Made by a program: the position numbers and the translations under genes. DNA of 64,000 nucleotides from Tricharina praecox (taxonomy: Eukaryota). The notes under the pieces were generated by a model. The model worked only from the letters and a program-made list of their open reading frames with translations, had not been told where the DNA came from and searched no databases. The DNA is taken from positions 496,001 to 560,000 of the forward strand of contig NW_026250427.1 in NCBI RefSeq assembly GCF_024521635.1, read 5' to 3'. Numbering within the stretch: the first letter of the stretch is position 1; the number at the start of each line of letters is the position of its first letter. Below are positions 1 to 64,000 of this stretch, one piece after another.

Positions 1-836
1 GTGTTACTGTCGATAGATAGGGGTGGGAGGGGAGTCGGCGCAAGCAGTGGAAGTGGAAGTTATATTTGGCTGGTTGTGACGGTGCGGTACGGTGCGGCAG
101 GATGGATGGGAAAAGGGTTTCATATGGTACATAGATCAGTGTCGAACATGGCCAGTCGCGACGAGCGACAGGCGTTGCCTAACCCCTCATCCACCAATAT
201 CCCCCAAGCACTTCGCAATGCATTCTCTGTCGCGTCCTATTCAAACCAGCGCTAAATACATGCACATAACTGGTTTCACTATCTCTCTTCCGAGTACGCT
301 ACATGCCAGCCTCGTCCCGATTCATGGACCATCACTCGCAGAACCTTCTCCATCTGCTCACTCTCAATATTTGCACAACTTTATCATTGTGGATGTCCCA
401 GCAGGCGGGCAGGATATATGCACTCTCTAACAGGTTAGCCGTCGCTTGATAGAAATACCAAGTAGGGCTCGTGGAAGATGGATCGGGATATCGTAGGCAC
501 GAAGAGACAGAATAGGCAACAACGCACCTCACCTGTTTATCCATCCAACCTCGATTTTTCACTTTCCGCACCGAACCCCGACTGAATCCGATGACACTCT
601 GCAACGCTCTTTCTCTCTCGGTGTAGAATTTACTAGAGAAGTCGAGTTGCGGCAGCCAATAGGGTAACGGCTGTCGGCATACATACTCTACAGGGCCATG
701 CATGGCCGCCACGCGGAATTCAATACGAGTTCGAGTTTGAGGCCCCCGGGTAACGAGTGAGTTTCAATTCTCATCACCGCCGTTTAAACTTTCTACCAGG
801 TGGAGGTGGTGGCGGTGGTCCTGCCAAGCTAACGAT

Positions 837-843
837 TGACTCA
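837..843. promoter_or_regulatory. Gcn4/CpcA/Cpc1 response element (TGACTCA) upstream of HOM2
   Basis: TTGACTCAT at 836-844, about 170 nt upstream of the ATG of an amino-acid biosynthesis gene. Confidence 0.6.
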
Positions 844-1013
844 TGCAACACCAAGCGAAAATCTGCATGGTTGCCCCGCCATAGATAAAACTTCGGCCGC
901 CATCACCTCCAAGCTCGACCGTTCCCGCCACACCACGCACGCCCCGCCCCTCCCTCCCTCCCGCAAGCTCAATTCCACCCACCACGAACGACATCAAAGT
1001 CACGATCGCGAAA

Positions 1014-2147
1014 ATGGTTGCTACAAAGAAGTGCGGTAAGAACAACCCGTTTCGCTGTAATGATTTCATAAGGCTGACATCCCGCCCCCCAGGTGTCCTC
1101 GGCTGCACCGGCTCGGTCGGCCAGCGCTTCATCCTGCTGCTCTCGGCACACCCGTACTTCTCGCTGCACGCGATCGGCGCGTCCTCCCGCAGCGCCGGCA
1201 AAGCGTACAAGGACGCCGCGCGGTGGAAGCAATCCGCGGCGATGCCCGCGTCGGTAGCCAACATGGTTGTGAAGGAGTGCAAGTCGTCGGAATTCTTGGA
1301 CTGCGACATCGTGTTCTCGGGGCTGGATGCGGACGTGGCCGGCGAGATCGAGGCCGACTTCTTGGGCGCCGATCTGGTCGTCTTCTCGAACGCAAAGAAT
1401 TACCGCCGCGACTTGGTCACCCCCCTCATGGTCCCCCTGGTAAACACGGACCACTTCAGTATCATCCCCCATCAGCAACGGGAGAAGGGGCTCAAGAAGG
1501 GGTTCATGGTCACGAATGCGAATTGCTCCACCACTGGCCTCGTCGTCCCGCTCAAGGCCCTGCAGGATCGCTTTGGACCGCTTGAGGCGGTGATCGTGAC
1601 GACGCTGCAGGCGATCAGCGGCGGTGGTTACCCCGGCGTGCCGAGTATGGATATCCTGGACAATATCGTGCCGTTCATCGGCGGCGAGGAGGAGAAGATC
1701 GAGTGGGAGACCGGCAAGATCCTAGGCAGTGTCAACGACGCGGCCACGGCGTTCGTGCACGTGAACGAGACGAAGGTGTCGGCGCAGTGCAACCGTGTGG
1801 CGGTCATGGACGGACACACCGAGTGCGTTTCTGTCAAGTTTGGTGGCGGGAAGAAGCCGACTGTTGAGGAGGTCAAGCAGGCGATGCGGGACTACGTGAG
1901 TGAGAGCCAGACGCTCGGCTGCCCGAGTGCGCCGAAGATGGCCATCGATGTTAGGGAGGAGGAGGATCGTCCCCAGCCGAGGCTGGACAGGGACACCGAG
2001 GGCGGATATGCGGTCGTGGTAGGCAGGATCAGGGAGGACCCCGTCTTCGACATCAAGTTTGTTGCGCTGAGCCACAACACGGTCATCGGTGCGGCTGGAA
2101 GCAGCATCCTTAACGCGGAGGTGGCGGTGGTCAAGGGACTGTTATAA
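1014..2147 (+). CDS. HOM2: Aspartate-semialdehyde dehydrogenase
   Basis: [13 protein letters not shown]ossmann motif, catalytic [26 protein letters not shown]. One 57-nt intron 1036-1092 (GTAAGA..GCTGAC..CAG). Confidence 0.95.
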
Positions 2148-4231
2148 GTCGGGCTTGTTGATATTGTAGTTTCTTGTTCGCATCAAAGGGAGCGGGGAAC
2201 GAAATCAAGGTTAAGAAGCAGAGAATAGAGGACTCGTCAGGTGACTCGGTTTACAAGGTCCGTGGTCCACACGACTCGTGCGCTCGATTCTCAAGTATTA
2301 CTCGAATTGTCCAACGGTGATCGGAACGTCTAGGCTTCTGGGCATTGGGTCATATTTCTTTTCTATTCGTCAGCCGCCCAGCGAGTGTATTCTCGTCTCT
2401 TATCCTATCATATCCTCGGATTCCTCACAAAAACCATGCAAACAATCCGTTCAACAAACTTCCCCCCCCCCTTTGCGGTCATCTCCGCCTCCGTTAGATA
2501 CTTCCCGAGACCAGCAGCCGCGTCGTACGTCAACTCCAGAGTAACCCGCTTTCAACGCGGTGTCATGTAATTAGTATGAGCTAAACCGCCATCCCGCGTG
2601 CAGCGTGAGCTATTATACTAGTACATACATCCCGTTGTCTGAATCGCCGCTGCCGCCTCCTTGGAATACAGACCAACCAAGATATGTATAGGCAGCACTC
2701 TGCGGGGTCGTGCTGGGCATGTCGTTCACTTGTATGTAGCCTTGCTTTTTCGCGGTGATTCCTCCTCCTCTGCGGGGTACATTAGCGGTCGCATTTAGCT
2801 ATATGTAATCGTTCCTTTTCCTCACGTAGCCGTGACAGGCGAATAAACAATTGGTCATAATTCACGAACAAATCACTTTTGATTTTTTGGTCTCTTTTCC
2901 CTGCATAAATCGCCACAAAATCCGTCAGCTGTTTCCATGCAGGACTTGCATTTTACTTTTGATTTTTTCGTTCTTTCTGGGATCACCCGCGGTATCTGTC
3001 GATTTTCGCGCTGTCTGCACGTATGATACACACATACATCGATGTGTCTGCTCGATAACCCAGGATACACCGGACCCGAGGAATCGCCAAATCTACAACT
3101 ACCTCCCCTCTCGATAAGACAGACATGGGATGGAGCGAGCACTCTGTATCTCTCGATCTCTCTCCTCAGATATCTATCGCCGATGCCCGATGCTCTGGGT
3201 TCTGTTTACTGAGCGCGGAAGCAAGCCTAAGGCGCTATATAGTACTTAGCGACTCCTCCCATGCCTTCGTGTACATACGAATACCCGATTCCACAAGGTG
3301 ACTAGAGTACCTAGATCATCAAGCCCGTGCCAGTAGCCTCAACCTTAGCACGGTACGGACCCTTGAGGAAGAGGAGCGTTTCGTCCCGTGAACGTCGTGA
3401 ACCTTGGCGACCTGTAGATCTTGCAGGGGCCTTGGTCCACACTGCTGCTGACTAGAGTAACCAACTCCCTACCGTACTCCACCACTGCCGTCCGTCCTGT
3501 GCCGGTCCTGCGCGCGCTGCTGAGACGATGCCTCCTGCCTGTCCTGCGCTCGGCGATATCTATCACCCATGCAGAGACATAACGGCGCCTGGCCGATGTT
3601 GGCTCCCGTGTCCACAAGTCCCACTATGCCGGCTTTGCGGGTCCGCCGGCACTCCCCAACGCGATGCAGCGAATGGCAGAGACAGCAGCACTGGCGTGTC
3701 AAAGTTAAGTGCCTCTATGTGGTGCTTGGAGCCTGCATAAACTATCGATGGGTAGGTACTTGGGTATCTTATCGGTTCGCATAGGTAGCCCAGCTTGGCG
3801 GCTGACCCCAATGCTTTAGAGTATGTCCGTAGAGCACCCACGAGCGCGTATGATGTCAAGGACCCATACGGTACAGGGATCCTCCGGCGATGATCTCGAA
3901 CTGCAATGGTCACGCTCGACACGGCGAGTTAATTCTTGAAGTCCGAGACATGAAGGCGGGGGAGGAGCTAGCGGCCCCGGGAAAGGAGTGAATCCGCCCT
4001 ACTAGGGAGAGGGGGGCGGGGAGAGACAATGCTCGTAACGGGCCCCGGGACGAGAAGACATAACTAACCACCTCCCCTCCCCTCCCCACTGTCTGTTTCT
4101 TGCTCCCCGAAGGCAGTGTTGTTTTCTCCTAGGACCTCACTACCTCCCTCCTTCTCCTCCTCCATCCCTGCAGCTACAGGACCCTCTTTTTGCCTCTACG
4201 GGCTTGCCACTGCTATTCGTCTTTGGTCGCC

Positions 4232-6471
4232 ATGAAGTTCTCCGGACACACACTGGGCGTCCTCCATGCCGACACCGACGAAGTTGCCGGTATGTCTCCA
4301 GTGCCCCTATACCCTTACCATGACGCCGCAAGACTGACTCTGCTCCCCTCCTAGGCACCGTGCGACTGCTCGCGGGCAATGTGCAAGAGCCCCTCGGCCT
4401 CGAACGGAAACGAACAGCGGACGGGATCATTCTCGAGCCGCAGCCCAACGACAACCCGAATGATCCACTGAACTGGCCGAGTTGGCGGCGAGACTGCGCG
4501 CTGCTCGCCCTGGGCTGGCACTGTTTGCTCGGAGGTGGACAGACGCCCGTGCTGGCGGCCGGCTTCAAGGATGTGGCCGAGACGTTCGATGTCACCATCC
4601 CGCAGGTGGCGCTGACAACTGGTAAGTGCTGCTGCTGCCGCCGCGTTTACTTTATTTCAGCCTCCGGCGCGTTTGTACTCTATGTACAATACGCCACTCG
4701 TCTGCAGGCTCGAGGCGAGAAGCGTGCTGATTGGACCGCGAATATGTAGGACTCTACATGCTTGGGCTGGGAGTGGGATGCGTAATATCTAGCCCTACGG
4801 CGCTCATCTTCGGCAAGCGACCTGTGTACCTCGGCGGTGTGGTACTGTTCCTCGCCGCGTCGGTATGGTCGGCCGCATCTCAATCCTATTCGTCGCTGCT
4901 CATCGCAAGGATCATAATGGGCATCGGTGTTGCTGTAAGTCTGTGTCGAATGAATCCCGATGACGGATGGATTGGCTGACGGAATTAATTACAGCCTTGC
5001 GAGTCTCTGCCGTCGGCTACAATTGCGGAGATCTTCTTCCTCCATGAAAGGGCGTATAGGATAGGAATCTACACGCTGCTGCTTCTGGGTGGAAAGAACT
5101 TGGTGCCCTTGGTGAGCGCGGTTATCATTCAGGCGCTGAGTTGGCGGTGGGTATTCTGGATTGTCGCCATCATCGTCGGATTCAATTTTTGGCTATTGTT
5201 TCTCTTTGTCCCCGAGACTTTCTGGGACAGAACTCCGCGGCCTAAGTCGCAAGCGGATCACGAGAGCTTTATCCGGCGTGCCAGCTCCTCGCTATTTACG
5301 GGAAAGTCCATTAAGAACAAGCGGGAGGCAGAGCTCCAGGCCGCCAACGAGAAGGAGCTGGAGTTTGCGACTACAGCTGCCGCGATATCTCCAGTCGTCG
5401 AAGGCAAGAACCCAGACAGCCGCCACGCACAGTTCGCCGAGACGATCGATCGATCAGACGAGAAGTCCGTCGCCGAGAAGGAGAAGGAGGAGGATCTCAC
5501 GGACGAGGTACTCCCGGTCCGCGAGGTATATGTGCAGCCCCTGGCCAAGACCTCGCGCGAATCCCTCGACCGCTACATCCGCGACGAAGCCCTGAAGCCG
5601 AAGGAAAACATCGGCGCCGGACGCGCTGTAGACGAGGACGAGCGTGACAAAGAAGCGCCCCACACCTTCCGCTCCTCCCTCGCGCTCTACAAAGGCCGCC
5701 AGACCAACGTCGGGTGGTTCAAACTTGCGTTCCGCCCTTTCGTCCTTTTCGCGTACCCCGCCGTCCTCTGGAGCACCGTCGTCTACTCGCTCTCCATCGG
5801 CTGGCTCATCATCCTCTCCGAGTCCGTCGCCGAGATCTACCAGCACCAGCCCTACAACTTCAGCCGTCTCGGCACAGGCCTGATCTACCTCTCCCCGTTC
5901 ATCGGCGGTATCATCGGCACCGTCGCCGCCGGGAAGATCTCGGATATCATGGTCCGCTTCATGTGTCGCCGCAACGGCGGCATCTACGAGCCCGAGTTCC
6001 GTCTCATCATGGGAATTCCGGTTGCGCTGAGCACCGCGATCGGACTCATGGGCTTTGGATGGTCCGCGGAGGAACACAATAGCTGGATCGTTCCTACCAT
6101 CTTCTTCGGCATCATTAGTTTCGGATGCTCCCTTGGCAGTACTACTGCAATCACGTTCTGCGTGGATAGCTACAGACAGTACGCCGGCGAGGCGCTCGTG
6201 ACGCTGAATTTCTCGAAGAGTCAGTCCCCACCCCCTCCTCCAAATTTATTACTTCATGCTGACGTAATGAATGTGAATAGACGTCCTCCACGGCTTCGTA
6301 TTTTCGCTCTTCTTCAACCACTGGCTCGAGGCCGACGGTGCCAGAAAGGTCTTTGTCGCCCTGGGCGCGATACAGATGGGCTGTTTGCTGTTTACGATAC
6401 CACTTTACATCTACGGAAAGCGGCTGCGGCTGTGGACCATCAGGAAAAATATGATGGGGAGGTTTGAGTAG
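4232..6471 (+). CDS. MFS transporter, DHA1/HOL1-like
   Basis: Spliced model MKFSGHTLGVLHADTDEVAG|TVRLL..PQPNDNPNDPLNW..WRWVFW..PETFW..RNGGIYEPEFRL..KNMMGRFE*. Introns about 4290-4354, 4622-4750, 4935-4994, 6220-6280. Confidence 0.88.
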
Positions 6472-6711
6472 AGGAGCGTTTGGTGCTGAGGATTCTCGTG
6501 GTATGAATACTCTAGAGACGATCGGTCGGTTGTTTTGAGTTGCGAGATGCGGGGGAAATGCGAGGGATGTTGTTGGAGTAGTTGGAGTTGGAGTTGCTTG
6601 CATGCATGGTGGCGCGGTTGCGGGAGTGTATGATTTATGATATTGCAGTTGTAGACTGTCTAAGTACTACTTATTTACGTAGATGTATGAATAATATAAG
6701 ATGAATCCATA

Positions 6712-7013
6712 TTTCGTGTTGATATTATGCGTCTTATTGCCTGTTCCGCTGTCACTGCTACATACTTTCCACTGTCCTTTTGCATACTGCCCTCATTGCC
6801 TTCGTGGCCACTTAGCATTGTCCATGGCTTCTCGTCAGAAGCCTCTTTAAGCCTCCAAGCCCCAGCCCAGTCCGGCGATCGCCGCATCCTCTGTCTGAGG
6901 CCCGGCTTCCTCGTCTACACGAGCTCATTTCCCTTATAAACAGTCTTCTTTCTCATGTTTCTCGTATCAATACATCAATTAAGTCAAGCTCTTCTCTCAA
7001 TTCCAACATTTCG
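6712..7013 (+). repeat. Dispersed repeat family A, copy 1 (inverted relative to 11981-12296)
   Basis: About 300 bp of collinear reverse-complement similarity, e.g. GCATCCTCTGTCTGAGGCCCGGC and CTCGTATCAATACATCAAT shared. Confidence 0.85.
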
Positions 7014-7152
7014 CGTCGACTCCACACGAGTGAGATTTCGTATATCCGCTTCATACAACCCTGATATTCGTTTTACTACATAACTCACTCCAAAATACGG
7101 TATATAACATCCGCAAACGCCCGGACTCCGCCCCCCAGACTCCTACATAGAC

Positions 7153-8523
7153 TCACAGCAGCTGCGCCTGCTCCTCTTTACTCAGGCCCAGGATATACAG
7201 CACATCCTGCATCCACGCGGAGTTGAGATGACTCGGCGCTTCCAGCTGCACCATCGACTTCGCGTTGAACGCGATTCCGAGCCCCGCGATCTCCATCATC
7301 TTGAGGTCGTTGGCGCCGTCGCCTACCGCGAAGGTCTGCAAGCGTTAGTAGGGGGATGGGATGGGATGGGATGGGAGGGGGGGAGGGGAGTTGGGGGACG
7401 GGGAGAGGGTACCTGGTGCAAAGGAATGCCGTTCTCGTACGCGATCTGTTGGAGTAGTGTGGCTTTGCGCTCGGCGTGCACGATGTCGCCCGTGAGCTCG
7501 CCCGTGAGCTCGCGGCCGTCAGGGGAAACGACGAGCTAGGCGGCGTTAGTCTCGATCCCGATGCGAAGGGGAGTGAGACAGGGCTGGGGAGGGGGGTACC
7601 TGGTTGGCGTAGGCGTAGTCCAGGCCGAGCTCGTTCTTGATGTAGTTCGCCAGCGGCAGGAACCCGCCGCTCAGCACCGCCAGCTTGTACCCCAGGTTCT
7701 TGAGCGCCCTGCAGAGCTCCCTCGCGCCGGGGGTGATGGTGATGACGGGCTTCAGCTGGTCGAAGACGGAGGCGGGGACGCCGCGCAGCAGTGCGCAGCG
7801 CTGCTTCAGGGAGTCGGTGAAGTCGATCTCGCCGTTCATAGCGCGCTCCGTGATCCTGCTGACGAGGTCCTCCTTCCCGATGAACCGTGCAATCTCGTCG
7901 ATGACCTCCTGCTGGATCAGCGTGGAGTCCATATCGAAGACGGCGAGGCGCTTGTGGCGCCGAAACACGTCGTTGCGCTGCAGCACCACCTCGATCCCCC
8001 ACTTCTTCTCGAACCCCCAGATATCCTCGTGCCGCCGGAGATCCGTCAGGTTGAGCATCTGCGGCAGCGAGAACGCGATCTCGACGACCCTCGGCGCGGC
8101 CGACGAGTCGAGCGGGCGATGGTAGGCATGCGATTTCTCATACGGCACCATCAGCTCATCCAGCGTCTGGATGAACTCGAAGATTGCCAGATCTGTGATG
8201 TGGCCGTCGGCGGCGGCGGCGGCGTTGGCGCCGTAGAACAGCGTGGCGACGAGCGCGGTCGCGCCGCTGCTGCCGCTGCTGCCGCCGAGTGGCAGCGGCA
8301 CCGCCACCGACGACGCCAGAGGGATCGTGTACTTAGTGTCTGAGTGCGTGATGCGGATGGTCTTGCCGTCTTCGGTGACGACCACCTCGTCGGCCACCGG
8401 CGGCGGCGTCGTCCCCTGGATCTTGTGCAGCTGGCCGTAGAACGCGCTGCTGTTCGCGCGGCGGTTGGCCGGGCGCACGGGCGCGCTGCCAGAGGCAAGG
8501 GGTGTGCGGGGCTCGGGGTTCAT
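7153..8523 (-). CDS. SER2: Phosphoserine phosphatase (HAD family)
   Basis: HAD motif I FDMDSTLIQQEVID, LSGGF, motif IV GDGANDL. Introns 7599-7536 and 7412-7336. Confidence 0.93.
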
Positions 8524-10564
8524 GGCTGCTGCTGCTGCTACTGCTGCAATGCTGCAATGCGGGCGGCGGTTCGGATTGGGTCGAGAGTGCTGGATCGCCG
8601 CGGGATGTGGGACGTGTCTTGTTATAGTGTGGCCGTTGCGCCGGGAAAGCCCGAAAACAGATGAATTAAGTAATCAATGGACACCATGGATACCATGGAT
8701 CATGGTGTAGATAAGTGTAAGTACCGGTACTTACAACAGCAAAAAGTGGGGTGAGGTCCCTACTGTACAAGGTGCTTCAGTATGCAGTACCACCGCGCGG
8801 ATTCGAATTTAGCAGTCTCAAAGAGCGGGGTTACGTTAACCTGGTATTGCTTTTGGCATATAGCCTCAATTCTACCGTATCGAAGAATTATACCCAATGT
8901 TGTGAAGATATGCTTAGTAACACCGCCAGAAACATTCGCAAATTACTCTCAAATTGGGATTCAAGCGTGAAATTCTACGACTCTTTGCTGCATCATTAAA
9001 ATCTGTTGATCTATAGACGCTTAAAGATTTGTATGTTGCCATTATCCATTGCCGCCATAGTGACCAGAGATAATCCTCATCGAGTCGGCCTGCTGAGCTT
9101 CATTATATTTCACTCTCCTTCTAAAACAGTTGTAATATGTATTTTACGGCAGCTCTCGTATTTTGACAACTCTGTAGTTGGCTTGGGGAAGCAGTACTAC
9201 CTACCTATGCCTCCGCAATACGTATTTCGTCATGAAGGTATATGAGCATCACAAGTTGTGGTGCTTTCACTATTACACATTCTTGCTGAAAAGTAAGGAC
9301 ACAAAAATATTACGTATTATTTCTGGATACGTATTTTTCAATTGGCAATAACTCGACTTCATGCAAAGCCGTGGTTCTTATACATACTTGTGCAATTCCT
9401 CCACCGCTTGTCACCATGGCATGTACACGTTGAGGCCTCACGAACACCGCAATTCTTGGTAACAGCCCTACCTGAAGGATACATCTTCGAGCCAGACTTA
9501 TTTGGATCAATCTTGAAGCATTTAAACCATAGGTGCGTCAGTAATCCCACCTAGGTACTTTGCAATCGACTACCTACGGAGACATTGCCATTTCTGGTGA
9601 TTCGCTGTGACGCCGCATGAACCGGTTTACCGGTTAATCACACAAAAAAAGTCACCGCAACGACGAGAAGCAATAACTATGAGCTTCAAGTGCTCATCAT
9701 CCCTCAGAAAAGTGTTAATAATTTCTCGGATTTCCCGGAAAGCATTGGGTTGTGTTGTCTCGCACCAGCTGTTTAGGCTGCCGGTTCAAGCTTGTGTCCC
9801 TAAGCCTTTGTCCCTCATTCGCTGCGCTTGGACGAACGGAGCCACGTACATTCCTCGAGGACTTCAACGGTTTCACGATGAGCGCGCGTCAAGCCTCGCA
9901 CGCTATTATCAAGGACAGCGGAGGCGAGACATCTATATATTCCCCTCTTCCTCCTACTCCGGCCCAGGAGCTGGGCTTGAAGGATATATTTCGAATTCAG
10001 ATCCGGCGTTCTATACCCGATTTGTCGGACTGTTACTGCTGGCAGACACCCAACCAGCACTTCAGGACTTCACCCGATACAGATGAGAGGCTGTCAAGCC
10101 TCAAGGTGATGGTATCGTTTCACAATGGTATGGCCGTCTCACTGATTGTTCCAGCACCCGACTCGACCTCGATAGGGGCGTGAGGTTCACCAACTCGGTG
10201 GATGGGAGGAGGATATATGATATATCAGTATCTCTCTCAACCGTCTCGACAGCTTCGGACGCCATATCCACCAACCAAATTTCCTTGCGAATAATTCCAC
10301 CGTCACGGGTTTTCCTTTTCACGTCAAGTCACAAGATTTCGCTAACTCCTACGGTACGTCATCCTGCAGCCATGTGTGGCGGATCGATATATAGTCTACT
10401 TGGCGCCAGCTTGGGCTTGATTGGCTGGAACTGCAACTCTTTCCCGCAAGCACTCCTTCCTATCACCTTCTCACGTGCTCGATAACTCTTGCTCGTCTCG
10501 CAACATCCTCCACATTCACCTTGTCTTCTCATCTGACCCACGAGATAGTAGTGATCCAGAGATG

Positions 10565-11300
10565 GTCACCAGCGGCGAGGATCCTGAGCGCAATGTACTG
10601 CAAGAGCGGGTTCCATCCCCATTCATGCTGGAGACCAGATCCGCAACCGATATCGGCCCACCAACAAACTTAGTTTCGGCAGCTTTCTTGCAGTCTGGCT
10701 GGCTAAAGACCAGAAGCTGGGTCGCTACCTATGTCTCCCGAGATTCATCCGAGAGTCGGATCCTACATACGCCGCCTTGAGTTGAAGCGGAAATCAAACT
10801 TTCCTTTCCAGGGGCTCCTACGGGAAGTGGGTTTGCTCTTGGGGTGTTGGAGCAAGTTGAAATCCGTATATAGGCCAACCAGAACTCAGCCGCACATACA
10901 TTGTCGGCGAGCTTTTTGGTCCTGGTGTTCTTGAGGTGGTATATAGTAACTATAGGGAGATTCCCTCTGGAGTCTGGACGTTGCCCGAAAGGCCGCATCA
11001 CAGCCTCACAGCTGGCACGAGGAGTGGCGTTCTTACATGCCTGGGACATTGTTCATGGAGGCACATTACTGTGGCCCATCCTATACCTACCACCCGACCA
11101 GGACGGAATGAAAAGGATATAGATATCCACGATTATTCTGGCTCCCCAGAGTCCGGAGTCGTGGAAGCCCAAACGCCACGAGCACCCCTCCCCCAGCACC
11201 GGATTACGATGTACATATCGGGATTCAGCCCAGCACCGCACCTACTACCAGGTATGTACCCATGTTCCCGCATTTTCTGCCCAAAACCAAAGCCAGTGAT
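10565..11300 (+). pseudogene. Degenerate SRPK-like (CMGC) protein kinase
   Basis: Frameshifted fragments EDPER / YCKSGFHP / IHAGDQIRNRYRPTNKLSFGSFLAVWLAKDQKLGRY / IVGELFGP / QLARGVAFLHAWDIVHG-(intron)-DIH match the SRPK-like N-lobe and catalytic loop; contains stops and frameshifts. Confidence 0.75.
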
Positions 11301-11825
11301 GTGCACGGTAAAATTACACACACACATACGGACCTCGGAGCGGCGTGCCTGCAACTGTGTGCCTGTTTCACATGCCGCGCTACTGTACTGTAGAGGGGCT
11401 TTCAACAACTCCCGATGAATGGATGGTGTGGGTCCGTCGGCCGAATAGTTATACGGACGCTACAAGGTAGGCACTGCACCGTGTCTGAGATTCCAAGTGG
11501 CGAGATGTGCTTTTACATACATACTTCATACGCGATCATCGAGTACGCTTGTATGTAGAGTATATAGCAGCTTCCGATGTTACAGCCGGAAGTTGGAGAA
11601 GTTGGTGCACGCCATGCTCAGCGTTGAGCCTACAGGCTACTACCATGTAGCGGGAAGATCTGCACTGGCGATGTTGTGCAGATGCTGCCAGATGCTGCCG
11701 GCGGCTTGAATTCGATCGTGTGCGCGCTCGCGAGGTCATTCGTGCCTGCTCCACTTTAAGTTGCTATATAAACTGAGCAGTGAGGGGATATTTTGTTTGC
11801 TTAAAAGCTGGGGGTGGGGTAGAGT

Positions 11826-12823
11826 GGAGCGGTTGCTCGAAGAGTCGAAGGAGATCAGAACATTTCATATGTACTGGTCAAGAGACGTTTGAGTTGGAAG
11901 AATGTCCGTTAAGCAGCTATCTAGAACGAGTACATCTCATAGAAACTGAATGGCAATTTGAAGCCAGACCTGACGTATTACGAATGTTGGAATTGAGAGA
12001 AGAACTTGACTTGATTGATGTATTGATACGAGAAAGATGAGAAAGAAGACTGCTTATAAAGGAAACGAGCTCGTGTAGACGACGAGAAGGCCGGGCCTCA
12101 GACAGAGGATGCGACAATAGTCGTCGCCGGACTGGGCTGGGGGCTTGAAGGCTTTCAGCTGACGAGGCTGATTCTGATGAGAAGCCCTAGACAATGCTAA
12201 GCAGCCACGAAGGAAATGAGGGCAGTATGCAAAGGACAGTAGAAAGTAGCAGTGACACCGGAACAGGTATTGAGGCGCATAATATCAACAGCGAAAGACA
12301 CTCCATCACCGAGTGATGCGTCATGTCTGTCTGTCTACGTCTCGCCGAGTCGCCGTCGAGACATTTCATGACTGGCACCTATCACGGTATCACCGGTGGA
12401 AATCATGCCAGAAATCAACCGCAAAAAACGAAGGTGATGATGGGAGGGTGTGAGACGGAGCCATGTGCTGTGTGCGTCTACGGTAGGGATCGGGGAAGGA
12501 GTGCCCACCGGCCAGTGTTTTGTCCGGCCAGACACCCCATCCCGAGATACGATCGGCAGCTGCTCTGAAAAAGTCATCAGCCGAGAAGCATGGTCACTGC
12601 GCGAGTGCGCGGGTGTAGGAGCAGGGTATATATACTACATAGTAGAGTATGCGGCTTCTACTCTATGTAATCGGCTGGGGAACGTGGGATTATACCTATG
12701 TAGTAGATGGATATTACCTACCTGGCATATGATGCACGATCCGGAAAAGCGCGCAATCGTGGAATCGTGGAATCGTGCAATCGGATGTTGCAGGTTATAT
12801 GTATGATATGTAGATGGACCGTA
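11826..12823 (+). repeat. Dispersed repeat family B, copy 1, interrupted (about 11867-12350) by a segment containing repeat A
   Basis: 11826-11866 and 12352-12823 match the reverse complement of 22983-23526 (e.g. CGAAGGAGATCAGAACATTTC; ACCTGGCATATGATGCACGATCCG; AATCGTGCAATCGGATGTTGCAGGT). Confidence 0.8.
11981..12296 (-). repeat. Dispersed repeat family A, copy 2
   Basis: Reverse complement of 6712-7013 with scattered substitutions and indels. Confidence 0.85.
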
Positions 12824-13016
12824 TACCAGGTAGGTAGGTACATAGACGAAAGATAGAAATCACATCTTGATTCGGAGTCATCCGTCCTCATATGTATTCC
12901 ACAACACAACACAGCACCCGCACGCCCCGAGACTAACCAAGTAACCAAGCCCACTAAATTTCCCATGGCGTCGCAGTAACAAGTCGTCAACGTATGTATG
13001 TACTCGTACCCTACAT

Positions 13017-13077
13017 GTACATCTACATCTACATCTACATCTACATCTACACCTACACCTACACCTACACCTACACA
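13017..13077 (+). repeat. Microsatellite (TACATC/TACACC)n
   Basis: About 10 tandem hexamers visible. Confidence 0.9.
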
Positions 13078-13525
13078 TCATAGATTCGTTTCCATCGTCC
13101 CATCGTTCCAGCATCATATCAGGTCTTTGCCCATCCTCCATCCATTCATCCATCAAATCATCAAACCAATCATCCAGCCATCCAAACCAGCCATCAAACC
13201 AGCCATCTAGCCATCCAGTGATCCATCCAGCCAACCAACCATCCAACCAGCCATCCAGCCACATCCCCCACTCGACGGCTCTGTGGTTGCGGTACGGTCT
13301 AGTCTGGTCCAGTCTATCCGAGATATCCGTCCTCCACCTTATGCCGCCAGTCGCCTTGTCGTCTCGTCGTCCCGGACCAGTCGCTCGCGATGTATGTATG
13401 TATAGGTAGGTACTCCATTTCGCCATGGAAGCAGACCGCCCAAACAGAACCCGATTTCCTTCCAAAATCAGCGCCCACTCGTCATCACCATCACCATCGT
13501 CAGCGCAGCGCCACGCCGGCGGGCA

Positions 13526-14241
13526 TCATACACTGCAGCGAATTCCCGTTTGTGGCTGTGGCGGCTTTCTTGTCCGACGTGGACGTCGATCTATCTTCCT
13601 GGTCAGCCACTTTCTTCAGCTGGCGGAAGATGAATAAGTAAGTACCTCGCCTCCCACGCCGCCGAGTCCTCCCACGACTTCCGTATGCGGCGCCAATGCA
13701 TCTCGCAATCCGCATAGAGCGCCTTCAGCTCGCGGATGCCCTGTTCGCACTGCCTCTGGACGCTCGCGGGCTCGCTTCCTCCGCCCTTCGCCCCTTCCTT
13801 CGCCCCTTCCACGCCCGCAAACCCAGCATCCACCACCACCAGCCGGCGGTAACTCGCCTCCACGCCCTTGACGCGGCCGCGGACCCTCCTAAGCTCCGTA
13901 TCGATGCCCGCGAGGCGATCATAGACCTCACCCCTCTGTGATCTCGTAAGGCGGCCCAGGATCCTCCGGCGAGTCGAGCGCAGCGCGCGGTTGAGCGTTG
14001 CCTCGGCCGCCGCTAGTTGCGTCTGGATACCGGTGCACGAGCTGTGCACCGCCTCTGCCGCGCTGATGTGTGCGCCCACGCTCGGCGGAGATGAGGTGCC
14101 AGGCCGGCTGGGTAACGGTGTGCCGGGTGGTGACGGGAAGGATTTGAGGATTTCGGACACCGAGAGCGTGAGTGGGATGTCGCGGCGGAGGTTGGTGCTG
14201 CCGTTACGCGTGCGCGTGGTGCCGGCGGGCGTGGAGGACAT
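13526..14241 (-). CDS. Hypothetical protein (Pro/Ser-rich N-terminus, predicted helical/coiled-coil middle)
   Basis: Open frame from ATG 14241 (MSSTPAGTTRTRNG..LKSFPSPPGTP..), GC-rich coding-like composition, probable terminal intron (GTACTT..GCTGACCAG) near 13645-13600; 3' end uncertain. Confidence 0.45.
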
Positions 14242-17200
14242 GGTTTGGTTGCGTGCGTTGAGGACGGGAAGGATGGCAAGGTCGCGTGTGCGAGTATGGA
14301 TGTGCAAAATATTTCGCTCGCTCGATCGCTCTTATCGGCGTGGCGGGTAATGTATAAGTGTGTAGGTTAACCTAGACTAACAAGCGAGCGGGTGGTGGAG
14401 CGGGTAGGGCCAACTTCGTTCGTGTGTCGATCGTGTTCGTGTGTTCGTCCAGTCGGTTGTGAGTTTAGTTGAGTGAGTATGTAGGGGTTGTGGAAGGCGA
14501 TAATTTTTTCAATTCGACCGGAAATCCCCTTCATATAGTTATCCTCGATATGTATCCTCGGGGCAGCTTTGGTATGTGCCTGGCGGAAGTCGCAGATCAT
14601 ATATGTACACGGCGGAAACCCCCCCCCCCCCCCACCCCCCCCCCCCCACCCTCCCCATAACTCCCTTGCTTCCTAGCTTTTAGCTCGCTCGAACCCTTCC
14701 CTTCATACCTGCCAGCTCACCACGAAACCTAGTGGCTGATGGGTACCGTATGTATGTATGTAGGTGAGTATGTCGGTATGTTAGGTAGAGTGTGTATGTA
14801 CGCTGCAGCCAGGTGATGAGAAAGCCCGGGCGGTCCTCTTTTTTTGTTATCCCTTCACCCTTCGCCCTTCGCCTTGAACCCGCCTTGATCCCGCAGGAAG
14901 GGTAGTTAGAACCGGACGAACGTCAACAAAAGCCCGTTGCCAGGGTGACAATGCATGTTCTGGGAGCCGGACGGCCTAAGGTATGCAGTGCGGTGCTCAC
15001 ATATGTCGCACGAACTTTTTCGTCAACAAATCTGCTCGTGCGCGGGGGGTTGACGGAGGGGGACGGAGGTCATGCGGTCGCATCGGGCGTAGAGTATGCA
15101 GCTGGCAGCTGCGGAAAAGGAAAAGGAGGCCGCCGCCCCCTCCCCCCCCGCCCCCGCCGCCGTGAAGAATCGAGCAACAAGCAACGAATCACGATGGCAT
15201 GAATGGAGGGGCATGACAGGAAATAGGTAGATAGACAGGTGCCCAACTAGTAGTGTCATGCCGCGCAGCGCTGCCTGGCATCAGGCGGGGACGAAGAAAA
15301 ACAAGCATTGCCGGCATCGTGGTCACGAAACACTGCACATTCGAGGTGTGGCCATGGGAGCGGCCAGAGGACGACGGACATGAAGCGAGGGGCTGGTCGT
15401 AGTCACGTTGCACGCGTGCCCGGGTGAGCGGTGGATGGTGAACAGTGAACAGTGAACAGTGAACGGGTTGCGAACTCTCGATAGGCACGCAAGTGAGTAT
15501 CATAGGTGCTCTGCTTAGATGAGTGCCTAGAGCATGCCTTGGCTGCTGACTCGCATGGCAGCAGCAGCAGCAGCGTGACGAATCCCTGGCGGAACGAGAA
15601 CGCGAAATGTTTATCGAGCACGTTCGTTCGTTTCCCGGGGGGCGTGTCGAGATGAAACGTACGCGTGGAATGTGGATATCTCAGCACTGCATGCACGCAC
15701 GCGGGTCAGCCGGGTTCAAGGGATGGGAACTGGAGAAGAGCACAAACTCCTGTCCTGCATGCTCTAGATCGTTGCGGCCGCCGTTCGGCATACGACGCAA
15801 TATGTTGATGTTCTCTCTGTCTCTCTCTCCCTCCCTTTCTCTCTCGCGGCATGCGACGTCGATGGATGGATGGATGGACGATGGCTGGCGGCATGACAGA
15901 CGGACGGACGAGCGAGTGCTGGTTGTGTGATGCGGACTGTTGTGGCTGTCGAGTACTACTATATATGTGGAATGTAGTCTTCCTACCGTACTGCACTTCG
16001 TTCTCGTGTGTGTCGAGTAGGTAGAGTAGGGAGGTAGACACAATGTATCTACGGTATCTGTAGGATCCGGATCGTACCATGAGCTCAAGGAGATGGAACT
16101 GTCGGCAGAGGAGAGTAGAGTAGAGTGCCGTAGCATTCGTAAGCGGGGGCCCGAGGCCGCAAGGTGCAGGCCGAAGGAGATTGGCGGGAAGGCATTTCCC
16201 GGGAAGATGAATAAGGAGCGAGGCGCAGCCTTGTTGGCGGGGGCCAATCGATAGGTATCACTGCGAACCAGCGTTTCACGATTGATGGGCCGGGAATCAA
16301 AGCGTAAGAACGTATGTAGGAACCCCACAGCACAGCGCGTCCGTGCCGCGGCCGCAACGCAAGACCCACGAGCGAATCACGGGTTGCCAACCTGACTCGA
16401 CTTCTCGGCCGCGGCGGCAAAGGCAGAAATGGAGCTTCAACGTGGCCCACAGAGTTGCGCACTTTTCAGGTTCTATGTATGAGATATGTACTCGTAAACC
16501 TACTGTGCTCTCCTGGTTAGTATGACCACTCGTATACCGGTACTGTGCTCTGCTTCCACTCTCCGCCGATAGGTAAATAGCAGGTAGCCTCACGGCACCG
16601 GCGCTGGCTGCAGATGCCCGCCAGAAGGGGCTGATTCCGGTGATCCTCCGCTTTCTTTGCTTTCTCTCAATAGCCTTCCGGCGGGCTGTCTGCGGCCATG
16701 GCATCCCCTTTGATCGACGACGGCGACATGCGCGAGCCGTGTCTCACGCAGCGGCGGAGTGAGTTGTATTTCTGGACGTGTCGCTGCCGGAGTCGTTGTC
16801 ACGACTTTCGGTGTTTTACCTTGGTTCAGGAGTCTCCCGAATGTCTCTCCGCACGCCGCCCTGTCCCCAGCATCCTGCCGGCCTTCTGCATCCCCTCATC
16901 CCCTCATCCCCCCACCAAGCTGCTCGCCGTAGGTATTGTATTCCCAGCCGCCGCGCTCGCCAAGGGGTGTCATCGTTCGTCAGACGCCTCTTTGGCCTGC
17001 AGACTGCCGCCCAGAGTATGTATAGTACCGTAGGCACGAATGTCAGTCCTGTAACTACCCTAGAGTGCAGTGGAAGTGGAAGTGGAGTGGAGTGGAGTGG
17101 AGACCGGGAGCTGCATAGTGTGGTGTCCGGTCCGGCCTTTCCTTCGTCGTCCCTTATGTCTGCCTGTCGCATTGCTTCTTTTCCCATATGCCTGCCTGCT

Positions 17201-17825
17201 GCCTTTGTCTGTCCGCTTGCTGCGTTGCTTCTCTCTCTCCCTTCCCTTCTTCGTCCACCACTCACTCTCGCTACTTGCCCCCCCTTACGCTACATAACTC
17301 CGTCCGCCCTTCGCCTCCCCCCCTTCCCCCCTTCCCCCTCCCCCCAGTCGCTCGCTTGAACATCTTCAATTCAATTCTGCTGGCTCTCCGCCTGGTTATA
17401 TTCCTGTCTTTAGATACTCGTCCCCATTCCTCGTGTCCGTTTTAATAATTCGTCCGCTTCTCTTCCTGCTTCTTTCTGCACCCCCCAATTAGAGCTTCAT
17501 ACCTCCTTCTTTCGTTTCTACACCGACACCGCCCATCAGAGCAACCCCACCTTGCCAACCGTAACGACCAAGGAATACCGGAATCGCCAGCATACGCATT
17601 CACCCACATACACCCCCATACTCCACCCTACTTACAGGAACCTACCTCCCTTGTGACGTCGTAGTTGATCCCGCCTATCTACACTTCTGACCTACACACA
17701 TCCACACTACAAAGAACCACTGCACTACATAATCCGCTCCACGGCTCACCCGACTAGATAGTTGCTCTAGATTCCAATAGTCCTCTTCTCGCCACCCTTA
17801 GCAAATCCCCTAGAAATCAGTCAAG

Positions 17826-20183
17826 CTGGCGGAGTAAGTTGCTTCCCCATGAGCCTCGGAGAAAGAAAAAAATGCATGCTGTCATACCCTTCCGAGTTAC
17901 AGTTAACTCCAGCTAACCGGGAGCCAACTTTATCTGCTGTTAGATTCTTATATGTCGTTCACTCTGTCCCTCATGGCCAGACCACTACATCCTTCTCGAC
18001 ACCAACGAAACCGTCCCCGCCTCCTCTGAGAACCGCGCAGTCCACGATGAAGCCGAATCCCCGCCCGCTATCCATTACCTCCCCGGGCTTCTCCACACTC
18101 ACCGCCGACCGACCGCCTCTGAGCAAATCCGCGAGCGACAGCAATCTAAAGTGCGACAGTGACGGCAGCGGGGGCGATGGGGGAAACCACGGAACGGACT
18201 TGAATCGCGAGGTTGCGGCGCTCAGCAATAAGCTCATCAGCGCGATCAACCACCAGACGAAATTGGACGATTCGCTATCGGCGACAAAACACGAACTGGA
18301 CCTCTCCAAGACGCAGATACGACAGCTCGAGAGCGAAACTCAGAGGCTGTTGACTCGACTGAGTGAGGAAAGTCAGCAGCGTGGGCAGGCCGAGAAGGAC
18401 AAGCGACACATCGAGCTGGAGTTGGAGAATTTGACGACGGCGCTGTTCGATGAGGCCAACAAGGTGGGTTGCCTGATAAAGTGCTGAAGTGGCTTTTTTG
18501 TTCTTCTTTTTCTTTTGGCTAACGTTGCGTAAGATGGTCTCTGCGGCGCGGAAAGAACGGGATGCGGTCGATCGCAAGAACGAGCAGCTGCGCGCTCAGC
18601 TTGCCGACACCGAGTCGCTACTGACTTCACACCAAGAACAGCTCGCCGAACTCAAAGCGGTAATGCAGCAGATGAGCAAAGAACACGAGGAGAGCGAAGC
18701 CGCAATGTCCCCGGGTGTCCCTTCGACACCGAGCATGATCGGGCGGAGCAGCAAGGATGGGATGGGTCGGATATTCGAAGCGCTTCACCTCGTGCCGAAC
18801 CCGGGGAACCTCGAGGACATGCCCCCGTGCCCACCGACCGCATTGATCAACCTCGTGCACCCGGTGCTGCGACACGACACAGCGTCTTACAAGGAGTTCT
18901 GCGAGGTGTTGCACACGCTCAAGCCGAGCGATCTGAGAACGCTCCCCGTGAGTAGGCTATCTGGCGGCTCTTTTGCGTCGATTCAAGTTATGGGTATGGG
19001 CGTGGGCTTAACAATGGCATCTCCGGGCCAGGGTGCGTCATCGATAGGTAGCAGCTTGTTTGGACTCAAGAAACGTTCCGATTCGAGCTCGACCACGCAC
19101 TCTCCCTCGGGCTCTACGAGCAGTACGAACGAATGGCAGGCGACCATCAACGCTCTCAAGGAGACCAAGTTTTTCAAGCGTGTCATGATGGAGGACATCG
19201 AGCCGGCCCTGAGACTGGACTGCGCTCCCGGACTCTCGTGGCTCGCCCGACGCAACGTCATGTCGGCCATCACCGACGGAACGCTTGTCATCGATCCCAT
19301 GCCAACCGCCGCGAATGTTTCAATCTTTGCTTGCTCGCTCTGCGGCGAGAACAAGGCGGACGAACAGCACGCACGCACGCACAGGATGCGGATTAACGAG
19401 AATCCGAATGCGCAGCGATACCCCGTGTGCTCGTACTGCACCACTCGCATGAGGAGTGTCTGCGACTTCATGGCTTTCCTGCGCACGCTCAAGGAGGGTT
19501 TATGGAAATGCGAGAGCGAAGGAGACATGAAGCACGCATGGGAAGAGAGCGTCAAGCTACGCGAGAAATTATTTTGGGCTCGGATCGGAGGAGGAGTTGT
19601 TCCTGTGGGTTTCCACCTTACTCCGGCATGGCTAGGCGAATCACTAATCTCCAGGGGATAGGCATTCATCCGTGAATCCAGGCGGAATTCTCTCAACGGC
19701 CAAACCGAAACTCCGCCACGAACACCCATTCTGGCCAACATGCTGGATGACGCAAAGCTGAATATTCCCAAAAAGCGCAACAGCCAGCACAACAATCCGT
19801 TCCTCACCCCCGAAAAACAAATCATTCCTGCGGCATCGAATCCGTCGCCACTGGCACTCGATGGCGACAGCGAATCGGTTCTGTTCGATCGTGAAGACGC
19901 CGTCGACGCTAGCGAGGAAGTGCACGTGGCAAGCGAAATTGCTAAGGAGCAGCCGGTAGAAGTGCTCGATGTTGAGACGGCGGCGGCGACGGTTGAGGAG
20001 ACTGCCGAGCTCCCAAGCTACAATCAAGCGGCGACGGAAACCCCCCTGCCGGAATCACCCATCGCTACGCGTCCCAAGAGTGGGGGACCGGCACTCACCG
20101 CCATCCGCACGGAATTCGTGGCGACCCCAATCACCTACAGCAAAAGTAGCCCTACGTCGCCGTCGATTCCTGGCGGTTGGTAA
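17826..20183 (+). CDS. SEC2: Sec2-like Rab GDP/GTP exchange factor (probable CUG start at 17826; first in-frame ATG at 18047)
   Basis: Sec2 coiled-coil ELENLTTALFDEANK|MVSAAR; C-terminal EDIEPALRLD.APGLSWLARR, CSLCGE, CSYC..RMRSVCDF, WEE..KLRE.LFWARIGGGVVP. Introns 17834-17943, 18464-18533, 19605-19661. Confidence 0.9.
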
Positions 20184-20374
20184 ATGGGCCCGGGCCCGGA
20201 CTGCCGAAATTTGAAGATGATGAACACCATGTTTTTTTTGGGTCTTTTTTTTTTTCTCCTTTGTGGTATGCGAATTTTTTTCCCTTTGTCTCCAACCTCC
20301 AATCCCCCTTATGCCCTTTTACGGTCCCATATATATATACTTTAGTACTGGGTTCTCTTTCTTGTTTCTATTCC

Positions 20375-20495
20375 TTTTTCTCTTTTTCTCTTTTTCTCTT
20401 TTTCTCTTTTTCTCTTTTTCTCTTTTTCTCTTTTTCTCTTTTTCTCTTTTTCTCTTTTTCTCTTTTTCTCTTTTTCTCTTTTTCTCTTTTTCTCT
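20375..20495 (+). repeat. Polypyrimidine microsatellite (TTTTTCTC)n
   Basis: About 15 tandem 8-mers downstream of SEC2. Confidence 0.9.
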
Positions 20496-20647
20496 TCTGT
20501 TTTTGCCGAGAACATTTGGCTGTAGTTTTATCATCTTATACGCCTGAGAGCGGTTGGTTGGGGGGACAACTGGGGGGATCTTGTACTATATATATCTTTG
20601 CTTGCGGAATTTGTGCTTATACTCCGTGGAAGGAGGAGAAGCATACG

Positions 20648-20732
20648 GGAAGGGAAGGGAAGGGAAGGGAAGGGAAGGGAAGGGATGGGATGGGGAGGGA
20701 AGGGAAGGGATGGGATGGGAAGGGAAGGGAAG
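20648..20732 (+). repeat. Polypurine microsatellite (GGGAA/GGGAT)n
   Basis: Tandem pentamers visible. Confidence 0.85.
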
Positions 20733-21239
20733 GTGAGAGGGGGTGGGGAGGATGGGGGATGGGGGAGGAGGTCGTCGTTGCTTTTTTACCTACTCTACCT
20801 ATGGCTGGCTGGCTGGATGTCAGAGTTGTTCTGTGTAACTTGGTGCCGCCGCTTCCTCTTGCTACGGACTACGGACTACGGACTATGGACTACAGTGTAA
20901 CGAATTGAAACGCGGCATGCAAATTATGGACACTACTATACTGGTGGTTCTTCGGGAGGGTGTCGAGATGGCGGGTGGTGAGATGGCGGGTGGTGATATG
21001 GCGGATGGTGATGTGTGCGGAAAGCGCGGGTCGAAATTGTGGTTACGAAGGCGAACGATCATGTCGGTTAGTTACTAGTATCTATCGCTTATCAGATCAA
21101 TCTACCTACCTAGTATGTATCGTATTTGGTCACCCAACGCAAACCAATCCAATCAACCTCCCGGCCCCAGCTCCTCCACAACCGCGCTCAACCTGCCCAC
21201 CACCACGTCTTTGTACATCGCCACCCATCACCACACGCG

Positions 21240-22739
21240 ATGACCTCGACGGCCCCCGCACCAAAGTCGAAACCATTCTCGCTCTCCCTCGGGGGCTCAA
21301 AGCTCCCTCCCTCCTCCGCCGCCACCTCCTCCTCCGCCGCCACCTCCTCCTCCGCCGCCGCCGCCGCTGCAGGGACGAAACGTCGACTCGCGGCCACGTT
21401 CGGCAGCGACAGCGACTCCGACTCCGACCATGGCCACAATGGCAAGCACGGGCGCAGCAGCAAAGTCCAGCTCGTCAGCGGCTTTGGCGGCGCACCCGAG
21501 CAGGAGAAAGAGAAGGCGGCCCCGATGGTCATACCGAAGCTGGCGAATAGGGACTGGAAGAAGGAGGCGGAGATGAGGCGCGGTGGGCGCAGTGGGAAGA
21601 GAAGGGGGGGGGGGAAGGAGTTGTATGTGCCCGAGGAGGCGCTGCATCGTGCTGCTGTGGCGAGGGGGGAGGCGAATGGGGAGGGGGAGGGCGAGGGGAA
21701 GGGGGGGGAGAGGGTGGAGGCGAAGGAGGTCGAGAATACGGGCAAGGGGGAGACGTATGGGCTTAAGACTTTTGAGAGGAAGGTTGTTGAGGAGGGGGTG
21801 GAGGGAGTGGAGGGTGGTGAGGCGGAGGAGGAGAAGAAGGAGATCACGGAAGACGAGCGCGCGATCGCGGCACTGATGGGCGCGACACCGTCCGGCAGCG
21901 ACATGGTGATTGCGCACACCTCGGACACGTCTACATGGCGGGACGCCGGCAACGGCGGGGGCGGGGGTGGCAACGAAGACGACGCGTACCGGGCGGACGT
22001 AGACTCGCGACCAGACGTGCCGTCGCTGGCGGACTACGCGGCGGTGCCGGTCGAGGAGTTTGGAGCTGCGCTGCTGCGCGGGATGGGGTGGAAGGGCGGC
22101 GAGCAGCTGGGCGGGAATCGGGGGAAGGACAGGGACAAGAGTGGCAAGCTGCGCCTGCTGGAGAAGCGCCCGGCGTTCCTCGGCATCGGCGCGAAACCTA
22201 TGACCGAGATTCCCGAGCTCGGCGCCTGGGGGAAGGGCGATAAGAAGAAGGGAGGCAGGAGGCCCGATACTACGTATATCCCCGTCGTCAAGGTCGATAA
22301 GAGGACTGGCAAGGCTGTTGCGGCGTTGGGGGAGGGTGAGGAGAAGGAGAAGGCGGTCGCCGGGAAGCGCGACGAGGAGAGGAGGATTACGGATGGCAGC
22401 TCGAGGGGTGCTAAGGACGATGGCAGGGACGCGAGGAGGAGGGAGGAGGACCCGAGGGATTCACGGAGACGCGGCGATGATGAGGGGAGACGGAGACGCA
22501 GAGATAGGTCTTCGGATCGCTCCGGGAGAGGTGGCGACCGCGACCGGCATAGGGATAGCGGAAGGGATAGTGGCCGCGACCGGGACCGGGACCGGGACAG
22601 TGGCCGAGACCGAGAACGCGACCGGGACCGCGACCGGGACCGCGACCGTGACCGTGATCGCAGACGGGGTGGTGATAGCGATCGCAGACGGCGCAGTAAG
22701 GAGCGGGAATCTGGCTCCAGCAGGCGCGATAGACGATAG
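21240..22739 (+). CDS. SPP2: Spp2/MOS2-like G-patch pre-mRNA splicing factor
   Basis: Intronless ORF with DYAAVPVEEFGAALLRGMGWKGG and RPAFLGIGAK (G-patch_2 type), plus an RD-dipeptide-rich C-terminus. Confidence 0.85.
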   Translation: MTSTAPAPKSKPFSLSLGGSKLPPSSAATSSSAATSSSAAAAAAGTKRRLAATFGSDSDSDSDHGHNGKHGRSSKVQLVSGFGGAPEQEKEKAAPMVIPKLANRDWKKEAEMRRGGRSGKRRGGGKELYVPEEALHRAAVARGEANGEGEGEGKGGERVEAKEVENTGKGETYGLKTFERKVVEEGVEGVEGGEAEEEKKEITEDERAIAALMGATPSGSDMVIAHTSDTSTWRDAGNGGGGGGNEDDAYRADVDSRPDVPSLADYAAVPVEEFGAALLRGMGWKGGEQLGGNRGKDRDKSGKLRLLEKRPAFLGIGAKPMTEIPELGAWGKGDKKKGGRRPDTTYIPVVKVDKRTGKAVAALGEGEEKEKAVAGKRDEERRITDGSSRGAKDDGRDARRREEDPRDSRRRGDDEGRRRRRDRSSDRSGRGGDRDRHRDSGRDSGRDRDRDRDSGRDRERDRDRDRDRDRDRDRRRGGDSDRRRRSKERESGSSRRDRR

Positions 22740-22982
22740 ACGATAGCTAGACGATGTCCTTTCATTTTTTTATTCATGCAATGCGGCGTTTATCCATAGT
22801 AAGCCCTCAGACTGTTGGGCTGCCGAGTTCGATGCCGACTTTACGGTGCTTCTTCCTTAAATTAGATGATTTCCTAACTCCGATTCCCGATCACTATCCA
22901 CTTCGATTGAGTCTTGAGTCCTTCATGTACCGTGCCGTCATCCAGCCCTCAATCTCATCAGGTACATACGGTATATGTATAC

Positions 22983-23526
22983 GTACGGTCGATCTACATA
23001 CCACCTGCAACATCCGATTGCACGATTGCGCGCTTTGACGGATCGTGCATCATATGCCAGGTAATATCTACTATTACCACGTTCCCCAACCGACTATGTA
23101 CATATCATAGCAGCCGCATACATACTCTAGGTACTCTGCCCTGCTCCTACATACCTACACTCGCACACTCACGCACTCAAATCTCAAGTCTCAAGCAGTG
23201 ACCAGGCAGCCGCACTCGCACCATGCCTCTCGGGAGTCGGCTCGGCCGATGGGTTTCCAGAGTACATACATAGCTGCCGCGATACCGAGATTGGAACGGT
23301 ACCTATGTAGGTATGTATGAGGGATGGATGGTGTTTTGCCGGACAAAACACCGGCCGGCGGCCGAGCACTCTTTTGATTTTCCAGAGATATCGCCGTAGA
23401 CACAGCGTTCTTTTCGTGCGGTATGATTTCGGTGACAGGTATGTACATAGGTAGGTACCGCTCATGAAGTGTCGCGACGGCAACTGTAGGAAATGTTCTG
23501 ATCTCCTTCGTTCGAGCAACAGCTCC
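22983..23526 (-). repeat. Dispersed repeat family B, copy 2 (uninterrupted)
   Basis: Reverse-complement match to 11826-11866 plus 12352-12823. Confidence 0.8.
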
Positions 23527-25174
23527 GCCCACCAGGAAGGCCGCAACAATGCCTCAACCTGCGAAAGGCATGGTAAAGTCACCGTGGAATCACCATAGGT
23601 AGGTACGCCGTTATGGCAATTGGGCGCTCAACTAGAGATCTTCCAAGAGACCAGAAGATCTGGCTGGAAGGTGGAAGGTATATACCTATTCCTGGATTTC
23701 CTGGATGGGGAAGGTAATCGGAGCGACGGAGCAATGGAGCAATGGAGCAATGGAGCAACGGAGCAATGGAGCGATGGGGCGGGCGGTCGGGACATGGGGG
23801 ATCACTCGGTTCTCTGGATTGGCGAGCTGGGTGAGAAGTGGGTTGGATGGTTGGGTGAGAAGTGTACGGCAGTGGGATGGGGTAGGATGTGATGAGATGG
23901 GGATTGGGGATGGCGATTGTGATGGTGATGGCGAATTCACCACCAGGTTTGTAAATCAATCCGGTGCTCAGAGCGAGCCTGGACTCTGGTTGTGGGCTCT
24001 GGAGGCAAAGTTTCACCACCATCACCGCGCTGCGAGAGGCCGCCGCTGTTAGGCTGCGTGCAGGTTACAGGTTTCCTACATACTTACATAGGTACGCGTA
24101 TGGTATGGTGTGAGAGTGTATGATACGAGAGTGTGCCGGATGGAATGGTATGGAAGCCGAGACACTTGGTGACTTAGGTAGCCGTGTTACTCTCCATACG
24201 GGGGGGGGGAGACGGTCTGGCTGGCTGGTTCTTCGGCTCCAGGGCTACCGATATGTGTAAAAGCGAGCTGAGCTGTGGATATCCGTTGGGCCTGTGGGAT
24301 ATGGCCTTTGGCGTGTGGAATAGGTACTGCCTATCCGGCCAATGTTAATGGACGCATGGTTTCATGGTTTCAGCATTCATGGCTATCGAAACCTAAATTT
24401 GTGCATAACATGCGAAGGGGCGCACAGCTATTGTGTGTACATAATATGCATTCGATATCCTTCCGGCTCTGCACGGTTGCAGGTTGCCGATTACAGGTTA
24501 CAGGTTGCAGTTACTGGTAGCAGCGGAGGTGTGCGACCCACAGCATATACGGTGCTACCTATGATACCAGGTAAGTGCCTATGATACATCGTACATACAT
24601 CGTACATCGTACAGACCTCGCAAGCTTCCTGCTCCTCTCAGCTCTGTGCGAGTACTATACATACCTCGGTGGCCGAGGGCCTGCGCAAGGACCTGCGCAA
24701 TGAAGGACGGTCGGTGGACCTGCAACATGGCTGTTCCATGGTTTTTTTACCGCGCCAATGCAACGTCCCGGTACTCGAGGAGACCCGAGATGGCCATACC
24801 GATGGGGATTCGACGGAGCTGAACGTCTGAAGCGAGAATAATGTCACTTTCCCCATCGGTTCCGATGCTCGCGAGTAACGGTATACCGAGGACGGTCCCT
24901 CGTGACGAGTGACCGGTGGATGTTGGATGGAGGAGGGAGAACCGAGGATGCTGGAAGGACGCCGTCGGTGGGACGATTATCGTCGGACGGCGGCGGATGT
25001 CCATCGCGAGGAGAAGCCTACCTGGTTTGACAGACGTTCCCACGAGTTGTATAAAGACCCCCTCGGCATCTGCGTACCAATGTCCTTCTCCAGCAGCCTC
25101 TCCGCACCCTCACCGTGCAGCCCTTTGTGCCCAGCCCCACCGTCCACACTTCCGCTTCCATCCCCAGCTTCAAT

Positions 25175-25894
25175 ATGAAAGCCACGATCTTCACCATCGT
25201 CCCACTCCTCTTCCTGTTCGTCGGCAGCGTCCTCGCCTCGCCGGTGGCCGTCTCCACGGCCGACGAGCAGGACCTGGCCGCACGGCAGTTTATCGAGCTC
25301 GACTTGATCGTGAACGTCCTGTATTCCGATGTCCAGGTCACGAATAAGTTTTACAACACCACCTGCGCTGAGAAGTGCAGTCCTGTCTACGTGGTGAGTC
25401 TCCCCTCCTCCCCCTCCCCACTCCTTCCCAGCCAGCCTTGGAGCCTTGAAGCGGCGGGGAACTGATGGGAGATATAGGTGGAATGGGCGAAAAAAGTCAG
25501 CTTCCACTGCTACGACGCAGTCGCCAAGTGCAAGCAGCTGCCGTCGGGCTACCGGTTCCTAAACCTGGGGTTGATCGTGAAGCTGGTCGTTGCGCTGCTG
25601 GTCGAGATTCAGTACACGCTGAAGTTCTTGCTGGCTGGGTGTGGGATCCGTACGTGCCTGACCTACCTGCCTACCTCGAGATAGATGGCATAGCATGCTT
25701 ACGTACAACTAGCCTTCAACATCGGCGTCCTCGGGCTCGTCGGAAACCTGATCATTGCGCTGAACCTGCTGCTCAAAACGCTCGCTCGCTTCGTGTTCGG
25801 CCTGCTGCCGGCGATTTTGGTCCTGCTGCTGAAAATCCTCGGCGGTGGTGGCGGGTGCGGGATTTGTGAATTGGGGTTGAAGTTCTGGTTGTAG
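25175..25894 (+). CDS. Small secreted, Cys-containing, Leu-rich hydrophobic protein
   Basis: Signal peptide MKATIFTIVPLLFLFVGSVLA-SP, pro-region ending AAR. Introns 25394-25477 and 25650-25712 give a continuous frame ending ..GGCGICELGLKFWL*. TATAAA at 25050. Confidence 0.75.
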
Positions 25895-26766
25895 CCGAGG
25901 ATTAGTCCAAGAGACGGTGGATTGGCAATGCAACAAGCATGGAGGTTTCCTTTGTCTGCGGGCCTGCGGCATGCTTGGGACAATGTTTAACGTTAATTCG
26001 GCCCGACTGCCTACCTGTTCATTGTCCTTGCTTGTCATGCCATATTACTGTTAGCCGATCGTATGTACTGCTTCCGCCCAAATATATGCTATGACTTTCG
26101 CTTCACTGGTGTCCGTGTCAGTGGTTCTGCAGCAGCGGGCGCGATGTTCGGACGCGCATGCCCGCCTCTAGTTTTCTGCACAAGATCCCCAGCAAACCAC
26201 TGCATGCAGATCCGGAGGCGACGACGGACGTTCACTGTTCAGGCTATGATATGGAGCTTTGCATGCACCGCGAATTGCTTCGAGTTACACCCTCCCCCAC
26301 CACAGCCGCGGACCAATAATTATCTCGTACATCGCCCACCACCACCCCCACAGCTCCAAAAGAAAACATTGCATATCATCTTCATATAGAGCACTTACTG
26401 ACATCCTTCTTGCCTATCGATCAGCCCATGCGGCCATGCCCCATCACATCAGGCACGCAATCTGGCTGCTCTGGGCATCCAATCAGCCGGCAAACGCAAA
26501 AATCTCTGCGTCACGTGAAATGAGGTGATCTAGTGTGCAGTTCGCAAGCTGCACTCGGGATTCCCCACAATCGCAATATAAACCGCGGAGGACTTGGAGG
26601 GGGGGGGGCATATCTAGCATAGTTGCGTCGGCTGGTCGGAAAGGAAACAAATAGAAACGACTGGTTGGGTGGTTTTCTTCTTCTTCGCTTGCCTTCACTC
26701 AATCTCATCTCTTCATCTTTCTTCTCATCCGATTTTGATCAATTTTTGTCAATTGTTTAAGCAAAG

Positions 26767-27723
26767 ATGTCCTTCGCCAGGTATGTTTTCTTGGCTCACT
26801 TCCCCCCTCCCCCTCCCCGCCATTGAGTGGTCAATCGACCATGACGGAGTGGATGGATGGAATGCATTGGTGCTGAGTTTTCCTTCCCCAACAGTTTCCT
26901 CTCCTCTCCCACCGTCCGGATCGTCCTCCCACCGCCCGCTCACTCGGACTCCGAAGAGCGTCTCTACACCGTGCACCGCAGCGTGCTGAAGGCGCACACA
27001 AACCTGCTCTCCAACACCAAGCCGCGGGAAACACTATGTGTCCTTCCCAACACCACCTCAGCCATCGCCTTCGAGGGCGTCCTTGAGTACCTCTACACGG
27101 GCACCTACAACCTCCCGGATGAGCACGAAGTGCTCGAGACCGTAGAGAACACCAAGCCCTCACCCGTGGTGCAAGCGGCCATGCTCGGCGCCATAGGGGT
27201 CTGGGCCAAGCCCGCCGCAGTCCACGACGACAAATCGCAGCGCAACATCTCCAGCTACTCGAGCACCTTGTTCCCGACGCTGCGGAACGCCTACGACGCG
27301 CCGACCGTGCTAGCCGTGCAGCCGTCGCTGCTGCCGTCGCCGCCGCCCTCGCCCACATTCGCCTCGCACGCCCCGGTCCTCAAGAAGAAGCAGGTAGTGA
27401 TCGTCAAGACGTCGACGCCGGCCAGCCGGCTCTCCGCGCACCTCGACATCTACGCGCTGTCGCGGCGCTACGGAGTCCGCGCCCTCGCCGACATCGCCCT
27501 CCACAATATCAAGACGGAGGTCGTCGCCACGCCGGCGATCCTGCATGAGCTGGTGCGCGTCGTCTATGGCTCCAAGCAGAAGCATGACGACCTGCGCGCG
27601 TTCGTCGTCGGCATCGTGCAGGACCATTGGGAGGCGCTGAAGGGAGAGAATGTCTTCGCCGCGCTGCTGAAGGAGGGCGGTGAGTTCGTTGTTGATGTTT
27701 TCTCGAGAGTGAAGAGCTTCTAA
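26767..27723 (+). CDS. BTB/POZ domain protein
   Basis: MSFAS|FLSSPTVRIV..YTVHRSVL..AFEGVLEYLYTGTY..HLDIYALSRRYGVRALADIA..EGGEFVVD, the fungal BTB pattern. Intron 26781-26894. Confidence 0.85.
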
Positions 27724-28282
27724 GACATCCGGTGGTGGCAAGAGTTGGGAAATGGTGTCGGTGTCGGTGTTGCGCCGGGCGTTGGTTTGGATTATTGCGC
27801 GTTTACTTGGATGGGTTTGGTTTTGGAGGGCGCGGTGGATAAGGATTTGGATATGGACACGGATATGGATATGGATATGGATGCAGAATTCGGTCGGGGT
27901 TTGGAATAGCGACTGAGGGATTGATACCTGGGGTATGGGATGGCTATGAATATGGATATGGACTGTATCGATATCTCGTAGCAAATGTGCAGTTTTTTGA
28001 TTCACACCGTCAGCATGGTTAATTCCCAAAGCGGATATTCTTGCTGAATCACCGTGGCGATGATCTGCAACAGGCCCTGCTAGCTGTCAGCCCGTAACAC
28101 ACGGGCTGATCGATAAGGACCCTCTCTGTAGATAACCGTGCGCGCGGGCGAAATCGCGTCATCCAGCCCACTAGATAGGTAGTAGACACCTCGCACTCCT
28201 CCTCCACCGTACCTGTACACCCACGCGCTACCCCGCGCCGACCAACGCAACCACCGCCACCACGAATACCAGAAGCATAAAC

Positions 28283-29626
28283 ATGTCAGCCCTCGGCGAG
28301 GGCAGCAGCAGCCGCAGTAGTAGTCACGATCGTCCCCCACCGCTCGCAGATACCCGTCGGCCGCGAAGATGGAGCCTTAGTAAGTACGCCTCCACCACCG
28401 CCGCGCTCTCGAAGAGGATTTCCGCTAACGGAAGTTGACAGTCCCCACCGGCTCCGCCGCAAGAAGGCGCTTCGGAATGCTCCTGCTCGGCCTCGTGGTG
28501 TTCCTGTGGGTGTCGAGTAACTTCTTGACTTATGTGCGTTTCCCTCAATACGGCGGGGTGCCGGGTGCCGGGTGCTGAGTGAGAAGGCTGATCGTGTGCA
28601 CAGGCAATATTTTCGGACGATACTTACTCAAAGCCGTATTTCGTCACATACCTGAACACGTCCATGTTCTGTTTGTATCTCATCCCGTCCGGGGTACGGT
28701 GGTATCGGGCGAGGCGGCGGGGAGGCGGAGAGGTGCAGGCGGGTGTGAGGGAAGCGCTGCTTGCTGCGGAGGACAGGGAGGAGGAGGGGGAGGAGGGTGC
28801 TGGGAGAGCCGGGAAGCCCGCCGTCGTGGAGGGCAGGCTGAATACCCGGGAGACGATGCAGCTCAGCGCCGAGTTCTGTCTCGTCTGGTTCTTCGTCTGT
28901 CGCCCGTTCTCCTTGTGTGTGTCGGGGACGCACAGCTAACGGTCCCAGGCAAACTACTTCAACTCCTACTGCCTGAAATTCACCTCCGTCCCCTCAGCAA
29001 CGATCCTCTCCAGTACCTCGGCGATGTTCACGCTCCTCCTCGGCAGCCTCCTGCAGATCGAGCGCTTCACGCCGACCAAGCTCGTCAGCGTCATCGTCTC
29101 CCTCGTCGGCATCAGCCTGATCGCCACAACCGACCTGATCCCCACCTCCAACACGACCACGCAGCGCTCCACACTCGAAATTTTCCTTGGCGACTTCATG
29201 GCGCTCCTCTCCGCTTTGGCGTACGCGACGTACATCACGCTCCTCAAAGCGCGCGTCGGACACGAGTCCCGCATCGACATGCAGCAATTCTTCGGTTTCG
29301 TGGGGCTGATCAACGTGCTATTCCTGTGGCCGGGGCTCGTTCTCTTCCACTACCTTGGCGGGGAGCCATTCTCGCTGCCGCCGCATGGCCGCGTCTGGGC
29401 TATCGTCCTCGTCAACGCCACTATCACCCTGGTCTCGGATTATTGCTGGGCCTATGCTATGCTGCTCACGTCCCCGCTGCTGGTTACCGTGGGTCTGAGT
29501 CTCACGATCCCGCTGGCACTGCTGGGACAGATGCTGCTAATGGGCACGGTCGCGGGGGTCTGGTATTGGGCGGGCGCCGCGTGCGTGTTTGTCGCTTTTT
29601 GGATGCTGAATCGTGAGCAAGATTAG
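28283..29626 (+). CDS. Drug/metabolite transporter (EamA; SLC35F / yeast YML018C-THI74-like)
   Basis: Spliced RRFGMLLLGLVVFLWVSSNFLTY|AIFSDDTYSKPYFVTYLNTS..ETMQLSAEFCLVWF..FFGFVGLIN..SDYCWAYAMLLTSPLLVTVGLSLTIPLA; three introns. Confidence 0.88.
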
Positions 29627-32600
29627 GGGGGAGGGAGGGGGGATACCAGGGTTTGGGGTTTGCTTATGTTTGTTTATGTAGTAGAGCGGCGAATGGATGA
29701 GGCGATGATTTATGGAACAGGCTGGGATTTATGCGTGCTCGTGATGGTGTCTGCCTGAGAAGTTGGAATATTGCTTCGTGAAGAAGGCTGGTGGATGTAA
29801 TGTTGAGAACTCCAAACTCTCGACACTTGAAGAAACGTACTTGTGTCGTTGTATTAGTTCCCATACTCATATGACTATCATCTGCTTCTTCATCGATTGC
29901 ATGCCGGAGCCCCACAGTCTACAGCTAGCCAGATAGCAATATAACACTGGTACGCAACAATTTCGCCGTATTCACCGCCATCCACCGCCGAGCATATCGG
30001 AGGATGGCGAGTGACCACGCATGCGTCAGTTGATCACGCGATATCACGTCGCTCTGCCTTCCTTCTCGGCCCATCCTTCTCGGCCGAACGAACGGAAGAA
30101 CGAGCGGCAGAACCGGGTTCGCGGATGTCCGCGGATGCCCACGGATGCCCGCCGGGGTGAATTGCGGCGTATACATGCCAGATACATACATTAGGTATGA
30201 TGAAGGTACCTCACGAGTCCGCGCTCGAGCCCGCCCCCCCGCCGCCCGCCCCCAGTTCGCTGCGACTCGACTCGGCCCGGCCCGGCTCGGAAGGCACCAA
30301 CTCATTGACTCACCGTGTACTGGTACATACAATACGATGTACACCTACGCTACTCTGGTCTACACTACACACGCACGTATGGTACATCGTAGGGTACGCA
30401 CATGACGCTTGACCACGGATCGCGATCGGCCCGAGTTCCTCGATGTCTTCTCCTCCCTCCCTCCCCCCCCCTCCCCCCCCAGCCTCGTCTCCTAGTTGCG
30501 GGGCGGGGGTCTGCTCGCCGCAGAGCGAGCCAGCCGCGCGCGGATAGGTGGCGTCGGATTCGATCCGCACTGGCTGTTGCTAAAAATACGCGGTGCTACC
30601 TATAAGTTGTAACCTAAGGCTACCACTAACTACAGTGTACACCAGCTAGGTACCAGTAACACCACCCACCCACCCAGATCACAGATCACAGATCAACGGG
30701 ACTCTGGGTGGGTATATGATCGGCTCGGTATTGGATGGTAGGGAGTATGTAGGGAGTGTGTATACAGTGGGGGGTGGGGGTTGTTTTGCGTTCGTTTCTT
30801 TGTTTACATATCATATCTGATTCATATGTGCTTTGGGATTCGGGGTTGGGGGTTTCGCGGGATGACTGGACGGGCCACGGGCATGAGTGATTTGATTCGG
30901 CCGTCGGGCCATCGCCGCCATCAAAAACATCGAAGCCATCGAAATATCGAAACCGTGGAGCCATCGAAACCATCGGCATCGAAACCATCAGCCATCAGCC
31001 ATCGAAGCCAATGGCCACAGGTAGAGTAGGCAGCACGGGAGTCGGTGATCAGTCGCCTGAGGCATCAGGCTCACGGTACACATACCTACGGTACGGGTCG
31101 GTGAGCGATTTTGCACCCCCATCCCATCCCTTCTTGTGCGCCGGAAGGAGCCATAGGGATTCTAAGTACAGTGCGTTTCGACATGAGTCAGCTCCAGCTT
31201 CCAGCTCCAGCCTTGCTTGAAAAAGAAAGAGATCTTCCTGTTTTATTTCGCATGCAGCCTATCTAGACTATGGCGAATCAGCCTTGCTGGACTGGACTGG
31301 AGGGGAGACGGTGGCGGTGACGGACGGTGGCGGTGACATCTCATGTTTCGGCCGTCGGTTCGGTAACTAACTGCTCTATGTATGGCATGGTAGGGAAGTG
31401 GGCAGAGCAGAACAAGGGAGGTTAGGCAACTTGGGCAGCATGGACAACTTGGGCGACTTGGGCGGGGTTGACCGTTGGGCGCTTGTAAATTGTAGGTTGC
31501 GGGTTGTGCAGCGCATGGGGTAAGTACAGCCCTTAGTTCCAACTTTCGGCTGCTATGTATGCTGTGTATATTTATGCGATGTGTGCGATGTGGCTTGACG
31601 ATTCAGGATTCAGCATTCAGGAATGGGGGTGAGGGAGGCGTTTCTTTGTTTATACCCCGAGGAGGAGCCTGGTGCCTGGAGAAGGAGGTGGGCGAGGGTG
31701 AGCACGGAATGAGGATTCCTCGTCGGCTTTACATAACTACAGAACTAACGGTAGAGGGCCTAGATAAACAAGGCGGCCAATCCCGCGCCCCAGCGTCCCG
31801 CCGAGTTTCAACATTCACGGAGTGGCTGGCTGGCTATGTGGCTGGTTGGAAGAATGGCCGGGGTACCAGTACCAGTACTCTACATACATCCATTGGGGGA
31901 TTGGTCGGCCGGATCATGATGATGATGATGATGCTGCTGATGATGATGGATGATGGATGATGCGAGGTGATGTGTCTTCTCCTCTTTCCTCTCCTGTCCT
32001 CTCTCCTGTCCTCTCCTCTTCTCTCCTCTTGAATGTTCTCCAGGTTGGGCGAGGTTGGGCGAGCGATGAGGGACAGCACAACAGCACAGCAACAGCGCGA
32101 TGGGTTGGGTGATCGATTGCAAGTCGCAAGTCGCAAGTGCAAACGACACTTTCATCACTTTCATCATTTTTATCAGTTGTCCACCGCTCTTTTCGATGCG
32201 CGGCGAGGCGAGGGGGAGGGGGAGGGGGAGGGGAAGATGGTGAAGTGGGGAGGCGCGCGCGGGGGGGAACTGGCGATCTCCACCCGCGCCGCCGCGCCCC
32301 GCCTTGCAGATGGGTACGGTGGGATGTTCCCTGTCTTGGTTCTTGGTTCTTGGTACATACACGGAAAGGGCATTTGCAAACGGAGGAGCCGAGCCGAGTT
32401 TTTTGCTTGAGGAAGGCAGGAAATATGTAGATATTGTTTGCGGCGATGAGCATGCCAGGCTTTGAGTCTGAGTATGAGTCTCATCATTCATGGGTTTGCA
32501 ACGCTGCTGCTGATGCTGGTGCTGATGCCGATGACGATGCTGCCGCCGCTGATACATAGAGTACCTACTGCTGATGCTCCCTGCAATAACGCATGTTAAC

Positions 32601-35600
32601 GACATGAAGACCAGTAGATTGCACACATGCGTCGAGGCATGTACAGTACATAGAGTACTTTGTAAAACTTTGTACAGCCTTTGCCTCGAGTTCGACAAAG
32701 CGTCTTTAATACAGTACGGTAAGTAATGGCTGGGGAATGTTCGCCTTGCTCTGCTCACGTTAGAGTGGAGTAGGTAGGTTACCTACGCCCCCCACGTACT
32801 TCACATAACGAATGGATAAACAAATTACAAGTCAATTCCAATGGTCCATTCTCAAGCCAGCCAGCCAATCGGCGGCAGTGAAAGAAAGATGTTTGATACG
32901 CTCCCCCACCCCGGCCCCAAACCATGGAAAAAATGTAAACAAATTTGATCCTCGTTCCTCTGGGATGCGGCTGATTGTCTAATAAACGGTCATCACTCGC
33001 TGATTGAACGAACCACCAGCCACACAAAAATCAAAACATCCAATCCTCAGCCGGCCAATTTTCTAGTACCGGTATTGTCCCAGCAGGCTGCAGAAACCTC
33101 AGCGCTGAGCGACGACCCGTGGGCCGTCCTTACCAAAAATAAATCAAACGGAATCTTTAATCAACAGGAGCCTGGAGGTAGATATTAAAAGCTTCAGGGT
33201 ATGTACTATGTATGGCCCATGGGGGCATTAAAGTGGCTAATGGGGGTTCAAGTTGCCGACCCAGACGGCCGGGAAAGTGGGTGGCTGATACGGCTGTGGC
33301 GCTACTACACCGCTACTATACCGCTACTATACCGCTACATACGGGATGACTTCAAACAGTGTCCAGATGCAAGAATACTTACTATGAACTGTGAAACCGG
33401 AATACCGGAATATGCCCATGGCTTGGTAGAGTAGGTATTCGGCCAGTTCCCGTATCTGACTCCCGAGGTGTGGGTATAACCCCGAGGCGGGCCGGCAGCA
33501 CGCTCTGACAGTGTGGCTTGCCTTCGTTGATGGTATGCATAAAACCTCAGAGTCTCAGACGGCAAACTTCAGGTATGTATCCAATGCCTCCGGACTCCTG
33601 GCAACGCTTGATTCAATCCTACTGGTAGCCGCAAGTGGGTGCATTCCCACTGTATATTAGGTAGTTTCCCGCTTGCATGACTGCCGTTAAAGTACATAAG
33701 GTACTTCTCCAGTACATAGCCGCTCGAGTAACGCTCGAGTAACCGCTCGAGTACCTAACCGCGAGGATACCGGTACCGGCACCGGTACTGTCATTGAACA
33801 CTGCATGCCAATTTCTTTTCCTCGACGCGCGGGAAATGACTTTGTTGAGTCTTGGCTCCATCGACAAGTCCGCTGATTCCAAATTCCAACGATGTCTTCT
33901 TGAGTCCGAGTAACAAATCCTCGTCCACCTGCCAGCCGAATAACCATGGTGGTGGAGAATTAGATACCGGTATGACACGACCGGGGCTCAGGCAGACGTG
34001 AAACGCCTCTGTCACGTCACAGGAAAGATATGTAACTGAGTGGACTCACCTTACCGCAACGTCGAAGTCGTTGTCACGTGGACTCGTGAGCGGCTAAGCC
34101 CCAAGCCGAGCCGAGCGCCACAGTTGGATGGAGCCTGGAGCGACTGCGAGACAAAGGCTGAATGCTGACGTTGGTTACGTTGGTTACGTTGGTTGAAAAC
34201 AAAAACAACATTGCTCGAGCTCACTCCGAAGTTCGAGCTTCTTGCTTGCTTGCTTGCTCGCGCGCACCATATAACCTAATACCGGTATGTATGGTAGGCT
34301 ACCTGGACTCGTGAGTCGTTCTCGATAACCCTCCAGTGTCCACTTCCCAGCACTGCCCACCAAAGCAAGTCTTTAACCCTGCTATGTATAGTACTCTATT
34401 CACATAGGTAGTCGTATGCATACCATAAGTAAGAAGTCTCCACCAGTGAGAAGGTTGATATCCGAACAGTGAGCCTGTGTTCGCCGGCGAAAGGCTGGGA
34501 AAGGCCGCGAAACATGAACGATGTGAGGATCCGGTAACCCCAGCAACTGTATAGTAAAGGAAGCTGGGTTCTCCCTCCCTCCCTCATTAATAGAGTACTG
34601 AGTACTGAGTACCGAGAACTGGGGGCTTTACCCCCACCTCAGCGCTCCAGTTGGAACTTGGTTGTTGAACCTTCCTTCCTTCCTTCCCTCCTTCCTTCCG
34701 TACTATGCATGGGCAAGTACTGCCCTGACATGACCTGGCTGGGGCTAAAATGTATGTGTCATCGGGGAGAGTCGAGACGCTGTCCACTGTCCAGATATTT
34801 TTGCATCGGCTTCCGCCGGGTTCGAACTTTGAAAGGTACTTCAAGGTACTCCAAGGTAAGCATAACCTATGCTTACCTACATACTTCCCTCGCGAGTCGT
34901 AATTCTTGTCCCCGGAGTTTCCAGAGTTCCGTGCGTGCGTGCGTGAATCTGTCGCGGCCTATGCTATGCTACCTATGCTACCGTAGGTGCTAACCTCATG
35001 GATGACAACGGAGCCTCTTGGTTGCGTTTGCGAGTGATATCTAAGGCCCGCTGAATCGGCCTGCGGATCGGCCTGTGGATTGGGCCTTTGGATAAGAGAA
35101 GAGAAGCGGCGAGCGGTTGCGCCGGAGCTCCACGCAATGGATCCGAAGTGAAGTGCTTGCCAGTGGAGAGGAGAGAAGACAACGTCTTGAAGCAGCCGGA
35201 GTAATTGCTGCTGGGACAAACTTATTTGCCGCCATGATGAGGAGGTGGTTCTCGTGGATTCCGAGAGGAGGTCTTCAAGATTCTACTGTACATATAGTCA
35301 GTTACAATTATAGGTAATGCAACGTCAAACAGATTCACCTTGAGGCTTGCCGTCGTCCGGTGCTAACAAGTAGGCTCTGTGTACTCGCGTACTCCCGTTT
35401 GTCGCTATAGTAGTCCGTGGTGTCTCCAATTTCCATCGATCGGACGGTGGGGCTGTGAGGCCGTGGAGCTGTGGGCTGCAGTGTGTACGCAACGAAGTCT
35501 GTCTTTCACATACCTCATATATAGCTCCATCTCACAAGCCTATGCAGAAGCTAGGTGACCTTCAAGCCGACAAGCCGCCAAGTCTTCCCCACGTGCAACA

Positions 35601-38455
35601 GTGCAATCGTCCGCTCACGCCAACTCACGCCAACGGGCGTCGAGAAGGTCCGAGCCTCTCCACTTCTACCCTACTTTAGTCTCCGTGTGCGAAAGCCACA
35701 CCAAGCCAGCCCTGAGCCGATCGGTACTCTACTCCCTTATCCCAGCGGAGTAGCAATGTTCGATATCGCCAAAAGCGCCGCTGAACAATCGAACAAATAA
35801 AAAGAAACTCCATACTGTATATCCGGAGTATGCTCTAATCTCCGGGAATTTATCTGAGCGTCTGCATACTCTACATCCATAAGTACATAAGCCGAAAGCC
35901 GACCGACCATTGCTGATTTCTAGCCAGCGAGCCGAGGGCTGAGTCAGACCGATCCGTATCCGTTTCTTGCTCGTATTGTTCTCTGGGTGGAGATGCCTGA
36001 TGGACGGCTGAGGGATTCGAGAGTCGAGATATTACATACACAGGAGGGTATTGCTTCGATACGAAGGGATAGGATAGGTAGAGTGGCTGGCGATATGTAG
36101 ATGCGGGGCAGGCGGGGGAGTCACGGAGCATGCATGTATGATGTACATAGAGCATGAATCATAATATCCAAACGGCTCGGGGGAGACCTTCGGAATGCGC
36201 GGTACAGTGTATATAGGTAGACACATATAGTAGATGAAGGCTGGCAGTTGGCTTTGTCTTGTCTTGTCTTGTCTAGAACTCGCACGGCGATACTCGATAT
36301 TGCGAGGGATGAGGTCGTTGGGTCGGGGGATATCGACATCTCGAGATACGAAGTATGTATTGTACTCTATGTACTCTATGTACACACTGGCCGGTGACCT
36401 GCGGCGGGCAATCTACTACGGTACATACTGCTATATAACTGGCACGGAGGGAGGACGGCCTGGACGGGGCCGAGTCTTTAGACCTATGGTTCGAACACGC
36501 GCAGAGACACTCGGCCGCCAGAGGCAGGAAGAAACGAAGGAGGAGAGGAGGAGCAGAGGAGGAGGAGGGGCTCCGGCCGTCTACGCCCATTTAGACGCTT
36601 GCAGCCGTGTGCCGAAGAAGCGGTCCCACCGTCCCACCGACCCAGCAGAGCGAGCACGAATAGCAATTCGACCTCCTCCATTCTGCCCGACCCCACAGCC
36701 TCCCTCCTCCCTCTCCGTCCGCCAACCGCCGATTCGAACACCGGCAGAACCACGCTGCTGCTGCCTGCGCAGCAGTAACAACAACAACCCAAGTAAGCTG
36801 GCTTTGCGACTCTTCGTAACTGACCTGGCCTGACCTGGCTGGCTTGGCTGCTTGGCTGAGTGTCCGTCGTCTGGTGTCGTCGTTGCGCCTCTTTGCCCCC
36901 CCTCCTCCAAAACCGCCCACAAGCCCCCCGTAGTTACCATCCCACACCGTACCACACGCAAACCCTTCCCGTCGCAGAGTCCGGAAAGTGTCCGCCGCCT
37001 GCCGCCTGCCCGATTCCCGGCCTCGCTGGAAGAAGTAGATATAGCCTAGAAGCAGAAATAGAAGTAGATGTAGAAGTGCGACCAGAAGCTGAAGCTGAAG
37101 CCGAAGCAGAAGCACACGCAGACCCAGAACGAGATCACCAAGCCGGATCACTCTCGTACTCTCGTAAATACTCAACTATCTCCACATCCTTCCTGATCTC
37201 CGCCCTTCTCCGCTTCCCCCTCCGTCTGGAGACTCTTCTGCTCCCACTTGACTGTCCTTCCTCCCTCACCGACTTCCTCCTCTTTCTCCGCCTCTCCGCC
37301 CGCTTCGACCCCACTACTTCTGCTCCCACTACATACCCGCCCTAGCCAACCACAGCAGTAACAACAACACACCTTGCTCCTACGTAGTTCTCCCGACACA
37401 ACCCTCCCTCAACCCACCGCCAGCTAACAGCAACCTCCACCCCCCCCCCCCCCCCCCCCCTAGTAAGTCGACTCTACCGAGAACCACGTCCTCTAACTCC
37501 CCTTTTCTATTCACTCGACTCTACTCTGCTCTACTCAACTCTCCTTCCCACCCCTCCCCCCTCCCACTCCCTCCCTCCTCCTCCTCCAACCCTCAACTAC
37601 TACACTACCACTCCTACCCTTCCCTCGGATCGGTTACGAACGCCTCATCTCATCATTTCTCCGTCAACCCACACAGATCCTCCTTCGCGAGCAAAAAAAA
37701 ACCCCTCCCGCCACCTCCCTCGGTCGCGTTTCTCCGACCCTCTACCGTGCTCCGTCCGCGCCATTATTCTCTCCCTTCACCACCGTTGGGTTTAGCTCCT
37801 CGCACACCACGCACACACATACAAACACCCACAGCGATCGACACGATCGAATTCCGGATCTCAACAACATCCGGTACGTCAACCAAGATTTTATCCTCCC
37901 TTCGCGCATTTCCCCTCCCGTCCCTTCCTCTCCTATTGCGAGCGAGGGGCTGCGGGATAGAGGGACGGAGATACAGGAGCTCCGTCCCCGCTGTGGCTTT
38001 GTCGCCCGTGAAGCACCGCTGTCTTCGACACATGTCAAGACGGGGACGACACGGAGTCAGAGGGTCACAGGCGGGAGGAGGTGCGAGGGGGCTGAAGCAA
38101 GCCTTCTGCCGAGTGCGTGTACTACGTGCTGCGGCCCTGTTCGTCAGGCATCCGAGAATTGGCACCTCCCATCGCCAGGCATCCTCCACACCTGATCCTT
38201 CTCCTGTTCCTCATCTTCGTCTTCCTTCTCCCTACCCCCCAGCGCCCGTGAACACAAACTCTGACCCGCAAGCGAGCTTTGATACCCCATCACACGCTTG
38301 TTCTCGGTTTCGGTTTCCCAACCTTTTTCTCTCGTGCTTGCCTCTCTTTCAAGAACATAACCACTTCTCAACGAGCTCGAGAACACAGAAGCTGATCCCG
38401 ACCGTGCCCATTAGTTTGAGGCTACAGCAGTAACTACCACAACACAACCGCAGAC

Positions 38456-40272
38456 ATGGCGACCATGGTACGACCCATCCTCCTCCTCCATCTCCTCCTC
38501 CTCCTCTACCTCGATCCATCGTTCGATCGCGATCCACTCGTCCCCCCACCCAGCGCTGTGTTTTATTACTATGCGATCCGATCTGGCAGCAAGATGTTGG
38601 ATGGCATGCTAAGTTTTCGTGTAGGATTTGAGGGTCGGTAACAAGTACAGAATCGGCAGGAAGATTGGCAGTGGCAGTTTCGGCGACATCTACCTTGGTG
38701 AGCGAGCATAAGGGTCCCGTATTCGGTGGGCCATCAACTAACGGAGGACGTACAGGCACAAATATCATCTCCGGCGAGGAGATCGCTATCAAGCTCGAGT
38801 CTGTCAAGGCGAAGCACCCGCAACTGGAATATGAAGCCAGGGTGTACAAGTCGCTCGCCGGTGGTGTCGGTATCCCGTTCGTCCGTTGGTTCGGAACCGA
38901 ATGCGACTACAACGCCATGGTCCTCGACTTGCTCGGACCCAGTTTGGAGGATCTGTTCAACTTTTGCAACAGAAAGTTCTCCTTGAAGACCGTGCTGCTG
39001 TTGGCCGATCAGCTGGTATGTACCGAGAGCAGGTGGCTGTGGGAAGCGCGGCGAAGAGATGGGACTCCTATGGAGTCGGAGCATTACCTGCCCTTCCTAC
39101 CATACGCCGCTACAACCCTCTCCATCCCACACAGATAGCTCACTGACGGAATGCTCAGATCTCGCGTATCGAGTACATCCACGCCAAGTCCTTCATCCAC
39201 CGTGACATCAAGCCCGACAACTTCCTCATGGGCATCGGAAAGCGCGGCAACCAGGTCAATGTTATCGATTTCGGCCTGGCCAAGAAGTACCGCGACCCGA
39301 AGACCCACTTCCACATTCCGTACAGAGAGAACAAGAACTTGACCGGAACTGCGCGTTATGCTTCCATCAACACCCATCTGGGAGTCGGTACGTCTGATAA
39401 GGTTGCCCTTGCCTTCGTCCAAACCTAATGCTGTGTGTAGAGCAATCCCGTCGTGACGACATGGAGTCTCTTGGATACGTGATGCTCTACTTCTGCCGCG
39501 GCTCTCTCCCCTGGCAGGGACTGAAGGCTGCTACCAAGAAGCAGAAGTACGATAGAATCATGGAGAAGAAGATGACGACCCCTACCGAGGTTCTCTGCCG
39601 TGGATTTCCCAACGAGTTTGCGATCTACCTCAACTACACCCGTTCTCTCCGCTTCGACGACAAGCCCGACTACTCTTACCTCCGCAAGATCTTCAGGGAT
39701 CTCTTTGTCCGTGAGGGCTTCCAGTACGACTACGTCTTTGACTGGACCGTCTACAAATACGTAAGTTGACCCAGAGGCTCCCCTTTATTTATTTTTGCAG
39801 CCAAGTGTTGACGTCCCCTGACCTTTTAGCAGCAGAAGAACGCCCAAGCCATCGCGCAGGCCGCTGGCCAGCAAGGCGGTGCTGGCGGTGCTGGCGAGGA
39901 CGAAGATAAGGAGCACAAGCAGCAGCAGCGTAGGGCCCCTATCGGCCCTAGCGGACACCCTCCCCAGCAGGCCAACAAGCCCGGCGTCGTCGGTGGCACC
40001 AGGAGAAAAGTTGGTGAGCGCGGTGGAATGGGTGCCGATGCTACTCAGGGCATGAGCGGATCCGACCGGATGTAAGTCAAGCTTATTTCCGAGGTTTCTG
40101 GGGGAGACTCAGTCTGACCTGGTGCGTTTTTAGGCTTCGTTCCGCCTCGAAGGGTGCTCAGGCCGGTCAGGCTGGTTTCGGTGGCATGGCCAGCGGTGCT
40201 AATGGTGGCGGATATCGCAGTGGCCAGAAACGCGACGACCCACCCGCTACCGGCGGCCAACAGTGGTACTGA
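38456..40272 (+). CDS. HRR25: Casein kinase I, Hrr25/Hhp1/CK-1a type
   Basis: [89 protein letters not shown]; six canonical introns. Confidence 0.97.
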
Positions 40273-42084
40273 CTGAGCGATTCCGCGGTCGATTCTGCCA
40301 AAGGCTGGTGGAATACTTTTTCGAAGCTGTAAATGGATCCGGCGAGCATCTGAGTAGTCATCACCAAGGGCAGTTTCCTAAATTGCTATTTCCTATCCGG
40401 GAGGGAGTTTGTTGTCAAGAAGAGGAGCGCTACTACCATTGGTTTTTCCTATGTCATCCCTTATTGCGTTGTGTGCGTTGATGCCGTTGGCTTTTGCGGT
40501 TCCCCGTCGTGTGGAGGTTTCCTTTGACTGTTTTGCTTTGTTTTCTTCTGCGTTTTGTTTTCATTCTATCCTAATGGGTCCGACCGGGAGCGAATTGGAT
40601 GTCTGGCACGGGACTGCTGGCTTTCCGACAACTTTCGACGACCACACGGACGGACAACCTCTTTTTTTTCGATTTACGGCGGTTACGGTCACCCTGTCTG
40701 CAACCTTCGATAATTCTTTGCACGGTAACCTCACCTTCCGCTTACGAAAAAAAAAAAAAAACATGTCTTCGATTGGGATGGAACAAAATATGCTTTTTCT
40801 GGATCTCTCAACGACCGAGAGAGGATATACGCCCTTCTCTTACTTTCTTAGAGTTGCGTTGCGCTTTACTGGACGGGGTACTCCCGGACGGCTCTTTCGG
40901 GGGATATGATGGGGAACTGCACCAGGGACGGCTTGTTTTTTCTGTGCTTTGCGTTTTGCTTTCCGGTTCTTACGGCACACACAATAAGGGATCCGACATG
41001 GGTTTCTTTTCATTTTCTTCTTTCACTTCTTGCTTTTCTCTTTGACCATTGGTAGATGGTACTCTGTCTGATTCTCTACTTCCTGTCAACTCCTTACTGG
41101 TTTCATTACCCTTGTGAACTTTACTATGTAGCAGCGCTCTTCGGGGTTCCCGAAGAGTTGTCTTTCCAGATGGCTTGCGGCTTTCATTGATTTTCATTTG
41201 TACTCTCTCTTTTTTTGCTTGCCTCTTTTATCCTATTAAACTCTACTCTGCTCTTTTGTTTTACTTGTGTGTTTTTTGCTTGCTTTCATCGGTTCGATGA
41301 ACGATTCCGCGTGCGTCGTGAGTCCTTTCGTTTAGGTATTGTTGTTTCCTGTGTTGATGGTTTTTTCGTTGTCGTTCGTCGTTCGTCGTTCGTTTTGTCC
41401 AAGTGTTTCCATGCTGTGCTGTGCTGTCCTTGCCGTTTGATGGGATCGCTATGGATGGATGGATGGATGGGGATGATGGGGGTGCGGAGGGTGCGGAGGG
41501 TGCGGAGGGTAGATGTGAATGGTTGGCGAGTGGAGAGTGAGTGGAGAGTGAAGTGGAGAGTGAGTGAGAGTGAGTGAGAGAGGGTGTGCAGGTGAGGGGA
41601 GGGGATGAGCTCAAGGCGTGTGGGGTGTGGGGCTTTCTACGCGGAAAAAAACGATTGGATTGAGCGGTATTGATGCTCTTATCTATACTGTTCTGGTCTG
41701 CTTAGTAGTTTCTAGTAGGAGGGCTTGCGTTACTCTAGTTAGTAGTTGCCTTGAGGGATATGATAAACTTGTTGAGAAACTTGGGAAGCTTTTATGATGT
41801 GAGACTCGTGCATGGAGAATGGTTCGCTGTGAGAGCTATTAAATAATTGTGTAGGCCGCTGACACGTGCGTGGTGAGGTGAGGTGATGTGTGGTTTACCC
41901 GGCGCTAGGTTAGCGGTAGCGGTAGCTCGGTGCACTTGGGGCACAGCTGGCGGGTAGGTGGGGAGCTGCTAGTTAGTGGGGACGATCACGACGTCAACGA
42001 TATCCGCATAGGCACACGCTCACGTTCAGTTCCAGTTCCAGTTCCAGCTCCACACACGAACTCGGAGCAGCATCAGCTATAGCT

Positions 42085-45000
42085 ATGTCATTCGCAGCAG
42101 CTCCGCCGCGGTTAACCACGACATTCGAAGACGTCGAAGACGTCGAGGAGCAGGAGCGGGACCACGACCGGGAGCACGACGACGACGAGCCCTTCGCCGT
42201 TCCGTACCTCGTGGAGGAGCCTCAGTATGTACTCTACACCTCTACACCTATGTAGGTCAGGTGGGGGGGGATGGGGGTGAAGAAGGGAGCTGCGCTGATC
42301 CTGACGCCCGAAAGATCGTTCAAGCGCCGCCGGCGCGAGGAGCCGCGGTACTCCCTCTTCAGCAGCAGTTCGGTCGGGCACGGCGGTGTGGGCGGTAGCG
42401 GTAGAGGCAGCACGGACCACGGCCACAACCTCCTGCGCGAGCGGCACAGCAGTTCACTAGACCTTCCTGACCTTCCGGGCGACTACGATGACGACGGCTC
42501 CTCCTCCTCGCTCTCAGCCGGTGGAGGTGGTGGCGGCATCGGCGGGACAGCAGACCACGCGCTCACGACCCGGCGGATCTACGACGACCTCACAGCAATC
42601 GACTGGATATTCGAGTACACGCGTGAGCGGTCACGTCTGCGGGCGCTGCACTCTGGCACAGGGGTATTCGGGCACTTCGCTCGCGTCTTCGACGCGAGCC
42701 AGATCTGGCTCGTGTTAATCGGCACCGGGATCGCGGCGGGACTCGTCGCCGCCGCGATCGATATTGTTGCGAATTGGCTCGGTGGGTTGAAGGAGGGGTA
42801 TTGTACGAGCAGCTTTTATCTAAGTAAGGAGTTTTGCTGTTGGGGGCTGGAGGAAAGGGATGGGGAGGAGGCGTGTAAAGATTGGGCGTGGTGGAGTCAG
42901 GCCGTGGGCGTTAGGGGGGGCGGCGGGAAGTATGCCGTCGAGTATCTGCTGTATATCGGGTTCTCGGTGAGTTGGCTGGATAGATGGATAGGCACCCCTG
43001 TGAGGAGGCAGTATGCTAACGGGTACGGGGAATACAGATCGTGTTCGCCACCAGCGCCAGTCTCCTAGTCAAGAACTTTGCGCCGTACGCACGGCACAGC
43101 GGTATTCCGGAGATCAAGACTTTGCTGGGCGGATTCGTGATCCGGCGGTTTCTGGGCGGGTGGACGCTGGCGATCAAGTCGATCGGGCTGGTATGTTTTT
43201 TTGGGCGGACTCGTCGTTTTTTTTCGGTTGGATTTCTCCCAGTTAATCAGTTCTCTGGATACAACATAGTGCCTGGCTGAGTCTTCCGGGCTGTGGTTAG
43301 GGAAGGAGGGTCCACTGGTCCATGTGGCTTGCTGTTGCGCAAATATCATGATGAAGCCGTTCGGTGCGCTGAGGAAGAATGAAGGTACTACCACCCGCCG
43401 CCGCCGTAAACATGAAGATTCGTCGGCGAAAGTTAAGCTCACACGTTTCTGCTTGCAGCCCGCAAACGAGAAGTGCTCTCTGCCGCCGCCGCCGCGGGAA
43501 TATCCGTGGCCTTCGGCTCGCCCATCGGCGGCGTGCTCTTCAGTCTCGAACAGCTGTCGTATTACTTTCCCGACAAGACAATGTGGCAGTCGTTTGTCTG
43601 CGCCATGGTCGCCGCGGTCACGTTGCAGTTCATGAATCCGTTTCGGACGGGGAAGTTGGTGCTGTATCAGGTCAAGTATACCAGGGGATGGCATGACTTT
43701 GAGATGATACCCTTTGCGCTCCTAGGTATTCTAGGCGGCCTGTATGGTGCTTTCTTCATCAAGCTGAATATGAAGGTTGCGGCTTGGAGGAAAAACTCCA
43801 TCGTCAAGAAGTTTCCCGTCACGGAGGTTCTGGTTGTCACTGTCGTCACGGCTCTGGTCAATTATCCAATCGTGTTTATGAGGTTCGTCAACAGCTTGCG
43901 ATTATATATCCGATCCGCTAACGTCCTGCGTAGACCTCAGTCCTCCGAGCTGGTGGCAAACCTGTTCCAGGAGTGCTCTCCTCAGGGCGAGGACTTCTTC
44001 GGCCTGTGTCATCATACTCACTCCAAGCCGATAGTCCTCCTGCTCCTGTCGTCGATCCTGGGCGCACTCCTAGCTTCGGCCACGTTCGGCCTCCAGATAC
44101 CGGCGGGTATCATCCTACCGTCTATGGCAATCGGCGCACTCTACGGCCGTGCGATGGGCCTGGTGGTGCAGTCCTGGCAGCACACATATCCCAATGCCTG
44201 GTTCTTCGCCTCCTGCGAACCCGACATCGAATGTGTTACGCCTGGCACATTCGCCATCATCGGGGCCGCCTCCGCGCTCGGCGGCGTGACCCGCATGACG
44301 GTGTCGATCGTAGTCATCACCTTCGAGCTCACAGGGGCGCTCACCTACGTACTCCCGATCATGGTCGCGGTGATGATCTCCAAGTGGGTTGGCGACGCCT
44401 TCGGCAAGCGGGGGATCTACGAGTCCTGGATCCGCTTCAAAGACTACCCATTCCTCGACAACCGCGACGACCCCGTGCCGGACGTGCCCGTGGTCGAGAT
44501 CATGACGCGGATCGAGGACCTAGTCGTGATCACCGAGACGGGGCACACCGTCGGCAGCCTCGTCGACATCCTGCGGTCACAGCCATACAAGGGCTTTCCC
44601 GTCGTGTCCGACGTGCGCGACGCCTCCCTCGTCGGCTACATCTCCCGCTCGGAGCTGCGCTTCGCGCTCGACCAGGCGCGCCACGTCCGCGGCCTCCCGG
44701 AATCCGCCGAATGCATATTTTCCGGCGCTGCCACTGCCGGCGCCGACGCCGGCGCCTGTGGCCGCACGGTCGATATGAGGCCGTGGATGGACCAGACGCC
44801 GATCACGCTGCCCTCCAGCAGCAGCCTCTCCCTCGCCGCCAACCTCTTCCAGAAGCTCGGGCTGCGATACGTACTCTTTGCCAACCATGGCGCGCTCCAG
44901 GGCCTGCTGACGAAGAAAGACGTGTTCTTTGTTATGAACTCGAGTGAGGAGGGCGTTAGTGGTATGCGTGGTGGCAGGCTGGAGACGAGGAGCGGTGGTG

Positions 45001-45107
45001 GTGGCGAGGGACGACGCTTGCTCGCTGATGATGGAAGCGAGGTTACGAGTCTTGAGGAGGAGCTCGAGGCGGGTGCGGGCAGGGGGAATTTGCTCGGGAG
45101 TATGTAG
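42085..45107 (+). CDS. CLC voltage-gated chloride channel / Cl-/H+ antiporter (Gef1-like) with CBS domains
   Basis: [52 protein letters not shown] motifs; several introns, including an in-frame 51-nt intron 43883-43933. Confidence 0.93.
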
Positions 45108-45183
45108 GCTGCGGAGATGGGGGTCTAATGGCATTGGTGTTGTTTGCTATGATCTGCGAGAGACGGAGCTCTGTGATTGAATG

Positions 45184-45643
45184 TTCACGGCTATGGTCTG
45201 GGCTGCTGTCCTAACTGCCACCTTATTCTGGGGTACCAGTGAGTTTAGCTCCACACAGCTGAACTTAAAGCGCCTCTGTCACGCACATGGAAGCGACGTA
45301 TTGCGTGAAAGGCACAGCATTCGACACCATCACGATCGGCATATGTACCTAGGTAGAGCACAAACACTCTTTCAGCAGCCACATAATGTTACGGCTCAGT
45401 AATTGCATATTCACGGCCATGATCCGGGCTACTGTCCTAACTACCACCATAATTTGGGAAACCAGAGTTAAGCTCCGTACGGCTGAACTTGAAAGCGCCT
45501 CTGCCATACCTAGGTGCACGTGGAAGCTACGTGTTGAGTGAGAAGTACAGCTTTGGCACCATCACGATGGGGCACATGTAGGTAGAGCACGAACATTCTG
45601 TCAGAGTCTCAGCAGGCATAGGTAGAATATCACGATCCAATTA
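45184..45643 (+). repeat. Diverged tandem duplication, about 226-bp unit x2
   Basis: 45184-45408 vs 45410-45643 share CTGTCCTAACT, GCTGAACTT(G)AAAGCGCCTCTG, CACCATCACGAT, TAGGTAGAGCAC. Confidence 0.85.
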
Positions 45644-46531
45644 CCCAGTAACCACGACCGAAGCGAGCGACGAGTTCACACAGGCGACCTTCTGAGAAAT
45701 GCCCGCGAAGCCAGCCTGCCAACCAGCCGTCAGCACGCCCAAGCTCACAGGGAAGCCGCGCAGTCTCGCGGGGAAGCAGGTTTCGCCGTCAAACCAACCG
45801 TGTTACTACTAGTATAGGCGCCATCGTCAACAGATAGATTACAAAGCCATTCTCACAGCCAAAGCCATCCTCAACAGCTAACGCCATCCTCAGCCGCCCC
45901 GGAGTGCAGCGGCACGATAAAACTTGAAGTCGCACGGGCTGAAACGTCGACCGCAACAGGAACCCAGCCCAGCGGAAGCAGCCGTATCCGCCCAGCTCCG
46001 TACCGTTATACAAGTCACCAGTAGCTTGGACCCCGGCGTCTCATGATACGGAACTTGGAAGGGAGGATGCTTGCGGATCTTTTTGTGCGCCGGTGGGTAG
46101 TGGGCGAGTCGCACACGAGTAGAGTAGGTAGATCCGCACTGAAGCAACGCTGGAAACCGTGCATAGCGATGGGTCCTCTGAGAGGTCCGTATCAAGATAC
46201 TTGGAGACCACCGTGCCGGTGCTCCGCGAGTGGAAGAGGCGATGGAGGTGGTGAGTGGTGGCGGTGGCGGCGTAAATCGCAGTGAAGTTTCGTCGCACTC
46301 GGCGGTGGTGGCGGTGGATGGGCAGCTTGGCTTCGCGGTGATGACGATGGTAAATGGTTGAGGTTGTAGCGGTTAGCGGACATGCTCGAATCTTGATTCT
46401 TGGATCTGCGGCTCTCGTACGATGCATCAAGACTCACTCTTTGTCTGGGTGAGTGATCGTGGCGGTGGCGTGTGTGTGCAGTGTGTGTAGCGTGTGTGAG
46501 TAGCCAGCGTGTGTGAGTAGCTAGAGTAGGT

Positions 46532-46539
46532 TGTGACTG
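46532..46539. promoter_or_regulatory. Homol-D box (TGTGACTG = reverse complement of CAGTCACA)
   Basis: Exact octamer about 225 nt upstream of a ribosomal protein ATG. Confidence 0.6.
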
Positions 46540-46764
46540 CGAAATCCCTCAAGCCCTGAGGTTACCCCCGTTTACTAAGCAAAGTCGCACCCACAAACCA
46601 GCGCTTTTCGAAGTTTTCCTTGGCAAACGACATCTCTCCCGCCAGCAGCCACACCCCACCCCGACCACTCGATCGAACGACTGAACGACCGACCGAACGA
46701 ACGACAAACGAATTCCCACACCCAGCAAAACCAATCTTTCAACACTTCAAGTTAATCCTTCAAG

Positions 46765-47367
46765 ATGGTGAGTAGAGATGTTTTTTTTTCGCTGTTTGCT
46801 TTCGCGAGGTTGGGGGACTGGGAGGGGATGGGGGCTGTGGGAGGGGAGGGTGGCGATTTGCGGCTACGAACACGACGAATGGATCCCACGCACGCGACAC
46901 AGCAACGACTACGATGAGATATCTGCGATGCATATCACGCCGACGACGACGAGCGATCGAACGATGCGAACAGGCGACATGAGGGGAATCAGTGGGACGG
47001 GATGGGAGCGATGGCGGACATCAATGAGAAGCTGTAGCAGCTCGCTAACGTCGTATTTCTGCACAGGTTTTGGCCGAGGATCTCCTTAACCCTTCTGCTG
47101 CCGCTGAGGCCCGCAAGCACAAGCTCAAGGTTCGTTCGACATGTGTCCATTTCCACCGCGATCACGAGCACTGACCGTTGCTAGACTCTTGTCCCGGCTC
47201 CCCGATCGTTCTTCATGGACGTGAAGTGCCCCGGTTGCTTCAACATCACCACGGTCTTCTCGCACGCGCAGACGGTCGTCATCTGTGGATCTTGCGCCAC
47301 CGTACTCTGCCAGCCCACTGGTGGAAAGGCCCGTCTCACCGAGGGATGCTCTTTCAGGAAGAAGTAG
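46765..47367 (+). CDS. RPS27: 40S ribosomal protein S27 (eS27)
   Basis: Exons 46765-46767 (ATG), 47067-47129 ([21 protein letters not shown]) and 47185-47367 ([60 protein letters not shown]). Confidence 0.97.
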
Positions 47368-49962
47368 ATGTAGCGGGCGAGCGGGGTGGTCTCTTTTCCT
47401 TGCGCGTTCTCTCTACACGGGTTGGGGGGGATGTTGTCTGAGGGATAGGGAAATAATCATTGCCAACTCCAAGAAGAAGTGCCTCGTATAATCCCGACGT
47501 GCTTTTTCCGACGTTGTGTTTTACTTCTCTTTCCTTGCTTTCTTCTGGTTTATGGGTGTTCTCGGGGCTTGTTCTGTTTCTTTCATGGCATATGAAATGA
47601 ATCTAAAAAAACGGGGTGTTGTCATAGACGATGGGCCGGAACCTTGCTATTGCGAGACTTGCTGCCATCGAATAGTAGAGCTCGAGCTGTTGAGACCACT
47701 TACAGTGCGGATGTGAGATGGTCAGCTGTTTTCGTGGGTTATACATACTACGATGCAGCAGCCGTCGCGTCGACTGTGGTATGATTGTTGTGTCTCGACA
47801 GCCGCTCTCCTCTGGTTCTATCCCATAGGTTCGCGTGCTCTACTTTCACATGTGGATCCGAGCTTAATCCATCTGCTTCCGTCCACATCGACACGGTGTG
47901 TCTGGTGAGGGTTCCGGACCATCCGGCGACCCCGGGCAGAATATCGCTGCGTGTAGTTAGAGTATATACATAGAGCAATCATTCTACTCGTGTAATCCTT
48001 TCACTCGTGATCATGCATAGCCTGGGTTAACCTTTGCATCTCGTTTCCTGCCAACTTCATGTACATAGCGAAATCCAATAGTTTGCAGGTACCCTAAGAC
48101 TTTATCTAGTCGACGCGTCGAAAACTGAAATCTGGAGGCATCAAACGAGTCACGACTCACGACTGCTGAGGGCTGACTGGAGGTGTTACGTCCGGCCTGG
48201 CCGGAAAGCATCTACTACATACCGGTACATACGGTACCTTTATAGTACGGTATAGTACGGTAGAGTACCTACCCCATCCGCCAGCGTCCGCAATGCACGT
48301 GCGTCGACCCGCCAGGTACCGAGAATCGGAGGAGCCGAGTGCAGGAAACTTTTGCAGCTCTGCTTTGCTCCGCAACATCTTGAAAGTTGAAACGCGTGCT
48401 GCTGGGGAGGCCGCAATGTGCCGTGCCATCGTACCATACCGTGGATACGCTCGGAGAATTCGAGGAATCGAGATTCAAGGCCGATCACGATATCGCAGTG
48501 TCTCAGTGTAGAGTAGAGTATCAGTGTCTCAGCCCACGAACGAGCAACGAGAAACACGCCCGCTTGCATTCCGGGAGGCGAGGACGAGGTGGCCGGTGTG
48601 GAATGCGGAATGCGGTCCATACATTCTACAATACACAGCCACTGGAATGCGCACCGCCTCCCCTCCGTCCTTCTGCACGCAGATACGGTCGAGCGAGCGT
48701 TGTGGCGTTTCAACGTCCAAGACCTCTCCATACATGGGAGAATCAGGTTGATTGTTCCTCTAGAGTACCCACTCTACATACGGTACTCTACTTAGAGCAC
48801 CTATCCTACCGCCTCACTACCGCGCAGACTTCCCGAACGAATGAAGGGAGTCGGGACGGGTTACTCATGCAGATTCTGGATCTTGGATTTCGGGTTTTGT
48901 CTCGCTCGACGCTTTCGGAGCTATTTTGGATTCCCTGCACGATGCCGTCATCCGCAAGACACCCAAGAAACACCAAGACACACACGCTCTCGCGCTCTTC
49001 TTCTAGCGCTGTCTCGTGCGTTGTATGGCAGTCTTGTCGGCTGGTGTTAATCTGGCGGGGGAGGGGGAGTATGTGCTTGTTGTTGTTGTGGTGGTGGTGG
49101 TGGAGGTGGAGGTATGCATAATCTTCTGCCGTTTCGAACAGATGGCGGGAGCACTCTGGGCAGATTTTAGGATCGCGGAGGGGGAGGGAGGGAGGGGAGG
49201 CGGATAAAGTTGTGTACTTTGCATACAGTACCAATGCCTCTAGGATCATGGATCGGTTTCACGCGGAAGGAGTTGTATCGTATCGTATCACGGGCGGAGT
49301 GCAGATTTCGAGTCGAGACTGAGGACTGTGCCCCCTCCGTCAAAGGATGTGTGTGAGTGGTGTGTGGTGTGTGGTGAATTGCGGCGTGCGGCGTACGGCG
49401 TGCCTGAAACGAAATCGAAAACGGCAGTGATTAGTGGGGAGGGACGGGGGAGTGTGGGACTGGGGGTGGTGGAACTGGTGGAACTACACTCCGACATCGC
49501 TGGCTGGGCTGGCTGGGCTGGCTGGGTTTGCTGGGTTTGCTGGGCTGATCTACACGAGAAAGATCACCTCCCTTATCGGGGGTTGATATGCTGGCAGGGG
49601 TGGCATGCGAGAAAGAAGAAGAGCTGAGCGAGAAGAGCGAGCAGAAGCAGCAGCAATGCAGCATGTCATCTTAAACACTTTATGAAGGCCGACACTCACT
49701 TGCTTGACTTGGCTGACTGCACTCGTCCGTCCCTCCGCCGGGCTATATCACTGTCCCACCTCCCCTTGCTCCTCTTCCCTTCTTCCTTCCTTCTTCTTCA
49801 TACTTCCTTCGCTCCTCCTCCCCTCCGCAAATCAATCGTTTTCTCTTGCTCTCTGTCCCCCATCTCCTTGCCAGTCATTCGTTTTGCTGGCTCGTCTTCT
49901 GTTTGAATAATACAGCCCGCGCTACCTAATCTCTAAATCCGAATCCCCAGACGTCGATCGTG

Positions 49963-51580
49963 ATGCGTGGAATCCTCTCGTTGGCCGCGGCCGTTGCCAT
50001 GCTCGGATCCGCAAGTGCTGCTCTCGATCCCGTCACCGTCAAGGGAAATGCCTTCTTCGTCGGTGATGAGCGTGTAAGGCCCCCCTCCTGCTGACCGGCT
50101 TCTGCGGCTGTGATTGCTGACCGACTGGCTTATGGGATGACAATAGTTCTACATCCGTGGTGTCGACTACCAGCCCGGTGGACAGTCCAACCTGATGGAT
50201 CCCATTGCCAACTTGGAGGATTGCCAGCGTGACATCCCACTCTTCAAGGAGCTCGGTCTCAATGCCATCCGTATCTGTGCGTATTCGGTCACTGCTTGCT
50301 GCGAGTGGGGAGAAATGCAATCTGACCGCTCACGACTCTAGACACTGTCGACAACTCTGCCGATCACGACGAGTGCATGAAGGAGCTCGATGATGCTGGC
50401 ATCTATCTGTTGTTGGTATGTCTTCCTGCTTCCCCCTGCTGCCAGTAATTCAGGCTGATTCCTGCTCAGGATGTCAACACCCCCACCATCTCCATCAACC
50501 GTGCCGACCCTGCTGCTACCTACAACGAGAAATACCTGCAGCACGTCTTTGCTACCATCGATGTCTTCTCCAAGTACGACAACACCCTGGCCTTCTTCTC
50601 GGCCAACGAGGTCGTCAACGATGTCGACACCACCGGTGCCGCTACCTACGTCAAGGCTGTGACCAGGGACATGCGCAAGTACATCAAGGAGCGCAAGCTC
50701 AGGTCCATCCCTGTTGGCTACAGTGCCGCCGATGTTGCCGAGAATCGTATGGAGGTGGCCAAGTACCTCAACTGCGGAGACGACGAGGATGCCAGGAGTG
50801 ACTTCTTTGCTGTAAGGAGGTCTGGGGACTGCCCGTGATTGGGGTTGCATGCTGACGGAGAGGATAACAGGTCAACGACTACTCGTGGTGCGGTGACTCG
50901 TCGTTCACCACCTCCAACTGGAACGAGAAGGTCGAGAACTACACCGACTACTCGATCCCCATCTTCCTGTCGGAGTACGGCTGCAACGTTCCTTCCCCGC
51001 GCAAGTTCGGCGAGGTTACGACCCTTTACAGTGACAAGATGTCGCCCGTCTTCTCCGGTGGCCTCGTCTTTGAGTACTCGCAGGAGCCCAACAACTTTGG
51101 ACTCGTCGAGATCTCGGACGATCGTGCATCCGTCGACAAGCTCGGTGATTTCGAGGCTCTGAAGGAGCAGTTTTCCAAGGCCAAGAACCCCTCCGGTGAC
51201 GGTGGGTTCCAGGAAGGTCTCGACGTCTCAGAGTGCCCCGGCTTTGTTCAGGGCCGATGGGAAGCCAACAACACCCTCCCCACCCTGCCGTCGGCTGCTC
51301 AGAAGTACTACGTAAGTTTGAAATCGCTCATTAGCATCCGATATTCGTGGTTTACTGACCCATGTTATAGACTGAGGGTGCTGGCAAACCTCTGGGTGAC
51401 CAGAACCTGATGGCTGGTGGTACCACTACTGGCAGCGCTTCCGGTACCAGCAGTGCTAAGCCTTCCGGAACCGGCTCGGGCGACACGAACGCCGCCCCCA
51501 GCGACCGTTCCTTCTCGGCCGTCGTTCTTGCATGCATCGTCGGAGCTTCGACCCTCGCTGGCGCCATGTTTGTGATGTAA
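49963..51580 (+). CDS. GPI-anchored beta-1,3-glucanosyltransferase, GH72 (Gas/Gel family, no CBM43)
   Basis: Signal peptide, VKGNAFF, FYIRGVDYQPGG, FSANEVVN, IPVGYSAAD, NDYSWCG, PIFLSEYGCN, SGGLVFEYSQE; Ser/Thr/Gly tail and hydrophobic GPI signal. Confidence 0.93.
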
Positions 51581-52060
51581 GGGGGAGGACAGTGGTGATG
51601 ATGGATTGACGTTAATACGAAGGATGGGACGATTCTCGGTGATTCAAATTTTTTTTTTTTTGCGACGCTATTCTGTTGTGTGTGAAAAGTATTGGGGTTT
51701 TCTTTACGGTTTATGAGGAAGAGGGAGAGAGGAGTATATCCACTTGTGTATCGATACCTGAGTCTTAAGTGTACTCTTTACTACTGGAACCAGCTTTGAG
51801 CGGGAGTCTTTTTGTTTTTTTACCCCCATTACAGTATGATATAGTACATAGGACAGAGGAGGTTATGGAATAGAAGAGAGAAACTGTATGCTTATTTGTG
51901 GTTTTCTATGCTTATTTTGTGGTTTGCTTGTGCCTGAAGACTGGTGATGAGATGGTGACGCAGGGAGTTGTCGCGAACTGTGTTAACCATGACCACTCGT
52001 GTAACTGTAGTTACTATACGCGTCTCGACATCACAAAGACGACGAAACACCACCAGAGCC

Positions 52061-52943
52061 ATGCCGAAATCCACACCATCATCACTGTCCTCCCGAACCG
52101 CCGCCTCCACGAACAAAAATGCCTGTAAGTCCCCCTCTCCCAACCCATCTTCACACAGATACTCACGCGCCCACAGTCTCCGTCCTGATGTCCTCACGCC
52201 CAACCAGCACCACCCCCACCAGCAGCACCGCTCCCCGCCCCGCGCGCACCACATTCGCCGACGCCCTCCTCCCATACATAACCACGCCCTCCTCCTTCCC
52301 GCCCAGCGTCGTCCTCCACCACTCCACCGACTTCGTCTGGATCCGCGACAAGTACGCAAAGTCCTTTATCCACACACTCTTGCTGCCGCGGGACCCGGCG
52401 CGAAACACGCAGCACCCGCTCGAGCTGCTGTCGCGGGATGTGGAGTTTCTGGAGAAGGTAAGGGTGGAGGCGGCGAAGTTGAGGGGGGTTGTGGCGAGGG
52501 AGTTGGAGCGGCGGTTTGGTGGGAACGGGAAACAAGGCGGGAGGAACTGGGTCGACGAGGTATTGGTCGGTGTGCACGCGCACCCGAGCCTGCGGCATTT
52601 GCATGTGCATGTCCTTTCGAGGGATCTTAGTGGTGAGGCGTTGAGGAAGGCGAGCCATTATAATAGCTTTACCACGGGGTTTTTTGTAAGGCTTGAGGAG
52701 TTTCCGCTCAGTGGGGAGGAGCTGGAAAAGAGGGGTGGGGGGTGGAGGAAAGAGGAGCTCAGGTGTTGGAGGTGTGGCAGGGGGTTTGGCAGAAGTTTTG
52801 TAAAGTTGAAGGCGCATTTGGGGGTGGAGTTTGAGGCGTGGAAGGCTGCGCCGATGGAGGAGGGGGAGGAGGAGGGGGAGGGGGAGGAGGGGGAAGAGGA
52901 TGGAAGGGAGGGGGGTGCGGGTGAGGTAGGGGAGACGGGGTAG
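52061..52943 (+). CDS. HNT3: Aprataxin-like HIT protein
   Basis: KNA|FSVLMS after intron 52125-52177, DKYAKSFIHTLLLPR, HIT motif HAHPSLRHLHVH, HYNSF, zinc finger CWRC..LKAHL..E. Confidence 0.9.
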
Positions 52944-53256
52944 GTTTGGTGGCCAGGAGGGGGCGGATGGATAGTTCATTCTGGTCTGTATACTGGAGTA
53001 GGTGCTTGGTTGCGCGGTCCAGCAGGCCGGAATATACTATGTATATCTCCATTGAACCTCATCCCGCAGAATGAGTGATATTCCATTGACCTAGCATCCA
53101 AATAACGCGTGATATTCTGTGATGACTCTATATACCATGATCCACTCCCGCGCCCATGTCGGAATCGGCATCTTCCGCAACAGCTATAGTAACACGATCA
53201 CCAACTATCCACTCGCGTGTCCTCTCACCTCCCCCTACACCACACCACACGCAACC

Positions 53257-53960
53257 ATGGCCCGCAAACGCACCAAGCCCTCCGCAAAAGAGCCGGAGCT
53301 CTTCCCGTCGACCACCTCCTTCGTAACGCCCGAAGGCGTGACCATCTCCGAAATCCCCTTACGCACACCCACCTTCGGCTCCAAACCCAACGGACAAACG
53401 CTCCTCGACCTGATCGACTTGAAGCGACCTCGGGACGCGGCGGGGAACCCGATCGGCGCCAGCCATGCCGCCGAGACGGAGGAGATCGAGGTCTTCGGCC
53501 ATGCCGCGAACACGTTCTTTTTTGCCGTGCCCCTGTTGATACTGCTCTTTTGGCTCGATGTATTGGTTCATCTGCAGTATAAGCAGGATAAGGACTGGTC
53601 AGAGGTGGCGTGGAGATGCGCGAAGGCGTTTCCGGGTAGGGTTTCTCTTCTGTCTTCTAGCTGTGGGGGACGCTCGCTGATGGGGGACGCTCGATAGCTA
53701 TCTACGCGATCCACTACTTCTTCCACCCGCGCCGGACATGGATCTCGGTGCGCCTGTTCCTGCTCGCGCTGAGTATCGCGGCCGGATGCTACGTCGTCAC
53801 GGCCGTAAACAGGTACGGCTACTACTTTGTCATGAAGAAGACGCCGCCCCTAGGCACGCTGTGGATCTGGGCGGTCATTGAGTTGGATATTCTCGGTGCG
53901 CTGGCGAGTCTGCTGGGCGTTTGGACGTATGCGTGGTATTACGGGTATCCGCTCTGGTAG
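53257..53960 (+). CDS. Conserved fungal hypothetical membrane protein
   Basis: MARKRTK..GQTLLDLI..LDVLVHLQY..(intron about 53636-53697)..GYYFVMKKTPPLGTLWIWAVIEL; several hydrophobic segments. Confidence 0.75.
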
Positions 53961-54194
53961 GGGGGTGGATGGATAGGATGAAGGGGAGGAGAAAGGGTGC
54001 TCATTGGGAGGAGGGGGATGATGTTTGTTTGCCTTTCGTTTGAAGATGATCGCGCCGTTCGAAATTTAGAGCTTGTATGCACAAAGAGCCGCATGGTGGC
54101 TCACCCGGCCAATAAAATTCAGTTAGACTGTGTAATCATAGCACCTGCATTCCCGCACGATCAGCTCCCCCACCAGCACCAGCCCCACCAGCAG

Positions 54195-55792
54195 ATGCGC
54201 CTGCCCTCGATAATCCGGTACCTCCCGCTCAGCAACCCGCGTTTCCAACTCGTCGCCTTTCTCGCCCTGCACACACGGTACCGCACGGGCATTCCGATGG
54301 ACACGTTGATATCCACGCTTCCGGGGATCGATCCGCCGTCGCCGCGCACCCGCCGTCCTACGCCGCCGCCCCACGTCAACCCGCCAAAGAGGGAGAAGAA
54401 GTCGCAGAAGGAACGACGCAGGAATGTTACTAAGTTCGTTAATCAGCCGCCGGATCCACTCTATTACTTTGAGGATGGCCTGAGAAAGGTCCACCCGTAT
54501 TACTTCACGTTCAATACGTTCTGTAAAGAACGCTGGAGGGGGATGACGCTGCTAGAGGTCTTCAGCAGCGAGTTTAGGGATCGCCCGGTCGAGTACTATG
54601 TCGGTTCGCCCTTTTGTCCCCCGACCCCGAGCCACGCGCGAAAGACAGAGGGAATTGGGGGTGCTGACGGTCGTAGAGAGATGCCATCGCGGCGGGCACC
54701 GTCTACGTCTCAGGCACGGACCGGGGCTCGGTGCTTGCCGCGTCGCCGCGGTCAGGCCTTGACACGATCGTCAAGAACGGCGACATGATCTCGCACACTA
54801 TGCACCGGCACGAGCCGCCGGTCACCGGCGAGCCGATCGGTATCGTGTTCGAAGACGACAACATCATGGCCATCTCGAAGCCTGCTGGTGTCCCTGTACA
54901 CCCCACCGGCAGGTACAATTACAACTCGGTCACTGAGATTTTGAGGTCCATGAGGCCGGGGTTTAATCCACTGCGTATGTGCTGTGTGTGCCGGGAGGGG
55001 TTGTGGGGGCGGGGTGAGGGCGACGGCTGATGCGGAGATATGCAGCGTGTAATAGGCTGGATAGGTTGACGAGCGGGCTCATGTTCATTGCAAAGACGAG
55101 GGAGGGCGCCGACGCCTTCATGAACCAGATGCAAGCGCGGACGATACGGAAGCAATACGTGGCGCGGGTGAAGGGGGAGTTTCCGAAGTACGCACGCATC
55201 CACATCTTCCCCCCACCTGCAGCGCTGACAGGAAACCAGAGAAGACATAGTGTGCGACCAGCCGATCCTCCAGATCTCGCCGAAGCTCGGACTGAACCGC
55301 GTCAAGGCGGACGGCAAGCACGCAAAGACGCTGTTCCGGCGGCTGCACTACAACGCGGAGAAAGACTACAGCATCGTCGAGTGCCACCCGTACACAGGGC
55401 GCACGCACCAGCTGCGCGTACACCTGCAGTTTCTGGGCCACCCCATCTCCAACGACCCCATCTACTGCAACCGTAAGGTGTTCGGTGCGAACCTGGGCAA
55501 GGGCGGCGAGGGCGACGACGAGGATATCATCACCCGCCTCAACCGCATGGGCAAGAGTGAGGTCGCGGAGGCGGAGGCGTACCACGACGAGATGATGTCG
55601 GACCATGCTAGGAAGAAGGCCGAGAAGATGACAGGCGGCCTCTGTGATATCTGCGATACCCCGCTGTATTCGGACCCGGGCCCCCACGAGCTGGGCATAT
55701 ATCTCCACGCTAAGAGGTATGCCTGCGAGGATGGAACGTGGGAGTACGAAACCAGTCTGCCTGAGTGGGCGACTGTGAGGGACGGGGAATAG
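54195..55792 (+). CDS. RluA-family tRNA pseudouridine(32) synthase (Rib2/Pus9-like)
   Basis: [45 protein letters not shown], catalytic [35 protein letters not shown]; three introns; second in-frame ATG at 54297. Confidence 0.9.
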
Positions 55793-57549
55793 ATGGAGGG
55801 ATGGGGGATGGGGGAATACCTAGAGCACTGTACCAATAAACCGAGATGATGATGTCAAGCAGTCTATCCACCGCAATAGAGTTTAGTGCAACCTGGCAGT
55901 GCTACATAAAAGCCAATCTTGGATCGGACCTTGTGGGGTTGGTTGTTGCCCGGACTGGATCCTCCGTTTTACAGGCGTATCGAGACGGTGGGGTGATACT
56001 GGTGACCGATCATCGGCGAGGTTGACGACGCAGTGGGGAAAAAGAGTTTTTTGCTTTGTTTCCATGACGATGTACATATCAGATGATACATCCAATCCTG
56101 TCTTGCCCCCCCGCCACCCCGCCCCGATCGTCGAAGGCGGAAGCGAAAGGTAAAAGCCGAAGGCGAAAGGCGAAGGCGAAAGGCAAATACAATGCCCATC
56201 CCCCACTACATACCGTATCGGGACAAAGTAAAAGTGATAAAGGAAGTGACAAAAAATCATGCAAGTGGTGGGCACTGGCGGAGAGTGGTCGGCGACGAAT
56301 GATACGCGGTGATGATGTACTCGCGGTGAACGCTGCGGTACTTGGTATACCGGTAGAGTAGAGTAGAGTGAATCCGTCCAAAAACCCCGTGCGATTACCG
56401 CCTTCAGCAGTTCTCGGCGACCTGTAACCGGCGAGTGACGTCCGGTTACTGGTAGATAGTGAGGGGCGCGAAGGAAGAGGCGGCTTGGCGTCATCGGTGA
56501 GCGCCGAAGACAGCAGACGTTGTCGGGACCTGGGTGGGACCTTTTATTTGGAGAGAGAGACCTCGCAGGGACCTAGTGGGACCAAGTGCTATGGAAGGGA
56601 GACTCGATGCGGCCGTTCAACGTTGAAATGTTTTCTGTTGCTGCTTTTCTGTTCTTCCTGCACGTCTTGTTTTCTTCTCATCACCATCGACCGAGGATTC
56701 TAGTTCACTTGATCACGTTTTTGTTCCTCACCCGTAGCCCGTTCTGGGGTCTCTCAGTACCGTACCTACCTCTTACCCAGATACTCCAGAGTGAGTTCAT
56801 CCGTCGGAAAAACATTTAAGCTGCCGCCATTCGAGTAGTGAATTCAGCAGTTCCCGAGGACCGACCCCCGGCGACCGGCGAGTGATATCTCGATACTAGT
56901 AGGAAGGTGGTACCCCCGCATGCATATCATAGGTACACTACATGCACGAATAGTAATCGCGCTGACCCCAAGTCCCAGCCAACCAGGCAACCCAGCCAAC
57001 CAATCCATACAGCCTTCCCGTCCCGTGTCTGACGCTTCCCGTGGGGGCGGGGGGTGGAGGGTGGAGGGGGGCGGAAAAGGGCGGCTAGCCGGGCCGAGCC
57101 GTCGAGCGGGGCAAGGATGCCAGGCTATTGGCTACTTATGTCAGACGTAACCACCAGTGTGGCTCCGCTCCACATTACGGTACTCAAGGAAAGCGGACGC
57201 CGGACGAGTGTTGCCTGGAATTGGAGAGTGCTACATACGCTGGTGGGACGTGTGAGCGATGGTCCTTTTTTTTGGCTATGGCTGCGAGTGACTGCGGTAC
57301 CTACATACTACGGAAGAGATGACTCGGGTGGAGATTTGCGGCACGACCGGGCGGGGAAGATGGCAGGTGGCAGGTGGTGGTGGGGGGTGGGGGGGGGGGG
57401 GGGCGACACACACACATGGGTGCCACCACCATCTACGAAGTGCGGATCAGCGCACGCACACATACGCACACACACGACGGGTGCACTACGAAGGCGGGAT
57501 CAACGCACGCACGCATGTCATCACGCGGAATACATATCGACGCAGCAGC

Positions 57550-58116
57550 AGCAGCGAACGAGAGATCCCGGGGTTATAGTATATTATTACGAACAAAAAT
57601 CCTCCAAGAAAACGAACGAAACGAACGAGCGAACGAACGAACGGAAAAAAACAAAAAACCACATGGACAAGCCCCATCCGTCCCACCGGCAGTTTCCCAT
57701 TCCTTATCGACCGGACGGACATGGACATGGACACGGACACGGAGACGTTCGAGGACGAGGGCAGTGCATGTCAATGTGGGTGGGTGGGTGGGTGTGGGTG
57801 TGTATGTGTGTGTGGCACCGCTGGTGAGAGGGGTGCTTTGGTGGACGGAACTGGGACTTTCGTTTCGGGTGATCAGGCCGCTAAGTTGGGTTGTCGTTCG
57901 TTCATTCATCCACCCTCATAAGATGGCTCGCGAAGGGTAAGAGTATGGTGATGGCGGGAGGACGGAGCCATCGAGGAGGATTGGCGGAGTTGGTGGAGTC
58001 GGTACCGTGTTAGAGTGGGGTTGATGGGATGGGGTGGGTCGGGGGGTGCTCACGGTGGGGTGGTGAGCACCACCGAGCAAAAACCGAGTTGGGAGAGGTG
58101 GGAGGGAGAATATATA
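57550..58116 (-). ncRNA. Putative non-coding (or micropeptide) transcription unit, paralog 1
   Basis: TATATA at 58116-58111; hairpin GGTGCTCAC/GTGAGCACC at 58071-58045; motif TACCCTTCGCGAGCCATCTTAT at 57939-57918; U-rich then AT-rich 3' region near 57660-57560. Boundaries inferred. Confidence 0.4.
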
Positions 58117-58820
58117 CCCTTCCTGAATCCTGACGACACTGCCTCCTCTTCACCGCTTGGGGGCGACGGGGACACTCTTCCGAAACGTGTGTGTGTGAGA
58201 GTGTGTGTGAGAGTGTGTGTCGTATGCGAGTGTGTGTGTCTGTGTCTCGGGGCGGGGGCGGTGTGAGGTGTGAGGTGTGAATGGGAGTGGGTGGGTGGGT
58301 GGGTTTCGGTGTGGGTGAGTTTATGGTGTGGGTGGGAAGTAGTGACGAATTGCTTTTTCTTCTAGACTCTACCTGCACCATGCAACTTCGGCACTCCCGC
58401 AACTCATCGCGAATCGATGATCTCCCCCTGTCGAAGGGCCACCCCGCCCGCGCCCGCACCCGAGCCCCCCGCCGCCCCGCCCCCGCCTCCGCCCCACCTA
58501 CATATCGCCAACTGCCCTTGAGTTACGTATTTTTAAAGGCGGAAAACTCTCGTATACTTCGGGAAAGCCCTCGCGAGTTGCCGGGGAGATGCTGGGGCGA
58601 AGCGCCCCACCTCCACGCGAATGCGTTGAATATCCACGGAGATGCGCCATGATTCTGGGTCTGGTCCGATTGCGGCTTGTGCAACAAGCGGAGTCGAGAT
58701 CCGCATGTTGTCAGTCGTTCCGTTTTGCATGCATGCAGCGAATCTCCACATCTGGCCCTTCACGACAACCACACGCTCACAGTCGGCGTTCTTCTTGTCA
58801 CTAAACGGCTTCCTCCGTCC

Positions 58821-58863
58821 CACCACCACCACCACCACCACCACCACCACCACCACCACCACC
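58821..58863 (+). repeat. (CAC)n microsatellite
   Basis: About 14 tandem trinucleotides. Confidence 0.9.
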
Positions 58864-60632
58864 CCGAATGCCCTCTAACTATAGTGGAGTAGAGTAACGC
58901 CGCTCCAACCTGCCTTCAGCATTCCCATCCGAGGACTCGAAGCAGCGGACGCCCAGAAAAAAGAAAAACCCTTCCACTACATGGGAATATTGCCAGACGA
59001 TGCGGCAGTGTGTGCGGACATGCACGTGGCTTGCCGCTGGACGGACTCCAAAGCCGGTTACCTACAGGATCAGCAGGTGGTAGGTATGTACGGTATTCGG
59101 GACTCCGAAGTAGGTAGATATCATACTTCGCACCCGCTGCACCAAGAAGAAGTGACGGATGGTTGGCTGTGGGATGCTGCAGTGCAGTCTCGGATAAGCC
59201 CAGGCTTAGTTCGCGGGCGGCTGGATATCTCTAGAGTACCGGTGGACTATCTACTCACATACGGTACTATACCGAGTCCTTCGTGTTGGGTTGCCGTTGG
59301 TCATGGGTGTTCTGCGACTCTGTGGGCGAGCAGGTGTCGCCTTCCAAATCATCCTCATGTTTAAAGGCATATCGTACTCTGCTATACCCCCCTTCCCCTC
59401 GGTTGCAGCGCTGCATATGGATGCCCCACCATCCGTTTCGTTGCGGCCTGGTCTGGCTCCAAAGGGCGCCATCACCTCCGCCATCACCGTCACCGTGATC
59501 GATTTGCAGAGGAACTCATCCGAGGGGACGCCCTAGAGAGGGAGGACCACCTGCTATTGGCGTGCCATCTGTGGTAGGATTCAAGTGTGTAGAGTCCCTA
59601 TCACTGGCTCCGCAGATTCCATGAGAGCTGCATACCCGAACCTTCCGTGTTTAGGACCATTTACTAGTCGATGCCCTTCCGTAGCGTCATCGCCTCGGTT
59701 GGCTTAAGGTTCGCGCCGCGCTCGGGGAGTTCGGGATGTCGCAACATCTCGGGTTGTTTCCGACGATTTCTTCGAGAACCGGCCGATGTGCATATCTTCG
59801 AGTGCGATTTGATTTGATCCGATCTGAGAATGGACGGAAACTCGTCCCCTCGGAGATGGCAGTTCGACTTTCGACTTTGGGGCACACCCGCCAAGAACCG
59901 CTGAAACCAAGTCTTGGATTCTAGAACTCGAGCTGGAGGCATGGCAATATCGAAACATAACGGTGTATAGTACGCAAAGCTTGGATGGATGATCCGGTGG
60001 CAGGTGCTCAAAGCCTCAGATTGTCTGCCTGACTGACATAGGTATTATTCGGCTAATCACCAACCTGCAGAATCCAGATCGGTCTGGATCCTACATATAG
60101 TATGCTTACTACCTAGTACATACGGCCCGGCCCAGCACGTTTCACCACCGCACTGATGTCGTATGATCCGAATAACCTCCGGTTCTAGAGCAATCCCGCC
60201 CCTCCGTTTCGTTTCGGCCTGGGCTAGGTGGGTGGCTTCACCACCGGCCATCCGACCAAAGCCGGGTGGCTTGTCTTGCGATCCATGACGGATATGACGG
60301 ACGAGGAAGGAGACACCAACCAGAGCGCTTCTATGTCATAGATTCAATGATTTATAGATTTATAGGTAGAAGAACGATGTCAATGTTAATGAGGACTTTC
60401 GCAGGTCGTGAGGGATGGTTTGCGGGATCGTTTTAGGCTTAGTGAGGTGACAAAAAAGCGCTACCGGTTAAATTCGAGATCCCTCGCGCTAGAGATACCG
60501 CGATGAGTCTCTTCAACCCGCACCCGCGAGGGCCAACTAGTACGAGTGGGATGGTCAACTTAGGCATAGCGAGTGTCTGCTCCTAGGTGAATGGGGAGTA
60601 GCGTTGAGAAGGAGAGTTGTTGTATTGGTCTT

Positions 60633-61172
60633 TGTTACGTATAAGTGTCCTCCAGAAAGCATTAGAAGAGTCAACCAACCCACACAGTTAGTCATTGAAG
60701 GAATGACTCTAGTCAATTAGTAGGAATGACTTTAGTCAATGAATAGGAATGACTCTGGTCATTGAGGGAATGACTCTAGTCATCGAGCAGGAATGACTCC
60801 AGTCACCGAGCAGGAATGACTGAGTAAACCCGCGAGACTCGAATAAAATACCGACCTAGACAGTCTATTGAAGTTCATGCCGACAGTGTGGTGATGCTGA
60901 CCTTCGCGATGCGCATCATGGTAATGTTGAAGTACTCCTGTCTATACTGTGGTGCTCTGCTCTCCTCTCGGCGCCGCTGTACTCTGCTCTCCTCTGTCCC
61001 GGAGAATTTTTACTGAGTCCACACTAATTAAACCACTAATTTCGAGAGTAGTCCACTTTTTCTCAGCCCGCACCTACGGTGACCTCAGAGTTGCGAAACG
61101 CCTTTTCTTTTCACTTAAGGGCTCGGCGCGCTAACAACCCGCCTCACAGAGATCCCTCAGAACTGCGTAACT
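60633..61172. mobile_element. Possible solo LTR
   Basis: Begins TGTTACG and ends CGTAACT (1 mismatch from a perfect TG..CA terminal inverted repeat), 540 bp, internal tandem array and AATAAA; no target-site duplication found. Confidence 0.3.
60690..60823 (+). repeat. Tandem array of six about 23-bp units with core GGAATGACT
   Basis: Core at 60700, 60723, 60746, 60767, 60790, 60813. Confidence 0.9.
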
Positions 61173-62409
61173 CCTCTAATGAGGTTCCTAGCCTTCTAGG
61201 TTATCCGTTATCGTATATACCGTACCGGTGCGGCGGTTGAGCCGACGCCCCATTCCCATTCAGCCCAATCTACCTAGTAGATATCTATACTAGTATATTC
61301 CTACCCCGCCTAGATGATGTACCAGTGGATCATAGATATCGATCTCGCTATAGTTAGTACATGTGCCTAATGGTAATGCAACCGGTGCAAGTAGTAAGTA
61401 CGCTGTGGACGGATCTGGATTCTGGACTCGATGGTGGCGTGAGTAAGGCATCACGTAAACTTGCTGTGATTTCATCTCATCTCCACACGGGGCCTGATAA
61501 TGCACTTGTGCTTACCGTGGCGAAGGCAGCTGGTGCACGCGGGGGAAGGTGAAGAAGAAAACGAGGAGGGGGAGGCAGAGACGTCATGACACACCTACTT
61601 ATGTAATATACGGGGATCCTATAATAGCAGGAAGATTACTCGGAAGTGACGGGTCTGAATTTTTGAAAGCCAGCCCTGAGCCTGGTGACCGCATGTCTGT
61701 GTGCAGGTGCAGATAAATCATGGAGTCACTGGTCGCTGTTCGTCTGGTTCCGGTGATCACTCGCATATGGTATGCCATCCTACCATCCTTCAGCTCATCG
61801 TCTAGTTAGTAGTTACCCACCGATTTTCCCCATCTATGCTAGATTCTAGATTCCAGATTCCAGTGGCTTCCGGTTCGACGGTGTTACTTTCTCCTGGATC
61901 GAGTATCCCTCGCAGTAGGTACCGTAGACACTAGGCGGTAGCTCATACCCGACAAAGTAACTCCTTCCTTCAGGCTTCCAAGTTCCACTGTCCAGCCGAG
62001 ACTCGAGACTCAACATTGGACAAAGGTGAAAGCCATACAATGAGCAATCTCCACCTTGGGGCTATTATTAGACGGTCCTTGAAGGGAGGGAACTTGAAAG
62101 GGTACTTAGGGCAGGCTTGAGGGCCAACGCCAGAGAATGTAGGGTACTAAGATGGCTACTGGCTGAGTGGCTTGTTCAACGGAAACGAATTTCTGACCGA
62201 CTCGTTAGATGCGTCGCAATAAGTTGCTATATCGTATCGTATGCCAGAGCCAAGTTTCGGGTGAGGGGTTTGGCAGGAGGTAGTGTTCCTTGGACCCTGG
62301 ACCATGAATGTTCTCTCTCCCCTCTCTAGACGATGACCAATGGCCGGATCGGGAACTTCACAGTTGAGTAGGTGGGTGTATGGTAGGTATAAGGTAGGTA
62401 TATGGTGGG

Positions 62410-63370
62410 TATAAAACCATCTTCTGCCCCCACGGCCTCACCAATTCTCGTTCGGTGGTGCTCACCTCCACCATCACCTTCACCACCAACGTGAGCACCA
62501 CTCGTCCACTCTTTACCTCCGGATACCGGATTCCATCACACAATCACACCATCACATATTCCTCCTCCTACTCCTCCTACCCTCCCACCTTCCACCCTTC
62601 GAGGGCCATCTTATCTGTGGATCATGGACGGTGCCAGCCTCAGGTGGCTTACCTGCCCGCCTCGAGGCCGCGGTTCGCCGTACGGGCCATAGGGGCGGTT
62701 CACACACCATCACATACTACTTCTCCTACCCGCCTACCCTCCCATCCTCCTACCCTTCGAGCACCATCTTATCAAGTGGAGTGTGTGCGGTGGATTAATC
62801 ATTATCTGCCCGCCTCGTGGCCGCGGTTCGCACACCCTTACATACTGCCGTAATCCTCCTACCCGCCTACACTTCTACACTCCTACCCTTCGAGAGCCAT
62901 CTTATCAGTGGAGTATGGACGGTGGAAAACATACCCGCCTCGAGGCCGCAGTTCGGCCCGATCACCACCCGCCGTCTCAAACCACACCACTCCACAGTAC
63001 TGCACACTCACCACCCAGCTCGGGATATAGAGCTTCGACAAAAAGTTTACGGAAAAGATAATGTGGGTTTGGGCGGAGGGTGATGTTGCTGCGCCGCAGA
63101 CGGGATGGGCGGGTGGAATATATCAGGAAACACAGAAAAAGAGACCGGGAACTGAGACTGGGATAGAGACCGAAACCGAGAGCGAGAGCAGCTGGGAATG
63201 TAAGTTCGGGGTTGGGGTTGCGGGGAGGATTGGGAAGGGTGATTTGGCTTCGTTTCTCTGGATTCTGGAAGAAGGGAAATGCCTCTGTTCTTGGTTCGTG
63301 GTTCTTGGTTCTTGGGGATGGTGGAGTGTTGTCTATGATAATATGAAAGCATTCTATCCCGGTGCTTCGT
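62410..63370 (+). ncRNA. Putative non-coding transcription unit, paralog 2 (with triplicated motif)
   Basis: TATAAAA at 62410; 11-bp hairpin GTGGTGCTCAC/GTGAGCACCAC at 62455-62501; three copies of ACCCTTCGAGnnCCATCTTATC at 62593, 62751, 62884; AT-rich 3' signal near 63335-63355. Boundaries inferred. Confidence 0.4.
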
Positions 63371-64000
63371 CCGATGTCTTCTGAACGTGAATGCGTGAAT
63401 GCGTGCACTGTGCACGGTGGTTACGCGGTTTTTTGATTCAACGTAGGTATCTATAGTAGACTATGGCGGCGGCGGCCGAGGAAGAAGCGGAAGTTGTAGC
63501 TTGGGAATTTGGGATGACCGCTGGTAAGGCAGGGGATGAGTTGTAGATCCAGTAGGGAGATATAGAAGACACTCAACAGAGGTGCTCTACTCTGCAGGAA
63601 CGGCGCGGACAGGGGTGTCGAGGCAGAAATCGCCCTTCGGAACATCATTCGGGCCTGCCCTCTGAGTTCATTCATTCTCCTGGCGGACATGGGTTGTCTG
63701 CTGCCGTTGGTTATTAGGTTTATGTACCAGCTGGGGAGGACGGGAGCCCGTCGTGACTCGTGACGTCCATGCAAGCGCTGCCGTCTTTGCAGGGCTGGAG
63801 AACTCCACCCACCGCACTACATACCTGTCATGTGTACCGGTGTCACTTGTTGCGGGATCTTCGCTAGTAACGATGGCTCCTTAGCGGGTACATATCGCTG
63901 CTGCCCGTCTCGCGGGTCCCAGCGAACTGGAAAGCTAGAGGACGCGTCGTGTATATATAATCGCGGCTGACGTTGCGCTCGCCCATCTCGGGTATCGGGC

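Follow-up and report, generated by a model that had tools for sequence, protein, structure and literature searches.

Hidden peroxisomal targeting signals (PTS1) behind leaky stop codons have so far been known for metabolic enzymes, namely PGK, TPI, GAPDH, Rpe1, LDHB and MDH1. In 2012, Freitag and colleagues reportedly described fungal metabolic enzymes with peroxisomal isoforms that arise by readthrough, and readthrough of human LDHB and MDH1 is said to have been measured at 1.8% and 4%. Casein kinase I (CK1) is tied to peroxisome biology in a different manner: yeast Hrr25, of the same family as the kinase described here, acts in pexophagy by receptor phosphorylation on the cytosolic side, which requires no targeting signal, unlike the import proposed below.

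In Ustilago maydis, Tpi1, Pgk1, Rpe1 and Art1 combine a UGA followed by CU with a short in-frame extension and a new C-terminal PTS1, and the criterion applied was that related species keep the context as well as the PTS1 (Stiebler et al., 2014; PMC4207609; this and the other papers are cited for the portions of their text that were available). The core readthrough motif is UGA CU with a third base that varies among the proven cases, e.g. TGA CTC in the U. maydis PGK gene, and UGA followed by CU suffices for efficient readthrough in this fungus (PMC4207609). Human LDHB and MDH1 likewise expose a hidden PTS1 by low-level programmed readthrough of UGA CU(A), in their case in the context UGA CUA G and with import shown (Schueren 2014; Hofhuis 2016). 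Kinases with PTS1-type C-terminal ends also reach peroxisomes, i.e. Arabidopsis kinases (Kataya 2022), human NDR2 and the SCA11 variants of TTBK2, a member of the CK1 superfamily (PMC9549241, PMC10822820), but their signals lie in the regular frame or arise by a disease frameshift, not behind a stop, and none of these kinases is of the CK1-delta/Hrr25 type. The same two reviews, in their available text, describe as largely unknown both which kinases act on the peroxisomal lumen and how phosphorylation regulates peroxisomes. Neurospora crassa ck-1a, which is orthologous to the gene studied here and shares with it an intron shortly before the stop and a very long 3′ UTR, is expressed as several C-terminal isoforms by which the autoinhibitory tail is tuned; these arise by splicing, and the available part of that report mentions none with a PTS1 (Kelliher et al., 2020; PMC7746235).

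Here we describe a CK1 gene in a 64,000-nucleotide stretch of DNA (the window) from Tricharina praecox, family Pyronemataceae. Like the U. maydis genes it has UGA CU, a short in-frame extension and a new PTS1-type C-terminus, with context and signal conserved in related species. It differs from them in its cargo, a Ser/Thr protein kinase instead of a metabolic enzyme, and in being confined to Pezizales lineages, and from the human pair in its context, UGA CUG A; its readthrough and import are predicted from sequence. We give a probability of about 0.5 to the reading that the CK1 tail is a readthrough-derived hidden PTS1, by which a small share of the kinase would be sent to peroxisomes. A literature search of titles and abstracts found no report joining casein kinase, PTS1 and readthrough and no description of such an isoform, and casein kinase is absent from the available part of Tables S1/S2 of PMC4207609.

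The kinase gene and the open frame behind its stop codon

The gene and the region downstream of it comprise the following features, numbered from the first letter of the window:

38456..40272, + strand: CK1-delta/epsilon gene (Hrr25, N. crassa ck-1a type), 7 exons encoding 424 amino acids that end in QQWY
38456-38467, 38625-38697, 38756-39015, 39159-39387, 39441-39760, 39830-40071 and 40134-40272, + strand: the exons of this gene
40134..40269, + strand: last coding exon, encoding the tail LRSASKG...QQWY
40270..40275, + strand: stop codon and context TGA CTG (stop TGA at 40270-40272), matching the UGA CU core readthrough motif
40273..40329, + strand: in-frame extension of 19 codons, peptide LSDSAVDSAKGWWNTFSKL
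40321..40329, + strand: TCG AAG CTG, encoding SKL, the canonical PTS1 tripeptide that ends the extension
40330..40332, + strand: second stop TAA, conserved in all four taxa compared, with indels starting directly after it
40333..41300, + strand: long 3′ UTR, with conserved blocks at 40352-40373, 40415-40427 and 40800-40878 seen in the alignment

The spliced translation is identical to a T. praecox database protein (P0001) and contains a Pkinase domain (Pfam PF00069, E 3e-26). Among solved structures the closest are CK1 delta and Hrr25 (E 1e-152 to 1e-167), with PDB matches to CK1 delta at E about 1e-166 and to Hrr25 at E about 1e-153 across residues 4-301. A CK1-type kinase domain with CK1 delta and Hrr25 as nearest relatives places the protein in the CK1 delta/epsilon-Hrr25 class. 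A QQWY (or xWY) end is shared by all 10 Pezizomycete proteins that were complete over their full length or at the tail, and by most of the fungal loci.

The first-pass annotation had noticed that the frame of the kinase runs on from the TGA to SKL-TAA, and this we confirm, with an extension of exactly 19 codons. It had called UGA-CUG a near variant of the leaky context, which undersold it: the core motif fixes UGA CU and leaves the next base variable (PMC4207609). Because TGA CT is this published core, the UGA directly followed by CU at 40270-40275 suggests that the CK1 case fits the known readthrough-PTS1 class, for which a protein kinase would be a new cargo.

At the other end of the extension, SKL fits the PTS1 consensus [SAC][KRH][LM] and would thus provide the PTS1 end typical of the class. 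The last nine residues include no acidic residue in the window, and one Glu (at -6) in the relative L040 introduced below. Searches for the extension as a regular protein C-terminus, which are insensitive for a 19-residue target, gave only P0001 (69% coverage) among 72 candidates in a word index, and two matches, both to the Gly-rich part of the query, with exhaustive phmmer.

How often such a tail arises by chance was judged from the 3313 stop-to-stop intervals of at least three codons in the six frames of the window. The CK1 extension is the one interval that ends in SKL; 13 intervals (0.39%) end in [SAC][KRH][LM], and 62 (1.9%) begin with TGA-CT. As roughly one chance event per genome is expected, the SKL tail in one genome alone is not significant; it is the conservation in relatives that raises it above chance.

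Conservation in Pyronemataceae-like relatives

Of 372 metagenome matches we compared the best 80, and in 60 of these the CK1 end could be located. TGA CTG, exactly 19 codons and TAA were present in 3/3 distinct Pyronemataceae-like loci: L003, L006 (the same as L007) and L040 (close to L041). Their exon-5 pS values relative to the window (0.31, 0.35 and 0.73 respectively) mark them as different species. The peptides, LNDSAVDSAKGWWNTFSKL in L003, LSDSAVDSAKDWWNTFSKL in L006 and LRDSAVDSAKQWWEKIAKL in L040/L041, end in SKL (with a synonymous TTG), SKL and AKL respectively, so that stop context and predicted PTS1 are conserved in all four Pyronemataceae-type sequences (the window plus three).

The substitutions within the extension resemble those of a coding region. 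Comparison of the window with L003 and with L006 gave a pS of 0.316, equal to that of the kinase exon, and a pN of 0.023, while pN was at least about as high as pS in the two other forward frames. Parsimony places eight substitution events in the extension of the three closest sequences, of which six are synonymous, including a Leu CTG>TTG change inside the PTS1; with a probability of 0.23-0.25 for a synonymous change, six or more out of eight are expected with P = 0.003-0.005. Against L040, pS (0.24) was not above pN (0.20). On these counts, which are small (19 codons, four taxa), the extension appears to follow a coding-type, synonymous-biased pattern. An antisense gene as the source of the periodicity was considered and rejected, as the wobble-sharing antisense frame has fewer synonymous changes than the sense frame, is closed by stops and is without a start in L006.

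No other stretch of the 3′ region is as well conserved as the extension, which differs from the three relatives at 5, 5 and 12 of 57 positions with 0 gap runs across the 57 columns, compared with 23/136, 28/127 and 33/118 differences and 8 gap runs in the last coding exon, and 7-8 gap runs in each of the 60-column UTR bins after the extension. Indels are thus present in both flanks and none inside. L040 has changes at 9 of the 21 bases preceding the tripeptide, yet its S>A still fits the PTS1 consensus, and AAG CTG TAA is the same. In random substitution trials, frame, stop and PTS1 survived together in 43% of cases with 5 changes and in 13% with 12 changes. The entire CK1 3′ UTR is unusually conserved, and little weight can therefore be put on the SKL kept by the two closest relatives.

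We consider it unlikely, albeit the most serious of the alternatives, that the region is an untranslated conserved 3′ UTR element, e.g. one recognised by an RNA-binding protein through which the stability of the ck1 mRNA is controlled, with the open frame and SKL as by-products. The 3′ UTR is long (at least 1 kb) and has further conserved blocks beyond the second stop, a PTS1 would survive by chance in 13-43% of cases per relative, and N. crassa ck-1a, with a 3′ UTR of 1739 nt, is targeted by NMD, and PRD-2 binds and stabilises it (PMC7746235). Moreover, pairing is possible between the stop region and a conserved block some 90 nt further downstream, and a hairpin lies over both stops in Tuber-like loci. 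Such an element does not predict, however, that third positions change synonymously at the full coding rate while pN is 0.02, that the strict absence of indels ends precisely at the TAA, or that an L040 patch diverged by 43% keeps its length, its frame and an S>A PTS1; in addition, covariation is missing from the predicted pairing, and shuffled sequences fold at least as well (z 0.41). The same RNAalifold pairing of the stop region with the downstream block was also examined as a readthrough-stimulating RNA structure, and found no support, with no compensatory change in the helix and the same MFE z of 0.41.

Tuber-like and other fungal flanks

The first-pass annotation had proposed to test the 3′ flanks of CK1 orthologues across the Pezizomycetes and other Pezizomycotina for TGA-CT(A/G), an open extension, synonymous substitutions and a terminal PTS1. 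The outcome is positive for the Pyronemataceae-like loci above and in part for Tuber-like loci, but neither for the Pezizales-like L002 nor for the Pezizomycotina in general. Of 34 distinct CK1 flanks from fungi, 3 have TGA CT, precisely those with the long PTS1 extension.

The Tuber-like loci L001, L004 and L005 have TGA, a three-codon extension reading AKL, VKL and VKL respectively, with synonymous CTC/CTT, and a second TGA. Their first stop is followed by G, not C (TGA GCG, TGA GTG), and they thus lack UGA CU; with the 19-codon form they share only the terminal xKL. The small hairpin across both stops (dG -7 to -12 kcal/mol, z -0.7 to -2.6) could instead explain the conservation in these loci. 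The VKL of two of the three is non-canonical; Table A1 of PMC3427985 lists it as a plant PTS1 tripeptide validated by experiment.

L002 reads TGA GCG and then ALTAD*, and L021 reads TAA and then RVIL*, neither with a PTS1. None was found in 26/27 other distinct fungal flanks either, many of which have TAA. Among non-Pezizales flanks with TAA stops, L065 (TAA, then ...SCNTAARL*) is the exception and the sole PTS1-like end outside the Pezizales. We take it as a chance event because its closest relatives (L064, L069-71, L076) are without it and its stop is TAA.

A possible route of CK1 into peroxisomes

According to the readthrough reading, the CK1-delta/Hrr25-type kinase of T. praecox and related Pyronemataceae would normally end at QQWY-UGA. 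As this stop stands in the UGA CU context, which is leaky in fungi, a few ribosomes would insert an amino acid at the UGA and append 19 residues. Pex5 would recognise the C-terminal tripeptide of this extended minor isoform, and the isoform would be imported into peroxisomes or peroxisome-derived Woronin bodies, where it would presumably act. A wider proposal, which we put forward more tentatively, is that in Pezizales programmed UGA-CU readthrough of the essential CK1-delta/Hrr25 gene yields a kinase dedicated to the interior of peroxisomes (or to Woronin bodies). The tail would then be a composite module of the invariant DSAVDSAK-WW, possibly with a W-x-x-x-F-type docking contact for Pex14/Pex13, and the [S/A]KL PTS1, of which the Tuberaceae may retain a minimal three-residue version.

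If true, this would be the first known signalling kinase routed into the peroxisomal matrix by a hidden post-stop signal. With a conserved hidden PTS1 on a signalling kinase of pleiotropic function, the mechanism would reach beyond metabolite shuttles into regulation, and the isoform would supply a concrete, genetically testable candidate for the question of peroxisome-lumen kinases, since a point change at the stop or a deletion of three residues would spare the essential cytosolic CK1. The CK1 case also adds, from non-model fungi, a readthrough extension with coding-type substitutions in its support. Read alongside the Neurospora findings, it points to the 3′ end of ck1 as a hotspot of isoform and mRNA-level regulation.

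The extension might also be translated by readthrough and be under selection, yet for something other than matrix import, e.g. as a binding module (DSAVDSAK-WW), for docking at the peroxisome surface, or to modulate NMD on an mRNA with a long 3′ UTR. We regard this as improbable. In its N-terminal half, xDSAVDSAK followed by WW is more conserved than a spacer requires and more than the kinase's own tail, WWNTF matches the W-x-x-x-F pattern of Pex5 that, in the text available, is bound by Pex14 and Pex13, and ck-1a is NMD-regulated in Neurospora (PMC7746235). Against this, the 19-codon form and the three-codon Tuber-like form have only the terminal xKL in common, W-x-x-x-F is lost in L040 (WWEKI), and an extension of 60 nt clears little of a 3′ UTR of at least 1 kb.

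Transcripts across the stop codon

RNA contigs from two runs (X1 and X2), in which stretches without cover are uninformative, confirmed the splice joints of the last two introns (39760>39830 and 40071>40134). From 40134 they continue unspliced through stop and extension and reach 40660 and 40459 respectively, and they cover the 3′ UTR up to 40844 (X1) and at least 41300 (X2). The mature mRNA carries the CK1 stop and the extension contiguously.

That the SKL frame is reached by alternative splicing, with the last intron joined to a GAG acceptor at 40276-77 rather than 40132-33 and the QQWY exon skipped to give ...SDR-I-DSAVDSAKGWWNTFSKL, is very improbable: the frame fits (AT + C, then GAT), the AG is kept in 3/4 taxa, CTGAC lies just upstream of the GAG, and both the third N. 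crassa ck-1a isoform (alternative splice acceptor; PMC7746235) and the PTS1 of fungal GAPDH (alternative splicing; PMC9549241) arise in this way, but the contigs of the two runs show only the two canonical joints (a weak point, as contigs drop rare variants), L003 has AA for AG and no other in-frame acceptor, all six genuine acceptors of the gene are YAG and never GAG, the branch-point-like A is only about 4 nt from the AG, and the corresponding acceptor in Tuber-like loci would miss the xKL frame. The splice route through 40277 raised in the first-pass annotation thus finds no support, and the locus shows neither the joint, in the RNA contigs of the two runs, nor the conserved splice sites of the splice-derived PTS1 class (fungal GAPDH type).

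Identical pieces of this region, which provide no independent evolutionary evidence, also occur in a soil metatranscriptome (X3; 172 nt, 40255-40426) and in 'Organism C' (X8; one piece of 175 nt, 40407-40581, depth 3.3).

An in-frame extension ending in SKL follows the CK1 stop codon

The CK1 gene of the window, a stretch of Tricharina praecox DNA (Pezizomycetes, Pyronemataceae), comprises seven exons, and all six introns have GT..YAG ends. Its spliced product of 424 aa is the same as the T. praecox NCBI protein P0001, which matched exon 6 with 100% identity. The protein matched Pfam Pkinase (E 3e-26), and its top relatives of solved structure were CK1 delta (E ~1e-166) and Hrr25 (E ~1e-153); judged by these similarities, the encoded kinase is of the CK1 delta/epsilon-Hrr25 type. 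The CDS ends CAG TGG TAC TGA (stop at 40270-40272), and the same frame continues to a second stop.

38456-38467, 38625-38697, 38756-39015, 39159-39387, 39441-39760, 39830-40071, 40134-40272, + strand: CK1 CDS, seven exons, spliced product P0001
40273-40329, + strand: in-frame extension of 19 codons, LSDSAVDSAKGWWNTFSKL
40330-40332, + strand: second stop TAA, closing the 19-codon frame

The first-pass annotation had read this stop, the 19-codon frame and its SKL end, a candidate peroxisomal targeting signal (PTS1), and the window sequence matched it exactly. Because all 10 full-length or tail-complete Pezizomycete orthologues (including Wilcoxina, Trichophaea, Pyronema, Tuber and Morchella) end in QQWY or PQWY, the annotated stop is the real main terminus.

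Logan contigs from two runs behaving as transcriptomes (X1 and X2) both contained the joints 39760>39830 and 40071>40134. From 40134 they crossed stop and extension without foreign letters, to 40660 in X1 and 40459 in X2, and additional pieces extended to 40844 (X1) and at least 41300 (X2). Thus, the mature mRNA carries the extension directly after the stop, where a 3' UTR of about 1 kb or more begins. No splice joint beyond these two was found in the X1/X2 contigs, which may miss rare splice forms.

To gauge chance, we scanned all six frames of the window for stop-to-stop intervals of at least three codons (n = 3313). An SKL end occurred once, in the CK1 extension itself, a [SAC][KRH][LM] end in 13 intervals (0.39%), and a TGA-CT start in 62 (1.9%). 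The joint chance of TGA-CT and a PTS1 end is ~1e-4 per gene, so that each fungal genome should hold about one such case by chance; with many windows scanned, the observation in a single genome therefore proves nothing by itself.

A separate feature of the gene is the TAA at 40073-40075 within the last intron (40072-40133). Retention of this intron would place a stop straight after ...SDRM, the very point at which protein P0012 ends, and would drop the entire LRSASKG...QQWY tail. By analogy, such a form could be a short, tail-less isoform comparable to the CKI-short described for Neurospora (PMC7746235).

Stop context and terminal tripeptide are conserved in Pyronemataceae-like relatives

An alignment of CK1 tails (A1) was used to scan a metagenome collection, yielding 517 matching stretches and 372 relatives. 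We examined the best 80 of these 372; the CK1 C-terminus could be placed in 60 of the 80, giving 34 distinct flanks. Within this set, all three distinct Pyronemataceae-like sequences carried TGA CTG, 19 codons and TAA, and TGA-CT occurred in exactly these three of the 34 flanks.

Flanks of CK1 in metagenome loci
L003 (Pyronemataceae-like): extension peptide LNDSAVDSAKGWWNTFSKL
L006 = L007 (Pyronemataceae-like): extension peptide LSDSAVDSAKDWWNTFSKL
L040 ~ L041 (Pyronemataceae-like; CK1 tail identical to that of protein P0004): extension peptide LRDSAVDSAKQWWEKIAKL
L001 (Tuber-like): TGA GCG AAA CTC TGA, AKL
L004, L005 (Tuber-like; L004 tail = tail of Tuber aestivum protein P0008): TGA GTG AAA CT[C/T] TGA, VKL
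L002 (Pezizales-like): TGA GCG..., ALTAD*, poly(A) tail soon after
L021: TAA stop, RVIL* end
L065:3043-3069 (non-Pezizales): TAA ...SCNTAARL*

The Tuber-like triplets lie in a UGA-G context, and two of the three are VKL, listed for plants as a non-canonical but experimentally validated PTS1 (PMC3427985, Table A1). In these loci a small hairpin encloses the three-codon extension together with the stops on either side of it (L001:696-721, L004:1271-1296, L005:1212-1237), with dG of -7 to -12 kcal/mol and z of -0.7, -2.6 and -0.7 respectively; this modest structure over both stops could be the conserved feature there. Among the 27 distinct flanks that remain apart from the L001-L006 and L040 sequences (L021 included), only L065 had a PTS1-consensus end. 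Its nearest relatives read on or stop elsewhere, without a PTS1 end, and we took its ARL to be chance.

The comparative test proposed in the first-pass annotation was passed by Pyronemataceae-like sequences, weakly by Tuber-like ones, and failed in other Pezizomycotina, so that the feature is lineage-restricted. On these sequence comparisons, a peroxisomal CK1 isoform is partly supported.

In a different group of loci (L073:3522-3596, L078:3171-3245, also L079) the CK1 stop reads TGA TTT ATT and is followed by 24 in-frame codons ending ...DSRQFRLA. Related loci (L077, L054, L027) carry pieces of this stretch in differing lengths, and it is probably conserved UTR.

The extension shows a coding-type substitution pattern among close relatives

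We compared the 19 codons among four taxa (window, L003, L006 and L040). Synonymous divergence of kinase exon 5 from the window was 0.31, 0.35 and 0.73 for L003, L006 and L040 (pN ≤ 0.008), and these are therefore separate species.

Divergence from the window (values for L003, L006, L040)
Extension, pS: 0.316, 0.316, 0.24
Extension, pN: 0.023, 0.023, 0.20
Extension, differences: 5, 5, 12 of 57; 0 gap runs in 57 columns
Last coding exon, differences: 23 of 136, 28 of 127, 33 of 118; 8 gap runs
Next three UTR bins (60 window bases each, 61-67 columns): 7-8 gap runs each

Against L003 and L006, synonymous sites of the extension changed at a real coding rate and replacement sites ~14 times more slowly, whereas pN was about equal to pS or greater when the two remaining forward frames were read. 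Parsimony placed eight events in the extension among the three closest sequences; six were synonymous, one of them CTG>TTG in the terminal Leu, for which P(≥ 6/8) is 0.003-0.005 given a synonymous probability of 0.23-0.25 under random substitution. The L040 changes cluster in one patch (GWWNTF>QWWEKI): third positions alone differ across the first ten codons, and the tripeptide changes only by S>A, still within the PTS1 consensus. Frame, stop and PTS1 together survived random substitution in 43% of trials with five changes and in 13% with 12. An antisense ORF sharing the wobble positions was rejected, as synonymous codon changes were less numerous in it and it is closed, with no start, in L006.

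Conservation as such would also be accounted for by an untranslated 3' UTR element, and the N. crassa orthologue ck-1a has a 1739-nt 3' UTR, is an NMD target and is bound by PRD-2 (PMC7746235). No other piece of the 3' region is as conserved as the extension, which is free of indels, and further strongly conserved blocks lie elsewhere in the 3' UTR. However, such an element leaves unexplained both the periodic synonymous pattern and the indels that begin immediately past the TAA. RNAalifold paired 40264-40275 with 40355-40366 in the conserved block UAGUCAUCAC (10 pairs around a 2x2 loop), but this helix showed no covariation, and the overall fold was no better than shuffles. We consider this explanation rather unlikely, if the strongest competitor.

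Less probable still is that the extension is translated but selected for another function. Its invariant DSAVDSAK-WW half, with two invariant Trp, is conserved beyond the needs of a spacer, and next to the PTS1 three of the four taxa have W-x-x-x-F (window WWNTF, 40306-40320), the type of pattern in Pex5 bound by Pex14 and Pex13; L040, however, has WWEKI at this place.

Splicing to a GAG acceptor at 40276-77, a side idea of the first-pass annotation, is very improbable: its frame fits and an N. crassa ck-1a isoform arises from an alternative acceptor (PMC7746235), but L003 has AA at the site, every real acceptor of the gene is YAG, the X1/X2 contigs (which may lack rare forms) contain no such joint, and in Tuber-like loci it would not reach xKL. 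Readthrough or splicing, either route would still yield CK1 that ends in a PTS1.

Readthrough as a proposed route to a peroxisomal kinase

A UGA stop with CU directly behind it is enough for efficient readthrough in Ustilago maydis (Stiebler et al., 2014; PMC4207609). The first two bases past the stop weigh most, and the third varies among proven cases (Tpi1 CTA, Pgk1 CTC, Rpe1 CTT). TGA CTG hence lies inside the published core motif, and its earlier description as a near variant does not apply. The same authors recognized real cases by conservation of both stop context and PTS1 (PMC4207609); Pyronemataceae-type sequences show the stop context, the terminal tripeptide and conservation of both. 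We infer, with a probability of about one half, that the most likely mechanism is the following: the UGA would be decoded at low level by a near-cognate tRNA, giving QQWY-x-LSDSAVDSAKGWWNTFSKL, whose C-terminal tripeptide would be recognized by Pex5, and the folded kinase would be imported into the peroxisome.

Readthrough-derived cryptic PTS1 isoforms are an established class, and such a mechanism, read here from sequence, falls within it; the novelty lies in the cargo, a casein kinase. The pexophagy role of Hrr25 is cytosolic and needs no targeting signal. Fungal members of the class are Tpi1, Pgk1, Rpe1 and Art1 (PMC4207609), and GAPDH; human LDHB and MDH1 show readthrough of 1.8% and 4% (PMC9513677). 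The accessible part of Stiebler Tables S1/S2 (PMC4207609) lists no casein kinase, and a literature search returned no paper combining casein kinase, PTS1 and readthrough, related work being silent in titles and abstracts. Kinases with PTS1 ends, ordinary or mutation-created, include Arabidopsis kinases, NDR2 and SCA11 variants of TTBK2, itself of the CK1 superfamily; the reviews that describe them (PMC9549241, PMC10822820) state that little is known of which kinases act in peroxisomes or on them.

Other features of the ck1 3' UTR

Within 40333-41300, blocks 40352-40373, 40415-40427 and 40800-40878 are kept in L003, L006 and L040, the last including a hairpin-like CTCTC...GAGAG. The length of this UTR parallels the NMD- and PRD-2-regulated one of N. 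crassa ck-1a (PMC7746235). X1 contigs fragment around a 15-A run at 40747-40761, which could mark internal priming or alternative polyadenylation. A run under another organism's name (X8) holds a single 175-nt contig identical to 40407-40581 (depth 3.3), and identical pieces also occur in a soil metatranscriptome (X3), one of which (40255-40426) crosses stop and extension; such matches could reflect carry-over or the presence of this species in soil.

Follow-up and report, generated by a model that had tools for sequence, protein, structure and literature searches.

Two divergent paralogous loci with a common 5' hairpin and a recurrent motif: probably a new family of fungal non-coding RNA genes

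Introduction

Long non-coding RNAs (lncRNAs) that act through a short, reiterated motif are best known from NORAD, which works with PUMILIO in mammals, and from meiRNA, which works with Mmi1 through its DSR in fission yeast, both of which dock or sequester RNA-binding proteins. In filamentous fungi, functional lncRNAs are scarce, and a defined sequence element is the exception among them. The present analysis concerns two loci, copies A and B, in a gene-poor part of a 64-kb window (the whole stretch of DNA analyzed, 64,000 nucleotides; all positions are those of the window). They resemble NORAD and meiRNA in producing abundant, mRNA-like Pol II RNA without a conserved ORF, in keeping a short motif while its flanks drift, and in having tandem modules (three in copy B); they differ in that the motif corresponds to no binding site or partner protein that we can name, that copy A has a single motif, and that the comparison is between two loci of one genome.

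Two further systems are close enough to matter. Fungi possess very abundant transcripts with short ORFs, e.g., those of pheromone and metallothionein genes, and the mfa-1/ppg2-type pheromone and copper metallothionein genes of filamentous ascomycetes share with our loci a TATA promoter, a ~0.5-kb RNA whose first ORF is tiny and whose 3' part is long, a very high abundance and, in some cases, the presence of two paralogues. The difference is that A and B have no ORF ending in CaaX and no ORF in common, and that the 21-aa ORF of copy A lacks Cys. Stable hairpins at, or within a few nucleotides of, +1 are known from HIV-1 TAR and from experimental constructs, where cap-proximal hairpins serve for blocking translation or decay; compared to TAR, the hairpin of copies A and B is much shorter and has no bulge motif, and a function can only be inferred for it.

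In our best reading, A and B descend from one type of Pol II gene as long-separated paralogues. Their products would be abundant non-coding RNAs resembling mRNA, in which a hairpin next to the cap is combined with a reiterated putative binding motif. We put the probability that A and B are functional non-coding RNA genes at roughly 55%, in which case the two genes probably constitute a new non-coding RNA family. The locus, which is also present in soil metatranscriptome contigs, is directly testable, given its outstanding expression within the 7.5 kb examined, its 5'-terminal hairpin and a motif kept four times through long divergence. Should orthologues exist in related fungi, they would provide a new Rfam RNA family and, for genome annotations, an unannotated top-expressed gene.

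Two homologous loci on opposite strands

Copies A and B (Table 1) are homologous over their full length. The 5' arm, TCGGTGGTGCTCACC, is identical at 15 of 15 positions between 58076 (-), its first base in copy A, and 62452 (+), and the hairpin GGTGCTCAC-loop-GTGAGCACC occupies 58045-58071 with a 9-nt loop in A and 62457-62499 with a 25-nt loop in B. The perfect 9-bp hairpin pattern is matched twice in the 64-kb window and in none of 100 shuffles. Downstream of the hairpin, by 106 nt in A and 94 nt in B, lies the 21-nt motif ACCCTTCGnGnnCCATCTTAT (57918-57938, -; 62594-62614, +), followed by the late block CGGCCYGATCACC (57868-57880, -; 62954-62966, +), which in copy B comes after the third of three diverged tandem units of 133-158 nt. 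The latter units are 158 and 133 nt apart and each carries the motif (62594, 62752 and 62885), so that the window holds four matches with up to two mismatches (one in A, three in B; none in 100 shuffles). BLASTN of copy A against copy B returned E = 1e-7 and 2e-6 across the hairpin-to-motif part, and further colinear blocks are common to both (CCACTCT..GGTACCG, CCATCAC(C)ATACT and GTGGA..ATG.ACG), as are similar 3' ends (TAATAATATACTATAACCCC|GGG in A vs. GATAATATGAAAGCATTCTATCCCGG in B). No colinear inverted similarity was found beyond the two transcripts, and within them islands of identity (15/15, 10/10 and 17/21) stand in otherwise unalignable sequence. Because this paralogue comparison involves two loci of one genome, it amounts to neither covariation nor cross-species conservation.

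The TATA box, hairpin, motif and late block are thus where a preliminary description of this DNA had placed them in both loci, and two of its details need amendment: the motif, which it had rightly seen in both loci, occurs four times instead of twice, and the distance from the TATA box to the arm, given as 45-47 nt, is 43 nt in A and 45 nt in B when measured from the first G of GGGTATA (58119, -, and 62407, +, respectively). The homology over the full length of the two loci had gone unnoticed there.

Table 1. Features of copies A and B (positions of the window)
Feature	Position	Strand	Remarks
Copy A locus	58119->57566	-	
Copy A promoter, TATA box GGGTATATAT	58110..58119	-	~45 nt upstream of RNA 5' end
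Copy A 5' hairpin, GGUGCUCAC / 9-nt loop / GUGAGCACC	58045..58076	-	
Copy A transcript, ~506 nt, very abundant	57566..58071	-	RNA contigs
Copy A motif ACCCTTCGCGAGCCATCTTAT	57918..57938	-	
Copy A first-AUG ORF, 21 aa, overlapping the motif	57906..57971	-	no copy B counterpart
Copy A block CGGCCTGATCACC	57868..57880	-	
Copy A 3' end region, UAAUAAUAUACUAUAACCCC, then RNA end	57566..57595	-	sequence and fragment ends
Copy B locus	62407->~63365	+	
Upstream part of RNA contig entering copy B	61684..62456	+	70-nt GT..AG intron 62139-62208 spliced out
Copy B TATA box GGGTATAAAA, putative promoter	62407..62416	+	contigs run through TATA box
Copy B hairpin, 11-13 bp, 25-nt loop	62452..62502	+	
Copy B unit 1	62545..62702	+	motif 62594-62614; block CCCGCCTCGAGGCCGCGGTTCG within 62643-62677
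Copy B unit 2	62703..62835	+	motif 62752-62772
Copy B unit 3	62836..62966	+	motif 62885-62905, then CGGCCCGATCACC at 62954-62966
Copy B 3' part, ending near GATAATATGAAAGCATTCTATCCC	62967..63365	+	loose homology to copy A 3' part

Transcription of the two loci

RNA contigs of three studies cover both loci. Two contig sets (X1 and X2) represent RNA, based on seven joints, six of them GT..AG or CT..AC, and on a depth that ranges over five orders of magnitude; two more (X3 and X4) are soil metatranscriptome contigs of one study. Copy A reaches a depth of 153,187 (X1) and 188,270 (X2) in bin 57755-58005, compared to 0-1,000 in all bins away from it, and thus exceeds the rest of the 7.5 kb examined by hundreds of times or more, with the proviso that expression is poorly captured by contig depth and that no highly expressed reference gene stood alongside in this comparison. 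Its 5' half is 6-18 times deeper than its 3' part (X1, X2), while the depth of bin 58006-58256 (30,141 and 20,324) is consistent with cover of the first ~65 nt only. Stretches without RNA cover (e.g., 58508-58758) are not taken as silent.

The ends of the copy A RNA match the TATA box and the AU-rich 3' signal. The soil contigs cover 57566-57710 (X4) or 57582-57710 (X3) as well as 57818-58071, and X3 also covers 62875-63139 of copy B. Those of copy A begin at ~58071, where the hairpin has its first base, ~45 nt from the TATA box; the hairpin thus sits at the 5' end of this RNA, as had been anticipated from the sequence. Adapter-bearing fragment ends place the 3' end at 57564-57566, ~15 nt past an AAUAAU/UAUA signal; further ends were seen at 57880 and 57830. 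All seven adapter-bearing ends (six at 57564-57880, one at 58053) are oriented alike, read 1 lying on the + strand, which implies - strand RNA given the usual dUTP library; the strand call therefore combines an assumed library type with the fit to promoter and tail signals. Transcription of copy A on the + strand was considered and rejected, since neither end would then have a promoter or 3' signal, even though such a reading would place the deeper 57818-58071 part at the 3' end. The RNA exceeds the 200 nt customary for lncRNAs, and a cap and poly(A) tail are inferred from the sequence signals at its two ends. Copy A is not a Pol III gene: Pol III would be expected to terminate as soon as it meets at least four consecutive T, and contigs of both soil sets, X3 and X4, extend through T6GT7 at 57645-57658.

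In copy B, transcription also enters from upstream of the TATA box. A single contig, 61684-63520 with intron 62139-62208 removed, runs straight through the latter, and the depth upstream of copy B is 156 (X1) and 982 (X2); on the 3' side, the X2 contig stops at 63361 and the X1 contig continues to 63520. Accordingly, the earlier expectation of transcription from both loci holds, and that of a start at the TATA box fits copy A, while for copy B a start at its own TATA box stays putative because contigs cross it from at least 61684.

Coding potential

No ORF is common to A and B, whether judged by the frames of the blocks, by ATG-led ORFs or by comparison of the longest ORFs. The conserved blocks lie at offsets 1, 0, 1, 2 and 1 mod 3 between the copies, the spacing of the copy B units puts their three motifs in differing frames, and none of these three has an in-frame ATG upstream. 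The longest ORFs (111 aa in A, 107 aa in B) are unrelated (E = 22), and searches restricted to proteins of similar length yielded no match at E <= 0.01 among 4 and 2 word-sharing candidates, respectively, or among the 13 candidates for the + strand ORF at 57566-57937. None of six ORFs from 53,113 on matched Pfam, and no transposase or reverse transcriptase (RT) frame was found. Neither transcript has a short ORF ending in Cys-aliphatic-aliphatic-X, as in lipopeptide pheromones; loose pattern matches in 56500-64000, at 59671 (CDLI) and 59989 (CLPD), fall outside both loci, are not CaaX-like and were discarded. The absence of a shared or recognizable ORF favors the lncRNA over the micropeptide option, both of which had been offered in the preliminary description.

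It is conceivable, albeit unlikely, that copy A serves as mRNA for a 21-aa micropeptide, MAPSSRHHHTLTLREPSYEGG, that the motif owes its conservation to the TLRxPSY it encodes, and that copy B is a decayed or regulatory relative. The micropeptide ORF opens with the RNA's first AUG (+101) and translates the motif into TLREPSY; a single frame gives T-L-R-x-P-S-Y in each of the four motif copies, with a synonymous CGC/CGA change, and the pheromone and metallothionein transcripts offer a precedent. However, the three copy B motifs have been kept despite having no upstream start and lying in mutually different frames, and the ORF has no ATG-led counterpart there. Further, another frame reads (Y/H)PS(R/S)(A/T)IL with three different Arg codons, so synonymous change singles out no frame. 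The AUG itself is in poor context (U at -3) and is predicted to pair with the motif, and a cap-proximal hairpin should hinder scanning towards it.

RNA structure versus DNA sites

With respect to non-coding RNA genes, the reading that we favor, structure supports the hairpin and nothing else. The latter folds at -21.2 kcal/mol in copy A (z -3.7; 1 of 200 shuffles equally stable) and at -20.9 kcal/mol in copy B (z -5.1; 0/200). Neither the entire RNA nor the units fold better than shuffles: the whole copy A RNA has a z of -1.6 (6/100 shuffles equally stable), and for the units 86, 30, 87 and 48 of 200 shuffles were equally stable. A local stem around the motif has the same shape in all four units, with 16-48% of 300 shuffles equally stable, and the predicted folds agree on neither a paired nor a free motif. 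Hence, the idea of a structured RNA proposed earlier is not upheld beyond the hairpin, which at 9-13 bp is short for a Dicer substrate; a milRNA precursor would be a long imperfect hairpin giving discrete 19-25-nt RNAs. A consensus fold of the four units (18 pairs, 2 double changes, covariation term +0.62) was set aside as giving no support with n = 4.

The blocks could instead act as DNA, i.e., as palindromic or bipartite transcription factor sites or as core-promoter elements shortly past the start, which would account for the very strong transcription, with an RNA that has no sequence-specific job. We regard this alternative as quite unlikely. In its favor are the hairpin arms, which constitute an inverted repeat where transcription starts, the palindromic nature of several blocks (CGGTACCG in A; CCTCGAGG and CCGCGG in the B units), and the finding that RNA structure is supported for the hairpin only. 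However, the arm spacer of 9 nt in A vs. 25 nt in B is unusual for a dimeric DNA site, and the motifs, at 100-450 nt into the transcribed region, recur in copy B, which is the less expressed of the two. In addition, the 3' arms lengthen the pairing with the same 5' arm via different sequences (CC-CCGA vs. AC-U-CG), which, together with the unequal loops, is more consistent with a constraint on pairing than with a DNA site of fixed spacing, even though selection at the DNA and RNA levels is indistinguishable at the arms themselves, which are identical in both copies.

Known RNA families and mobile elements

The two loci match no Rfam family. In agreement with the preliminary description, Rfam 15 gave no match at gathering scores in the whole window, be it to snRNA, snoRNA, SRP, RNase P/MRP, telomerase RNA, ribozymes or riboswitches; up to E = 1, the only hit in 55000-64000 was sR53, on the opposite strand (21 bits vs. 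a cut-off of 49, E = 0.21). Copy A has a GGGUG-GAUGAAUGA ... CUGA-U-CACCC arrangement reminiscent of the box C, box D and terminal stem of a box C/D snoRNA. This assignment was rejected: box C is non-canonical and the copy A boxes are degenerate, the three copy B units lack both boxes (CCGA or nothing at box D, no UGAUGA), and the snoRNA models of Rfam gave no match. Inspection by eye for a hammerhead, H/ACA or U3 RNA was likewise negative (core residues missing, no Rfam match). Scanning metagenome contigs with the motif gave 11 loci, all with unrelated flanks and GC of 0.36-0.66, and viral contigs gave one (L012); none of these 12 shares the context of A and B, and all are considered chance matches. 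Among the metagenome loci, one 9-nt hairpin arm was seen in L004 only, and the other three blocks checked were absent from all. We found no description of such a gene in the literature, where sequence is not searchable within papers and silence is no proof of novelty.

That A and B are transcribed relics of an inverted duplication or a mobile element (solo LTRs, foldback ends), with the identity islands as chance survivors or gene-conversion patches, strikes us as improbable to much the same degree as DNA sites. The layout is that of an inverted repeat, with arms of ~0.5-0.9 kb around 4.3 kb without a recognizable gene, and LTRs, too, combine a TATA box, a start and a poly(A) signal in a single unit. 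Moreover, 164 of 307 (X1) and 124 of 288 (X2) contigs placed on this stretch are only 90-99% alike to it, and may be sequencing-error variants or other copies. On the other hand, the motif and hairpin have no further copies in the window, the similarity is confined to the two transcripts, GC is 0.48-0.63 throughout with no AT-rich relic, the ORFs from 53,113 on include nothing transposon-like (above), and the islands are unlike neutral decay. Finally, an RNA acting through splicing signals in the manner of a spliced leader is very improbable: the hairpin 3' arm opens with a 5'-splice-site-like GUGAGC paired to a short first segment, an Sm-like AUUUUUG lies near the copy A 3' end, and one adapter-bearing end (58053, one X2 contig) falls exactly at the G of GUGAGC, yet the putative leaders differ in sequence and length (18 nt in A vs. 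34 nt in B), no RNA contig has a joint from this site (though contigs lose rare forms), copy B has no Sm-like site, and trans-splicing is not known from fungi.

A possible mode of action

If A and B are functional non-coding RNA genes, their common architecture suggests how the RNA could work. Cap-proximal hairpins have established effects on ribosome loading, decapping and 5'-3' decay; the hairpin of copies A and B may hinder all three, so that the RNA would accumulate untranslated. Behind the hairpin, a G-poor, C/A-rich stretch would display short conserved blocks, the strongest of which is presumably the 21-nt motif, kept in four copies while its surroundings drifted. An RNA-binding protein with sequence specificity, or else a complementary RNA, may dock at the motif, in which case copy B would be a three-site version of the docking RNA. 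We consider such a docking or decoy mechanism tentative, with a chance clearly below even.

In a more specific and quite improbable version, the products of the two genes would be very abundant fungal regulatory RNAs of a new kind that act in trans. Taken as its reverse complement, AUAAG-AUG-GCN-CNC-GAA-GG|GUARGA, the motif corresponds to a start codon in good context, four codons and, in three of four copies, a 5'-splice-site-like hexamer. Based on this resemblance, the RNA could cover an unlinked target at its initiation region and at its first splice site or, alternatively, could titrate a factor by which sites of this type are read; three sites would be on offer in copy B, and the hairpin would keep the RNA untranslated and stable. 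Short complements of the motif also occur on the sense strand, namely GAUGGCUC in copy A and UAAGAUGGCU at 62149-62158, within the intron upstream of copy B.

Evidence for a divergent pair of related genes

The best-supported reading of the divergent pair is that copy A, on the minus strand, and copy B, on the plus strand, form an old pair of paralogues with Pol II transcripts that are non-coding and mRNA-like. All elements named in the preliminary description, which was made from the sequence alone, were present when we read the region, aligned the two loci and ran pattern searches. The hairpin, GGTGCTCAC-loop-GTGAGCACC, has two matches in the 64-kb window and none in dinucleotide-preserving shuffles (0/100); its 15-nt 5' arm, TCGGTGGTGCTCACC, is identical between the copies and starts 43 nt (A) or 45 nt (B) past the G of GGGTATA. 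The 21-nt shared motif, CCCTTCGnGnnCCATCTTAT, has four matches in the window with up to two mismatches allowed (shuffles, 0/100). BLASTN aligns A with B at E = 1e-7 and 2e-6, and there are additional colinear blocks (CCACTCT..GGTACCG, CCATCAC(C)ATACT, GTGGA..ATG.ACG and CGGCCYGATCACC) and similar 3' ends (TAATAATATACTATAACCCC, then GGG, in A; GATAATATGAAAGCATTCTATCCCGG in B). Judging from these elements, colinear blocks and matching ends, the loci are homologous from TATA box to tail and strongly diverged, with islands of identity. The preliminary description overlooked that B carries three motif copies, within tandemly repeated units (158 and 133 nt). The units are 61-76% alike, measured over the 71-nt reference copy, and each keeps a second block, CCCGCCTCG(A/T)GGCCGC(G/A)GTTCG.

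Features of the two copies and their surroundings (X1-X4, RNA contig data sets)
Feature	Strand	Position	Detail
Copy A	-	58119->57566	~0.5 kb; one unit
Copy B	+	62407->~63365	~0.9 kb; three units
Hairpin of A	-	58045-58071	9-nt loop
Hairpin of B	+	62457-62499	25-nt loop
Motif copies of B	+	62594, 62752, 62885	
X3/X4 contigs, 3' part of A		57566/57582-57710	0-3 differences from window
X3/X4 contigs, 5' half of A		57818-58071	0-3 differences from window
X1 contig, B		61684-62138 joined to 62209-63520	depth 156
X2 contig, B		61715-63361	depth 982
X3 contig, B		62875-63139	
Intron upstream of B	+	62139-62208	70 nt; GT..AG; CTGAC branch site
Spliced transcript upstream of B	+	61684-62456	no ORF >32 aa
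Complement of motif core, TAAGATGGCT	+ (sense)	62149-62158	10 nt; inside intron upstream of B
Complement of motif core, GATGGCTC		57964-57971	8 nt; sense strand; at first AUG of A
T6GT7		57645-57658	
G22		57382-57403	flanks A
(CCA)14.7		58820-58863	flanks A
(GT)29-like		58187-58245	flanks A
Tandem array, GGAATGACTNNAGTCA		60688-60821	about six units of 21-23 nt
Low-depth spliced transcripts		56790-56985, 59176-59259, 63700-63825	
Their introns	+	56791-56847, 56905-56976/56984	
Their introns	-	59177-59258, 63701-63824	
Segment differing in X1/X2 contigs		60971-61147	5-8 clustered differences
Part omitted by X1/X2 contigs		61086-61146	61 nt; non-canonical CA..CA ends
Loose CaaX-pattern matches		59671, 59989	outside transcripts; not CaaX-like

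Transcription

RNA contigs of four data sets from three studies were placed on 56500-64000 (7.5 kb), skipping the simple repeats that flank A, where zero cover is not informative. X1 (possibly from the same project as the genome) and X2 come from two studies and are labelled 'RNA?', and X3 and X4 are soil metatranscriptome runs of the third. X1 and X2 behave as RNA, since six of their seven joints have GT..AG or CT..AC ends and their depth values are spread across five orders of magnitude. Copy A is far deeper than all else in the region: its word depth in bin 57755-58005 is 153,187 (X1) and 188,270 (X2), contig depth being a rough measure, against 0 to ~1,000 in all other bins, a comparison within these 7.5 kb.

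The copy A transcript had been expected to start near 58075, and the X3/X4 contigs indeed begin at 58071, the first hairpin G, with depths in bin 58006-58256 (30,141 in X1, 20,324 in X2) that fit cover of only the first ~65 nt. Weaker X1 cover, ~1,000, extends to ~58313; hence, part of the transcripts start further upstream. The RNA ends fit a TATA box 45 nt upstream of 58071 and AAUAAU/UAUAUA, presumably fungal signals, ~15 nt before 57566; a plus-strand reading was rejected, as it has no signal at either end while the minus strand accounts for both. Among the 12 loose ends listed (39 in all), seven bear tails that we take to be sequencing adapter, before 57564, 57566 (twice), 57602, 57830 and 57880 and, once, behind 58053; read 1 lies on the plus strand in all seven, which indicates minus-strand RNA if the usual dUTP protocol was used. 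A Pol III transcript would not cross a T run such as T6GT7, which the copy A contigs traverse, and Pol III was therefore rejected. The 5' half of copy A is 6-18x deeper than the 3' part in X1/X2 but just 1.2-1.9x in X3/X4, and a shorter, more abundant species of 190-250 nt is possible; the adapter-bearing fragment ends at 57880 and 57830 may be set beside it.

Transcription of copy B, also proposed earlier, is borne out by contig cover, but not the start near 62450: the contigs, one each in X1 and X2, enter from upstream, so that B is transcribed through from upstream of its own TATA box at 62407, which may fire as well. The intron in the contig running into B, with its GT..AG ends and CTGAC, assigns that contig to the plus strand.

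RNA structure and coding potential

The proposal of a structured RNA holds for the stable 5'-terminal hairpin, which folds better than shuffles (-21.2 kcal/mol, z -3.7, 1/200 shuffles as stable in A; -20.9 kcal/mol, z -5.1, 0/200 in B), but not for the whole copy A RNA (z -1.6) or the units (z -0.08 to -0.99), neither of which is significant. The hairpin loops are unlike in length and sequence, and the 3' arms differ in how they extend the helix formed with the shared 5' arm. A CUCC(U)AC/GUGGAG-type stem closes a motif-bearing loop in 4/4 units; 16-48% of shuffles do equally well and double compensatory changes are absent. The motif's unpaired probability (0.42-0.56) is close to the RNA average. 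We suggest that the hairpin would hold the RNA untranslated and stable, and that the motif may be a docking site, repeated in B.

The foremost alternative, although unlikely, is that copy A is the gene of a micropeptide mRNA. In copy A, the RNA's first AUG (+101, context UCGAUGG) starts an ORF of 21 aa, in whose frame the motif reads TLREPSY; the motif-core complement at this AUG pairs with the motif in the predicted fold. In B, none of the three motif copies has an in-frame ATG ahead of it, and they lie in different phases because neither 158 nor 133 is divisible by 3. The only ATG-led ORFs at the second block read it in differing frames, and the offsets of the colinear A/B blocks are 1, 0, 1, 2 and 1 mod 3. 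The motif varies at only a few nucleotides, in ways that fit more than one frame and are thus not decisive; what decides is that A and B have no ORF in common. The longest ORFs, 111 aa (A) and 107 aa (B), fall within A-poor sequence, in which few stop codons occur, are unrelated to each other (E = 22) and had no match in protein database searches, and Pfam matched neither the 151-aa open frame of B nor any of six ORFs from 53,113 onward. Neither transcript contains a CaaX-ended ORF; pheromone and metallothionein readings each miss a defining feature.

Somewhat less probable still is that the conserved islands are DNA-level elements. We consider a transcribed repeat relic similarly improbable; GC is 0.48-0.63, an AT-rich relic is absent and no further stretch of inverted similarity runs colinear with the two copies. 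A splice-signal or leader-like RNA is very improbable, and box C/D, H/ACA, U3 and hammerhead readings each lack a defining feature.

Known families and genomic setting

In line with the earlier view that the pair belongs to no known RNA family, a scan of the whole window at gathering scores brought no Rfam match, and a scan of 55000-64000 at E <= 1 brought a sub-threshold sR53 alone, on the wrong strand. A metagenome scan returned chance matches only, and the literature listings and abstract openings describe no such gene. Up to ~53 kb the window holds ordinary genes, among them those for a semialdehyde dehydrogenase, an MFS transporter, Sec2, a G-patch protein, a ClC channel, GH72 and a HIT/DcpS-like protein; from ~55 kb onward there is no recognisable protein family, and the low-depth spliced transcripts of this gene-poor region overlap none.

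About midway between the divergent copies lies the tandem array, with RNA contig depth 50 (X1) and 20 (X2), each unit of which contains an inverted TGACT..AGTCA pair resembling an AP-1/bZIP-type site; the array may be an upstream element common to A and B. Finally, the segment with clustered differences in X1/X2 is more suggestive of strain variation, or of a second copy that has diverged, than of an intron.
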